NCBI GenBank assembly: GCA_964016885.1
Contig: OZ024740.1
Span: forward strand, 59,148,001-59,212,000
DNA from: Eledone cirrhosa
Taxonomy: Eukaryota
Direction of reading: 5' to 3'
Length of the DNA stretch: 64,000 nt
How positions within the stretch are numbered: position 1 is the first letter of the stretch; each line of letters opens with the position of its first letter. The position numbers were made by a program, and so were the translations under genes. A model generated the notes under the pieces. That model was not told the origin of the DNA. It ran no database searches and saw only the letters and a list, made by a program, of their open reading frames with translations. Shown in pieces: positions 1 through 64,000 of this stretch.

Positions 1-336
1 GCTGTTTGTATGCATGCATCATACAGTCTGCCTTTCATCTTGAGGAAAAAACCTTTTGCAGCTAGCAGTGGCAGTAACAACCTGAACTTCATCCATCCCG
101 TTCCTACCCTGGTTACTGTACTTTCTGAACACCCACCTCCACTGCTAATTTGGTCACTTAGGTAGCAGAAGCTGTCTACTGTTTCTACAGAGTTTGGTAA
201 TGCTTGCTTCCTGTGGCTGTTTGCTGCTTACTGTCCAGGGGAAGCTGCTACATGTAAAGCCTACATTCCTAACTAAGCTTCTTAAGATCCCACTACATCT
301 CTTGTGTACCCATAGATTGAATTTGGGGCAAAGAAT

Positions 337-340
<4 letters not shown>
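1..340 (-). mobile_element. RTE-clade LINE fragment (PHD finger to RT thumb region)
   Basis: Antisense of the ILCPKF..VHKRC..SFCYLSDQISSGGGCSES..LYDAC segment found in the longer RTE copies; ends at a (TA)n tract. Confidence 0.85.
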
Positions 341-412
<72 letters not shown>

Positions 413-580
413 GTGTGTGTGTGTGTCGGATGGTAGCTAAGATGCTTCCATAGGCGGTATGCCGGTTGAGCATTCTATGCTCTTACAGAGCAGAGTATGA
501 TAAAATGAAACAATTGTAACACACAATAAATTGAGTTCAGATGCATCACTGATTTTACGATTTATATTATATATATATAT

Positions 581-728
581 TTGGTGTTAGGAAGGGCATC
601 CAGCCATAGAAAACCTGCCAGACAGTCCTATACGAGCGAGACGACCAATCTTGCCTTAAGTGGGACAATTCCCGTCTAAACCCATGCTAGTGAGGAAGAT
701 AGACGTTAAACGTTGATGATGATGATGA
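581..728 (+). mobile_element. RTE-type 3' tail fragment ending in (GAT)n
   Basis: ggtgttaggaagggcatccagc motif, aacccatgctag...gacgttaaacg and a (GAT)n tail, as at 46620-46779. Confidence 0.75.
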
Positions 729-748
729 TATATATATATATATATATA

Positions 749-774
749 GCTCTGCCGTCGGGGTTAAACATTTT

Positions 775-846
<72 letters not shown>

Positions 847-901
847 AAAATGTTTAACCCCGACGACAGAGCTCAAGCCGTTTCGACAGCTATTTCTGGA
901 C
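749..901. repeat. Inverted repeat (749-778 / 843-872) around (TA)n; pLTR-like fragment with a hammerhead 3' half
   Basis: gctctgccgtcggggttaaacattttccta pairs with taggaaaatgtttaaccccgacgacagagc; related to the palindromes at 57449 and 60209. Confidence 0.7.
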
Positions 902-919
902 TATATATATGATATATAT

Positions 920-1065
920 ATCATCATCACCGTTTTATGTCTGTTCTTCCACGCTAGCATGGGTTAGATGGGTTGTCCTGTTTTGTGCAGTGTCCGGTCA
1001 GCTGACCTTGTCTTGCTCATACGGGAACTGATTCTGGCTGGATTTCTACAGCTGGATGCACTTCC
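920..1065 (-). mobile_element. RTE-type 3' tail fragment
   Basis: (CAT)n followed by ccacgctagcatgggttaga...ctacagctggatgc, matching the reverse complement of RTE 3' UTRs. Confidence 0.75.
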
Positions 1066-1199
1066 TATCATTCAAAACGGCTTGAGCTCTGGAAAAATTT
1101 TCCTATATATATATATATATCATATATACATCTTATATATATCATATATATATCATTTATATATATTATATGTATATATCATATATATATCATATACAT

Positions 1200-1235
<36 letters not shown>

Positions 1236-1355
1236 TATAGACATAGAATATTCGAAAATATTCTGTATGTTTATAATAAACATTTTGAAGACCTAATCGC
1301 TATAGAATAGAATACGTCACGTATTACAATTAGATTCTCGATAAAAGCAAGGGAA

Positions 1356-1398
1356 GTAATCTACGCGTTTCATTCTCGTAAGAAATCATCAGGACTAC
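1356..1398 (-). ncRNA. Type I hammerhead ribozyme (unit 1)
   Basis: Minus strand GUAGUC CUGAUGA UUUCU uacg AGAAU GAAA CGCG UA GAUUAC: 6-bp stem I, intact core, palindromic stem III, GUA site. Confidence 0.85.
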
Positions 1399-1665
1399 AT
1401 ATCCAGTGCTTTTATCGAGAATGACACAGCTAGAGACTTATAGAATACTTAGCTGTGTACAGGAACTGGTTTGAAAGAGCGGTTGCCGGTCCGGCAGAAA
1501 TTAGAAATTGGAATAAATGCTCTGAAATAGCGATATATATGTGAATATAGACATAGAATATTCGAAAATATTCTGTATGTTTATAATAAACATTTTGAAG
1601 ACCTAATCGCTATAGAATAGAATACGTCACGTATTACAATTAGATTCTCGATAAAAGCAAGGGAA

Positions 1666-1708
1666 GTAATCTACGCGTTTCATTCTCGTAAGAAATCATC
1701 AGGACTAC
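1666..1708 (-). ncRNA. Type I hammerhead ribozyme (unit 2)
   Basis: Same sequence as 1356-1398, shifted by 310 bp. Confidence 0.85.
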
Positions 1709-1975
1709 ATATCCAGTGCTTTTATCGAGAATGACACAGCTAGAGACTTATAGAATACTTAGCTGTGTACAGGAACTGGTTTGAAAGAGCGGTTGCCGGT
1801 CCGGCAGAAATTAGAAATTGGAATAAATGCTCTGAAATAGCGATATATATGTGAATATAGACATAGAATATTCGAAAATATTCTGTATGTTTATAATAAA
1901 CATTTTGAAGACCTAATCGCTATAGAATAGAATACGTCACGTATTACAATTAGATTCTCGATAAAAGCAAGGGAA

Positions 1976-2018
1976 GTAATCTACGCGTTTCATTCTCGTA
2001 AGAAATCATCAGGACTAC
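1976..2018 (-). ncRNA. Type I hammerhead ribozyme (unit 3)
   Basis: Same sequence as 1356-1398, shifted by 620 bp. Confidence 0.85.
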
Positions 2019-2409
2019 ATATCCAGTGCTTTTATCGAGAATGACACAGCTAGAGACTTATAGAATACTTAGCTGTGTACAGGAACTGGTTTGAAAGAGC
2101 GGTTGCCGGTCCGGCAGAAATTAGAAATTGGAATAAATGCTCTGAAATAGCGATATATATGTGAATATAGACATAGAATATTCGAAAATATATATATATA
2201 TGTATATCATATATATATATTTTGTTAACAGACTTTTAAATCTGATTTCATATCTTTTATCTAGAACATCTCTATCTGACGAACGATCCACGCGTATATT
2301 ATTATCGTCTGTGATCCAGAAGCCTTTGGTAGTTATATTTTGTGTTGTTCACTTTCTAATTATATATATATATATATCACATATATATATCATATGTATA
2401 TAAATATCT

Positions 2410-2452
<43 letters not shown>

Positions 2453-2462
2453 AATATATATA

Positions 2463-2547
<85 letters not shown>

Positions 2548-2602
2548 ATATTTATATCTTATATATATATGATATATATATATCATCGGAATAACTGGTC
2601 AG

Positions 2603-2707
2603 TTATTCCGATGATTTGATTAGGCATACACTGTATTTAAGATTGAGTGACACAACTTCAAGTGATTAGCAATCTTTAGACATCCTAATCAATGACACTG
2701 TAAATAA
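2603..2707 (+). ncRNA. Hammerhead-like motif, variant or degenerate core, long stem II
   Basis: UUAUU CCGAUGA U UUGAUUAGG...CCUAAUCAA U GACA CUG UA AAUAA. Confidence 0.55.
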
Positions 2708-2748
2708 AAACCGTTTTGTTATTCTTCACTCTTATGTATATATATATA

Positions 2749-5736
2749 TCTTATATATAAAGTGAAGTCGGGCGTTGTTTGTTTGTTTGATGTCCCTAAC
2801 TTGCATGCTACACCTTTCATTCGATTTTCATGAAACTTGACACATATATAAAACTCGACCCGTAGATTGGAATAGGCTACTTTATAATCGGGCTCCCAGA
2901 AGCCAAAAATCGATATTTTCAAAAATCGTACGATTTCGATGAAACTCGACGCAAGTGTGTATTTTGATCCGGGGATGAACATGGGCTACATTAAATTTTC
3001 GAAAAAAATCGATAATTGGATCACCAGAGGCAAAAATCGATATTTACGAAATTTGTCCGATTCCAATGATATTTGACGTAGGTAAGTATTTTGGTGCGGG
3101 AATCAACGTGGGGTACTTGAAAGTTTTAAAAAAATCGATAATCGGACCCCCACAGGCAAAAATCTGGCAACCGAAAAACGCCATTCTTCTTGCTTCCATT
3201 TGTCGCGACTCCCGCCATGCAAAAGACGTTCAATCTATCAGGATTATCCACCGTAAGTCTCTTTAAATTAACGCTCACCATATTCAGCAAACTTTTTATG
3301 CCGATTCTTCCATTTCTTATATAAGGACTATCAAGACTATACCGCTGCGCATCATCCTGTATTGCGCCCAGTCTTCTCAAGCGATCATCGAGCCTCCATG
3401 CGCTCTCTTCATTCCCGTGGTCCCACAACCGTAGCGTAATGAGGCATCCGTCAACCCCTTCCCTCTCCTTTCCCTGCACGCCCTGTCAGCCACCATCCAC
3501 TCCCCAACCCTTTCCACTGCCTAGGCATGGAAGTCTTGAGAGACCAAGTCGCATCCCTGCCACCGTCAACTCCTGTCCTCTCCGTTCCCTGCACGCCGTC
3601 GTCCCACTGCATTGTCATGCATCACCATGCTACATCAATGCTCTGTCAGCCACCATCTCTTCCTCGGCCCTTTCTTTTGCCTGACTGCTGTGCTCCTTCA
3701 AGACTCCCATGGCAATCTATGCCACATCAATTCCTTGCCACCCACTTAAATGTCATCAGCATGGCTTGTTGTTGCCCCATTTAACCACCGATTTTCGCAT
3801 GCTAAACACAATACAAACGTGCACGATAGTCCATGGTAAATCATTTTAATTACATGTTCATCATGCTAAGCAAAGGATGAATAGCAACTCTTTCATTTCT
3901 CCTGACATGCCTTTCTGTCAATTATGGCCGAGAAGCATCCTGTGTAGCATCGCGTCTTCTCAAGCGATCAGCGTGCCTTCCACTGTCCTCATAATTGACT
4001 CACAACGCCGCATCTATTCCCTGCGACGCCTCTAAACATCATCAGCATGGCTTATTTTTCTGCCGCGTTTAACCGGTCCTCATTCTAGGCCATAAACAAC
4101 AAAACCGCACGATGATGCTGCGTAAGTCTATTTAAATTAATGGTCAACATGTTCAGTAAAACAATTGTACCAATTCTTCCTCTTCACCTCCAAGGCATCT
4201 TAGAGGTCGGGATTCGCAATTTCTACGATTTCAATATTGACACAACAGTCCGTCAGGTTTTTCGGCACATGTTGCTGGAATATCAACGTGATAGGAATAT
4301 CAACGTGATTTTCACTTAATTTGTAAGTGTTCAGTCCTCCGTATGCTTTTATATTTTATTGATATAACACCGACTACAATCATCTAACTTCACTTTGCAG
4401 GCTTGATGCGAATCACAAGGAAAACAATCCTTTGAAATACAACCCCATCAAATTCTTTGGTCTACCTAGATTTCAATGGCTATATCCTTTGCTTTTGTAC
4501 GGTTGTACATTTGACAATGTCGCAAAACATTATTCCACTTGATTCTTACCTTTCAGTTATGAATTGGGCAGTGCCTTAAAATCCCGGTTTATTTGCGTGC
4601 AATTTTTTTGGTATCTTATGAATGGAGAATCGAAACCCTTTTTCTCATAACCTGACACATGCGTTACACATGCTCCATGGATGTTTGTGGACTATTTTTT
4701 TCAAAATACCAATATCACAGATTGGAGCACAAAAAGAAACGTTTGTTCTTCATTTATTTCGGTTAAAGCATCCTGCTGGAATTTAGCGCAGACCCGTTTA
4801 AATCCAGCGCCTTATAACACCGAGTGTAACCGGGTACACCAGCTAGAAAGACAAATGGAAACATTGTTTCCTCGGTCCTATTTGACGAAAGTCGATTTAG
4901 TTCCACAACAAATTAACAAACCATACTTGAAGACACGTTGAGGCTGTTGCAAAGGGCAATAACCCTAGACACAATTTTGATCAACTTTTTTTCACCTATA
5001 CCAAATTTACGGGGACAGGATTTCAGCTACTCAAATCTACTTCAGAGGTCACGCATTCATGTAAAAAATCAATAAAACTGAAGCTGGCGTTCGACTTTGC
5101 GCAAAAAACATGGGAAAACTTTCTACAGGAACGTCCGATTTTCTTGAAAACTGTCGCAAAAGACTCGCCATTATGCCGCGGTTCAGATAAAGTCCCTTTT
5201 ATTTTTTCTTCTGCACATGTGAGCGCAAAAATTATAAAATAAAAAAAAAAATACTGTGAAAAAATCGACTTTTTCACCCTGCTTTAAAAATCAACTGAAA
5301 ATTCAATTTCAAGTGAATTTGACTTCCGTCAGTCGTGCAAAGAACAATTTCAACGATACACTGTGAACCTACAATTGATCCATTATTTATACTCACGGTG
5401 GATTGGCAGTATTGGTAGAGGGTCGGACGCCATGCTTTCCAGCATAGTTATGTCCCTTTACGATCTGAGTTCAAATCCCGCCGAGGTTGACTTTGCCTTT
5501 CATCCTTACGGGGTAGATAAAATAAAGTACCAGTAATGCACTGGATAATTGCTGGCCTTGTGCCTAAAGTAGAAACAATTATTTATACTCAATTACACAC
5601 ATGCGTCTACTAACCTCTGTTTTTTTCCTTGAAGTTCGAAGGTTTTTGCACCTGTGATGCGCGGGAAGTAACTTTCACACATTTTAACAACAGAGCAAAG
5701 GTCGACTTACCCGGCAACGCCGGTTACTTCTGGTAG

Positions 5737-5737
<1 letters not shown>
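2749..5737 (+). mobile_element. Non-autonomous Helitron-like element, possibly composite with two 3' termini
   Basis: 5' TC + ttatatataaagtg...(tttg)n...cgattttcatgaaactt; hairpin+CTAG end at ~4820-4846; second end ccggcaacgccgg-ttacttctggtag at ~5711-5736. Confidence 0.6.
5397..5580 (+). mobile_element. tRNA-derived SINE family 1
   Basis: A box tggcagtattgg, B box gagttcaaatcc, body gactttgcctttcatccttacgggg...aaagtaccagt; three more near-full copies in the window. Confidence 0.85.
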
Positions 5738-5773
<36 letters not shown>

Positions 5774-5802
5774 ATCATATATATATATAAATATATATAG
5801 GC

Positions 5803-5935
5803 GAGAAAAACCACAAAACCTCCATTTCAATTCTACTTTCGAAAAGCACAAGAACTGCGAAACCGGTAAAAGAACCAAATAAATATATTTTTTTTAAAAA
5901 GACTCCAGTTGCATTTTCGATTTCATCTTTTTTCC
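5803..5935 (+). mobile_element. Short repeat with a hammerhead-like motif at 5835-5872; paralogue of 59333-59540
   Basis: UCGAAAA GCA..UGC GAAA CCGG UA AAAG; aligns with the 59333 copy. Confidence 0.6.
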
Positions 5936-5987
5936 TCATATATATATATATATTATATATATATATATACATATATATATACTTATG

Positions 5988-6022
<35 letters not shown>

Positions 6023-6147
6023 ATATATCATCATCTTCATCGTTTTACGCCCGTTCTTCCACGCTAGCATGGGTTAGACGGGTTGTCCTGTTGTGGGCAG
6101 TGTTCAGCGAGAATCGCATTTTGGCGGGTAGGAAAAGCGAAACGCAA

Positions 6148-7700
<1,553 letters not shown>

Positions 7701-7879
7701 ACACAATAAATCTTCTTTACCCTAAGGTGCTTCAAGATTGACAGATTTTCCTTTCTATATTCTATTATCATTACAATTTTGATATTTTTTTTATAAAATA
7801 TAGATATTTTGCAATAATTATGAGAAAAAAAAACATCTTCATATTTATTGTTTACTAATCTGGATAGGAAAAGCAGTAA

Positions 7880-7908
7880 ACTGGGCAACACCGGGTAATT
7901 CAGATAGT
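7880..7908 (+). mobile_element. Helitron-like 3' terminus
   Basis: ctgggcaacaccgggtaattcagatagt resembles the hairpin+CTAG ends at 4820 and 5711. Confidence 0.5.
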
Positions 7909-7995
7909 ATGATATATATATATATATAGTGGTAGAACACTGGAAAGTAATATCCGTATTGGTAGAGCACTCAGTCCATGGGACGAGTTAGGTAG

Positions 7996-8222
<227 letters not shown>

Positions 8223-8370
8223 ATATATATATATATACACAGAGATATCCACGGTAAATTGTGGGGTCTAGTCTGCATGAAGAACTCAATGTAATCCATA
8301 TGTTGAAAATGTTGTAGGTTAAAATAAATTCCGGACAACAATAAAACATTAAAAGGAAAACAGAGTCATG

Positions 8371-8702
8371 ATATAAGTTAAGACAGTGAAATAAAAAATC
8401 AAGTCATTAGAAATATACTTCACTGTTTTACGATCGTTTCTAGGTGATGATAATACATCGTAACTATACTTCGATATCGATCTATGTAAGGTTAGTTACA
8501 AAATATCAGATAAAGAGAATATTTACTTAATAGGATATCACCAGCTGTTTTCAAAAGCAAATATCTTTATCTGATATTTTGTAACTAACCTTACATAGAT
8601 CGATATCGAAGTATAGTTACGATGTATTATCATCACCTAGAAACGATCGTAAAACAGTGAAGTATATTTCTAATGATTTGACTTTTTATTTCATTGTTTT
8701 AA

Positions 8703-8709
<7 letters not shown>
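8371..8709. repeat. Inverted repeat, ~146-bp arms (8371-8516 / 8564-8709); inverted pLTR-like
   Basis: Arms are near-perfect reverse complements. Confidence 0.9.
8423..8560 (-). ncRNA. Hammerhead, U3-A8 core variant, long stem II with C.C mismatch
   Basis: UUGCUU UUGAAAA CAG C UGGUGAUA...UAUCAUCA C CUA GAAA CGAUCG UA AAACAG. Confidence 0.65.
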
Positions 8710-8791
<82 letters not shown>

Positions 8792-8956
8792 AAAGGTTAA
8801 ACAAGGTTCAATGAATAAATCAAAGAATAAAGTTTTACAATAGATTAAAAGCACTCCACAAGAATGGTTTTCCGGAGTTATTAATATTAATTCAAAATAT
8901 TAACAAAAATTGAATTTTAACCATCTACTTAGTCAGGGTATGTCATGCATCATCTT

Positions 8957-9020
8957 ATTTTATCTGATGAGGACGTATGTTGAAGATAGCTCAGTACCTC
9001 TGAAATATGTATAATAAAAT
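8957..9020 (+). ncRNA. Type I hammerhead with extended stem II
   Basis: AUUUUAU CUGAUGA GGA C GUA...UAC C UCU GAAA UAUGUA UA AUAAAAU; paralogue at 31186. Confidence 0.8.
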
Positions 9021-9071
9021 ATACTTGATCACACGAATGTCTATTTTTGTTAATATTTTGAATTAATATAT

Positions 9072-9321
9072 ATAGTTATGTAATAAACAACATAAGGCAA
9101 TTATTTCAATTACCAATGGTTTCTTAAAAGCAAACAAATTTTGCTTTCAATCATCAGAATGAAAAAATCCTGGTGTATTTATTGACATTGGATTTTAAAA
9201 ACCAATGCCAATAAATACACCAGGGATTTTTCATTCAGATGATTGAAAGCAAAATTTGTTTGCTTTTAAGAAACCACTGGTAAATGAAATAGTTGCCTTA
9301 TGTTGTTTATTACATAACTAT
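9072..9321. repeat. 250-bp palindrome with one hammerhead per arm (9104-9164 minus, 9229-9289 plus)
   Basis: UUUCAUU C(U/A)GAUGA UUGAAAGCAAA..UUUGCUUUUAA GAAA CCA(C/U)UGG UA A(A/U)UGAAA in both arms. Confidence 0.85.
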
Positions 9322-9382
9322 TAAGCTCTGTTACCTACATAGAGCACTCTTTTTTCATGGACTTTTCCGACGGAATTACTTC

Positions 9383-9471
<89 letters not shown>

Positions 9472-9613
9472 GATTTTGAGTTTATGTTGGTTGTATACCA
9501 ACACCTCAGTATGCAGTGAAATAACAACCCAACAAGGAACTGGGCATATCAGAGTATTGACAATATTATACACCTAAACAACATATGTACTTGTCTATAC
9601 CATACTAATTCAA

Positions 9614-9668
9614 ACTGCCTGAAGAGGTCACAGCCAAAGATGGCTGTCACTGAAATATATATAGCAGT
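9614..9668 (+). ncRNA. Type I hammerhead with extended stem II
   Basis: ACUGC CUGAAGA GGU C ACAGCCA aaga UGGCUGU C ACU GAAA UAUAUA UA GCAGU, immediately followed by AAUAAA. Confidence 0.88.
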
Positions 9669-9712
9669 AATAAACGAAGCTAAATTTTAATCATTTGACT
9701 TTTATTTAACTC

Positions 9713-9769
<57 letters not shown>

Positions 9770-9773
<4 letters not shown>

Positions 9774-10928
9774 CAGGGACTAGAAAGAAAGGGTCTCAAA
9801 GTCAACATGACAAAGACTAAGGTCCTTGTAAGTAGACGAGAAAACAGAACCCAGATCCCCTCAGGGAAATGGCCTTGCTCAGTATGTAGGAAAGGTGTAG
9901 GTAGGAACTCCATTCTCTGCCCCAAATGCAAACAATGGGTACACAAGAGATGTAGCGGGATCTCAGGAAGCTTAATTAAGAATGTAAGCTTCACATGCAG
10001 AAGCTGTGCTGGGACAGCAAGCAGCAAACAGCCACAGGAAACAAGTACCACCAATCTCTGGGAGGGCTCTGTAGAAACAGTAGACAGCTTCTGCTACCTA
10101 GGTGACCGAATTAGCAGCGGAGGTGGGTGTTCAGAAAGTACAATAACTAGGCTAAGAACGGGATGGAAGAAGTTCAGGGAACTATTGCCGCTGCTAGCTG
10201 CAAAAGGCTTCTCCCTCAAAATGAAAGGCAGACTGTATGATGCGTGTATCCGAACAGCAACGTTACATGGTAGTGAGACCTGGGCGCTGAAGGTGGAAGA
10301 CTTACGTAGATTAGAAAGAAACGAAGCCTGCATGCTCCGATGAATGTGTAAAATTAATATACGTGAACGGCCAAGCATAAATGAATTGAGAGAGAGACTG
10401 AGCCTAAGGGGAATCAAATGCTGTGTGCAGGAGAGGCAGTTGCGTTGGTATGGACATGTGATGCGTGTGAAGGATGACAGCTGCATAAAAAGGTGCAGAG
10501 CACGAGAAGTCAATGGAAACCGCGGAGTGGGGAGACCCAAGAAGACCTGGGATGAGGTGATAAAAGCCGACCTTACCCAAATACACCTCTCAAAGTCGAT
10601 GACACACGACCATGACCTCTGGCGTTACGCAGTAATACAGAGTACCTGACCTCCCATGGGTACAAGCCGAAGCTGAAGCATATAGACAATACGCCCCCAC
10701 ACCCTCCCACTGCAAAGTGGTCGTGGAGGTGCCACGGCAAAAAAGCACCCAGCCCACACTGTAAAGTGGACGTGTAGGCGCCACGGAAAAAGCACCCAGC
10801 ACTCACTGTAAATGAGGTTGGTGTTAGGAAGGGCATCCAGCAGTAGAAATCAAGCCAAAGTCAGTTCCTGTATGACAACCCGTCTAACCCATGCTAGCAT
10901 GGAAGAACGGACGTAAAACGGTGATGAT

Positions 10929-10930
<2 letters not shown>
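9770..10930 (+). mobile_element. 5'-truncated RTE LINE (subfamily A)
   Basis: ORFs 9807-10343 and 10344-10649 (PHD finger, SFCYLG, LRWYGHV, GRPKKTW) split by a stop; (GAT)n tail. Confidence 0.92.
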
Positions 10931-10965
<35 letters not shown>

Positions 10966-10974
10966 GCACATGAT

Positions 10975-11312
10975 GGAGGCCCATGACTTAGTGGTTAGAG
11001 CATTGGCCTTGCAATCGAAAGGTTGTGAGTTTAATTCCCAGACCGGGTGATGTGTTGTTTCCTTGAGCAAGACACTTTATTTCACATTGCTCCAGTTTAC
11101 TCAGCTTTAGAAATGAGATGATAGGGGCTGGGGTCAATATCATTCCACTGCAAAGTGGTCGTGAGGGTGCCAGGGCAAAAAATCACCCAGCACTCATAGT
11201 AAATGAGGTTGGTGTTAGGAAGGGTATCCAGCTGTAGAAATCAAGACAGAATCAATTCCCGTCCCACCCTTACAAGCAGGGAAAAGCGGATGTAAAATGA
11301 TGATGATGATGA
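10975..11312 (+). mobile_element. tRNA-derived SINE family 2 with RTE-derived body and tail
   Basis: A/B-box-like head, ccttgagcaagacactttatttcac core, ggtgttaggaaggg motif, (GAT)n tail. Confidence 0.85.
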
Positions 11313-11354
11313 TATATATATAAGTGTTTTATAGCTTACTTTCAGCAATTTTTA

Positions 11355-11918
11355 ATGGGAAGTACTATTAAAATGTCTTACTCTACGACTCCTAACCTTG
11401 CACATAACATCACAGCTTCAAATTTAGCTAAACTACCTAGCCGTAGGAACACGTGCAACCCTGTAGTTAGTACTTACTGTAATTGTAGGAATCGGGCTGA
11501 TTGCTCCCTATCCGGGAAATGCCTCTCTAGTAACATTGTCTACAAATGTAAGGTTGTAACACCCACGTCCCGTAGGGCCTACATAGGGTTAACCGCCAAT
11601 AGATTCAAGCAGCGTCTTTACATGCATACCCATTCTTTTCGTTACCCTCTAAGAAGGAATATGACGTCACTTTCAGCTTATATCTGGAGTCTAAAAGACA
11701 ACCACACCCAATATAAGTTACACTGGGAGATCCTAGCTAGGGCTAGATCGTATAACGGAAATAAAAGACCATGTGACCTCTGCGCCGCTGAGGCCCTGGA
11801 AATACTCTACGCCACAGACCACATCTTAAACAAAAAATCTGAGGCAATTTCAGCTTGTAAACATAAATTGCACAAAACTTTCCTGTATTACAGCCCCACG
11901 TTATACCCTAACGGATAG
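11355..11918 (+). CDS. PLE GIY-YIG endonuclease domain (partial)
   Basis: CNCRNRADC linker, IVYKC...AYIGLT..FKQR, CDLC..E, LNKKSE. Confidence 0.85.
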   Translation: MGSTIKMSYSTTPNLAHNITASNLAKLPSRRNTCNPVVSTYCNCRNRADCSLSGKCLSSNIVYKCKVVTPTSRRAYIGLTANRFKQRLYMHTHSFRYPLRRNMTSLSAYIWSLKDNHTQYKLHWEILARARSYNGNKRPCDLCAAEALEILYATDHILNKKSEAISACKHKLHKTFLYYSPTLYPNG

Positions 11919-12847
11919 TACGATCTATACGTGGATATTTTACGTCTTGATGTGGGTGCTAAGTATATGTTTTGTTTATACCATTACTTATTGCATAGGT
12001 AAGTATATATTACCCGTGGGTTTTGTGAAGGTACGTATACCTTCTCGTACGTATATTTGATTGTTTATGTTATGGTGTATACTTTTTTATATATTCTGGT
12101 ACATATGGTTTGGCTTTGTGTATACGGGAGTTTTGCATCTGTGTGAGTATGCTGGTTCGTACGTATGTAGGGTGTGTGTATATTGTACTTCATGTTTTGG
12201 TTGACTTACGTCTCTGAACATTCGTGTATTTACATGTAGGTATGTGTGTGCGCTTCTTATATACGTATTTATTTATTTATATACGTTTATATAATTATTT
12301 GTATACACGCATACAGCATACACATATTTATATGTGCGTGGTTTTGTATACCTATGGTAAGTGTTTTGCGTATGCTCGTGTATGTACGTATTTGTTTGCG
12401 TGTATGTATTTATTTATTTCTATTACTTCTGTATTGTATTTATTTACTTTGTTCTTAACTCTGTAGCGGAGATTCATTCGGTCTCCTAGTTAGAATTTTA
12501 GTCTACGACTTCTGCTATGCCATTTACGTGGTTTTGTCTTTGCGTGCTATTGTTCTCCACGCTCCACATATGACGTATTAACTTCGTTATTTTCGCTCAT
12601 TACCAGAGAATGTCTCTATGAACCACCTAAGAGAACATTAGTCTACGACCTCTTTTATACCATAAACGTGGTTCTGTCTTTCGGCGTAATTGTTTTTCAC
12701 AGCTCCTATTAATGACGTATTATATTCGTTTTTTTCCCGTTCTTTGCCAGCGAACGTTCCCGCGAACCAAAGTATCGTCTTCCTGTCTTCCTCCGGTTGC
12801 AACGTTTTTTGAAATATCCACTTCTGCGTTTACAGATTGACTTTGTT

Positions 12848-12898
12848 AGTTTCAGAAGATCCCGTTAAGGGTGAAAGCAGCGATTCTTTGCTTAAACT
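12848..12898 (+). ncRNA. Hammerhead-like motif with CAGAAGA (A4) core
   Basis: AGUUU CAGAAGA U CCC guuaa GGG U GAAA GCAG..UUGC UU AAACU; copies at 19284-19334 (-) and 19602-19652 (+). Confidence 0.6.
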
Positions 12899-13084
12899 TT
12901 AATCTGTTATTTTAATAAATATTTGCTCTACGGTTCTTATATATTTGATATATATTTATCCTTATCGAGCCCTCTTTGGATTTTAGTCTTCAAATTTATT
13001 ATTATTACTATATATATATATATATACATATATTTTATATATATATATTCATATATATGATATATATATATATAAACATATATA

Positions 13085-13124
<40 letters not shown>

Positions 13125-13125
<1 letters not shown>

Positions 13126-13680
13126 AACGGAAAAAATGAAACGAAATTTCATTTCTCACTCTTAGTACGTCTGTTACTTAAATATAAGTATGTACACGTA
13201 CATACATATATGTATACAGACGTACAGTAGTATGTATATATATATATACATACATGCACATATATATATATATGTACGTATGGATTCACCGAACATTTAT
13301 TATAATGCTCGGTGTGTTTGTAAACAAACATCCCGTATTAAGCCGTAGTGTCTAGCAACCATCGTTGCTCGTTTGTTCAACACTGACAAAGGAGCGCTGT
13401 ACTAGTTTCAAGCTTATTAGCTATCGTCAGCAACGTATACCTTCCTGTCAGATTGTTGAACGTATATACTTACCTTATGCATATTAACGGCTGAGTAGCC
13501 CAATTTGCATATCGAGTGGGTTAATCGGCCGGGTGCACCGAAAACGATAAACGGAAAAAATGAAACGAAATTTCATTTCCAACTCTTAGTACGGCTGTTA
13601 CTTAAATATAAGTATGTACACGTACATACATATATGTATACAGACGTACAGTAGTATGTATATATATATACATACATGTA
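13125..13680 (-). mobile_element. 424-bp retrozyme-like element, 1.3 tandem units
   Basis: aaacggaaaaaatgaaacg recurs at 13125 and 13549; HHR at 13395; paralogues at 30763 and 49490. Confidence 0.8.
13395..13435 (-). ncRNA. Type I hammerhead
   Basis: CGUUG CUGACGA U AGCU aaua AGCU U GAAA CUAG UA CAGCG. Confidence 0.85.
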
Positions 13681-13749
13681 TACTATATATATATACATAT
13701 ATATATATAGAATATATATCTATATACGTATATGATATACATAATATAT

Positions 13750-15990
13750 ATGGTTTACTATACGGGTGACCATAGTATGTCCCACCATTCCAGATGCTTT
13801 CAGCATTTCAGCAACTATCTCCGAAGGCCCAGCTGCCTTGCCTGCCTTGCCTGTCTTCACATCTTTGATTGCCTCATTTATTATACTACCTTTAACTTGC
13901 ACTGCTGGTCCCTCTATTGGATCGATTTGGGGCAGACTATCTTTTTCCCATTTATTCTCCTCATTTAGTAGCCTCTCGGTGTGACACTTCCAAACTACCT
14001 TCTTATCAGTATTAGTGATGGCAAGTATACCATCATCATTACGGACACACTTCTTCCCGACAATATCACGGTTTTCCTTGACACATTGTCTTGCAATCCT
14101 GAATACCTCACGTTTTTGGTCCTCGCGTTGTAGAACATGCTTGAACTTTCTTTCCTCTGCTTCCCTTCTTGCAAGGTACACTTGTCTCCTATCTTCCCTC
14201 CTGGTCACTTGATAGTTTTCTCTACTTCCCCCATCCTACCATACTTTCCAAGCTTGCTTTTTGGCCTTGTTCCACCTTACTGTTCCACCACCATGTTACT
14301 CTCCTCCTGCCTATAGGTCTGCTCCACCACCATGTTACTCTCCTCCTACCTATAGGTCTGCCCAGCCACAGATTTCATCTGTCGCCTTCAGCAGGTTAAC
14401 TTTCAGGATTTCCCACTGTCCCTTTATATCGCACGTCTCTAATTGCTCTTCCTTATTGTCAAAGTCATCAAGTAATAAGCTTTTAAATTTGTCACTGGCT
14501 ATGGGGTCCTTCAACTTCCATATTCTTCTCCTCAAGGTAGGCCTCCTCTGTCGTCGAGTACGTCTATTCCTGACTATGAGGTCACTAACTACTAGGCTAT
14601 GTTGGGAGGTGGATACTTCACGGGGGAGGGATTTAGTGTTTACAACAGACACTTTGTGCCGTCTTCTAGTAAGGATATAATCTATCTGGCTGGTGTGTTC
14701 CCCTGATCTATCGGTGATCAAGTGGTTTTCACGTTTTTTTAAGTTTGTGTTACAGATAGTTAGGCTATTTGCATCACAGAATTCCAGGATTCTGAAGCCC
14801 TCCTCTTTTCTATTTCCAACCCCATAGCCTCCATGGATTCCATCATAGCCATCACCATGTTGTCCAACGTGCCCGTTTAGATCGCCAGCAATAATTAAGT
14901 AGTCACTGTCGGTTATTTGGGAGGTAGTGTGCATTAGCATCTCATAGAACCTGTCCTTTATAACGTCAGGTAGACCAGATTGGAGTGCATAAGCAGATAT
15001 TATTGTCACAGTAGTTCTATTTAGAACTAGTCTATATTCAATTATACTGTCATTCACTCTATTTACGTTAATTACCTTATCTACCATTTTTCAGCTAACA
15101 TAATTCCTACATCCTACACCACCCTGTCCGGTGTCATTTCCCACCCAGAAAAGTTTATAGCATCGTTTTTTACCCACAATGAATCTGGCAGACCCCCCCC
15201 CTCTCTCCACCTAGTCTTTTGAATACAACAAACATCAACTTCTTTACGTTCAAGCATCTCTACAACCTCATTTGAGCGACCTTTCAATGTGCCTCCGTTC
15301 ATGGTACCAACTCTGAAGTTGGGAGTGTGGGATGGATGGGTTGGAGGGGCAGGGAGGGGTGTGGGAAACGGAATTATGTTGGTCATCCGTGTCTGAAATA
15401 AAGAGGAGTCCTTGTATTCTCGTCTTGCAGCGGGAGGTGAATATATTTTTATCTGTGACATTGTCATTGAGTGCTTAAACTTTCCAAATTCCGCAGTCAA
15501 CCCATCAAACAGGTCTAAACTTAAGGAGTAGTAACCGAACCGAGGTGGTAGCTTTGCTATACTGATTTGTTAGAGAACTTACTATAAGCCGCTGAGTTAT
15601 GATTGGACCATATAGCATGTTTGGACCATATAGCAATGGTGGTGTGTGGTAAATGGGTAACTTTAGGAGTAGATTAGTTTTTAGGAAGGGTCCAACAGAA
15701 TGAGACATATTATTAAAAACATGTAAAATATTAATTGAAAATCCGAGAGAAAAACGGAGAATTTGAATTCTAGACTGGCATTGCTTATTGAGTCGACTAC
15801 AGGAAAAGGGAAGACAAGTATTTTGCTTACTTTCTCAAAATCGACAGATCGCCCGTAAGATAATTTAGATAGATAAATTCTGTCCTTGGGAAGCTAGCAA
15901 GATTTATTTTATACTTGCGATCAGGCGGGGGGGGGGGGGGATATGAGAGAAGGAGCAGAGTGTTTACAAAGTTTGCGAGCGAGATGCAGG
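13750..15990 (-). mobile_element. RTE LINE (subfamily B) 5' half: putative 5' UTR, APE endonuclease, start of RT; degenerate
   Basis: ORFs 15114-15500, 14350-15087 (AGDLNGHVG, SQIDYIL), 13720-14208 (KAAGP); 39-bp duplication at 14285-14362; 5' limit approximate. Confidence 0.85.
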
Positions 15991-16177
15991 AAGGTTCAAG
16001 AATAATTAATTAATAATAATACTCCACATCGTTTAACGTCTATCTTCCACGCTAGCATATATATATATATATGTATTATATATAAAGGTTTACATATACA
16101 TAAAGTTATAGATATATATGCTGCAACCGGTCACTTTTAGGCTCTATGAAGAATTAATAAATTAAATAATCAGAGCA

Positions 16178-17074
16178 ATATATCATAAATCATGTCCTTA
16201 GAATTATTAGATAAAATATATACCGTTTCCTCTTCCAATTAGCATAATTAACCATATAAAAAATCAATTAGACTGTAGCAGTGGCCTCCCTTGTTGTGAC
16301 TCACAACCCCAATAGATTAACAACATCTAGACGGGAAGTAGAACCCTTTCTGTAACTTCCGGTCAGAACCCTATAAAACTAACAACTTTAAGCTCTCTCC
16401 CTCTCATTTGCCCTTCCGGCGCTTGGCCTTCGCCAGGCGTCTCGCGTTTGCCTGGCAATCAAAACGGTAACTACTAACTTTGCTTCATTCTTTCATATAT
16501 TTCATTGACATGTCAACTATACTGTTAGATTGTTAATTAAATATTATACACACAAACCATGTCTCCTTGTTACATTCATACAACCCAGTATCTTCGCTAT
16601 AAGACCAAGCTATAAGAAGAAAGGCTCTTATGAAGAAATCTCCGACAAATAACTGAAAGTGGGCTCTTCGCGGTGGCCCCAATAGAGTATTTATCCAACA
16701 TTTCGACAGCATGTAGAAACTGACTAAATATACCATCAACCATACACAATTAGGTGTAAAATTAAACTTAGAAGAAATGTGTACATACCGTAATTATATC
16801 TCTACCATTATTTAAACCATGGTAGAGATATAATTACGGTAACTACACATTTCTTCTCAGTTTAATTCTACATGCTGTCGAAATGTTGGATAAATACTCT
16901 ATTGGGGCCACCGCGAAGAGGCCACTTTCAGTTATTTGTCGGAGATTTCTCCATAAGAGCCTTTCTTCTTATAGCTTGGTCTAATTGATTTTTTATATGG
17001 TTAATTATGCTAATTGGAAGAGGAAACGGTATATATTTTATCTAATAATTCTAAGGACATGATTTATGATATAT
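16178..17074. repeat. Fold-back element whose right arm lacks two internal blocks
   Basis: 16819-17074 is the reverse complement of 16178-16273 + 16606-16718 + 16762-16808. Confidence 0.85.
16332..16419 (+). promoter_or_regulatory. Putative Pol II core promoter (ETS-like sites, TATA, Inr-like)
   Basis: cgggaagt 16332, acttccgg 16355, tataaaa 16372, tcattt 16404, cttccgg 16413. Confidence 0.4.
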
Positions 17075-17276
17075 GTATTATATATATATATATATGATAC
17101 ATATAAGTGACATATATATATATACAAATGACATATAATATATACAAATGACATATAATATATATATATATATATATGATATAAATGTGATATATATGTA
17201 TTTTATATATATATAACATATATATATATACATATGACATACATAAGTATATATGATATATATATATTACATATAT

Positions 17277-18372
17277 AGTAGATGAGAAAACAGAACCCAG
17301 ATCCCCTTGGGGAAATGGCCTTGCTCAGTATGTAGGAACGGTGTAGGTAGGAACTCCATTCTCTGCCCCAAATGCAAACAATGGGTACTCAAGAGATGTA
17401 GCGGGATCTCAGGAAGCTTAATTAAGAATGTAGGATTCACATGCAGCAGCTGTGCTGAAACAGCAAGCAAACAGCCACAGAAAACAAGTACCACCAATCT
17501 CTGGGAGGGCTCTGTAGAAACAGTAGACAGCTTCTGCTACCTAGGTGACCGAATTAGCAGCGGAAGTGGGTGTTCGGAAAGTACAATAACTAGGGTAAGA
17601 ACGGGATGGAAGAAGTTCAGGGAACTACTACCACTGCTAGCTGCAAAAGGCTTCTCCCTCAAAATGAAAGGCAGACAGTATGATCCGTGTATCCGAACAG
17701 CAATGTTACATGGTAGTCAGACCCGGTCGCTGACTGTGGAAGACTTGCGCAGATTAGAAAGAAACGAAGCCTGCATGCTCCGATGGATGTGTAATAGTAA
17801 TATATGCGAACGGCAAAGTATAAACAAATTGAGAGAGAGACTGAGCATAAGAGGAATCAAATGCTGCGTGCAGGAGAGGCAGTTGTGTTGGTATGGACAT
17901 GTGATGCGTATGAAGGATGACAGCTGCATAAAAAGGTGCAGAGCACTAGAAGTCGATGGAAACCACGGAGTGGGGAGACCCAAGAAGACCTGGGACGAGG
18001 TGATAAAAGCTGACCTTACCCAATTACACCTCTCAAAGACGATGACACACGACTATGACCCCTGGCGTCACGCAGTAGTACAGAAGACCCGACCCCCCAC
18101 GGATACAAGCCGAAGCTGAAGCATATAGACAATATGCCACCACACCCTCCCACTGTAAAGTGGACGTGTAGGCGCCACGGAAAAAAGCACCCAGCAATCA
18201 CTGTAAATGCGGTTGGTGTTAGGAAGGGCATCCAGCTGCAGAAATCAAACCAGAATCAGTTCCCGTAAGAACGAGGCATGGTTAGCCGACCGGACATTGC
18301 CCACAACGGGACAACCCGTCTAACCCATGCTAGCGTGGAAGAACGGATGTAAAACGGTGATGATGATGATGA
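17277..18372 (+). mobile_element. 5'-truncated RTE LINE (subfamily A)
   Basis: ORF 17307-18119, 3' UTR and (GAT)n tail. Confidence 0.92.
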
Positions 18373-18496
18373 TATATATATATGATATATATATTACATA
18401 TATATATATATATATATATATATGTCGTATATATATAATATATATATCATATATATTATCATATATATATCATATATATCATATATATTATATATA

Positions 18497-18738
18497 TTAT
18501 CATCATCATCAGCACTGTTTTACGTCCGTTCTTTCACGCTAGCATGGCTTGGATGGGTTGTCCCGTCGTGGGCGATGTCTGGTCGGCTGACCATGCCTTG
18601 CTCATATGGGAACTGATTCTGGCTTGATTTCTGCAGCTGGATGCCCTTCCTAACACCAACTTCATTTACAGTGAGTGCTGGGTGGTTTTTTCCGAGGCGC
18701 CTACACGTCCACTTTACAGTGTGGGCTGGGTGCTTTTT
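18497..18738 (-). mobile_element. RTE subfamily A 3' UTR fragment
   Basis: Reverse complement of 18140-18372. Confidence 0.85.
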
Positions 18739-18839
18739 ATATATATATGACATATGTATATATGATTTATTTATATACATATATATATATATGATATATT
18801 ACATATATATATGATATATATATATATGATATATATGAT

Positions 18840-19146
18840 ATCATCATCATCATCATCATCATTTTACGTCCCCTTTTTCCCTGCTTGCAAGGGTGGGACG
18901 GGAACTGATTCTGGCTTGATTTCTACAGCTGGATGCCCTTCCTAACACCAACCTCATTTACAGTGAGTGCTGGTTGCTTTTTCGCCGTGGCACCTCTACG
19001 ACCACTTTGCAATGAGATGATAGGGACTGGGGTCCCTATCATCTCATTTCTACAGCTGAGTAAACTGGAGCAATATGAAATAAAGTGTCTTGCTCAAGGA
19101 AACAACACATCACCCGGTCCGAGAATTGAACTCACAACCTTTCGCC
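18840..19146 (-). mobile_element. SINE family 2 (5' end clipped)
   Basis: Reverse complement of 10975-11312. Confidence 0.85.
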
Positions 19147-19172
19147 TTCACGATGATATATATCTGATATAT

Positions 19173-19675
19173 ATTAATAATAATAAATTTGAAGACTAAA
19201 ATCCAAAGAGGGCTCGATAAGGATAAATATATATCAAGTATATAAGAACTGTAGAGCAAATATTTATTAAAATAACAGATTAAAGTTTAAGCAAAGAATC
19301 GCGGCTTTCACCCTTAACCGGATCATCTGAAACTAAAAAAATCAATCTGTGAACGCAGAAGTAAATATTTCGAAAAACGTTGGAACCAAAGGAAGACAGG
19401 AAGACGATACATTGGTTCGTCTGTATCAGGAGTTTTAGGTATGTTTTCCTGCTTGGTACGGGTATGTTCTTTATAGAAATATTCAGATGTTGTTTCTGCA
19501 TGATGAATATAAGTCACGAACTAAAGTATCGTCTTCCTGTCTTCCTTCGGTTGCAACGTTTTTCGAAATATTTACTTCGGTGTTCACAGATTTATTTTTT
19601 TAGTTTCAGAAGATCCCGTAAAGGGTGAAAGCAGCGATTCTTTGCTTAAATTTTAATCTGTTATTTTAATAAATA
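19173..19675 (-). mobile_element. Miniature PLE derivative: inverted pLTR pair around an ORF-start fragment
   Basis: Both arms match 12765-13000; spacer encodes MQKQHLNISIKNIPVPSRKTYLKLLIQT. Confidence 0.7.
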
Positions 19676-19676
19676 T

Positions 19677-21348
19677 ATCATCATCACTGTTTTACGTCCG
19701 TTCTTCCATGCTAGCATGGGTTAGACGGGTTGTCCTGTTGTGGGAAGTGTCTGGTCATACAGGAACTGATTTGGGCTGGAATTCTACAGCTGGATGCCCT
19801 TCCTAACACCAACCTCATTTAGAGTGAGTGCTGGGTGCTTTTTCCGTAGCGCCTACACGTCTACCTTACAGTGTGGGCCGGGTGCTTTTTTGCCGTGGCA
19901 CCTCCACGACCACCTTGCAGTGGGAGGGTGTGGGGGCATATTGTCTATATGCTTCAGCTTGTACCCATGGGAGGTGGGGTACTCTGTATTACTGCGTGAC
20001 GCCAGAGGTCACGGTCGTGGGTCATCGCCTTTGAGAGGTGTAATTGGGTAAGGTCGGCTTTTATCACCTCATCCCATGTCTTCTTGGGTCTCCCCACTCC
20101 GCAGTTTCCATTGACTTCTAGTGCTCTGCACCTTTTTATGCAGCTGTCATCCTTCATACGCATCACATGTCCATACCAACGCAACCGCCTCTCCTGCACA
20201 CAGCATTTGATTCCCCTTAGGCTCAGTCTCTCTCTCAATTCATTTATGCTTTGTCGTTCGCGTATATTACTATTACACATCCATCGGAGCATGCAGGCGT
20301 CGTTTCTTTCTAATCTATGTAAGTCTTCCGCCTTCAGTGCCCAGGTCTCACTACCATATAGCATTGCTGTTCGGATACACGCATCATACAGTCTGCCTTT
20401 CATTTTGAGGGAGAAGCCTTTTGCAACTAGCAGTGGCAGTAGTTCCCTGAACTTCTTCCATCCCATTCTTACCCTAGTTATTGTACTTTCTGAACACCCA
20501 CCTCCGCTGCTAATTCGGTCACCTAGGTAGCAGAAGCTGTCTACTGTTTCTATAGAGCCCTCCCAGAGATTGGTGGTACTTGTTTCTTGTGGCTGTTTGC
20601 TGCTTGCTCTCCCAGCACAGCTACTGCATGTGAAGCCTACATTCTTAATTAAGCTTTCTGAGATCCCGTAACATCTCTTGTGTACCCATTGTTTGCATTT
20701 GGGGCAGAGAATGGAGTTCCTACCTACACCTTTCCTACATACTGAGCAAGGCCATTTCCCTGATGGGATCTGGGTTCTGTTTTCTCATCTACTTACAAGG
20801 ACCTTAGTCTTTGTCATGTTGACTTTGAAACCCTTTCTTTCTAGTCCCTGCTTCCAAGTTTGGAATTTCTTCTCTAGTTCTACCATAGATTCAGCTATAA
20901 GTGCGAGGTCATCAGCATACAGAAGTTCCCATGGGCATCTGGTCGTAAACTCCTCCGTTATTGCCGGCAGGACTATGATGAACAGGAGAGGGCTAAGAAC
21001 AGAGCCCTGGTGGTCACCAACCTGTACGCTAAATTCCTCGCTATACTCATTGCTAATCCTAACTTTGCTGACTGCTCCCCTATACATGGCTTGTACAGCT
21101 TTCACAAGCCATTCATCTACTCCTAGTTTTCTAAGAGCCCACCAGATTACAGCACATGGAACTCTGTCAAAGGCTTTCTCGAGATCGACGAATGCCAGGT
21201 AGAGTGACTTACTTTTAACTAGGTACTTTTCCTGTAACTGCCTCACAAGGAAGAGGGCATAAGTGGTGCCTCTTCCTGGTACAAACCCAAATTGCATCTC
21301 ATCTATTTTCACCTGGTCCCTAATCAACTGTGCTATAACTCTTTCTGT
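19677..21348 (-). mobile_element. 5'-truncated RTE LINE (subfamily A)
   Basis: ORFs 20785-21327 (QFGF, DLEKAFD, LYADD) and 19954-20466; tail present. Confidence 0.92.
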
Positions 21349-21492
21349 TATATATATACATATATGATATATATATATATATATATGATATATATATATA
21401 TATGATATATATATATATATGATATATATATATATGATAAATTAATAAAATAATGAATAAACAAAGAAACAGTTCCTTATATTAAAAAAATT

Positions 21493-21632
21493 CATCATTT
21501 TACGATCGTTTCTAGGATATATATGTGTTAGAGTTGGTATGCATATTCTATAGATCTATGTACAATATTTATACAAACTATCAGAGGGAATATACATACC
21601 TACACATATATATGCTGTCTTCAGAAATAATG
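21493..21632 (-). ncRNA. Type I hammerhead with ~105-nt stem II
   Basis: CAUUAUUU CUGAAGA CAG C AUAUAUAUGUGU...ACACAUAUAUAU C CUA GAAA CGAUCG UA AAAUGAUG. Confidence 0.8.
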
Positions 21633-22054
21633 ATATTTGTTTATTGAAAAAAACAAAGATTCAATACAATAGGTCTGTTTGGGAACAGGTTTTGAATTGA
21701 CCAATAGAGAGATAGTGAGGGTCAAGATAGTAATATAGTAGTAGAAGAACCTTAAATTATTTATCATTTCCCTTTCTTCCTTTTCCTTTTCTTTTCTTTT
21801 TCTTTTAATTTCTAACCCCTAATCTGTACCTTTTCTCACTGTGCCTAACATAGAAACAATTATTACACAATACAATATATTCTTACTTTATATCACCTTG
21901 AAAAAATCCTTCGTAAACATAAACATTTTTTTGTCGTTAGATTATTCATCCTCAATTCATTATTTTTTTCTCACTTTCATGTTTCATCCTATCTTCTACT
22001 TTTTTCACAATATATCCTTACTTACATTACCTTTGCTATTTTTAATAATACATA

Positions 22055-22212
22055 TCAACATTTTCTTTCCATCGCACATATTATTAAACCCTTAAATATT
22101 ATTCTTAATACATATTAACATATTCTTTCCATCGCACATATTATTAAACCCTTAAATATTATTCTTAATACATATTAACAATTTCTTTTCATCGCACATA
22201 TTATGAAACCCT
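22055..22212 (+). repeat. 60-bp tandem repeat, ~2.6 copies
   Basis: ttccatcgcacatattattaaaccctt recurs at 60-bp spacing. Confidence 0.8.
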
Positions 22213-22721
22213 TCAATATACAAACCTTAACTTTACATTATTTTTCTCTTCGTTAATTTTCAAATTCTTTTAATTTATACATTATCTTCCAACGGTTTTT
22301 CAACCTCTCTATGTAAAACAATATATTTTTCTCAGTTATAAAAGCTATCTCTCTCTCTCTCTATCACCCATCTCTCCTCCTATCTCATCCTTCCTCATTA
22401 TACTCCTCCCCCTCCACTTTTTACTCTCATCTCCTCCTCTTTTTCATCCTTTCCACCCCCCCCCCTCTCAAAAAAATGTTTTCCCCAATATCACACATCA
22501 ATCTAAAACTACTTTTCATATGTTGATTTAAAACTGCACTATCCACAAGTGTTTTTTAACCTTCATATCATGTCTTCCTATTTTATCTGATGAAAACACA
22601 AATGTTATTGCATGATGATATTTGTTTTTGAAATGCGCATAATAAAATACATGGAACTCTTTTAACCATCTTTTGATCTTATATATTATGTATGGCTGAA
22701 ACAGGTAAAAGAGTAAAAGAG

Positions 22722-22762
<41 letters not shown>

Positions 22763-22771
22763 CTTGTTGGG

Positions 22772-24436
22772 TTGTTCCTCCTTAATGAACTATATGCTAC
22801 CTTCCCGCACCTTATAGGTGGACTGTATCGTGATGATACATTGTTTGTAATTAACTCTAGCACCAACAATGTAGAACATAATAAGAAGAAGCTTTATAAG
22901 TTTTTTAAAAGCTATAACCTTTCGATCACGATAGATAGAAATGATAGAGCGGTTAACTTTTTAGATGTGACTTTGGACTTGGTCACTAATAGTTTTAAAC
23001 CCTTCCATAAGCCTAATGAAATACTTTCTTATGTTAGTCCCAATTCTAACCACCCCAAGTCTATGATAAGCTCTATAATTAAGGCTGTATCTAATAGGAT
23101 TTCCACATTTTCTAAGGACGTAGGAACTTTTAATGAACACGCGGAGTACTATAATAAGGCCCTAGCAAATTCAGGTTACTCTAGTAAAATACACTATAAT
23201 AATAGTAACCTTAGAAAATCTCCGCTTACTTTTAATAATAATAACATAATATCACATAACATGGCCATGAATGGGACTAGCAGACATAGTAACCGTAAAA
23301 ATTATATGGGTGTATCTGAACCCATCCATAAGTTAAACCACCGGACTCGTAATAGTGAATATAATACCTCTAGGAAACAAGTAGAACCCCCTGAGCGCTC
23401 ACACATTGGTGATAATTTTGCTGGATCTTATTCTGATAATGTTGCTCCTACTGATCCTATCATTGGCCCCAATCCGTTTGATGGGATTCCGGGCAGCAGA
23501 AGATCTACTGGAGGTAGAAACTGTAATAGACTTAATGAAATTTCGGCTGATTCTACGAATGCGGTTTTAACCAATCCTTGTAGTAACCCTAGTCTCGATG
23601 GCGGGATATTTGATAATGGTAGAGTCCGTAAGAATAAAAATAGAAGGCGATTAAATACTTATTTTAACCCGCCATATAATCAGGAAGTATCAACTAATAT
23701 CCCTAGGTCTTTCTTCTCCATCTTAGAGAAAAATTTCCCCCCTTCTCATAAATACCATAGTATTTTTAATAAAAATGTTATTAAACTTTCATTCTCTACC
23801 ACCCCTAATATTAGTTCTCATTTAGCTAGCACTAATAATAGGAAAATTAGGGATGGATTCTCCTCTCTACATACTACTAGTCTGAACAGATCTGGCAATG
23901 CATTACCACCGGAACAGTCCTTATCTAATAGCAATCCTACGTGTAATGCATCACCACTTGAGCCAACCAATAACACCCGGAAGTGCAATTGTAGAGTGAG
24001 TGCTAACTGCCCTTTAAATGGTAACTGCCTTTCTAAGAACATTGTCTATGCTTGCGAAGTTATAACTAATTCCTCTAATAGAACTTATATAGGCTCCACA
24101 TCTAACTCTTTTAAGACTAGATTTAACTCCCATATCTCCAATTTCAAACATGTTAGGTTTAAGAATTCCACTTCTTTAGCACATTATATCTGGGATCTTA
24201 AGGGAGCTAAGATACCATATAGCCTTAACTGGCGTTTAGTAGCACGCTCTAACCACCTTTCTACACATACTAGGTTTTGTAATCTCTGCATCCTTGAGAC
24301 ACACTATATAATTTTCTCTAGCGTACCCTTACTTAATAGAAAGTCTGAGATATTCTCTTCTTGCCCCCACGCTATTTCTAATTCATACTTTTATTATAAA
24401 CCTAAACGTTCTAGTAGTACAAATTGTACCCATTAG
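22772..24436 (+). CDS. PLE reverse transcriptase (from the YRDD motif) + GIY-YIG endonuclease
   Basis: GLYRDD, VNFLDVTLDL, SNHP, CNCRVSANC, IVY..TYIGST, CNLC, LLNRKSE. Confidence 0.9.
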   Translation: MFLLNELYATFPHLIGGLYRDDTLFVINSSTNNVEHNKKKLYKFFKSYNLSITIDRNDRAVNFLDVTLDLVTNSFKPFHKPNEILSYVSPNSNHPKSMISSIIKAVSNRISTFSKDVGTFNEHAEYYNKALANSGYSSKIHYNNSNLRKSPLTFNNNNIISHNMAMNGTSRHSNRKNYMGVSEPIHKLNHRTRNSEYNTSRKQVEPPERSHIGDNFAGSYSDNVAPTDPIIGPNPFDGIPGSRRSTGGRNCNRLNEISADSTNAVLTNPCSNPSLDGGIFDNGRVRKNKNRRRLNTYFNPPYNQEVSTNIPRSFFSILEKNFPPSHKYHSIFNKNVIKLSFSTTPNISSHLASTNNRKIRDGFSSLHTTSLNRSGNALPPEQSLSNSNPTCNASPLEPTNNTRKCNCRVSANCPLNGNCLSKNIVYACEVITNSSNRTYIGSTSNSFKTRFNSHISNFKHVRFKNSTSLAHYIWDLKGAKIPYSLNWRLVARSNHLSTHTRFCNLCILETHYIIFSSVPLLNRKSEIFSSCPHAISNSYFYYKPKRSSSTNCTH

Positions 24437-26267
24437 CTGATATATTCCATTATTTATTTTTAGTTTAGGTTCCTTTGTTTGCCAACGTCATTATTATTAT
24501 CATCATTATTACCATTGGTTTTTGATGACTCTTTATTTTAGCTCTCATAATCTTTTGGCTACTGTACCATATCTGTCTTCTAACGCATTAGATTTTCACT
24601 ATTACACCTTTTGAATTATATAAGATTATATATTTTACGCTATTTATTTTATTTTTATTTTTATTTTTACTTTTATTTTTATTTTTATTCGGATTCTTCT
24701 TTGGATAAACCCCCCCCCCCCCATGCGCACATAAACTTATTGTCATCCCCTCCAAATTGACTATGATTATATTTAACACCCCCCCCTCTTTTACGCTCCT
24801 TTCTATTAAGTAATATAGTATATCGACTATATTTTATGCCCCTTTGCATCCTCCATATATTTCTTCATTTCTGTCCCTATTGGCCTACCTTAATTCTGCT
24901 TAAGTCATTTTTTAGGTATTGTGATGTATATGATAGGAAAAAATTTTCATTCCTTTTTGTAAACATTTGTAACGAAATATTAATGTTTATAAACTTTAAT
25001 TACTTAAACTATAGCTAATATTATACTGCCTTATTGGATAGTTTAAATATTTTTAATATTAATTTATCAAATAGGGTTTTCGAGTCATTTTCACGGGTTA
25101 TTTCCTTAGGTTTTACTTAAATACTTAAATACTTAACTGCATGTGAGACCTAAATGCATACGTTTGTTTTTGTTTTTTAATCTCCGGGTGATTCTATTTA
25201 TTTATTTATTTATTTTATTCTATATTTTATACTGTATATTTTATTAATATTGTGCATTGCATTTACTGTCTGGCATTTACTCACTCATCCATATATATGT
25301 ATGTCTACCAACCTTGTAATTATAAGTAATTATATATTATATTATGTTAACTTATTTTATATAATATATTATATTATATTGTATTTTTTATTGTAATATT
25401 GATCCTTATCACTTACCGTTAATTATATGTAACATTATGATATGTTAAACTTTATATATCATGTAGGATCTTTGTACTTTTGTACCAACAAAATTCCTTT
25501 GGGGATATTGTACAATTTATTTATTTTTCCTCGCCTACTCTGTAACCCAATATGAATTGATTTGTTAACTTGAGTACCATTATATATTGTTGATTATAAG
25601 TGTTAGTATATTGTATATTATAGATCTTGGTATGTTATATTATATTATAATTATATTATTATTGTGACATCTATATTGTTTGTGTAAATTAACCGGAGAT
25701 TATCCATTCTATTATATTGTATTATATAGTATATAATTGTATTGTTTATTATTGATTATATATGCTACTTATAATTATATCATATTATTACCCCATGTAT
25801 ATTGGGTAGATGTATTAGTATTATCATTATTATTATTCTCATTCCTATCATGCTCATTTTCATATTCAAACTCTTGATAAGGTTAAATTTGTGCAGTTGA
25901 AGATAGATGTGTGTATTGTTGTAGGTGTATGTGTGTGTGTGTGTGCACACATATATACATATGCATAATGTACCTTTTGATTTTCCATTGTAACTTTAAT
26001 GTTGGTAAAGGTATAATTATATTATATTACATTATATTATATATGATTCCTGATCTATATAACCACCTTTGTCTAGCTCTAGGTTTTTTTTGCTTTGGAC
26101 TATATTTGTAATATGGTTCTTAATGTCACATACATCCTTAGTAATTTTCATTATATATTTTTATTATTTTTATTATATATTTTTGCAATACTTTAGTATA
26201 TGTACACTCCATATTCTTCGGAGCTTCTGGCTTGTATCTGCTGTTATTACTTCTTGTTGTTTGAATT

Positions 26268-26305
26268 GCCCTGATGAGTCCTTAATAGGACGAAACATTG
26301 TCGGC
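26268..26305 (+). ncRNA. Minimal type I hammerhead at the PLE 3' end
   Basis: GCC CUGAUGA GUCC uuaaua GGAC GAAA CAUUG UC GGC, then AAUAAA at 26307. Confidence 0.88.
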
Positions 26306-26350
26306 TAATAAAGACTTTTGATGTATTGAAGGCTTCTTTGTTTTACTCTC

Positions 26351-26416
<66 letters not shown>

Positions 26417-26423
26417 ATATATA

Positions 26424-27012
26424 CAGTGTGCGGACGATATTTGTTCGCAAGATTACTGTCTAGGAAAAAATAACACAGTAGTTTTATTTTTTAAGATATA
26501 TTTATCAAACTTGGCTCAGTTTGTCTTCATGACTTCTTCTTTCAATCTCACTCGATAAATCCACCCTTGGCTTTGATGACGGCCTCAAGGTCGCCTCGTA
26601 ACCGGCTACAGGCCTTCGTCATTTTCCCCCGACTTAGGCCCCTCAAGGCACTTGTGATCCTGGCCTTCAGATCGTCTTTCGTATTGCAGCTAGATCTGTT
26701 GGTGTCTCGTTCCACTGCGCCCCAAACAAAGAAGTCAAGGGGGTTGCAGTCAGGCGAGCTGGGAGGCCAGATGTCAGGTGAAGTGTGGTCGACGAAGTTC
26801 TCTGACAGCCAGGCTTGGGTCTTTCGGCTGGTATGGCATGACGCCGAATCTTGCTGCCACACGTACGGCCTACCTGCAGCTACCTGGTCAATCCAGGGCT
26901 TTACTACCTCGCTCAAAACGCAGATGTAGCCATCGGTGTTCAGCTTGAGGCACTCAGGGAAGAAGTGAGGTGGCATAACGACACCTAAGACCAATGTTGT
27001 CGCTGGAGTTGA
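26424..27012 (-). mobile_element. Tc1/mariner DD37D (maT-type) transposon, 3' remnant
   Basis: QQDSASCH...WPPSSPDCNPLD with 37 residues between the two Ds; terminus TA|CAGTG at 26424. Confidence 0.85.
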
Positions 27013-27126
27013 CATATAATATATATATATATGATATAAATCTGATATATATGTATTATATATATACATATGACATATATATATATATATATATATGATA
27101 TCCATATTACACATATATATATATAT

Positions 27127-27663
27127 CCGTACACAAGAGATGTAGTGGGATAGCAGGCAAACTAACAGGTAGGGAAAACTACGTATGCAGTAGATGTACA
27201 GGAAACGTTGGTAGTAGTAATCGCAGTGATAGACACATTTTTCCAATGCAGGTGGGTTCTATAGAAGTGGTTGATAGCTTCCGGTACCTAGGTGATCAGA
27301 TTAGCATGGGAAGGGGGTGTTCCGAGGCCATAGTATCTAGAATAAGGACGGGCTGGAAGAAGTTTAGGGAGCTACTTCCTCTGTTTACAAAGAAGGGTTT
27401 CTCCCTGCATACGAAAGGATGGTTATATGATCCCTGTGTGAGATTTGCGATGCTGCATGGTAGTAAGATGCTTGGTAGGGAAGACACAGTAGAGGTAGAC
27501 CACGGAAAAGATTGGCGGAGTTGGTGAGAGCAGACCTCAGATCGCTGAAACTTACCGAGGAGATGACGAAGGACCGTGACAAGTGGAGAGATGCTGTGCT
27601 GAATAGGACCCGTCCAACCCTTGCAAGCAGGGAAAAGCGGACGTAAAATGATGATGATGATGA
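27127..27663 (+). mobile_element. Internally deleted 3' fragment of RTE subfamily C
   Basis: Matches 63300-64000 with an internal deletion; tail gcaagcagggaaaagcggacgtaaaa(TGA)n. Confidence 0.88.
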
Positions 27664-27782
27664 TATATATATATATATCATCATCATCATCTTCGTTATA
27701 TATGATATATATAAATGACATATATATACAAATGACATATAGTATATATATATATATATATGATATAAATGTGATATATATG

Positions 27783-27856
<74 letters not shown>

Positions 27857-28171
27857 GACATCATCATTTAACGTCTAACTTCTACGCTAGCATGGGTTTA
27901 TATATACATATATATATGACATGTATATATGATTTATTTATATACATATATATATATCATATATTACATATACATATATATATATATATGACATATATTT
28001 ATAAATATATATATATATACATATGTGATATATATATGACATATATATATATATATGATATATATATATATATATATATATGACATATATATTACATATA
28101 TATACATATATATATATATATATATTACATATATATATAAATATGATATATATATATATATGATATATTAC

Positions 28172-30255
28172 ACACATAACTTTGATAACTTTGATAGGTT
28201 TCGGCCAGTCTAACTTATTAACACCACTTGGCGAAGTCTTACAAATCAGTGTTTGGGCACCATGGCCCACTCGAGCAGAGAGTTATTGTTTACGGAGGCA
28301 TATCCGGGTGTAGGAGGCTTATCCGGGATTTCTTGAAGGAATTTATCCAAAGAATTCTTGTACTTGATGGGGTCTGTCTGTGCTTTGATGTGTTTTGGTG
28401 TAATGTTAAAGAGTGCAGGGCCAATTGAGGTGAAATAATTATGCCGTGTTGTTGTTATGTGATGCGAGTGGGATTTTTGTCGTGGGCGGATAGCACGGGA
28501 CCCAAGCCTTGGGTGTACACTAAAGGTGATGCCAACATCATTTGGGCTAAGCTGACGGAATATTTTCCACATCATACAGATAATATAGCGCTCACGGCGA
28601 CGTTGAAGAGAATAAAGTTTGAGCTTTTATAATCGACCCCAATAGTCAAGGCCTGTCATGCCAACTATCTTTTTTGTAATTGACCTTTGGGGTGCTTCAA
28701 CTTTCATGATACCTTTTTTTCGTGTGGGGTGACCACAGTGGACAACAGTATTCAAGGTGGGGTCGGGCAAAAGTGGCGAAGAGAAAGACAACAGTGTGGA
28801 TATCTCTCGACTGGAAAGTTCTGAGAATCCAGGAACACATTCTGCGGGCCATATCAACTGTGCTGTTTATATGAGTGGCCCAGCTTATATTGTTGTCCAC
28901 AATTACTCCCAGGTCTCTGATGTTATTGGAAGACCCTAGAGTTTCACCAGAAAGAAGAGAGTATGGTAGTTTCAGGGCATCCTTTTTTCCAAAGTGGATT
29001 AGTTCAAATTTATCCTCATTCAACAGCATATTATTCTACTCTGCCCATTGGATAACAGCCAGTAGGTCTGACTGAAGACAAGTCCGGTCACCCACCTCAT
29101 TGATGACCCTTTGGAGCTTGGAATCATCTGCGAAGATTCTGATGTTACTGTGTTTGATGATGTCAGTAATGTCAGTAATGTCATTAATGTAGATGATGAA
29201 AAGAAGTGGGCCCAACACAGTGCCTTGTGGGACGCCACTGCTGACTTTGGCAGGGCTTGATTCTACTCCTTCGACTACAACATGCTGGGTTCTGCCTGTC
29301 AGGAAACATTTGATCCACTGTAGTAACCTTCCAGAGACACCAACATTGGATAGTTTTTTCAGTAGAATCTTATGATCAACCCTGTCGAAGGCTTTGCTGA
29401 AGTCAAGGTAGATGACATCAGTGTTGGAGCCCTCTCCCGAGGCTCTCAAAAGATCGTCAAAGTGATGCAGGAGCTGCGTTAAGCAGTCCCTTCCATTACG
29501 GAACCCATGTTGGTTGGAGTTCAGCAGGCTGTTACTTTCAAGAAAGTGGGTTATTCGTGATCTCACCACCCTCTCAAATACCTTGATAATATGAGAGGTG
29601 AGTGAGATCGGACGGTAGTTCACTGCAAGGGACTTATTTCCCTTTTTGAAGACTGGGACAGAAAGTTTTCAGGAATATAGCCAGTGTCCAGTGAGTTCCT
29701 CCACAGATTAGCAAGAGGAGTTGCAAGTTGGTGTCGACACACCTTCGGGATACAAGCAGGGAACCTGTCGGGGCCTACTGCTGAATTGTGTTTAATTTCG
29801 TTTATTGCCGCTAAAACATCAAGGGCGCCAAACGTTATGTCTGATATAGTGTGTTGGGGGTTAATATCACTGATACGGCCCAGATCGGCCATATCAGGGT
29901 TGCTGAAAACAGAGCAGTATTGTTTCTGCAGTATCTCGCCCATGGTTTTGGCATTGTCCTAGAGTGTGCCATTTTCATCAACTAGGGGGCCAACAGTGGA
30001 GACGGTGACCTTGTGTTTTTTAGCGAATGAGAACACTTTGGGGTTGAGTTTGATTTTCTCAATGGCCCACCTCTCTTCAGCTATTCTCTGGTTATTGATG
30101 ATGGTCATCATGCATTGCTGGAGGTTATATTTTTTTGACTCAAGCAGAGTGATAGCCATTGAATGTGTGTGTTGCTGTTGGCAGTATTTTAGTGTGTTAA
30201 TTTTTTTGTTTGTTCATTTTATTTTTCTGATAATTGTTTTTCTGTTTTGGGGGGA
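28172..30255 (-). mobile_element. CR1-group LINE, 5'-truncated and degenerate
   Basis: NYRPISLTS, QHGFR, YLDFSKAFD, SGVPQGTVLGP, FADD, RPHLEYC; short tandem tail (ataactttg)2. Confidence 0.88.
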
Positions 30256-30307
30256 TACTATATATATATATATATATTATATATATATATTATATATATA
30301 TATATTA

Positions 30308-30635
30308 ATGGAGGCACATGGCTTAGTGGTTAGAGCATTGGCCTTGCAATCGAAAGGTTGTGAGTTCAATTCTCAGACCGAGTGATGTGTTGTTTCCTTG
30401 AGCAAGACACTTTATTTCACATTGCTCCAGTTTACTCAGCTGTAGAAATGAGATGATAGGGACTGGGTCTATATCATTCCACTGCAAAGTGGTCGTGGAG
30501 GTGCACCAGCACCCAGCACTCACTGTAAATGAGGTTGGTGTTAGGAAGGGCATCCAGCTGTAGAAATCAAGCCATAATCAGTTCCCGTCCCACCCTTGCA
30601 AGCAGGGAAAAGCGGACGTAAAATGATGATGATGA
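30308..30635 (+). mobile_element. SINE family 2
   Basis: Full tRNA-like head through to the (GAT)n tail. Confidence 0.88.
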
Positions 30636-30646
30636 TATATATTATA

Positions 30647-30686
<40 letters not shown>

Positions 30687-30690
30687 GATA

Positions 30691-30721
<31 letters not shown>

Positions 30722-30762
30722 ATATTTATATATATATATATAATATATATATATATATATAA

Positions 30763-31140
30763 TATGCATAAGGAAAGTATATACTTTCATACATTCAATC
30801 ATCTGGCAGGAAGGTATACAGTGCTGATGATAGCTAATAAGCTTGAAACTAGTACATCGTTCCTTTGTCAGTGTTGAACAAAAGGGCAACGATAGTTGCT
30901 AAACACTGTACGGCTTAATTCAGCATGTTTGTTTACAAACACACCAAGCATTATAATAAATGTTCGGTAAATCCATACGTACATATATATATATGTGTGC
31001 ATGTATGTATATATATACATACTACTGCACGTCTGTATACATATATGTATGTACGTATACATACTTATATTTAATATACATACTTATATTTAAGTAACAG
31101 CTGTACTAAGAGTGAGAAATGAAATTCGTTTCATTTTTTA
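30763..31140 (+). mobile_element. 424-bp family retrozyme-like copy, HHR at 30819-30859
   Basis: GUG CUGAUGA U AGCU aaua AGCU U GAAA CUAG UA CAU; reverse complement of 13125-13480. Confidence 0.8.
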
Positions 31141-31185
31141 TTAATTCAAAATATTAACAAAATAGATATTCTTGTGATCATGTAT

Positions 31186-31250
31186 ATTTTATTATACATA
31201 TTTCAGAGGTACTGAGTTAACTTCAACAGTATGTCCTCATCAGATAAAAT
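31186..31250 (-). ncRNA. Type I hammerhead with extended stem II
   Basis: AUUUUAU CUGAUGA GGA C AUACUG...CAGUAC C UCU GAAA UAUGUA UA AUAAAAU. Confidence 0.78.
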
Positions 31251-32961
31251 AAGATGATGCATGACATACCCTGACATAGTAGATGGTTAAGATTCAGTCA
31301 TGGTAGTGAGTAATATATGACAAAACTCAATATTTATATACCTTAATATTGAAACATGAAAAAAACCTACATATAATACATATAATAGAGAGGGTGCGTG
31401 TGAGAAAGCTTAAAAAATACAAAACAGCGATATAATTGTTAGAGATTGAAATAATTTAAATTACTAAAGAAAGAGGAAAGAAAAGAAAGGCATAGAGAAA
31501 GAAACAGATGAGGGGATAATATAGCTAGTAGGAGCCTAGAAAGCAAAAGAGAGTTGATTACAGAGAGAGAGATAAAGAGGAATAATTTTTATAGTGTAAT
31601 ATATAGGGAGATATTAATTAGAACAATATTTGGGCTTAGCTTTAGGAAAAAGAAAAAGAAAAAAAAACAACTAAATTCATTGAATTATTGAATTATCTAA
31701 AAGTATTCATCAATCGAAATTTTAAATATAATTGGGTGTATTCATATGAATGTTAATACCAAGTCTTTAGATAATTATCTATATACACAATATATATCCA
31801 AACATATCTGGTTGACCGTTAACATTCAAATCATTTAATTTAAGTTAGTTCAGAGTAATGAATAATATTTTAGGTTATAAAAGTTAATAAATATCTGTAT
31901 TAATATTAAAGTATACTATTATATTTAATTTATAAAATCAAATTTTATTAAATCAAACTTAAAGGATTTACAAACACGAGAAAGAAAACAATGTTTTTAC
32001 ATCCTCACGAAGGTAAACTTTACTAAATTTATTATATAATATTAAATTATTTATATTATATTGAAAATAGCTTACATTATATAATTTAGAAAATAATTAC
32101 AGTTATAATTTTAAAAGAATTTTAAGATTACCAATTCGAATGCCTAAAGGATCAACAGGCCTTATAATTAAACTTAAAAAAGTTTGATTATTAAATTATA
32201 TATATGCGTTTATCAAAAAAATACACAAAGATTATATTGTCTAAAGATTAAGATGATACCTCTCAATTAGACATAACATAATACAATACAATAAATAAGT
32301 TACTGATAATATTGTTAAAATTAATGTTTTAGATCAATTATTATAATAGGATCATTTAATAGATATATACTATAAATATACAAGTCAAAACATCATGAAT
32401 CCTAAGGATAAGGACTAGATTCAAAATAAAAAGTGAAAAAGTAAAAATAATGAATTGTTTGCGATCATAAAAGTGCCCAATATCAAAAAATATAATTTAA
32501 AAATGCAAGAGAGTTTTTTTTTAAATTTATATAGTAGACTAACAACACTCCTAAAGTGTCCACGAAGATGATAGAAAGAGGAGCTAAGGATTTCAATGAC
32601 CCGAAGGGAACCCGAATTTAATTAAAATAAATTAAATTAAATTAAGTAATAATCGTTATATAATTTAGAACATTAAGAAAATATCTAACAATTATAACAA
32701 TAGAGTCATTTAAATATCCAAATTACTTATAAATGTTATTATACTAGATAAACAGATTTGTTCAAATATATATAGAGAGTATTATAGGTATTAGTGAAAC
32801 GATATACATATATTTCGTTTCTGAATTTGTTTAGCAAGATTATTTATCTGAAATCGTGTGTTGAAACTGATATTGTTATACTTGGGGAGGGTCATGTTGC
32901 GATATACATATAATAAATAAATAATTACAATCATTATTAGTAATCTTATTAGTAATCTTAG

Positions 32962-33143
32962 GGCGGTGGATTGGCAGTATCGGTAGAGAGTCGGACACCA
33001 TGCTTTGAAGCATAGAGTTAGGTCCCTTTATTATCTGAGTTCAAATCCCGCCGAGGTTAACTTTGCCTTTCATCCTTACGGGGTCGATAAAATAAAGTAC
33101 CAGTAATGTACTGGGTAATTGCTGGCCTAAAATAGAAACAATT
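32962..33143 (+). mobile_element. SINE family 1 nested in the PLE UTR
   Basis: Matches 5397-5580; attagtaatctta occurs on both sides (possible TSD). Confidence 0.85.
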
Positions 33144-34724
33144 ATTAGTAATCTTATAATTGTAGTTTTACATCCAGTTCAGTGGAAAGAAAGACCAATA
33201 TTTGTCGACTAGTATCATTTGTGACATTTAAACCTAAATATATATAAAAAAATATATATGTACAAATCTAACTTTCTGAATCCTAAAACATACTCAAAAT
33301 GAGTAAAATATATAATGCATGAATGATTTACGGTTCAATTATAACCGGTTATCTTATAAGTTATATATCCAAATTATATATTTAAAACAAAAACAAATAT
33401 ATAAGGATCCCAATCTAAATTATATATATCTAAAATAATCCAAAGGTGTGCATACATGTTAACAAATAATATGTTTATATACCTAAACAGGACCCTTTAG
33501 TCTAACATTAATTCTATCATAAATGAATAGAAAATAAAACATTATTAAGGTTTTATAATCTGTTATAACGTTTTAGGTACACAGTTGATAAGAGACGTCA
33601 AAAGTTAAAACCTGTTTATTTAGTGTTTTTTCCTAACTTTTTGCGAGGCTTGGAATGTAGACAAAGCTTTATGAAGGCAGTTTGAGAATAATTCACTTTT
33701 TTTGTTAATTAAGTTTTCATAATTAGTAATTATTAATAGGGTCTCCATGGTTGCAATTAGGTGATATTGACGAATTCGAGTCAATTCTACTATTACATAG
33801 CTTCGTCCAAAAAATCGAGTATTTAAAATTTTTGTCTTTTAATGACCATATAAGTTGTGATAAAGAAGTCGAAGACTGCCTATTAGGGTTCGAAAAAGAG
33901 CATTTATGATTCCCAAATCTCGATTTAAATGTCGAAGAAGTTGCCCCTATATAGTTGTATGTGATGTTATTTGCTTTTACGGTGCATTTATACACCAAAT
34001 TGCTATCCAGACAATTATTTTGCAGAGGGCAATCTGGTTTATTTCTACAATTACATTTCAATTTATTATTATTATAATTTATATTAACACTATTATTACT
34101 TCGAAATGTTCTATTGATAGTGCTTATATTGCTGTTAATGTTATTCATAGTATCAATATTGTTAGTGTTATTATATTCATTATTGTTAAATGTATGCTGA
34201 TTATGGCTTAGAATTCTACTATTTAATTTAGCGATGTTTTGGGCCATATTCATAGTTGTAGAATAAGAAAGCTTAATTGTGTGTCTATTAATTATGGAAC
34301 GGTATTTATGTTGAATAGAGAAGGAATTATCTAAAGCTTTAAAGAATAGATTACCGAGTGGTGTTTTTATTGATACAGAAGCAGGGGGGGGGGCATATAA
34401 CTGATTTAGTTCTGTTTTTTTCCCCCGATTTATTCACAGTACTGGTGTTTGAATTTTATTTTTTAGAATTTCGTTTATACATGTCAGTTATATTATTATT
34501 TTTATCAGGATTATAATTCAAATTATTATTGTCTATATATTCTATGTTATTTTTATAACCTACCTTTCTTAGCGCATGATTGTAATATCCTGCTTTTTCA
34601 TCAAATATGGATTTATTAGCAGATATTCTAGTTATGCATTAGTTATATATGATATATCATATATATATATAATATATATGATATATAATATATATATGAT
34701 ATATATATATGATATATAATAATT

Positions 34725-35500
34725 TTTTTTGTCTTCTTTGCGCATGCGTTTGCGTGTGTGTATAGTGTTTTGTTTGATGTGTGTTCGTGATTGGGTGACT
34801 GTGTATTGGTTAATGTATTCTACCTTTACTAGTGTGTGTTTATATGTGTTTGTTGTTATTGTGCTTGTGTATGTATTTATTTATTTATCTATTTATTTAT
34901 ACTTCTCTTAGGTCAGTGTTGTTTGTTTGGGTGTTGTTATTCTATTCATTTTTTCTGTTTAGCCTTGGCCTTCTAAGTTCTATTTCACTGGCCTCTCTGA
35001 TTTGCCTATCTGCTGGGTCATTTCTATGTTTAGATATTACTCTAATTTCTATGTTGTCTATGTTACCGTCGTGTTGTTGTCTGGCATGTTTGTCTAGTAC
35101 TGAACCGTTTTTTCGTCCTTTTAGTTCCCCCCCAGCGTTGGTCTATCCTTTCACCTATGCTACGAGCTGTCTCGCCTATGTATGTTGTTGTCATGTTTCT
35201 GCAAGTACCCTCTGTACATCTTATGCTATAGACTACGTTTCTAGTTTTACAGTTTATCCGGGGGTTTACCTTACATATAATACATGTCCTATTAGTACAG
35301 TGGGTTTTCTTAAAGGGGTAGGTTTTGCTGATCAGGGATTTTATGGTGGTTCCTGGCTTTTCTACCACCTTAATATTTAAGTGGGTCTTTCTCAAGGCCT
35401 TTCTACACTGGTTAGATAATTTCCCTCCAGGGGTAGCGTCCACAAACATGACGCTCTGGTATCTCTGGTTGCCGTACCATGATGTGGCTCTCCCTACCAA
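34725..35500 (-). mobile_element. Penelope-like element of a different lineage, GIY-YIG fragment
   Basis: VMFVDATPGGKL, CTNRTCIIC, CKTRNVVYSIRC, YIGETARS. Confidence 0.75.
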
Positions 35501-35579
35501 AATATACGGTAGTGTCCAATCCGTATGAATAACTCAATGTAATCCAAATATCATGAAAAGAGAAGATGTTTTCAAAAGT

Positions 35580-35852
35580 TATATCCGGGTGTAGGAGGCT
35601 TATCCGAGATTTCTTGATGTGTTTTGGTGTAATGTTAAAGAGTGCAGGGCCAATTGAGGTGAAATAATTGTGCCGTATTGTTGTTATGTGATGCGAGTGG
35701 GATTTTTTTGGGTTTACACTAAAGATGATGCCAACATCATTTGGGCTAAGCTGATGGAATATTTTCCACACCAAACAGATAATGTAGTGCTAACAGCGAT
35801 GTTGAAGAGAATAAAGTTTGAGCTTTTCTAATCGACCCCAATAGTCAAGGCC
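35580..35852 (-). mobile_element. CR1-group LINE 3' fragment
   Basis: Matches 28300-28655 with deletions. Confidence 0.8.
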
Positions 35853-36004
35853 TATATATATATGATATATATATATATGATATAGAATATATATATATGA
35901 CATTTAATATATATATATATGACATATAATATATATATATATATGACATATAATATATAACATATAATATATATATATATGATATATATAATATATATAT
36001 ATAT

Positions 36005-36320
36005 CATTTCATTTTACGTCCGCTTTTTCCCTGCTTGCAAAGGTGGGACGGGAACTGATTCTGGCTTGATTTCTACGGCTGGATGCCCTTCCTAACACCA
36101 ACCTCATTTACAGTGAGTGCTGGGTGCTTTTTTGCCGTGGCTCCTCCACGACCACTTTGCAGTGGAATGATATGGACCCCAGTTCCTATCATCTCATTTC
36201 TACTGCTGAGTAAACTGGAGCAATGTGAAATAAAGTGTCTTGCTCAAGGTCTGGGAATTGAACTCACAACCTTTCGATTGCAAGGCCAATGCTCTACCCA
36301 CTAAGCCATGTGTCTCCATA
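36005..36320 (-). mobile_element. SINE family 2
   Basis: Reverse complement of 30308-30635. Confidence 0.85.
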
Positions 36321-36333
36321 TATATATAATATG

Positions 36334-36433
<100 letters not shown>

Positions 36434-36446
36434 AATATATATACAT

Positions 36447-36591
<145 letters not shown>

Positions 36592-36602
36592 GAATAATAT
36601 AT

Positions 36603-39600
36603 ATCATCATCATCATCATCATCACCGTTTTACGTCCGTTCTTCCACGCTAGCATGGGTTAGACGGGTTGTCCTGTTGTGGGCAGTGTCTGGTCGGCTGA
36701 CCATGCCTTGCTCATACAGGAACTGATCTGGCTTGATTTCTACAGCTGGATGCCCTTCCTAACACCAACCTCATTTACAGTGAGTGCTGGGTGCTTTTTC
36801 GTGGCGCCTACACGTCCACTTTACAGTGTGGGCTGGGTGCTTTTTTGCCGTGGCACCTCCACGACCACCTTGCGGTGGGGGGGGGGGGGCATATTGTTTA
36901 TATGCTTCAGCATGTACCCATGGGAGGTCGGGTACCCTGTATTACTGCGTGACGCCAGAAGTCACGGTCGTGTGTCATTGACTTTGAGAGGTGTAGTTGG
37001 GTAAGGTCGGCTTTTATCACCTCATCCCAAGTCATCTTGGGTCTCCCCACTCCGCGGTTTCCATCAACTTCTAGTGCTCTGCACCTTTTTATGCAGCTGT
37101 CATCCTTCATACGCATCACATGTCCATACCAGCGTAACCGCCTCTCCTGCACGCAGCATTTGATTCCTCTTATGCTCAGTCTCTCTCTCAATTCATTTAT
37201 GCTTTGTCGTTCACGTATATTACTGTTACACATCCATCGGAGCATGCAGGCTTCGTTTCTCTCTAATCTACGTAAGTCTTCCACCTTCAGCGCCCAGGTC
37301 TCACTACCATGTAACATTGCTGTTTGGATACAAGCATCATACAGTCTGCCTTTTATTTTGAAGGAGAAGCCTTTTGCAGCTAGCAGTGGCAGTAGTTCCC
37401 TGAACTTCTTCCATCCCGTTCTTGCCCTAGTTATGTACTTTCTGAACACCCACCTCCGCTGCTAATTCGGTCACCTAGGTAGCAGAAGCTGTCTACTGTT
37501 TCTACAGGGCCCTCCCAGAGATTGGTGGTACTTGTTTCCTGTGGCTGTTTGCTTGCTGTTTCAGCACAGCTGCTGCATGTGAATCCTACATTCTTAATTA
37601 AGCTTCCTGAGATCCCGCTACATCTCTTGTGTACCCATTGTTTGCATTTGGGGCAAAGAATGGAGTTCCTACCTACACCTTTCCTACATACTGAGCAAGG
37701 CCATTTCCCTGAGGGGATCTGGGTTCTGTTTTCTCGTCTACTTATAAGGACCTTAGTCTTTGTCATGTTGACTTTGAGGCCCTTTCTCTCTAGTCCCTGC
37801 TTCCAGGTTTGGAATTTATTCTCTAGTTCTACCATAGATTCAGCTATGAGTGCGAGGTCATCAGCATACAGGAGTTCCCATGGGCATCCGGTCTTAAACT
37901 CCTCCGTTATTGCCTGCAGGACTATGATGAACAGGAGAGGGCTAAGAACAGAGCCCTGGTGGACCCCAACCTGTACGCTAAATTCCTCGCTATACTCATT
38001 GCCAATCCTAACTTTGCTGACTGCTCCCCTATACATGGCTTGTACCGCTTTCACAAGCCATTCATCTACTCCTAGTTTTCTAAGAGCCCACCAGATTACT
38101 GCACGTGGAACTCTGTCAAAGGCTTTCTCAAGGTCGACAAATGCCAAGTAGAGTGGCTTACTTTTAGCTAGGTACTTTTCCTGTAATTGCCTCACAAGGA
38201 AGAGCGCATCAGTGGTGCCTTTCCCTGGAACAAACCCAAATTGCATCTCGTCTATATTCACCCGGTCCCTAATCAGCTGTGCTATAACTCTTTCTGTTAC
38301 TTTCATGACCTGGTCCATCAACTTTATACCTCTATAGTTTCCTCTATCTAGTGCATCGCCTTTACCTTTGTAGCAGTTGACAATGATGCTACTGCACCAG
38401 TCTTTTGGTATGGCCCCCTCTAGTATTACCTGGTTAACGATACGTGTGGTTATAGTGTGACCTACAGACCCAGATGCCTTCAGCATCTCGGCAGCTATAC
38501 CCGATGGACCGGTTGCCTTCCCTATCTTCATATCTCTGATTGCCTTACTTACTACGCTGCCGCTGACTTGTACTGCTGGTCCCTCTATAGGGTCTACGTG
38601 GGGTAGGGTCTCTTCTTCCCATGCATTCTCCTCATTTAGTAATCTATCATAATGACTCTTCCATGCATCTTTCTTCTCAGCACTTGTGAGGGCAAGCTCA
38701 CCTTTATCATTCCGGATACACTTCTCTCCAATGACATCACAACTATCTCTGACACACTGCCTCGCAATCTTGAATACCTCCTGTTTCTGGTCCTCACGTT
38801 GTAAAACATGCTTGAATTTTCTATCCTCTGCTTCCCTCCTAGCTAAGTATACTTGTCGCCTAGCTTCCCTCTTGGTCTCTATGTAATGTACCCTGCTCCC
38901 CCCGTTCTTCCATTCTTTCCATGCCTGTCTCTTGGCCTTGACTGCTTCATCTACCTTATTGTTCCACCACCAAGTCACTCTCCTCCTGCTTGAGGTCTTA
39001 CTCCAGCCACAAACCTCATCCGTCGCCTCTAGTAAGTTATTTTTTAGGAACTCCCAGTTCTCTTCTACGTTAAATGTCTCTATCTGTTCTTCTTTACTGT
39101 CGTAGGCGTTGAGTAAAATATCTTTAAATCTGTTACTGGTTGAGGGGACTTTCAGCTTCCAGATCTTTCTTCTCCAGGTTGGCCTCTGTTTCAGGGCTCG
39201 TCTAGTTCTGACCGTGAGGTCGCTGACAACTAAGCTATGTTGGGATGTACATTCCTCACTAGGGAAGGCTTTTGTGTTTACGACCGTCCATCTGTCACGT
39301 CCTCTGATGAGGATAAAATCTAACTGACTAGAGTGCTCCCCTGATCTATAGGTGATCAGGTGGTTGTCGGGTTTTTTAAAGTTTGTGTTACATATCGACA
39401 TGTCATTGGCGTCGCAGAATTCTAGAAGTCTGAATCCTTCCTCATTCCTTGTGCCAACTCCATGGCCTCCATGTACTCTATTGAAGCCGTCGCAGTGTTT
39501 ACCTACGTGTCCGTTAAAATCTCCTGCAATGATTAGGAAGTCCTTGTCGTCTGTTAGAGCAGTAGTGTGTATTAGGGACTCGTAAAACCTATCCTTAAGT

Positions 39601-40467
39601 TCGTCTGGCAGCCCCGATTGGGGTGCGTAAGCTGATATTATTGTGGTAATTGTCTTATTCAGGACTAGTCTGAGTTTAATGATTCTTGCATTTACCCTGT
39701 ACACTGAGATTACTTTATCTACCCACTTGTCAGCTAATAGTATACCTACACCACCCATCCCATCGTCATTTCCCACCCAGAAAAATTTGTAGCACTGGCT
39801 TTTTCCTACAAGGACTCTAGCAGACCCTCCTCTCCATCTAGTCTCTTGCACACAGCATACATCAACTTCCTTTCGCTCTAGCATTTCTACGATTTCTCCT
39901 GCTCTTCCTTTCATTGAGCCTACATTGATGGTACCAACTCGGAGTTTTGGGCATTTGTCGACACTCGTAGGGGAGGGTCTCTGGGTTGGCGCTTCACGTG
40001 GGTGCTTGGTAGCTCGCAGATTCATATTTCATCTATTGATTCAGAGTTGCTCGTGTATTCCCAGCTCATCCATCCCTAACGGTGGGAAAATTGAGGGCTA
40101 GAAGGACAGTGGTGGTGGGGTAATGGCAGGGTGTGTTGGGATGCGCCAGAGGAGGAGAGAGTTAGTTAGGCAGGTAGTAGCAGCAGCAGCAGTGGAAATG
40201 GCATGCTAGGTTTGATTGGTCGAATAGACTATGGTGGTGTGTGGGGGTGGGGGGGAGGGAAATTGTGAGGTAGAAACTGAGGGTCGCATGGTAAATATCC
40301 AAGTTAATACTACATCAGTAAAATTAACAATAATAACGTCATGAAAAAAAGCTACTAAGAGAAACCCTCGAAAATTTATCGCTAATACAGCAGGGAAAAT
40401 TTAACGCTAATACAGCAGGGAACATCATAATATTAACGACATGAAAAAGCTACTAAGAGAAACCCTA
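36603..40467 (-). mobile_element. Near full-length RTE LINE (subfamily A) with one frameshift
   Basis: Putative 5' UTR, APE+RT+PHD ORF 37431-40025, C-terminus 36907-37449 in another frame, 3' UTR and (GAT)n tail. Confidence 0.93.
37431..40025 (-). CDS. RTE ORF: APE endonuclease + reverse transcriptase + PHD finger (frameshifted before the C-terminus)
   Basis: VGTINV, CCVQETRW, AGDFNGHVG, SQLDFIL, NYRGI, QFGF, LYADD. Confidence 0.93.
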   Translation of the reverse strand: MNLRATKHPREAPTQRPSPTSVDKCPKLRVGTINVGSMKGRAGEIVEMLERKEVDVCCVQETRWRGGSARVLVGKSQCYKFFWVGNDDGMGGVGILLADKWVDKVISVYRVNARIIKLRLVLNKTITTIISAYAPQSGLPDELKDRFYESLIHTTALTDDKDFLIIAGDFNGHVGKHCDGFNRVHGGHGVGTRNEEGFRLLEFCDANDMSICNTNFKKPDNHLITYRSGEHSSQLDFILIRGRDRWTVVNTKAFPSEECTSQHSLVVSDLTVRTRRALKQRPTWRRKIWKLKVPSTSNRFKDILLNAYDSKEEQIETFNVEENWEFLKNNLLEATDEVCGWSKTSSRRRVTWWWNNKVDEAVKAKRQAWKEWKNGGSRVHYIETKREARRQVYLARREAEDRKFKHVLQREDQKQEVFKIARQCVRDSCDVIGEKCIRNDKGELALTSAEKKDAWKSHYDRLLNEENAWEEETLPHVDPIEGPAVQVSGSVVSKAIRDMKIGKATGPSGIAAEMLKASGSVGHTITTRIVNQVILEGAIPKDWCSSIIVNCYKGKGDALDRGNYRGIKLMDQVMKVTERVIAQLIRDRVNIDEMQFGFVPGKGTTDALFLVRQLQEKYLAKSKPLYLAFVDLEKAFDRVPRAVIWWALRKLGVDEWLVKAVQAMYRGAVSKVRIGNEYSEEFSVQVGVHQGSVLSPLLFIIVLQAITEEFKTGCPWELLYADDLALIAESMVELENKFQTWKQGLERKGLKVNMTKTKVLISRRENRTQIPSGKWPCSVCRKGVGRNSILCPKCKQWVHKRCSGISGSLIKNVGFTCSSCAETASKQPQETSTTNLWEGPVETVDSFCYLGDRISSGGGCSEST

Positions 40468-40745
40468 TATATATATATGAATAAAGTGGTCCTCATTAGT
40501 GATCTTCCAACCATCACAGGTATTTCTTCGCTTTAAAGACCATATACCTCCGGTTGGTGCGAGCAACGGCTAGAAAAAGTCGTTGAGATACGTAAATAAA
40601 GGGGACAGCGAGAGTGTAAACAAACAAAGATGGTGAAGCAACGAAAGGTGAGGAATGACATTTAATATATATATATGACATATAATATATATATATGACA
40701 TATAATATATATATATGACATATAATATATATATATATATGATAT

Positions 40746-40780
<35 letters not shown>

Positions 40781-40920
40781 GATATATAATATATATATAT
40801 GATATATAATATATATATATATGATATATATATATATATATATATATGATATAATATATATTATATATATATGATATATAATATATATATATATATGATA
40901 TAATATATATATATATGGTT

Positions 40921-42977
40921 ATCATCATCATCATCATCATCATCACCATTTTACGTCCGTTCTTCCACGCTAGCATGGGTTAGACGGGTTGTCCTGTTGT
41001 GGGCAGTGTCCAGTCGGCTGACCATGCCTTGCTCATACAGGAACTGATTTGGCTTGATTTCTACAGCTGGATGCCCTTCCTAACACCAACCTCATTTACA
41101 GTGAGTGCTGGGTGCTTTTTCGTGGCGCCTACACGTCCACTTTACAGTGTGGGCTGGGTGCTTTTTTGCCGTGGCACCCCCACCACCACCTTGCAGTGGG
41201 AGGGTGTGGGGGCATATTGTCTATATGCTTCAGCTTGTACCCATGGGAGGTCGGGTACTCTGTATTACTGCGTGACACCAGAGGTCATGGTCGTGTGTCA
41301 TCGCCTTTGAGAGGTGTAATTGGGTAAGGTCGGCTTTTATCACCTCATCTCAGGTCTTCTTGGGTCTCCCCACTCCGCGGATTCCATTGACTTCTAGTGC
41401 TCTGCACCTTTTTATGCAGCTGTCATCCTTCATACGCATCACATGTCCATACCAATGCAACCGCCTCTCCTGCACACACCATTTGATTCCTCTTATGCTC
41501 AGTCTCTCTCTCAATTCATTTATGCTTTGTCGTTCGCCTATATTACTATTACACATCCATCGGAGCATGCAGGCTTCGTTTCTCTCTAATCTATGTAAGT
41601 TTTCCACATTCAGCACCCAGGTCTCACTACCATGTAACATTGCTGTTTGGATACAAGCATCATACAGTCTGCCTTTTATTTTGAAGGAGAAGCCTTTTGC
41701 AGCTAGCAGTGGCAGTAGTTCCCTGAACTTCTTCCATCCCGTTCTTGCCCTAGTTATGTACTTTCTGAACACCCACCTCCGCTGCTAATTCGGTCACCTA
41801 GGTAGTAGAAGCTGTCTACTGCCTCTCAGAGATTGGTGGTACTTGTTTCCTGTGGCTGTTTGCTGCTTGCTGTCCCAGTACAGCTGCTGCATGTGAAGCC
41901 TACATTCTTAATTAAGCTTCCTGAGATCCTGCTATATCTCTTGTGTACCCATTGTTTGCATTTGGGGCAGAGAATGGAGTCTCTACCTACACCTTTCCTA
42001 CATACCGAGCAAGGCCATTTCCCTGAGGGGATCTGGGTTCTGTTTTCTTGTCTACTTACAAGGACCTTAGTCTTTGTCATGTTAACTTTGAGACCCTTTC
42101 TTTCTAGTCCCTGCTTCCAAGTCTGGAATTTCATTTCTAGTTCTACCATAGATTCAGCTATAAGTGCGAGATCATCAGCATAGAGGAGTTCCCATGGGCA
42201 TCCGGTCTTAAACTCCTCCGTTATTGCCTGCAGGACTATGATGAACAGGAGAGGGCTAAGAACAGTGCCCTAGTTGACACCAACCTGTACGCTAAATTCC
42301 TCGCTATACTCATTGCTAATCCTAACTTTGCTGACTGCTCCCCTATACATGGCTTGTACAGCTTTCACAAGCCATTCATCTACTCCTAGTTTTCTAAGAG
42401 CCCACCAGATTACAGCACGTGGAACTCTGTCAAAGGCTTTCTCAAGATCGACGAATGCCAAGTAGAGTGGCTTACTTTTAGCTAGGTACTTTTCCTGTAA
42501 CTGCCTCACAAGGAAGAAGGCATCAGTGGTGCTTCTTCTTGGTACAAACCCAAATTGCATCTCATCTAGTTTCACCCGGTCCCTAATCAACTGTGCTATA
42601 ACTCTTTCTGTTACTTTCATGACCTGGTCCATCAGCTTTATACCTCTATAGTCTCCTCTATCTAGTGCATCACCTTTACCTTTGTAGCAGTTGACAATGA
42701 TGCTACTGCACCAATCTTTTGGTATAACACCTTCTAGTATTACCTGGTTAACAATACGTGTGGTTATAGTGTGACCTACAGACCCAGATGCCTTCAGCAT
42801 CTCGGCAGCTATACCCGATGGACCGGTTGCCTTCCCCATCTTCATATCTTTGATTGCCTTACTTACTACGCTGCTGCTGACTTGTACTGCTGGCCCCTCT
42901 ATAGGGTCTACTTGGGGTAGGGTCTCTTCTTCCCATGCATTCTCCTCATTTAGTAATCTATCATAATGACTCTTCCA
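40921..42977 (-). mobile_element. 5'-truncated RTE LINE (subfamily A)
   Basis: RT segments 42270-42977, 41826-42149, 41350-41772; tail present. Confidence 0.92.
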
Positions 42978-42985
42978 TGATATAA

Positions 42986-43020
<35 letters not shown>

Positions 43021-43309
43021 GATATATATATATATATGATATATATATATATATATATGATATAATATATATATATATATGATATAATATATATATGATA
43101 TAATATATATATGATATAATATATATATATGAAACATAATATATATATATATGATATATAATATATATATATGATATATAATATATATATATGATAATAT
43201 ATATATATGACATTTAATATATATGACATATAATATATATATATGACATATAATATATATATATTTGACATATAATATATATATATGACATATAATATAT
43301 ATATATATG

Positions 43310-43357
<48 letters not shown>

Positions 43358-43519
43358 AATGTTATATTTAATTTGTTGGGATACAACAAGCTTAAAAATA
43401 TATAATATATATATATGATATATAATATATATATATGATATATGATATATAATATATATATATGATATATAATGTATAATATATATATATGATATATAAT
43501 ATATAATATATATATATGA

Positions 43520-43646
43520 TATTGTCTTTTTTGCCGTGGCACCTTGCGGTGGGGGGTGTGGGGGCATATTGTATATATGCTTCAGCTTGTACCCATGGGA
43601 GTTCGGGTACTCTATATTACTGCGTGACGCCAGAGGTCACGGTCGT
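43520..43646 (-). mobile_element. RTE subfamily A 3' fragment, inverted relative to and fused with the next element
   Basis: Matches 36840-36972. Confidence 0.75.
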
Positions 43647-46600
43647 GAATGACAGAATAATTGAATTAAGACTAGTTCTAAATAGAACTACTGTGACAAT
43701 AATATCTGCTTATGCACCCCAATCTGGTCTACCTGATGTTATAAAGGACGGGTTCTGTGAGATACTAATGCACACTACCTCCCAAATAACCGACAGCGAC
43801 TACTTAATTATTGCTGGCGATCTAAACGGGCACGATGGACAACATGGTGATAGCTATGATGGAATCCATGGAGGCTATGATGTTGGAAATAGAAATGAGG
43901 AGGGCTTCAGAATCCTGGAATTCTGTGATGCAAATAGCCTAACTATCTGTAACACAAACTTAAATAAATGTGAAAACCACTTGATCACCGACAGATCAGG
44001 GGAACACGCCAGCCAGATAGATTATATCCTTACTAGATGACGGGACAAAATGTCTGTTGTAAACACTAAATCCCTCCCCCGTGAAGAATGCACCTCCCAA
44101 CATAGCCTAGTAGTTAGTGACCTCATAGTCAGGAATAGACGTACTTGACGACAGAGGAGGCCTAGCTTGAGGAGAAGAATATGGAAGTTGAAGGACCCCA
44201 TAGCCAGTGACAAATTTAAAAGCTTATTACTTGATGCCTTTGACAATAAGGAAGAGCAATTAGAGACGTGCAATATAGAGGAACAGTGGCAATTCTTGAA
44301 AGTTAACCTGCTGAAAGCAATGGATGAAATCTGTGGTTGGAGCAGACCTATTGGCAGGAGGAGAGTAACTTCGTGGTGGAATAGTAAGGTGGAAGAGACA
44401 ATCAAGGCCAAAAAGCAGGCTTGGAAAGTATGGCAGGATGGGGGAATTAGAGAGCACTATCAAGTGGCCAGGAGAGAAGCTAGGAGACAAGTGTACCTTG
44501 CAAAAAGGGTACCAGAGGATAGAAAGTTCAAGCATGTTCTACAACGTGAGGTGTTCAGGATTGCTAGACAATGTGTCAAGGAAAACCGTGATATTGTCGG
44601 GGAGAAGTGTGTCCGTAATGATAATGGTGTACTTGCGCTCACTGATACTGATAAGAAGATAGCCTGGAAGTGTCACTACGAGAGACTATTAAATGAGGAG
44701 AATAAATGGGAAAAAGATAGTCTGCCCCAAATCGATCCAATAGAAGGACCAGCGGTGCAAGTTAAAAGTAGTATAATAAGTAAGGCAATCAAAGATATGA
44801 AGACAGGCAAGGCAGCTGGGCCTTCGGAGATAGTTGCAGAGATGTTAAAGGCATCTAGTAGAGTGGGACACACTATGGCCACCCATATAGTTAACCAAGT
44901 AATACAGAATGGGGTCATACTGAAAGACTGGCGTAGCAGCATCATCATTAACTGCTACAAGGGTAAAGGGGATGCTCTAGATAGGGGAAACTATAGAGGC
45001 ATTAAGTTAGTTGACCAGGTGATGAAGGTCACAGAACGAGTTATAGCGCAACTAATCAGAGAGCGAATTGATCTAGATGAAATGCAGTTTGGGTTTGTGT
45101 CAGGTAAAAGTACCACAGACGCTCTTTTCCTTGTACGACAACTACAAGAGAAGTACCTAACTTAAAGTAAACCCCTCTACTTAGCTTTTGTAGACCTGGA
45201 GAAAGCTTTTGACACAGTCCCCCACTCCATTATCTGGTGGGCTCTTAGAAAACTAGAATGGCTTGTGAGAGCTATACAAGCTATGTATAATAAAACAGTC
45301 AGTAAGGTTAGAATTAACAATGAATATTGTGAAGAATTTAGTGTAAAAGTTGTCGTTCATCAAGGCTCTGTCCTTAGCCCCCTCTTATTTATGATTGCCC
45401 TCCAGGCTATAACAGAGGAATTCAATACCGGATGCCCATGGTAACTCCTATACGCAGATGATCTAACGCTCATAGCTGAATCAATGGCTGAACTAGAGAA
45501 GAAATTCGAAACATGGAAGAATGGCCTAGAATCAAAAGGCTTTAAAGTTAACTTGTCTAAGACTAAAGTTCTAGTTTGTAGAAAGGAAAATAGGACACAG
45601 GTGCCCTCAGGGAAATGGCCATGCTCAGTGTGTAGGAAAGAAGTAGGCAGAAATTCCATTTTATGTCCCCAAAACAAAGTATGGGTACATAAAAGATGGA
45701 GTGGGATCACAGGTAAACTATCTAAGAACGTAGACTTTATATGTGGCCAATGCTCAGGTGCAATAAGTAGCAAGTGTCCAAAGGATACTAGCTTCTTCTA
45801 TTGCCCAGATGGTTCTATAGAAATAGTAGACACTTTCCGTTACCTGGGTGACGAAATCAGCAGTGGTGGCGGGTGTTCTGAAAGTACAGTAGCTAGAGTC
45901 AGAATGGGATGGAAAAAGTTCAGAGAGCTTATATTGCTGTTGGCCACAAAAGGTTTCTCTCTAAAAATGAAAGACAGATTGTATGATGCCTGTATGCGAA
46001 CAGCAATGGTACATGGCAGTGACACATGGGCATTATGTGCAAAGGACCTGCATAGACGGGGAAGGAACGAAGCATGCATGCTCCATTGGATGTGTAATAG
46101 TAATATACGTGAACAGCAAAGCATAAATGAACTAAGTGAGAAATTAGGAATAAGAGGGATCAAATGCGGTTTACTTGAGAGAAGACTACGTTGGTATGGT
46201 CACGTGGTGCGCATGAAAGACGACAGCTGTATAAAAATATGCAGGGCGATCAAATTTGATGGTAGTTACGGAGTAGGTAGACCCAGAAAAACCTGGGACG
46301 ATCGGATAAATTCCGACCTTACACATTTGCACCTCTCTAAGACAATGCCACTGTATCGAGATCTTTGGCGCTATGCAGTAATACAGAAGACCCGTCTTGT
46401 CTATGTACAAAGCAAAACCTACAGTCAGTAGGCACCTCTTAACCAAATATACACCCCAATCCACTACCCCTACCCTATCCTCCCACTCCCACCAACAGCA
46501 CGAGAAAATGAGATCGAGATCGTGTAGGGTCACGACAAAAAACACAAACAGTCCACGCTGTAATGTGGCCGTGTAGGTAACACGGTAAAAAGTTCCCAGT

Positions 46601-46779
46601 TCCACACTGTAAATATGGTTGGTGTTAGGAAGGGCATCCAGCCATAGAAAATCTGCCACATAGTCCTATATGAGTGAGACACGGTCACCCGACCAGCCTT
46701 GCCTCAAGTAAAACAACTCCCGTATAACCCATGCTAGCGTGGAAAATGGACGTTAAACGAAGATGATGATGATGATGAT
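43647..46779 (+). mobile_element. RTE LINE (subfamily B), near full-length pseudogene
   Basis: APE, RT and PHD segments interrupted by stops; (GAT)n tail. Confidence 0.92.
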
Positions 46780-46790
46780 ATATGATATAT

Positions 46791-47248
46791 AATTGTTTCT
46801 ACTTTAGGCACAAGGCCTGCAATTACCCAGTGCAGTACTGGTACTTTATTTTATCGACCCCGTAAGGATGAAAGGCAAAGTCAACCTCAGCAGGATTTGA
46901 ACTCAGATCGTAAAGGGACGTAACTATGCTGGAAAGCATGGCGTCCGACCCTCTACCGATACTGCCAATCCAATGATATATAATATATATATATATGATA
47001 TACAATATATAATTGTTTCTACTTTTGGCACAAGGCCAGCAATATATAATATATATATATAATTGTTTCTACTTTAGGCACAAGGCCAGCAATTACCCAG
47101 TGCATTACTGGTACTTTATTTTATCGACCCCGTAAGGATGAAAGGCAAAGTCAACCTCGGCGGGATTGGAAATCAGATCGTAAAGGGGCGTAACTATCCT
47201 GGAAAGCATGGCGTCCGACCCTCTAGTGATACTGCCAATCCACCGCCC
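46791..47248 (-). mobile_element. Cluster of SINE family 1 copies (46791-46972, fragment 47011-47042, 47061-47248)
   Basis: Reverse complements of 5397-5580. Confidence 0.85.
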
Positions 47249-47577
47249 TTATGATATGTATATATATGATATATAATATATAATATATATATATGATATA
47301 TAATATATATATATATAATGTATAATATATATATATAATATATAATATATATATATATGATATATAATATATATATATGATATATAATATATATATATAT
47401 AATATATATATATAATATATAATATATATATATAATATATATATATATCATGTATAATATATATATATATGATATATGATATATACATATATGATATATA
47501 ATATATATATGATATATAATATATAGATATATATATAATATATATATATATGATATATAATATATATATGATATATA

Positions 47578-48620
47578 ATCATCATCATCATCATCATCAA
47601 CGTTTAACGTCCGTGTTCCACGCTTGCATGGGTTTGGACGGGGGTTTTCCCAGTTGAGGCAAGAGTGATTGTCTTGCTCGCATAGGACTGTCTGGCGGGT
47701 TTTCTACAGCTGGATGCCCTTCCTAACACCAACCACATTTACAGTGTGGGACTGGGACGTTTTTACCGTGTTGCCTACACGGCCACATTACAGCGTGGAC
47801 TGTCTGGCGGGTTTTCTACAGCTGGATGCCCTTCCTAACACCAACCACATTTACAGTGTGGGGCTGGGAGGTTTTTACCGTGTTGCCTACACGGCCACAT
47901 TACAGCGTGGACTGTGTGTTTTTTGTCGTGACACCTACACGATCTCATTTGTTTCGGCCTGGATGTTGTGGCACCAACATAACTTTACATTGAAAGGAGC
48001 GGTGTGGATGGGGTGGGGTGGTGAGACGGGGGTGTGTTTTGATAGAGATGCCTACTGACTGTAGTAGGTTTTACTTTGTATTTAGGTAAGGCGGGTCTTC
48101 TCTATTACTGAGTACCGCCAAAGGTCTCGGTCCAGTGACATTGTCTTGGAGAGGTGTAAGCGTGTGAGGTCGGAATTTATCATGTCGTCCCAGGTTTTTC
48201 TGGGTCTACCTACTCTGTGGCTACCGTCTATCTTTATTGCCCTGCATTTTGTTATACAGCTGTCGTCTTTCATGCGCATCACATGACCATACCAACGTAG
48301 CCTTCTCTCGAGTAAACAACATCTGATCCCTCTTATTTCTAATTTTTTCATTAGTTCGTTTATGCTTAGCCGTTCACGTATATTACTATTGCACATCCAG
48401 CGGAGCATGCAAGCTTCGTTCCTCTCTAGTCTGCGTATATCCTCTCCACACAATGCCCAGGTCTCACTGCCATGCAGCATTGCTGTTCGTATGCAGGCAT
48501 CGTATAACCTGCCTTTCATTTTTAGGGAGAACCCTCTAGCGGCTAATAGTGGTATAAGCTCTCTGAACTTTTTCCATCCAGTTCTGACTCTAGCTACTGT
48601 ACTTTCAGAGCACCCTCCCC
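47578..48620 (-). mobile_element. RTE 3' end (B-related), left arm of an inverted pair
   Basis: ORF 48082-48633, duplicated UTR block, tail. Confidence 0.9.
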
Positions 48621-49367
48621 CACAATGTTGCATGGCCGTGAGACCTGGGCATTGTGTGCAGAGGATATACGCAGACTAGAGAGGAACGAAGCTTGCATGC
48701 TCCGCTGGATGTGTAATAGTAATATACGTGAACGGCAAAGCATAAACGAACTAAGGAAAAAATTAGAAATAAGAGGGATCAGATGTTGTTTACTTGAGAG
48801 AAGGCTACGTTGGTATGGTCACATGATGCGCATGAAAGACGACAGCTGTATAACAAAGTGCAGGGCAATAAAGATAGACGGTAGCCACGGAGTAGGCAGA
48901 CCCAGAAAAACCTGGGACGAGCTGATAAATTCCGACCTCACACACATACACCTCTCCAAGACAATGTCACTGGACCGAGACCTTTGGCGGTACTCAGTAA
49001 TAGAGAAGACCCGCCTTACCTAAATACAAAGTAAAACCTACTACTGTCAGTAGGCATCTCTAACAAAATACACCCCCGTCCCACCACCACCGCCCCATCC
49101 ACACCACCCCTTTCAATGTAAAGTTATGTTGGTGGCACAACATCCAGGCCGAAACAAATGAGATCGTGTAGGTGTCACGACAAAAAAACACACAGCCCAC
49201 GCTGTAAATGTGGTTGGTGTTAGGAAGGGCATCCAGCTGTAGAAAACCCGCCAGACAGTCCTGTGCGAGCAAGACAATCACTCTTGCCTCAAGTGGGAAA
49301 ACTCCCGTCCAAACCCATGCAAGCGTGGAACACGGACGTTAAACGATGATGATGATGATGATGATGA
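48621..49367 (+). mobile_element. RTE 3' end (B-related), right arm of an inverted pair
   Basis: ORF 48625-49023 and (GAT)n tail. Confidence 0.9.
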
Positions 49368-49390
49368 TATATAATATATATTTATATATG

Positions 49391-49423
<33 letters not shown>

Positions 49424-49489
49424 GATATATAATATATATATATATATGATATATAATATATATAAATATGATATATAATATATATATAT

Positions 49490-49803
49490 GTATCGTTCTC
49501 GGTTCGCCTGACCGACTTAACTCACTCGATATGCAAATTAGGCTGCTCAGCCGTTAATTTTCATAAGGAAAGTATATACTTTCGAACGTTCATCTATCTG
49601 GCAGAAGGGCATACGGTGCTGATGATAGCTAACAAGCTTGAAACTAGTACATCGTTCCTGTGTCAGTGTTGAACAAAAAGGTGACGTGGTTGCCTTAACA
49701 CCGTACGGCATAAATTCAGGCTGTTCAGTTTGTTTACAAACGAACAAAGCGGGCGTTATAATAAGCGTCCGCTAAACTGATACGTGCATATATGTATGTG
49801 TAC

Positions 49804-49864
<61 letters not shown>

Positions 49865-49980
49865 TGCATGCTACTGTACGTCTGTATACATATATGTATG
49901 TACGTATACATACATACTTACATTTAAGTAAGTGCCGTACTAAGAGTGAAAAATGAAATTTCGTTTTCATTTTATTACAA
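49490..49980 (+). mobile_element. 424-bp family retrozyme-like copy, HHR at 49614-49654
   Basis: CGGUG CUGAUGA U AGCU aaca AGCU U GAAA CUAG UA CAUCG. Confidence 0.82.
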
Positions 49981-50054
<74 letters not shown>

Positions 50055-50174
50055 ATATAATATATATATATATATATACGATATATAATATATATATATA
50101 TATATATGATATATAATATTTATATATATATACGATATATAATATATATATATATATATATGATATATAATATT

Positions 50175-50248
<74 letters not shown>

Positions 50249-50529
50249 TCATCATCATTCGTCGACTACTGTCGTGATGATGGATCTCACTCTCATGACC
50301 CAGAATTCCCCGTGACCCATCGTTGCCCCCAGGTCCTGTCTACTGATTCCCGTATCCCTAAAGATAACGTCAGGGAATGACAGCTTCCTACTCCTAGTCA
50401 GGCTGGAATATATATGATATAATATATATATATATATATCATATATATATATATATATTATATCATATATATATATATATTATATATCATATATATATAT
50501 ATATTATATATCATATATATATATTATAT

Positions 50530-50564
<35 letters not shown>

Positions 50565-50568
<4 letters not shown>

Positions 50569-52050
50569 AATGAATAATAACAGGTAGACAGCATAAAAAG
50601 GTAATTTATTCCGTGTGCTTACAAGTGTTTCCACGGTGGTACTGCAGCCTAGTTCCGCTACGTGCAAATTCACAAGTATTTGCAGAACTCGAATATCCAA
50701 TGCTGTGACCACTGTTTCCTCAGAGCAGAATGGTAAATGTACAATGTAAAAACCCTTAAGTGGGGTTGTTGGGGAAGATAAAGTGGAACAGGAAGAGAGA
50801 AAAGTAGGGAAGAAGGAGAGAGAAGGAAAGATATGTAGGGGTTGGAGAAGTAGGAGAGAGTGGCTTGTAGATATCTTAATCAAAATGTTATGGTAGGGGT
50901 TTTATTGTTTACTTTTGGAGAGATGCGTAGATAGTTGAGGTCGGAATTATTTATTTCCCCAGAGGGCAGGTTCATAGATGTTGAGAGGGAGGTAGGTCAA
51001 AGGTGAGAGAGAGAGAGTGTAATGGATGTAGAGAGAGATATATAGGTAGAGAGGGCACAGATAAAGTATGTGTGGTGAGTGAACTTTTGGTTTTGTAGTA
51101 GTAATCTAGGAATTGTACTGAGTTACCATGTATAGTGATAAGCAGTGTATTGTCTTGTAGTGTGGGGGGAAGAGAAGGTTGTTAGCTAGAAAGTGGTGTT
51201 GTAGTTACGGGTTCGAATGTTAAGTTATTTTATAGTGAGAGAATTTAGCTTTTAGTTTGTGGTTGCAGTATAATGATCGTTCAATTCTATCGTTAAGTAG
51301 TTTGTTTTTGGATTTTAGTATCTAAAATAGCTCAAGGTTACATAACCTGCAGTACTTCAATCCACTCCGATATGCATTTGCGCTGGAAAGTATATCCCAT
51401 TTTAAGGTGAACTGTTGGTTGTGTTCACGGAGTTGCCAGGTCTTGTTGGCGAGCGTGGTCACAAAACGGTGATTCGGATGTTTGATTGAGAATCGATGAC
51501 GGTACCAGCGAGATTTAAACGATGTGGTGGTAGATCCGATATAATACCATTTCTGGTCGCTCGATTCAACCGTGCATTGGTAAACAATGCTGGACTTTAG
51601 GCATTCATTCTGCAATGGACATCTTTCAGGTAGATGGCAGTTACATTCTTTGTTGTGGGTAGCGGGTATACCATGGATAGGTTGTGATAGCGGTACAGGT
51701 GGGTTGTGCAATACCCGTCTCCCATTTAGTGGTTGGGAGGCAGATATTGCGTTCTGCCCATCTGTTACTAAAATGTTTTGTTTTGTAGAGTTGTTTAATT
51801 GCCTTAAGTTAAGTTTTTTTATGTATGCTTCAAGGTTTGGTGCCGTGGAGTATGATACTCTAATAGTTTTAGAGTTCAGAATTTTGCTGTACTTATGGGA
51901 ACTAGGGAAGTGTTTATTGATTAATTTAGAGAATGAAAGAGATAGTTTTGTACTAATCGAGGCATTAAAAATAGGATTATACCAGATATACTTTCTACAA
52001 CGTGATTTATTTGGTGGTGATCTTCTATTATTAGTATGTCTGGTAGTACC
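50565..52050 (-). mobile_element. 5'-truncated Penelope-like element (Naiad-like)
   Basis: ORF 51322-51711 (CNCHLPERC, IVYQC, YYIGST, CRLC); HHR at 50616. Confidence 0.85.
50616..50727 (-). ncRNA. Type I hammerhead with long stem II
   Basis: UGCU CUGAGGA AAC A GUGGU...ACCAC C GUG GAAA CACUUG UA AGCA, then AAUAAA. Confidence 0.7.
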
Positions 52051-52052
52051 GT

Positions 52053-53237
52053 GTGTGTGTATATCGTGATGACATGCTTTTACTTATACAAAGTAATAGC
52101 TGTGAACTAAATAGGAAAAGAAAACAAATTATACAATTTTTTAATTACCTTAATCTAAAAGTAGAAATAGTGAATAACCATAAAATAGTCAATTTTCTTG
52201 ACGTAACACTAAATCTCAACACATGTCTTCATTATCCATTTCACAAACTAAATGAGAACTTGAATTATGTTAATTTTAACTCTAATCACCCCAGATCTGT
52301 TAAAAATACTATAGTGAACTCTGTTCAAGAAAGAATTTCAAGAATTTCATCTAATAAAAATATATTTGATGAAAAAGCGCAGTATTACAACGAAGCGTTA
52401 GGTAGAGCTGGATATAGAAATGAAATTAAATACATTGATAATAATAATAATAAGCAAACTAACCAAAATAATAACAATTTTAATTATGGTAACAACTTTA
52501 GCAACTATAATAGAAAACATTACAATAATTCCAAAAGCCGAAAAAGAAATAGAACTAGAAACATATTATGGTTTGCTCCCCCTTTCTCACTAAATATTAA
52601 AACCCCTATTGCTAAACTATTCTTTAAAGCTCTTGACAAACGCTTCCCTAGAACACATAAATATTACTCAATTTTTAATAGACACACTATAAAATTAACT
52701 TACTCACCCACCAAAAATTTAGCACAAAATATTAATAGAATTAATAATAGAAATTTAAAACCTAACCAAAATACCAATAATAATCAAAGCAATATTCAAT
52801 TGAATAACTGTAACTGTAGAAATAAATCTAACTGTCCGTTAAATAACAACTGCTTAGCTAAAAATGTAGTGTACAATTGTAATGTTAAAACTAATTTAAA
52901 TTCATTTAACTATGTTGGTTCTACCTCTACTGAATTTAAATTTCGCTTCAATAATCATAAAAATTCTTTCACAGATCCAAACAAAAAATCTTCAACTTCG
53001 CTATCTAGCCTACTATGGGACCTAAAACGAGATAATGTTAAATATTCGATGACTTGGAATATTATTTCAGAAGCTACTCCTTTTAATTCCTCTTCAGAAA
53101 ATTGTGATCTTTGTATTGAAGAAATATTCTTTATATTAAAGTCCAAAAATTCCCTTAATTTAAGGAACAATTTATTCAGTTGCTGTAGACATAGATTGAA
53201 CTCAACGTTTAAATATAAATATAAATTTAAAATGTAG
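52053..53237 (+). CDS. PLE RT C-terminal part + GIY-YIG endonuclease
   Basis: YRDD, VNFLDVTLNL, SNHP, WFAPPFS, CNCRNKSNC, VVY..NYVGST, CDLC. Confidence 0.9.
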   Translation: MCVYRDDMLLLIQSNSCELNRKRKQIIQFFNYLNLKVEIVNNHKIVNFLDVTLNLNTCLHYPFHKLNENLNYVNFNSNHPRSVKNTIVNSVQERISRISSNKNIFDEKAQYYNEALGRAGYRNEIKYIDNNNNKQTNQNNNNFNYGNNFSNYNRKHYNNSKSRKRNRTRNILWFAPPFSLNIKTPIAKLFFKALDKRFPRTHKYYSIFNRHTIKLTYSPTKNLAQNINRINNRNLKPNQNTNNNQSNIQLNNCNCRNKSNCPLNNNCLAKNVVYNCNVKTNLNSFNYVGSTSTEFKFRFNNHKNSFTDPNKKSSTSLSSLLWDLKRDNVKYSMTWNIISEATPFNSSSENCDLCIEEIFFILKSKNSLNLRNNLFSCCRHRLNSTFKYKYKFKM

Positions 53238-54333
53238 TATAATTAATTAAGTAATTTAGTTAATATATAAAACCTGTCGATAAATCATTAGATTCCTTCA
53301 CCTTTTTCTTTTTAAACTTTCTTCCTAAATATAAACATAGATATAATAAACTACTTTAAAATGTCTATACTTACAATATCTTAAATAAAATATACGTAGG
53401 ATAAATTTCTATACTAAATATAAGGATATCTGTAGAATCCTTGGGTTTTTTAAATCTTTTAAATTTTTGAATTTTAAAAATTTGTTTAATTTTTTTGAAA
53501 TTTTTTTTAATTTTGAAATTTTGAAATTTTTAAATTTTTAAATTTTTAAATTATATTGATATAATATTTATTTAACTTTTATTTTATTTTTATTTTTATT
53601 TATTTTTATTAGTTTTGCTTTGATTCTGATAGCTTCTCATAATTCTCATAAGTCTACCCTTTCAATATCTTGATTGAAATATAAGTAGGATAATTTTCTA
53701 TACTAAATATATGAAACATATTATTTTAACTTCAGATACTCTATAGTGTTTTAAAGATATGTAACGCTTTGACATTTCTAGAACTCGTTTGTCCTTTTGA
53801 CTATATTGATATAGTTGTATTTCCAATATATAATCCTTTGGTATTTTAAATTTATATTGGTATAATTATATTTCCAAAGTATAATCCTTAGTAATATATT
53901 GATATTTGATTATCTCTATACAAATGTCTATGTGTGTATTAACATGCATATAAAAGTGTTATAGGTTTTTTATGATTGTATATATGTCTGTATGTATACA
54001 TGAGTGATGCGTGAAGACGCATGCAGATATTTATTTATACATATATAGGTGTATATGTATATGTGTGTGTGTATGTATATGTGTGGATAAGAGTTATGTT
54101 GCATAACCACGCAGTTTGGATTGCAGATATGCATAATTTTAACAAAATGTTAAATGCATGAATGGTAATCATATATATGAAGACATGAATGTTAATCGTA
54201 TATATTTATGTATATATACTGTGAACTTTTTATAACACAAGGAATGTATAGCAGTGATTAAGAGAAATCGTCTGCGTTTTATATGTCTATATTGTTGACT
54301 TGAGTAAATATAATTTCTATTTTCAGGACGTGC

Positions 54334-54380
<47 letters not shown>

Positions 54381-54381
<1 letters not shown>

Positions 54382-54458
54382 CAGTATCTCAGGCAAAGAC
54401 ACACAAATATATATATATATATATATATATATTTGTGTGTCTTTGCCTGAGATACTGA
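54381..54458. repeat. 27-bp inverted repeat around (TA)n
   Basis: tcagtatctcaggcaaagacacacaaa pairs with tttgtgtgtctttgcctgagatactga. Confidence 0.85.
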
Positions 54459-55050
54459 CTTCTCTAGCAATGTGTACATTTTGGAGATTAAACCCAAATT
54501 TTGGTATATTGATCTCAAGGTTTAAACTAAACATATAGTCAACAATGTTTAATTTCTCATATTATATATTTATGTCCCATTCATGAATATTAATATTTAT
54601 ATTTTTATTATTCATTTCATATGAATTGTTAACTCAACTTAATATGACATGACGTAAAGTTTTCATAATCTCCCTCTCTCTCTATATAATATTTCTCTCT
54701 CTTGAGTTTTTCTATCTGTCTGTTGACTTAATATCTCTCTGTTGCTTTCCTCTGTTTTTCTTATTTCTTCATTTTTTCTTCTTTCTTCCTTTCCTCCTGT
54801 CTTTACTTATCTCTTTCTGTTTTCTCCATGCATCTCTCTCTCTCTGATATTTCTCCATGTTTTTTTTCTTTCTCTCCGTCTTTTTCTTTCTCTCCGTCTT
54901 TTTCTTTCTCTCCGTCTTTTTTTAATTGTCCTTAACACTATGACTTATTAAAGTAATATAAACAAATCACTATCCGGATGGCTTCCAAAAACAATGGTTG
55001 CATTTTAATTGGGTACGTCAAAGCTTATTTGTAAAACTGTTATATATTGT

Positions 55051-55113
55051 ATTTTGTCTGATGAAGGCATACCATAATTTAATTTGGTATCCCTGAAATA
55101 TGTATAATAAAAT
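55051..55113 (+). ncRNA. Type I hammerhead with extended stem II
   Basis: AUUUUGU CUGAUGA AGG C AUACCA..UGGUAU C CCU GAAA UAUGUA UA AUAAAAU. Confidence 0.88.
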
Positions 55114-55276
55114 AGATATGGTTTTATAAATATAGTTTCCATTTACTAATATCGTATATCTACTCCAAATACTTGTCGAGTGCTTTATGTCAGTTATAAA
55201 AATATTTACTTGTTGTATCCCAACAATTTTAAATAGAACTTTTGCATATAAATATATATATATATATATATATATG

Positions 55277-55307
<31 letters not shown>

Positions 55308-55334
55308 GATATATAATATATATATATTTATATA

Positions 55335-57272
55335 TGAACACCAACTTTTACGCTAAACTCTTCACTATATTCGTTGTTAATTCTAACCTTGTTGACTGTT
55401 TCTTTATACATGGCTTGTATAGCTCTCACAAGCCATTCATCAACACCTAGTTTTCTAAGGGCCCACCAGATAATCGAGCGGGGTACTCTGTCAAAGGCCT
55501 TCTCCAGGTCAACAAAAGCTAAGTATAGGGGTTTACTTTTAGCTAGCTACTTCTCCTGTAGTTGTCGTACAATGAAAAGAGCATCTGTTGTACTTTTTCC
55601 TGACACAAACCCGAACTGCATTTTGTCTAGATCAATTCGCCCTCTGATTAGTTGCGCTATTACTTTTCCTGTGACCTTCATGACCCGGTCAATTAATTTA
55701 ATGCCTTCATAGTTTCCCCTATCTAGGGCATCACCTTTACCCTTGTAACAGTTAATGATGATGCTGCTGCGCCAGTCCTTCGGAACGACCCCATTCTGTA
55801 TGACTTGGTTTACTATCCGGGTGACCATAGTGTGTCCCACTGTTCCAGATGCTTTCAGCATTTCGGCAACTATTTCCGAAGGCCCGGCCGCCTTGCCCGT
55901 CTTCATGTCTTTGATCGCCTTACTTATTATACTACCTTCAACTAGCACTGCTGGTCCCTCTATTGGGTCAATGTGGGGGAGACTGTCTTTCTCCCAATTA
56001 TTCTCCTCATTTAGTAGCCTTTCGTAGTGACACTTCCAAGCTACCTTCTTATCAGCGTCAGTGATGGCAAGTACACCATCATCATTTAGGACACACTTCT
56101 CCCCGACAATATCACTGTTTTCCTTGACACATTGCCTAGCAATCCTGAACACCTCACGTTTTTGGTCCTCGCGTTGTAGAACATGCTTGAACTTTTTTTC
56201 CTCTGCTTCCCTTCTTGCGAAGTACACTTGTCTCCTAGCTTCCCTCCTGGCCACTTGATAGTTTTCTCTACTTCCCCCATCCCGCCATGCTTTCCAAGCC
56301 TGCTTTTTGGCCTTGATTGACCTCTCCACCTTACTGTACCACCACCAAGTTATTCTCCTCCTGCCTATAGGCCTGCTCCAGCCACAGGTTTCATCTGTCG
56401 CCTTCAGCAGGTTAGCTTTCAGGAATTCCCACTGTTCCTCTATAGTGTACGACTCTAATTGCTCTTCCTTACTATCAAAAGCATCAAGTAATATGCTTTT
56501 AAATTTATGACTGGCTGTGGGGTCCATTAATTTCCATATTTTTCTCCTGAGGATAGTCCTCTTCTGTTGTCGAATACGTCTCGTCCTGACTATGAGGTGG
56601 CTAATTATGAGTCTATGTTGAGACGTGCATTCTTCATGGGGGAGGGATTTAGTGTTAACAACAGACCCTCTGTCGCGTCTTCTGGTAAGGATATAATCTA
56701 CCTGGCTTGTGTGTTCCCCCGATCTATAGGTGATTAAGTGATTGTCTCGTTTTTTTTAAGTTAGTGTTACAGATAGTTAGGTTATTTGCGTCAGAGAATT
56801 CCAGGATTCTGGAGCCTTCCTCATTTCTAGTAACAAACCCATAGCCTCCATGTATTCTGTCCTAGCGGTCACAATGTTGTCCAACGTGACCATTTAGGTC
56901 GCCAGCAATGATTATATAGTCACTGTCGGTTATTTGGGAGATAGTGAGCATCAGTGTCTCATAGAATCTGTCTTTTATAGTGCCGGGCAGTCCGGATTGG
57001 GGTGCGTACGCAGATATTACTGTCACAGTAGTTCTATTTAGGACAAGTCTTATTTTAATTATTCTTTCGTTGACTCTATTTACGTCTATTATCTTATGTG
57101 CCCACTTTTCTGCTACCATGAATCCTACCCCACCCAGCCCATTGTCATTTCCCACCCAGAAAAGCTTATAGCATCGTTCTTTAACCAAGAATGAATCTAG
57201 CAGTCCCACCCCTCCATCTGGTCTCTTGAATACAACAAACATCGACCTCCTTACGTTCAAGCATTTCTACAT
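55335..57272 (-). mobile_element. RTE LINE (B-related) internal fragment, APE to mid-RT
   Basis: ORFs 56862-57260 and 55547-56527; both ends abut (TA)n. Confidence 0.9.
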
Positions 57273-57305
57273 TATTATATATATTTGACCTATAATATAT
57301 ATATG

Positions 57306-57370
<65 letters not shown>

Positions 57371-57372
<2 letters not shown>

Positions 57373-57568
57373 CGAAGGAAATGTGGTAAGGAACCAGGTG
57401 GACCATAACGCAGCAAAGTACTCAATATCTAGGGTAGTAGAGTGGGTAATAGAAACGAGTAGGACCCCGACGGCTGAGCTCAACCCATTTCAACGGCTAA
57501 TTCTGGGCGTCCAGAATTAGCCGTCGGAACGGTTTGAGCTCAGCCGTCGGGTTCCTACTCGTTCCTAT
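57371..57568. repeat. ~200-bp element: 78-bp leader + 120-bp palindrome (57449-57568)
   Basis: Palindrome centred on tctgggcgtccaga; paralogue at 60131. Confidence 0.85.
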
Positions 57569-57689
57569 ATATATATATATATAAATGATATATAATATAT
57601 AATATATATTTATATATGATATATAATATAGATATATATGATATATTATATATATATATATGATATATTATATATATATGTATTATTGT

Positions 57690-57746
<57 letters not shown>

Positions 57747-57874
57747 ATATTATATATATATATATATGATATATAATATATATATGATATATATATATGA
57801 TATAAAATATATATATATATATATGATATATAAAATATATATGATATATATATGATATATAATATATATATATG

Positions 57875-57912
<38 letters not shown>

Positions 57913-57988
57913 ATATAATATATATATGATACATAATATATATTTATATATATATATATATATGATATATAACATATATATATATATG

Positions 57989-58028
<40 letters not shown>

Positions 58029-58057
58029 ATATAATATATATATATATATGATATATA

Positions 58058-59184
58058 ATCATCATCATCATCATCATCATCAGGTTTAGCGTCCGTGTTC
58101 CACGCTTGCATGGGTTTGGACGGGGGTTTTCCCACTTGAGGCAAGAGTGGTTGTCTTGCTCGCATAGGACTGTCTGGCGGGTTTTCTACAGTTGGATGCC
58201 CTTCCTAACACCAACCACATTTACAGTGTGGGGCTGGGAGGTTTTTACCGTGTTGCCTACACGGCCACATTACAGCGTGGACTGTCTGGCGGGTTTTCTA
58301 CAGCTGGATGCCCTTCCTAACACCAACCACATTTACAGTGTGGGGCTGGGAGGTTTTTACCGTGTTGCCTACACGGCCACATTTACAGCGTGGACTGTGT
58401 GTTTTTTGTCGTGACACCTACACGATCTCATTTGTTTCGGCCTGGATGTTGTGGGACCAACATAACTTTACATTGAAAGGGGCGGTGTGGGTGGGGTGGA
58501 GGTGGTGGGACGGGGTTGTGTTTTGATAGAGATGCCTACTGACTGTAGTAGGTTTTTACTTTGTGTTTAGGTAAGGCGGGTCTTCTCTATTACTGAGTAC
58601 CGCCAAAGGTCTCGGTCCAGTGACATTGTCTTGGAGAGGTGTAAGCGTGTGAGGTCGGAATTTATCAGCTCGTCCCATGTTTTTCTGGGTCTGCCTACTC
58701 CGTGGCTACCGTCTATCTTTATTGCCCTGCACTTTGTTATACAGCTGTCGTCTTTCATGCGCATCACGTGACCGTACCAACGTAGCCTTCTCTCGAGTAA
58801 ACAACATCTGATCCCTCTTATTTCTAATTTTTTCCTTAGTTCGTTTATGCTTTGCCGTTCACGTATATTACTATTGCACATCCAGCGGAGCATGCAAGCT
58901 TCGTTCCTCTCTAGTCTGCGTATATCCTCTGCACACAATGCCCAGGTCTCACTGCCATGCAGCATTGCTGTTCGTATGCAGGCATCGTATAACCTGCCTT
59001 TCATTTTTAGGGAGAACCCTCTAGAGGCTAATAGTGGTATAAGCTCTCTGAACTTTTTCCAACCAGTTCTGACTCTAGCTACAGTACTTTCAGAGCACCC
59101 TCCCCCACTGCTGATTTTGTCACCCAGATAACGGAAGCTGTCCACTATTTCTATAGAACCCTCTGCGCAGTTGAAGGAGCTAGT
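58058..59184 (-). mobile_element. 5'-truncated RTE LINE (B-related)
   Basis: C-terminal ORF segment 58567-59184, duplicated UTR block, tail. Confidence 0.9.
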
Positions 59185-59255
59185 ATATGATATATAATAT
59201 ATATATATATATGATATATAATATATATATATATATGATATATAATATATATATA

Positions 59256-59318
<63 letters not shown>

Positions 59319-59365
59319 AATATATATATATGTGAGAAAAACCACAGACCCTCCATCTCAACTCA

Positions 59366-59403
59366 CCTTTTGAAAAGCAGAAGAACTGCGAAACCGGTAA
59401 AGG
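59366..59403 (+). ncRNA. Type I hammerhead, U3-A8 core variant
   Basis: CCUU UUGAAAA GCAG aagaa CUGC GAAA CCGG UA AAGG. Confidence 0.78.
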
Positions 59404-59534
59404 AACCAAATAAATATATATATTTTAAAAAAAAATAAGACTCCAGTTGCATTTTCGATTTCATCTCTTTTTCTTTATACTTTCACTCGTGTAGGACACC
59501 TCGGTTATTTTTCATTTTGTAAAAAAAACCTCAC

Positions 59535-59591
<57 letters not shown>

Positions 59592-59630
59592 ATATAATAT
59601 ATATATATATATATGATATATAATCTATAT

Positions 59631-59858
59631 AGCTGTAGAAATGAGATGATAGCGACTGGGGTCTATATCATTCCACTGCAAAGTGGTCGTGCATGCGCCA
59701 CGGCAAAAAAAAAACACCCAGCACTCACTGTAAATGAGGTTGGTGTTAGGAAGGGCATCCAGCTGTAGAAATCAAGCCAGAATCAGTTCCCGTCCCACCC
59801 TTGCCAGCAGGGAAAAATCGGACGTAAAGTAAAATGAAATGATGATGAAAATGATGAT
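59631..59858 (+). mobile_element. SINE family 2, 3' half
   Basis: Matches 30438-30635. Confidence 0.82.
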
Positions 59859-59912
59859 ATTTATATATGATATATAATATATATATATATATGATATATA
59901 TATATATATATG

Positions 59913-59950
<38 letters not shown>

Positions 59951-60130
59951 ATATAATATATATATGATATATATATATGATATATAATATATATATGATA
60001 TATATATATGATATATAATATATATATGATATATAATATATATAAGATATATAATATATATATGATATATAATATATATATGATATATAATATATATATA
60101 TATATGATATATATATATATATATATATAT

Positions 60131-60328
60131 AACGAAGGAAATGTGGTAAGGAACCAGGTGGGCCATAAGGCACCAAAGTACTCAATACTTAGGGTAGTAG
60201 AGTGGGTAATAGGAACGAGTAGGACCCTGATGGCTGAGCTCAACCCGTTTCGACGGCTAATTCTGGACGTCCAGAATTAGCCGTCGAAACGGTTTGAGCA
60301 CAGCCGTCGGGTTCCTACTCGTTCCTAT
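60131..60328. repeat. ~200-bp element: leader + 120-bp palindrome (60209-60328)
   Basis: Palindrome centred on tctggacgtccaga; arm contains GAAA CGG..CCG UC GGG (HHR 3' half). Confidence 0.85.
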
Positions 60329-60409
60329 ATATATATATATATATATATGATATATAATATATAATATATATTTATATATGATATATAATATATAATATAG
60401 ATATATATG

Positions 60410-60455
<46 letters not shown>

Positions 60456-60532
60456 ATATATGATATATTATATATATATATATATGATATATTATATATA
60501 TATATATATGATATATTATATATATATATATG

Positions 60533-60580
<48 letters not shown>

Positions 60581-60814
60581 ATATAATATATTATATATAT
60601 ATATATGATATATTATATATATATGATATATATATATGATATAAAATATATATATATATAAAATATATAATATATATATGATATATAATATATATATATG
60701 ATATATAATATATATATATATGATATATATATATGATATATAATATATATATATGATATATAATATATATATATGATATATAATATATATATATGATATA
60801 TAATATATATATGA

Positions 60815-63800
60815 TTTCCCTTGAGTCTAGTAAGACATCCTCTCTAGTGCTGGTGGCACAAATAAAAGCACCCAGTCCATGCTGTAAAGTGGCGCTGGTG
60901 TTAGGAAGGGCATCCAACCAGTGTATCAATGCCAAAAAGCTTATCAGCACAGCAACAAAACAGCATAGAAAAATATGAAGACGTCGCATCTCAGAGTTGC
61001 AACACTTAATGTTGGCACTCTCAGAGGTAGGTCTGCTGAAATAGCGGAGATGCTGGAGAGAAGGCAGGTGGATGTGTGCTGCGTGCAAGAGGTGAGATGG
61101 AGGGGTGCCTCTGCGAGACTAGTCGTAGGCAAGCGTCTTAGCTATAAGCTATTCTGGGTAGGTAAGGATGATGGGTTAGGGGGAGTAGGCATTTTCCTGG
61201 CTGAGAAATGGATCAATAAGACAATAGAGGTAGTTCGAGTTAGTAATCGAATAATTAAGCTTAGATTAGTTGTAGGTAGGAGACTACTGACAATCATCTC
61301 GGTCTATGCTCCCCAAGCAGGCCTAGGCAAAGATGAGAAAGACTGCTTTTATGAGCAACTTTTGCAAACAACCACAATGACAGAGGACGGAGACATCGTT
61401 ATGCTAGCAGGAGACTTCAATGGTCATGTTGGACAGCTCCAGGATGGTTACACTGGGGTACATGGTGGGCACGGTTACGGTTCAAGAAATGAAGAAGGAG
61501 TGAGACTTCTTGAATTTTGTGATGCAAGTACATTGACTATTTGCAACACAAACTTCCAGAAACCTGCCAATCACCTAATAACCTACAAATCTGGTGAGCA
61601 CATAAGCCAGATTGACTTCCTGCTAGTTAGGCAGCGGGACAGGCAGATAGTGTCTAATACCAAGGCATACCCTGGGGAAGAATGTACCCCACAGCATAGG
61701 TTAGTTGTTAGTGATATCTCAGTAAGCAAGAGATGGAATGAGACATATAGGAAGGTGTGGAGAACAAAGGTCTGGAAGCTAAAAGACCTTTCACTAAAAT
61801 TCAAATTTAGGAAAGCCCTTCAAGATGTATATGACGAAAAAGAAGACGATTTAGAGACGTATGACATAGATAATAACTGGAAGTTCTTACGTGACAACTT
61901 GCTGAAGGCTACTGATGAAACCTGTGGCTGGAGCAGAGCTCCAACCAGACAGAGAGTGACCTGGTGGTGGAACAGCAGTGTAGATAAGGCTATTAGAGAC
62001 AAAAGACTAGCATGGAAGGCTTGGAATAAGGGTGGGAGTAGGGAAGAATATACAGCCACTAAGAGAGAAGCTAGACGTCAGGTGTACTTAGCACGCAGGG
62101 AGGCAGAGAGTAGGAGGTTTGCCAATGTTCTGCGACGGGAAGATCAGAGGCGTGCGGTGTTCCACATTGCAAGGCAGTGTGTCAATGCAAATCAGGATGT
62201 TGTTGGTGATAAATGTGTCCGGGATGATGCCGGTGTACTTAGTGTCACGAATGACCAGAAAAAGGAGGCCTGGAAATGTCATTATGAGAGACTGATGAAT
62301 GTGGAGAACGAATGGGGGAGAGAGAAATTACCCTTGGTAGATCCGACAGAGGGACTAGCTATTGAGATTGATGAATATAGGGTCCAAGAGGCGATTAGGG
62401 AAATGAAAAATGGTAAGGCGGCCGGACCATCGGGAATAGTTGCTGAGATGCTGAAGGCATCAGGGGACGTAGGCACTAAACTGGTTGCACGCATAATCAA
62501 TCAGGCTATATATGGTGGTGTCATACCCAAAGACTGGTGCAGCAGTATTCTCATAAATTGCTACAAAGGTAAAGGGGATGCTTTGGAGAGGAGCAATTAT
62601 AGGGGTATAAAACTGATAGATCAGGTTATGAAAGTGGCAGAAAGGATTTTAGCACAACTAATTAGAGAAAGGGTCAAACTAGATGAGATGCAGTTTGGTT
62701 TTGTGCCTGGGAAGAGTACAACAGATGCCCTCTTCTTGGTGAGACAAATGCAAGAGAGGTTCTTAGAGAAGAATAAGCCACTATACTTAGCCTTTGTTGA
62801 CTTAGAGAAGGCCTTTGATAGGGTACCCCGATCTGTCATCTGGTGGTCCCTAAGGAAGCTGGGTGTTGAGGAATGGCTTGTAAGGACAGTGCAAACTTTG
62901 TACAGAGGTACTCTCAGTAAAGTCAGGGTAGGAATGGAGTTTAGTGAGGAATTCCAGATACAAGTAGGAGTACATCAGGGTTCGGTCCTCAGCCCGCTCT
63001 TGTTCATTATAGTCCTCCAAGCCATAACAGAGGAGTTTAAGACTGGCTGTCCATGGGAACTTCTCTATGCTGACGATCTGGCTCTTATGGCAGAATCAGT
63101 AGAGGAGCTAGAGAATAAATTCCGGCTATGGAAACAGCAGTTGGAAGCAAGAGGACTGAGAGTAAATCTAGCTAAGACAAAAGTGTTGATGAGTAGAAAA
63201 GAGGACAAAACCCTGATTCCGTCAGGGAAATGGCCATGTTCGATATGCAGAAAAGGAACTGGCATAAATTCTATAAAATGCACACAATGTAGGTCCTGGG
63301 TACACAAGAGATGTAGCGGGATAGCAGGCAAACTAACAGGTAGGGAGAAATATGTATGCAGTAGATGTACAGGGAAATTAGACAGTAGAAGTCGCACTGA
63401 TAGACACATTTTTCAAATGCGAGAGGGCGCTATAGAAGTGGTGGATAGCTTCCGGTACCTAGGAGATCAGATTAGCATGGGAGGAGGGTGTTCCGAGGCC
63501 ATAGTATCTAGAATAAGGACGGGTTGGAAGAAGTTTAGGGAGCTGCTTCCTCTGTTGACGAAGAAGGGTTTCTCCCTGCGTACGAAAGGCCGGTTGTATG
63601 ATGCCTGTGTGAGGAGCGCGATGCTGCATGGTAGTGAGACATGGGCAGCTACCGCAGAAGATATGCGACGGCTGGAGAGAAATGAGGCAAGCATGCTCCG
63701 TTGGATGTGCAGTGTAAATGTGCGTGAACGACCCAGCATAAATGTGTTGAGAGAGAAACTGTGTCTGAGAGGGATAGAATGTAGTGTACGGGAGAGGAGA

Positions 63801-64000
63801 CTGAGGTGGTATGGACATGTGATGCGCATGGAGGATGACCGATGGGTGAAGAAGTGCCAGGAAATGCCAGTTGAAGGAAGACGTGGTAGAGGTAGACCAC
63901 GAAAAACATGGGCGGAGGTGGTGAGAACAGACCTCAGATCATTGAAGCTCACGGTGGAGATGACGAGGGACCGTGACGAGTGGAGAGATGCTGTGCTGAA
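60815..64000 (+). mobile_element. Full-length-like RTE LINE (subfamily C), runs off the window
   Basis: Short 5' UTR with ggtgttaggaagggcatcc, followed by a long ORF. Confidence 0.93.
60975..64000 (+). CDS. RTE APE-RT-PHD polyprotein, apparently uninterrupted (>=1008 codons, stop beyond the window)
   Basis: Starts MKTSHLRVATLNVGTLRGR; YADD at 63066 and WRDAVL at 63981 are in the same frame; the track lists no closed + ORF here. Confidence 0.85.
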   Translation, partial: MKTSHLRVATLNVGTLRGRSAEIAEMLERRQVDVCCVQEVRWRGASARLVVGKRLSYKLFWVGKDDGLGGVGIFLAEKWINKTIEVVRVSNRIIKLRLVVGRRLLTIISVYAPQAGLGKDEKDCFYEQLLQTTTMTEDGDIVMLAGDFNGHVGQLQDGYTGVHGGHGYGSRNEEGVRLLEFCDASTLTICNTNFQKPANHLITYKSGEHISQIDFLLVRQRDRQIVSNTKAYPGEECTPQHRLVVSDISVSKRWNETYRKVWRTKVWKLKDLSLKFKFRKALQDVYDEKEDDLETYDIDNNWKFLRDNLLKATDETCGWSRAPTRQRVTWWWNSSVDKAIRDKRLAWKAWNKGGSREEYTATKREARRQVYLARREAESRRFANVLRREDQRRAVFHIARQCVNANQDVVGDKCVRDDAGVLSVTNDQKKEAWKCHYERLMNVENEWGREKLPLVDPTEGLAIEIDEYRVQEAIREMKNGKAAGPSGIVAEMLKASGDVGTKLVARIINQAIYGGVIPKDWCSSILINCYKGKGDALERSNYRGIKLIDQVMKVAERILAQLIRERVKLDEMQFGFVPGKSTTDALFLVRQMQERFLEKNKPLYLAFVDLEKAFDRVPRSVIWWSLRKLGVEEWLVRTVQTLYRGTLSKVRVGMEFSEEFQIQVGVHQGSVLSPLLFIIVLQAITEEFKTGCPWELLYADDLALMAESVEELENKFRLWKQQLEARGLRVNLAKTKVLMSRKEDKTLIPSGKWPCSICRKGTGINSIKCTQCRSWVHKRCSGIAGKLTGREKYVCSRCTGKLDSRSRTDRHIFQMREGAIEVVDSFRYLGDQISMGGGCSEAIVSRIRTGWKKFRELLPLLTKKGFSLRTKGRLYDACVRSAMLHGSETWAATAEDMRRLERNEASMLRWMCSVNVRERPSINVLREKLCLRGIECSVRERRLRWYGHVMRMEDDRWVKKCQEMPVEGRRGRGRPRKTWAEVVRTDLRSLKLTVEMTRDRDEWRDAVL

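Follow-up and report, generated by a model that had tools for sequence, protein, structure and literature searches.

The tandem array described here is likely to belong to a young non-LTR retrozyme of Eledone cirrhosa, designated family A, whose insertions end at two fixed sites where the RT/GIY-YIG enzyme of a Penelope-like element (PLE) would prime both strands on one RNA, probably a circle. Mobilisation of this retrozyme by a PLE is, taken separately, very probable. The initial annotation of the window (the whole stretch of 64,000 nucleotides analysed) had proposed a non-LTR retrozyme inserted by PLE machinery, and this proposal is now supported by dispersed copies, by selection on the hammerhead ribozyme (HHR) and by a PLE insertion signature. 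Every retrozyme feature that can be tested from sequence was found in family A, which appears to behave as a non-autonomous PLE whose template is a small RNA made by a ribozyme.

In the window, the family A array is one-armed and lies on the minus strand at 1232..2191, with its RNA-sense 3' end on the left; an exact 310-bp period spans 1232-2191, corresponding to 3.10 units with a GC content of 0.345. The annotated arrangement was confirmed: three 310-bp units followed by a fragment lie inside (AT)n, each unit carrying a type I HHR on the minus strand. Units 1 (1233..1542), 2 (1543..1852) and 3 (1853..2162), all on the minus strand, are letter-for-letter identical and are followed by a partial unit (2163..2191, minus strand), which is the 5'-truncated end at monomer position ~101 and meets (AT)n via an ATAT microhomology. 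The (AT)n targets, both unstranded, were delimited by a tandem-repeat scan (TRF) at 1104..1231 on the left and 2192..2220 on the right. The flanks of the array consist of (AT)n with no LTR pair, which together with a GC content below 50% agrees with a non-LTR retrozyme, and the array is non-coding, as first described, with no ORF of at least 130 aa overlapping it. Monomer numbering starts at the base that follows the predicted cut, position 1 being window position 1671; the predicted 310-nt monomer, from cut site to cut site, would be released and ligated from 1362..1671, and a second one from 1672-1981, both on the minus strand. The short ('S') end, with its junction to (AT)n at monomer ~129-139, is located at 1223..1233 (minus strand) and would represent a priming site; the T in place of C at 1231 indicates that the window insertion starts at or before monomer position 130. 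The long ('L') site corresponds to 1507 (also 1817 and 2127) and is not an end in this one-armed copy, and monomer positions 131-165, located at 1507..1541 (minus strand), form a PLE-like 'tail'. The window copy is a minority form, one-armed with an S end, truncated at its 5' end at ~101 and carrying no inverted arm. Elsewhere in the window, an inverted repeat of ~28 bp around a (TA)n centre was observed at 750-871 (also 883-900 and 1063-1104), and it gave spurious Rfam miRNA matches below the gathering score.

The three type I HHRs are encoded on the minus strand at 1356..1398, 1666..1708 and 1976..2018, with predicted cuts between 1362 and 1361, between 1672 and 1671, and between 1982 and 1981, respectively. 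CUGAUGA starts at 1392, 1702 and 2012 (minus strand), and A17 of the GUA cleavage triplet is found at 1362, 1672 and 1982. Stem I comprises 6 bp; stem II comprises 4 bp (UUCU/AGAA), is capped by a UACG loop and contains a U.U at 10.1-11.1. GAAA follows. Stem III is palindromic, as had been annotated, although its extent had been given as the four letters CGCG and the palindrome is of six, ACGCGU. A motif scan of both strands of the array detected the HHR on the minus strand only. Among the 22 matches returned by an Rfam search of positions 1-5000 (E <= 1) none was to a hammerhead family, and the HHR call is therefore based on the motif, the covariation and the pattern of variants.

The HHR is enclosed by a perfect 16-bp stem (1334..1422, minus strand, arms 1334-1349 with 1407-1422) that had been noticed in the sequence and is also present in the fold. 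Across family A and its sister families B and C, seven of the 13 pairs tested in this stem are altered on both sides, and the stem would keep both ends of a cut monomer together. An 8-bp hairpin just upstream of the S site (1245..1264, minus strand) is conserved, covaries across the three families and is a candidate protein-binding element. The description of the unit as highly structured held when it was folded as a circle, with an energy of -67.8 kcal/mol (z = -4.3) that was reached by 0 of 200 dinucleotide shuffles. The plus strand of the monomer circle folds equally well (z = -4.4), so fold energy alone cannot tell the strand. The stems flanking the HHR are part of the fold of lowest energy, from which 1.8 kcal/mol is needed to open the core into the stem II form. 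A further cost of about 5 kcal/mol for forcing the A-U pair of stem III, or for closing this stem in the monomer, marks it as very weak, in agreement with the folding as dimers that has been described for HHRs of this kind (PMC4209133). For Xenopus retrozyme dimers, eight of nine are reported as showing no cleavage in vitro (bioRxiv 2026.07.22.740005).

Across the 3.0 Gb genome, the exact pattern of the HHR core was matched 18,116 times (control 0), which amounts to ~5.6 Mb if each match represents one unit. Exact end patterns, whose counts are a floor, identified ends joined to (AT)n, of which 1,034 were of L type (control 0) and 1,310 of S type (control 20). At ~8.5 units per insertion, as found in the first sample (272,598 aligned bases; 104 insertions), this number of units gives an estimate of roughly 2,000 insertions. 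The genome-wide array search thus revealed a dispersed mobile family with more than 1,000 ends of each type, and the assembly artefact considered in the initial annotation is refuted for family A by the 18,116 exact copies of the core. The singleton substitution rate is as low as 4 per 10,000 bases, indicating that family A is very young, as the identity of the window copies had suggested. Beyond this genome, the runs X4, X5 and X6, of unrecorded kind and under three other organism codes, each yielded one 340-nt contig covering the whole unit; these contigs are 1-3 letters from the window, and a circle or a DNA tandem array gives the same 340-nt cycle. Contigs of this sort reveal neither ends nor strand nor level. 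At window position 1380, in loop II, the window has A, a minority variant in the genome too, and runs X1, X4, X5 and X6 all have T.

Twenty loci with two opposite arrays, their RNA 3' ends facing outward, were found in the first search. With 120 further stretches added from paired and unpaired ends, the sample reached 143 insertions, the loci being chosen by end pattern and similarity, mostly from C1, and not at random. Two arrays joined 5'-to-5' were present in 123 of the 143. Six of these two-arm insertions are cut by the locus edge; both ends are visible in the other 117, and all 117 combine one S end with one L end, with no S/S and no L/L pair. The remaining 20 insertions are one-armed (15 S and 5 L), and two of the 15 with an S end retain a trace of an L arm of <20 nt. 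Along 0-211 Mb of C1, which contains 79 L and 100 S ends, outward-facing end pairs less than 20 kb apart were S+L in 54 of 54 cases. The L end is at monomer position 165 (a minority at 166-172) and the S end at ~129-132, giving an offset of ~34 nt. The S end is written as 139 owing to an internal AUAUAUAU; however, the C at 131 is lost in 48 of 83 S junctions, and family C, with GUAUACAU at the S site, joins (AT)n mostly just before it, which places the true S site at ~129-132 and not at 139.

The arms have medians of 971 and 1,215 bp and a maximum of 8,459 bp, reaching 27 units, and the longer arm is S in 35 and L in 48 of 83 insertions. Inner junctions are found anywhere in the unit (p = 0.20), with no enrichment at the cut site (4/142) and uniform offsets (KS p = 0.99, n = 71), and the overlap at the inner junction is 0-5 nt in 51 of 71 cases. 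The 5' break points of the two arms lie within 30 nt of each other in 15 of 71 insertions, against 14.0 expected. Stretches of (AT)n of at least 4 nt flank both sides in 86 of 99 insertions. Three complex family A insertions, L032 (G000:C910), L039 and L051, show several short template jumps at the inner junction.

The majority sequences of the two arms were identical within the insertion in 94 of 108 comparisons, whereas identity between insertions was found in 815 of 12,661 cross-locus pairs (6%). Among the 43 fixed substitutions, 25 are private to one insertion, and private alleles fill every unit of both arms (25/25 in L087, 18/18 in L102 and 17/17 in L120); their fixation in all units requires a one-unit bottleneck per insertion. 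Singletons in the two arms gave 92 discordant versus 7 concordant calls. Departures from uniformity were also observed, as the arms differ from each other in L098 and L109, one unit of another haplotype is present in L037 and L039, and a variant is repeated within an arm in L060, L117 and L130. In L071 and L082 (2 of the 83 two-arm loci) both arms change allele at one and the same unit index. These mosaics cannot come from a pure monomer circle and call for an oligomeric or jointly switched template, and they strengthen the case for the same RNA and the same starting unit in both arms. The rolling-circle cDNA of a monomer circle envisaged at the outset is accordingly too strong a description for every array, given those two loci, although a monomer circle is probably the usual template. 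That both arms are primed on one RNA is highly likely.

Substitutions fixed throughout an insertion have passed through RNA, and singletons have not. Changes in the core, in stem III or in strong pairs were classed as damaging, position 131 being left out because of a junction effect. Damaging changes represent 2 of 43 fixed substitutions versus 52 of 143 singletons (p = 1.6e-5), and in the first sample 0 of 28 versus 32 of 105. This contrast shows that the folded RNA is under selection in its entirety; the core itself, which contains 0 of the 43 fixed substitutions, is too small to test alone. Common variants are located at N7, at 10.1 (U.U to A-U) and in loop II, together with G-U swaps. Separately, A>G changes (RNA sense; L031-L130, L328-L367) account for 13 of 43 fixed substitutions and 10 of 143 singletons (p = 2e-4), and the ratio of A>G to T>C is 13 to 6 in the fixed class and 10 to 26 in singletons. 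This excess could reflect A-to-I editing written into DNA; selection for G-U pairs yields the same bias.

Two older families were spotted in the flanks, B (320-324 bp; L109:4617-5420, L091:1-270 and L131-L160) and C (313-319 bp; L162:2433-2871 and L211-L235), with 2,421 and 2,720 search candidates, respectively, the best copies being 93-96% alike to the query copy. Families A, B and C form a collinear, nearly gap-free alignment with different HHR stems, in which the long stem, stems I-III and the hairpin preceding the S site are kept through compensatory changes. Both-sided changes affect 14 of 33 pairs, and 93.5% of cells are paired versus 34-48% in slid controls, a comparison that spans three lineages only. 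Where paired ends were found in B and C, among 55 loci, they were S+L in 10 of 10. Family B has a 12-nt palindromic stem III and a U3-A8 core replacing C3-G8, which is a known natural HHR variant. A short reading frame from monomer position 79 was considered and rejected, since in A it is not in the frame of B and C, and the changes are consistent with base pairing.

Other HHR repeats occur in the same genome. A short HHR element, 'D' (L107, L110, L114, L115, L122, L133, L141, L193, L196, L200 and L207), shows a near-match to family A in its core and stem II and is often a tiny two-arm palindrome in (AT)n; as a partner it was discarded, its ends (+22 and +90, 68 nt apart) and downstream sequence being unlike those of family A. 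Another HHR repeat family, unrelated to A in sequence, is found in the window at 13430(-), 30824(+) and 49619(+) and in L202; repeats of this type have a palindromic stem III, ACUAGU, and a spacing of about 480-510 bp in L202. Further HHR-like motifs lie in the window at 26271(+) and 59370(+), the latter being the motif of a 775-aa PLE family.

PLEs abound in the genome, with 10,597 GIY-YIG candidates, of which 150 were scored, and RT plus GIY-YIG was present in 6 of 7 ORFs scanned. No coding PLE sharing the sequence of the unit was detected among 50 GIY-YIG loci (30, plus 20 with long ORFs) and two further coding families (775-aa and ~860-900-aa). By analogy in age, target and geometry, the best partner candidate is a young coding PLE (L308-L327, e.g. 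G000:C4:233388813-233396014) with many intact ORFs of ~900 codons and equal scores (one at L309:1316-4015), encoding a protein with an RT together with a GIY-YIG at its C-terminus. Its copies show a median of 12 differences per 1,500 bp and none between arms (5/5 insertions). They target (AT)n, combine a long and a short end in 4 of 4 clear two-arm copies and include some tandem copies; their ends are at +122/+163 after the minimal HHR, versus +130/+165 in family A, with a tail of ~41-44 nt. The minimal HHR fits the description in PMC4209133. No significant sequence similarity was found between this PLE and families A, B and C (p = 0.25). The 775-aa PLE family (L243-L265, L296-L307) is young and 98% alike, has a U3-A8 HHR-like motif ~1.1 kb past the ORF, and family A insertions in (AT)n adjoin three of its loci. 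In the window, frames with a cysteine-rich linker and GIY-YIG-like ends are present at 11313-11918, 22709-24436, 33723-34433, 51322-52083 and 52047-53237; read by eye, these five are likely fragments of another PLE clade. An 865-aa frame at 37431-40028, with endonuclease- and RT-like parts and many broken relatives, is presumably an RTE-type LINE.

These elements can be arranged in a proposed route of insertion. Read-through of an array would produce a multimeric RNA, in which two HHRs would pair through ACGCGU and cut, and the 310-nt monomer would be ligated. A PLE dimer would bind the structured region at monomer positions 60-200 and nick both strands of (AT)n; one nick would prime cDNA at ~165 and the other at ~130, where the fixed ends are observed. 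Both RTs may then make 0.2-27 turns around one shared template, each stopping on its own, such rolling being compatible with the haplotype that the arms share, and the cDNA ends would join with the 0-5 nt of microhomology seen at the junctions, giving two 5'-to-5' arrays. Failure of one arm would leave a one-armed copy, as in the window. The strict S+L rule and the single haplotype on both arms point to twin priming on one RNA. Against it, no difference in start site between the strands was seen for the anole PLE (PMC11167929), whereas strict pairing needs one site per strand per event. A broader reading, to which we give even chances, is that obligate asymmetric twin priming is the normal mode of PLE integration, with one dimer using one RNA at sites ~34 nt apart; on a 310-nt circle both RTs would roll and write mirror arrays, and these retrozymes would be circular RNAs that form a Darwinian population, under selection for cleavage and for binding of the enzyme, with mutation perhaps by A-to-I editing.

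An unlikely alternative keeps PLE twin priming and replaces the circle by uncut linear read-through RNA, circles being a by-product or absent and the arrays growing and homogenising by unequal crossing-over, as in a non-autonomous PLE minisatellite. It would accommodate the mosaics that L071 and L082 carry in the same register on their two arms and the variants repeated within an arm of L060, L117 and L130, and the coding PLE likewise makes two-arm and tandem copies; in addition, the HHR is dispensable for insertion in vitro (PMC11167929), and this linear route has been proposed in bioRxiv 2026.07.22.740005. However, the 25 private alleles, present in all units and in both inverted arms where tested, would need a one-unit bottleneck, arms of up to 27 units show almost no heterogeneity, singletons are mostly not common to both arms (92 discordant against 7 concordant), and the inherited variants spare the catalytic core. 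Far less probable is an origin of the inverted arm by hairpin self-priming or fold-back of one cDNA or transcript, following the model in PMC3846280. Such a process would also yield arms of one haplotype, and the unit's own hairpins are found at 3 of 71 junctions (overlaps of 12, 16 and 31 nt), yet most overlaps are 0-5 nt (51/71) and the outer ends are always different fixed sites. Moreover, either arm can be the longer (35 versus 48 of 83) and the 5' break points are independent (15/71 within 30 nt, 14.0 expected), both of which argue against fold-back, so that this explanation is largely refuted.

Two further explanations were weighed. An infectious viroid-like circle with RNA-to-RNA replication and occasional endogenisation would account for the compact folded circle and for the 340-nt contigs, 1-3 letters from the window, in runs under three other organism codes. 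We regard it as improbable in the extreme, since there is one HHR, on one strand, and the same genome carries 18,116 units together with older sister families; the kind of those runs is unrecorded, and the same 340-nt cycle results when a DNA tandem array is collapsed. An ordinary satellite, or an artefact of assembly, in which an HHR-like motif arose by chance has a negligible probability. The perfect identity of the units, the missing Rfam hammerhead match and a window array whose copy number is known from the assembly alone would suit it, whereas dispersed loci in their thousands, with haplotypes particular to each locus and with fixed ends, covariation and selection, do not, and for family A it is refuted.

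Retrozymes are known elements for which PLEs have been proposed as mobilisers (PMC7229834, bioRxiv 2026.07.22.740005). Mobilisation of animal retrozymes by PLEs has been argued from shared HHRs, co-occurrence and pLTR similarity. Family A, a 310-nt repeat that encodes no protein, displays the footprint of the PLE enzyme itself, an inverted arm and a tail in (AT)n. On the origin of inverted, tailed PLE insertions, self-priming has been proposed for the inversions (PMC3846280), and two start sites have been seen in vitro for the anole PLE, which cuts both strands and extends them; these two internal start sites define the tail, and HHR cleavage was not needed for insertion (PMC11167929). Since one genome offers a 310-nt template whose start sites are mapped as well as a young PLE with an intact ORF, both the mobilisation and the mode of insertion can be tested at the bench. 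On the broader reading given above, the roughly 2,000 insertions would be genomic snapshots of single template molecules. The insertion record may prove general for animal retrozymes.

Compared with the metazoan non-LTR retrozymes of coral, mussel and axolotl (Cervera and de la Pena 2020, PMC7229834; Li et al. 2026), family A shares non-coding tandem units in the range of 150-450 bp, GC below 50%, one type I HHR per unit, a weak palindromic stem III, a structured circle and the presence of PLEs in the same genome. The U.U at the base of stem II is also found in the axolotl HHR_Amex2. Expression and circles have been shown for metazoan retrozymes and would be predicted for family A. Inverted arms, a tail and (AT)n targeting are the rule in family A; for published retrozymes, inverted arms, a tail and microsatellite targeting are absent from the main texts of PMC7229834 and bioRxiv 2026.07.22.740005. 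Our literature search returned no report of family A, of two-arm retrozyme insertions, of strict S+L pairing or of one haplotype across both arms, although supplements may show insertion structures. In Xenopus, 24 of 57 retrozyme families match known elements, with PLEs being 21 of the 22 (bioRxiv 2026.07.22.740005), whereas family A has no sequence-related coding PLE among the loci examined here.

The likeness to EN+ PLEs (Penelope/Poseidon, Neptune and Naiad; PMC8557442, PMC3846280, PMC11167929) extends to the 5'-truncated copy inverted head-to-head, the tail of 30-40 bp at one end only, the AT-rich or (TA)n targets and a first start site that has an HHR about 120-130 nt upstream. The PLE tail is described in these sources as 'optional' or 'often at one end', whereas in family A a tailed end is paired with an untailed one in 117 of 117 insertions with both ends visible. 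Unlike EN+ PLEs, the whole element is a 310-nt repeat with an HHR of canonical size and multi-turn arms, and the unit has no ORF, hence none with the RT and GIY-YIG of an autonomous PLE. Hammerhead viroids and satellites resemble family A in size, HHR and branched circle; however, family A is of one polarity and genome-encoded, with no sign of RNA-to-RNA replication, so that the term 'viroid-like' in the initial annotation suits its shape and not an element with one ribozyme on one strand. In LINE-1, twin priming occurs as an occasional side path, for which the first site is the poly(A) and the second is random. Family A is similar in having two primers on one RNA, an inverted product and microhomology at the inner junction, but here twin priming is the predominant route, its two sites being internal and fixed, and each arm can exceed the length of the template.
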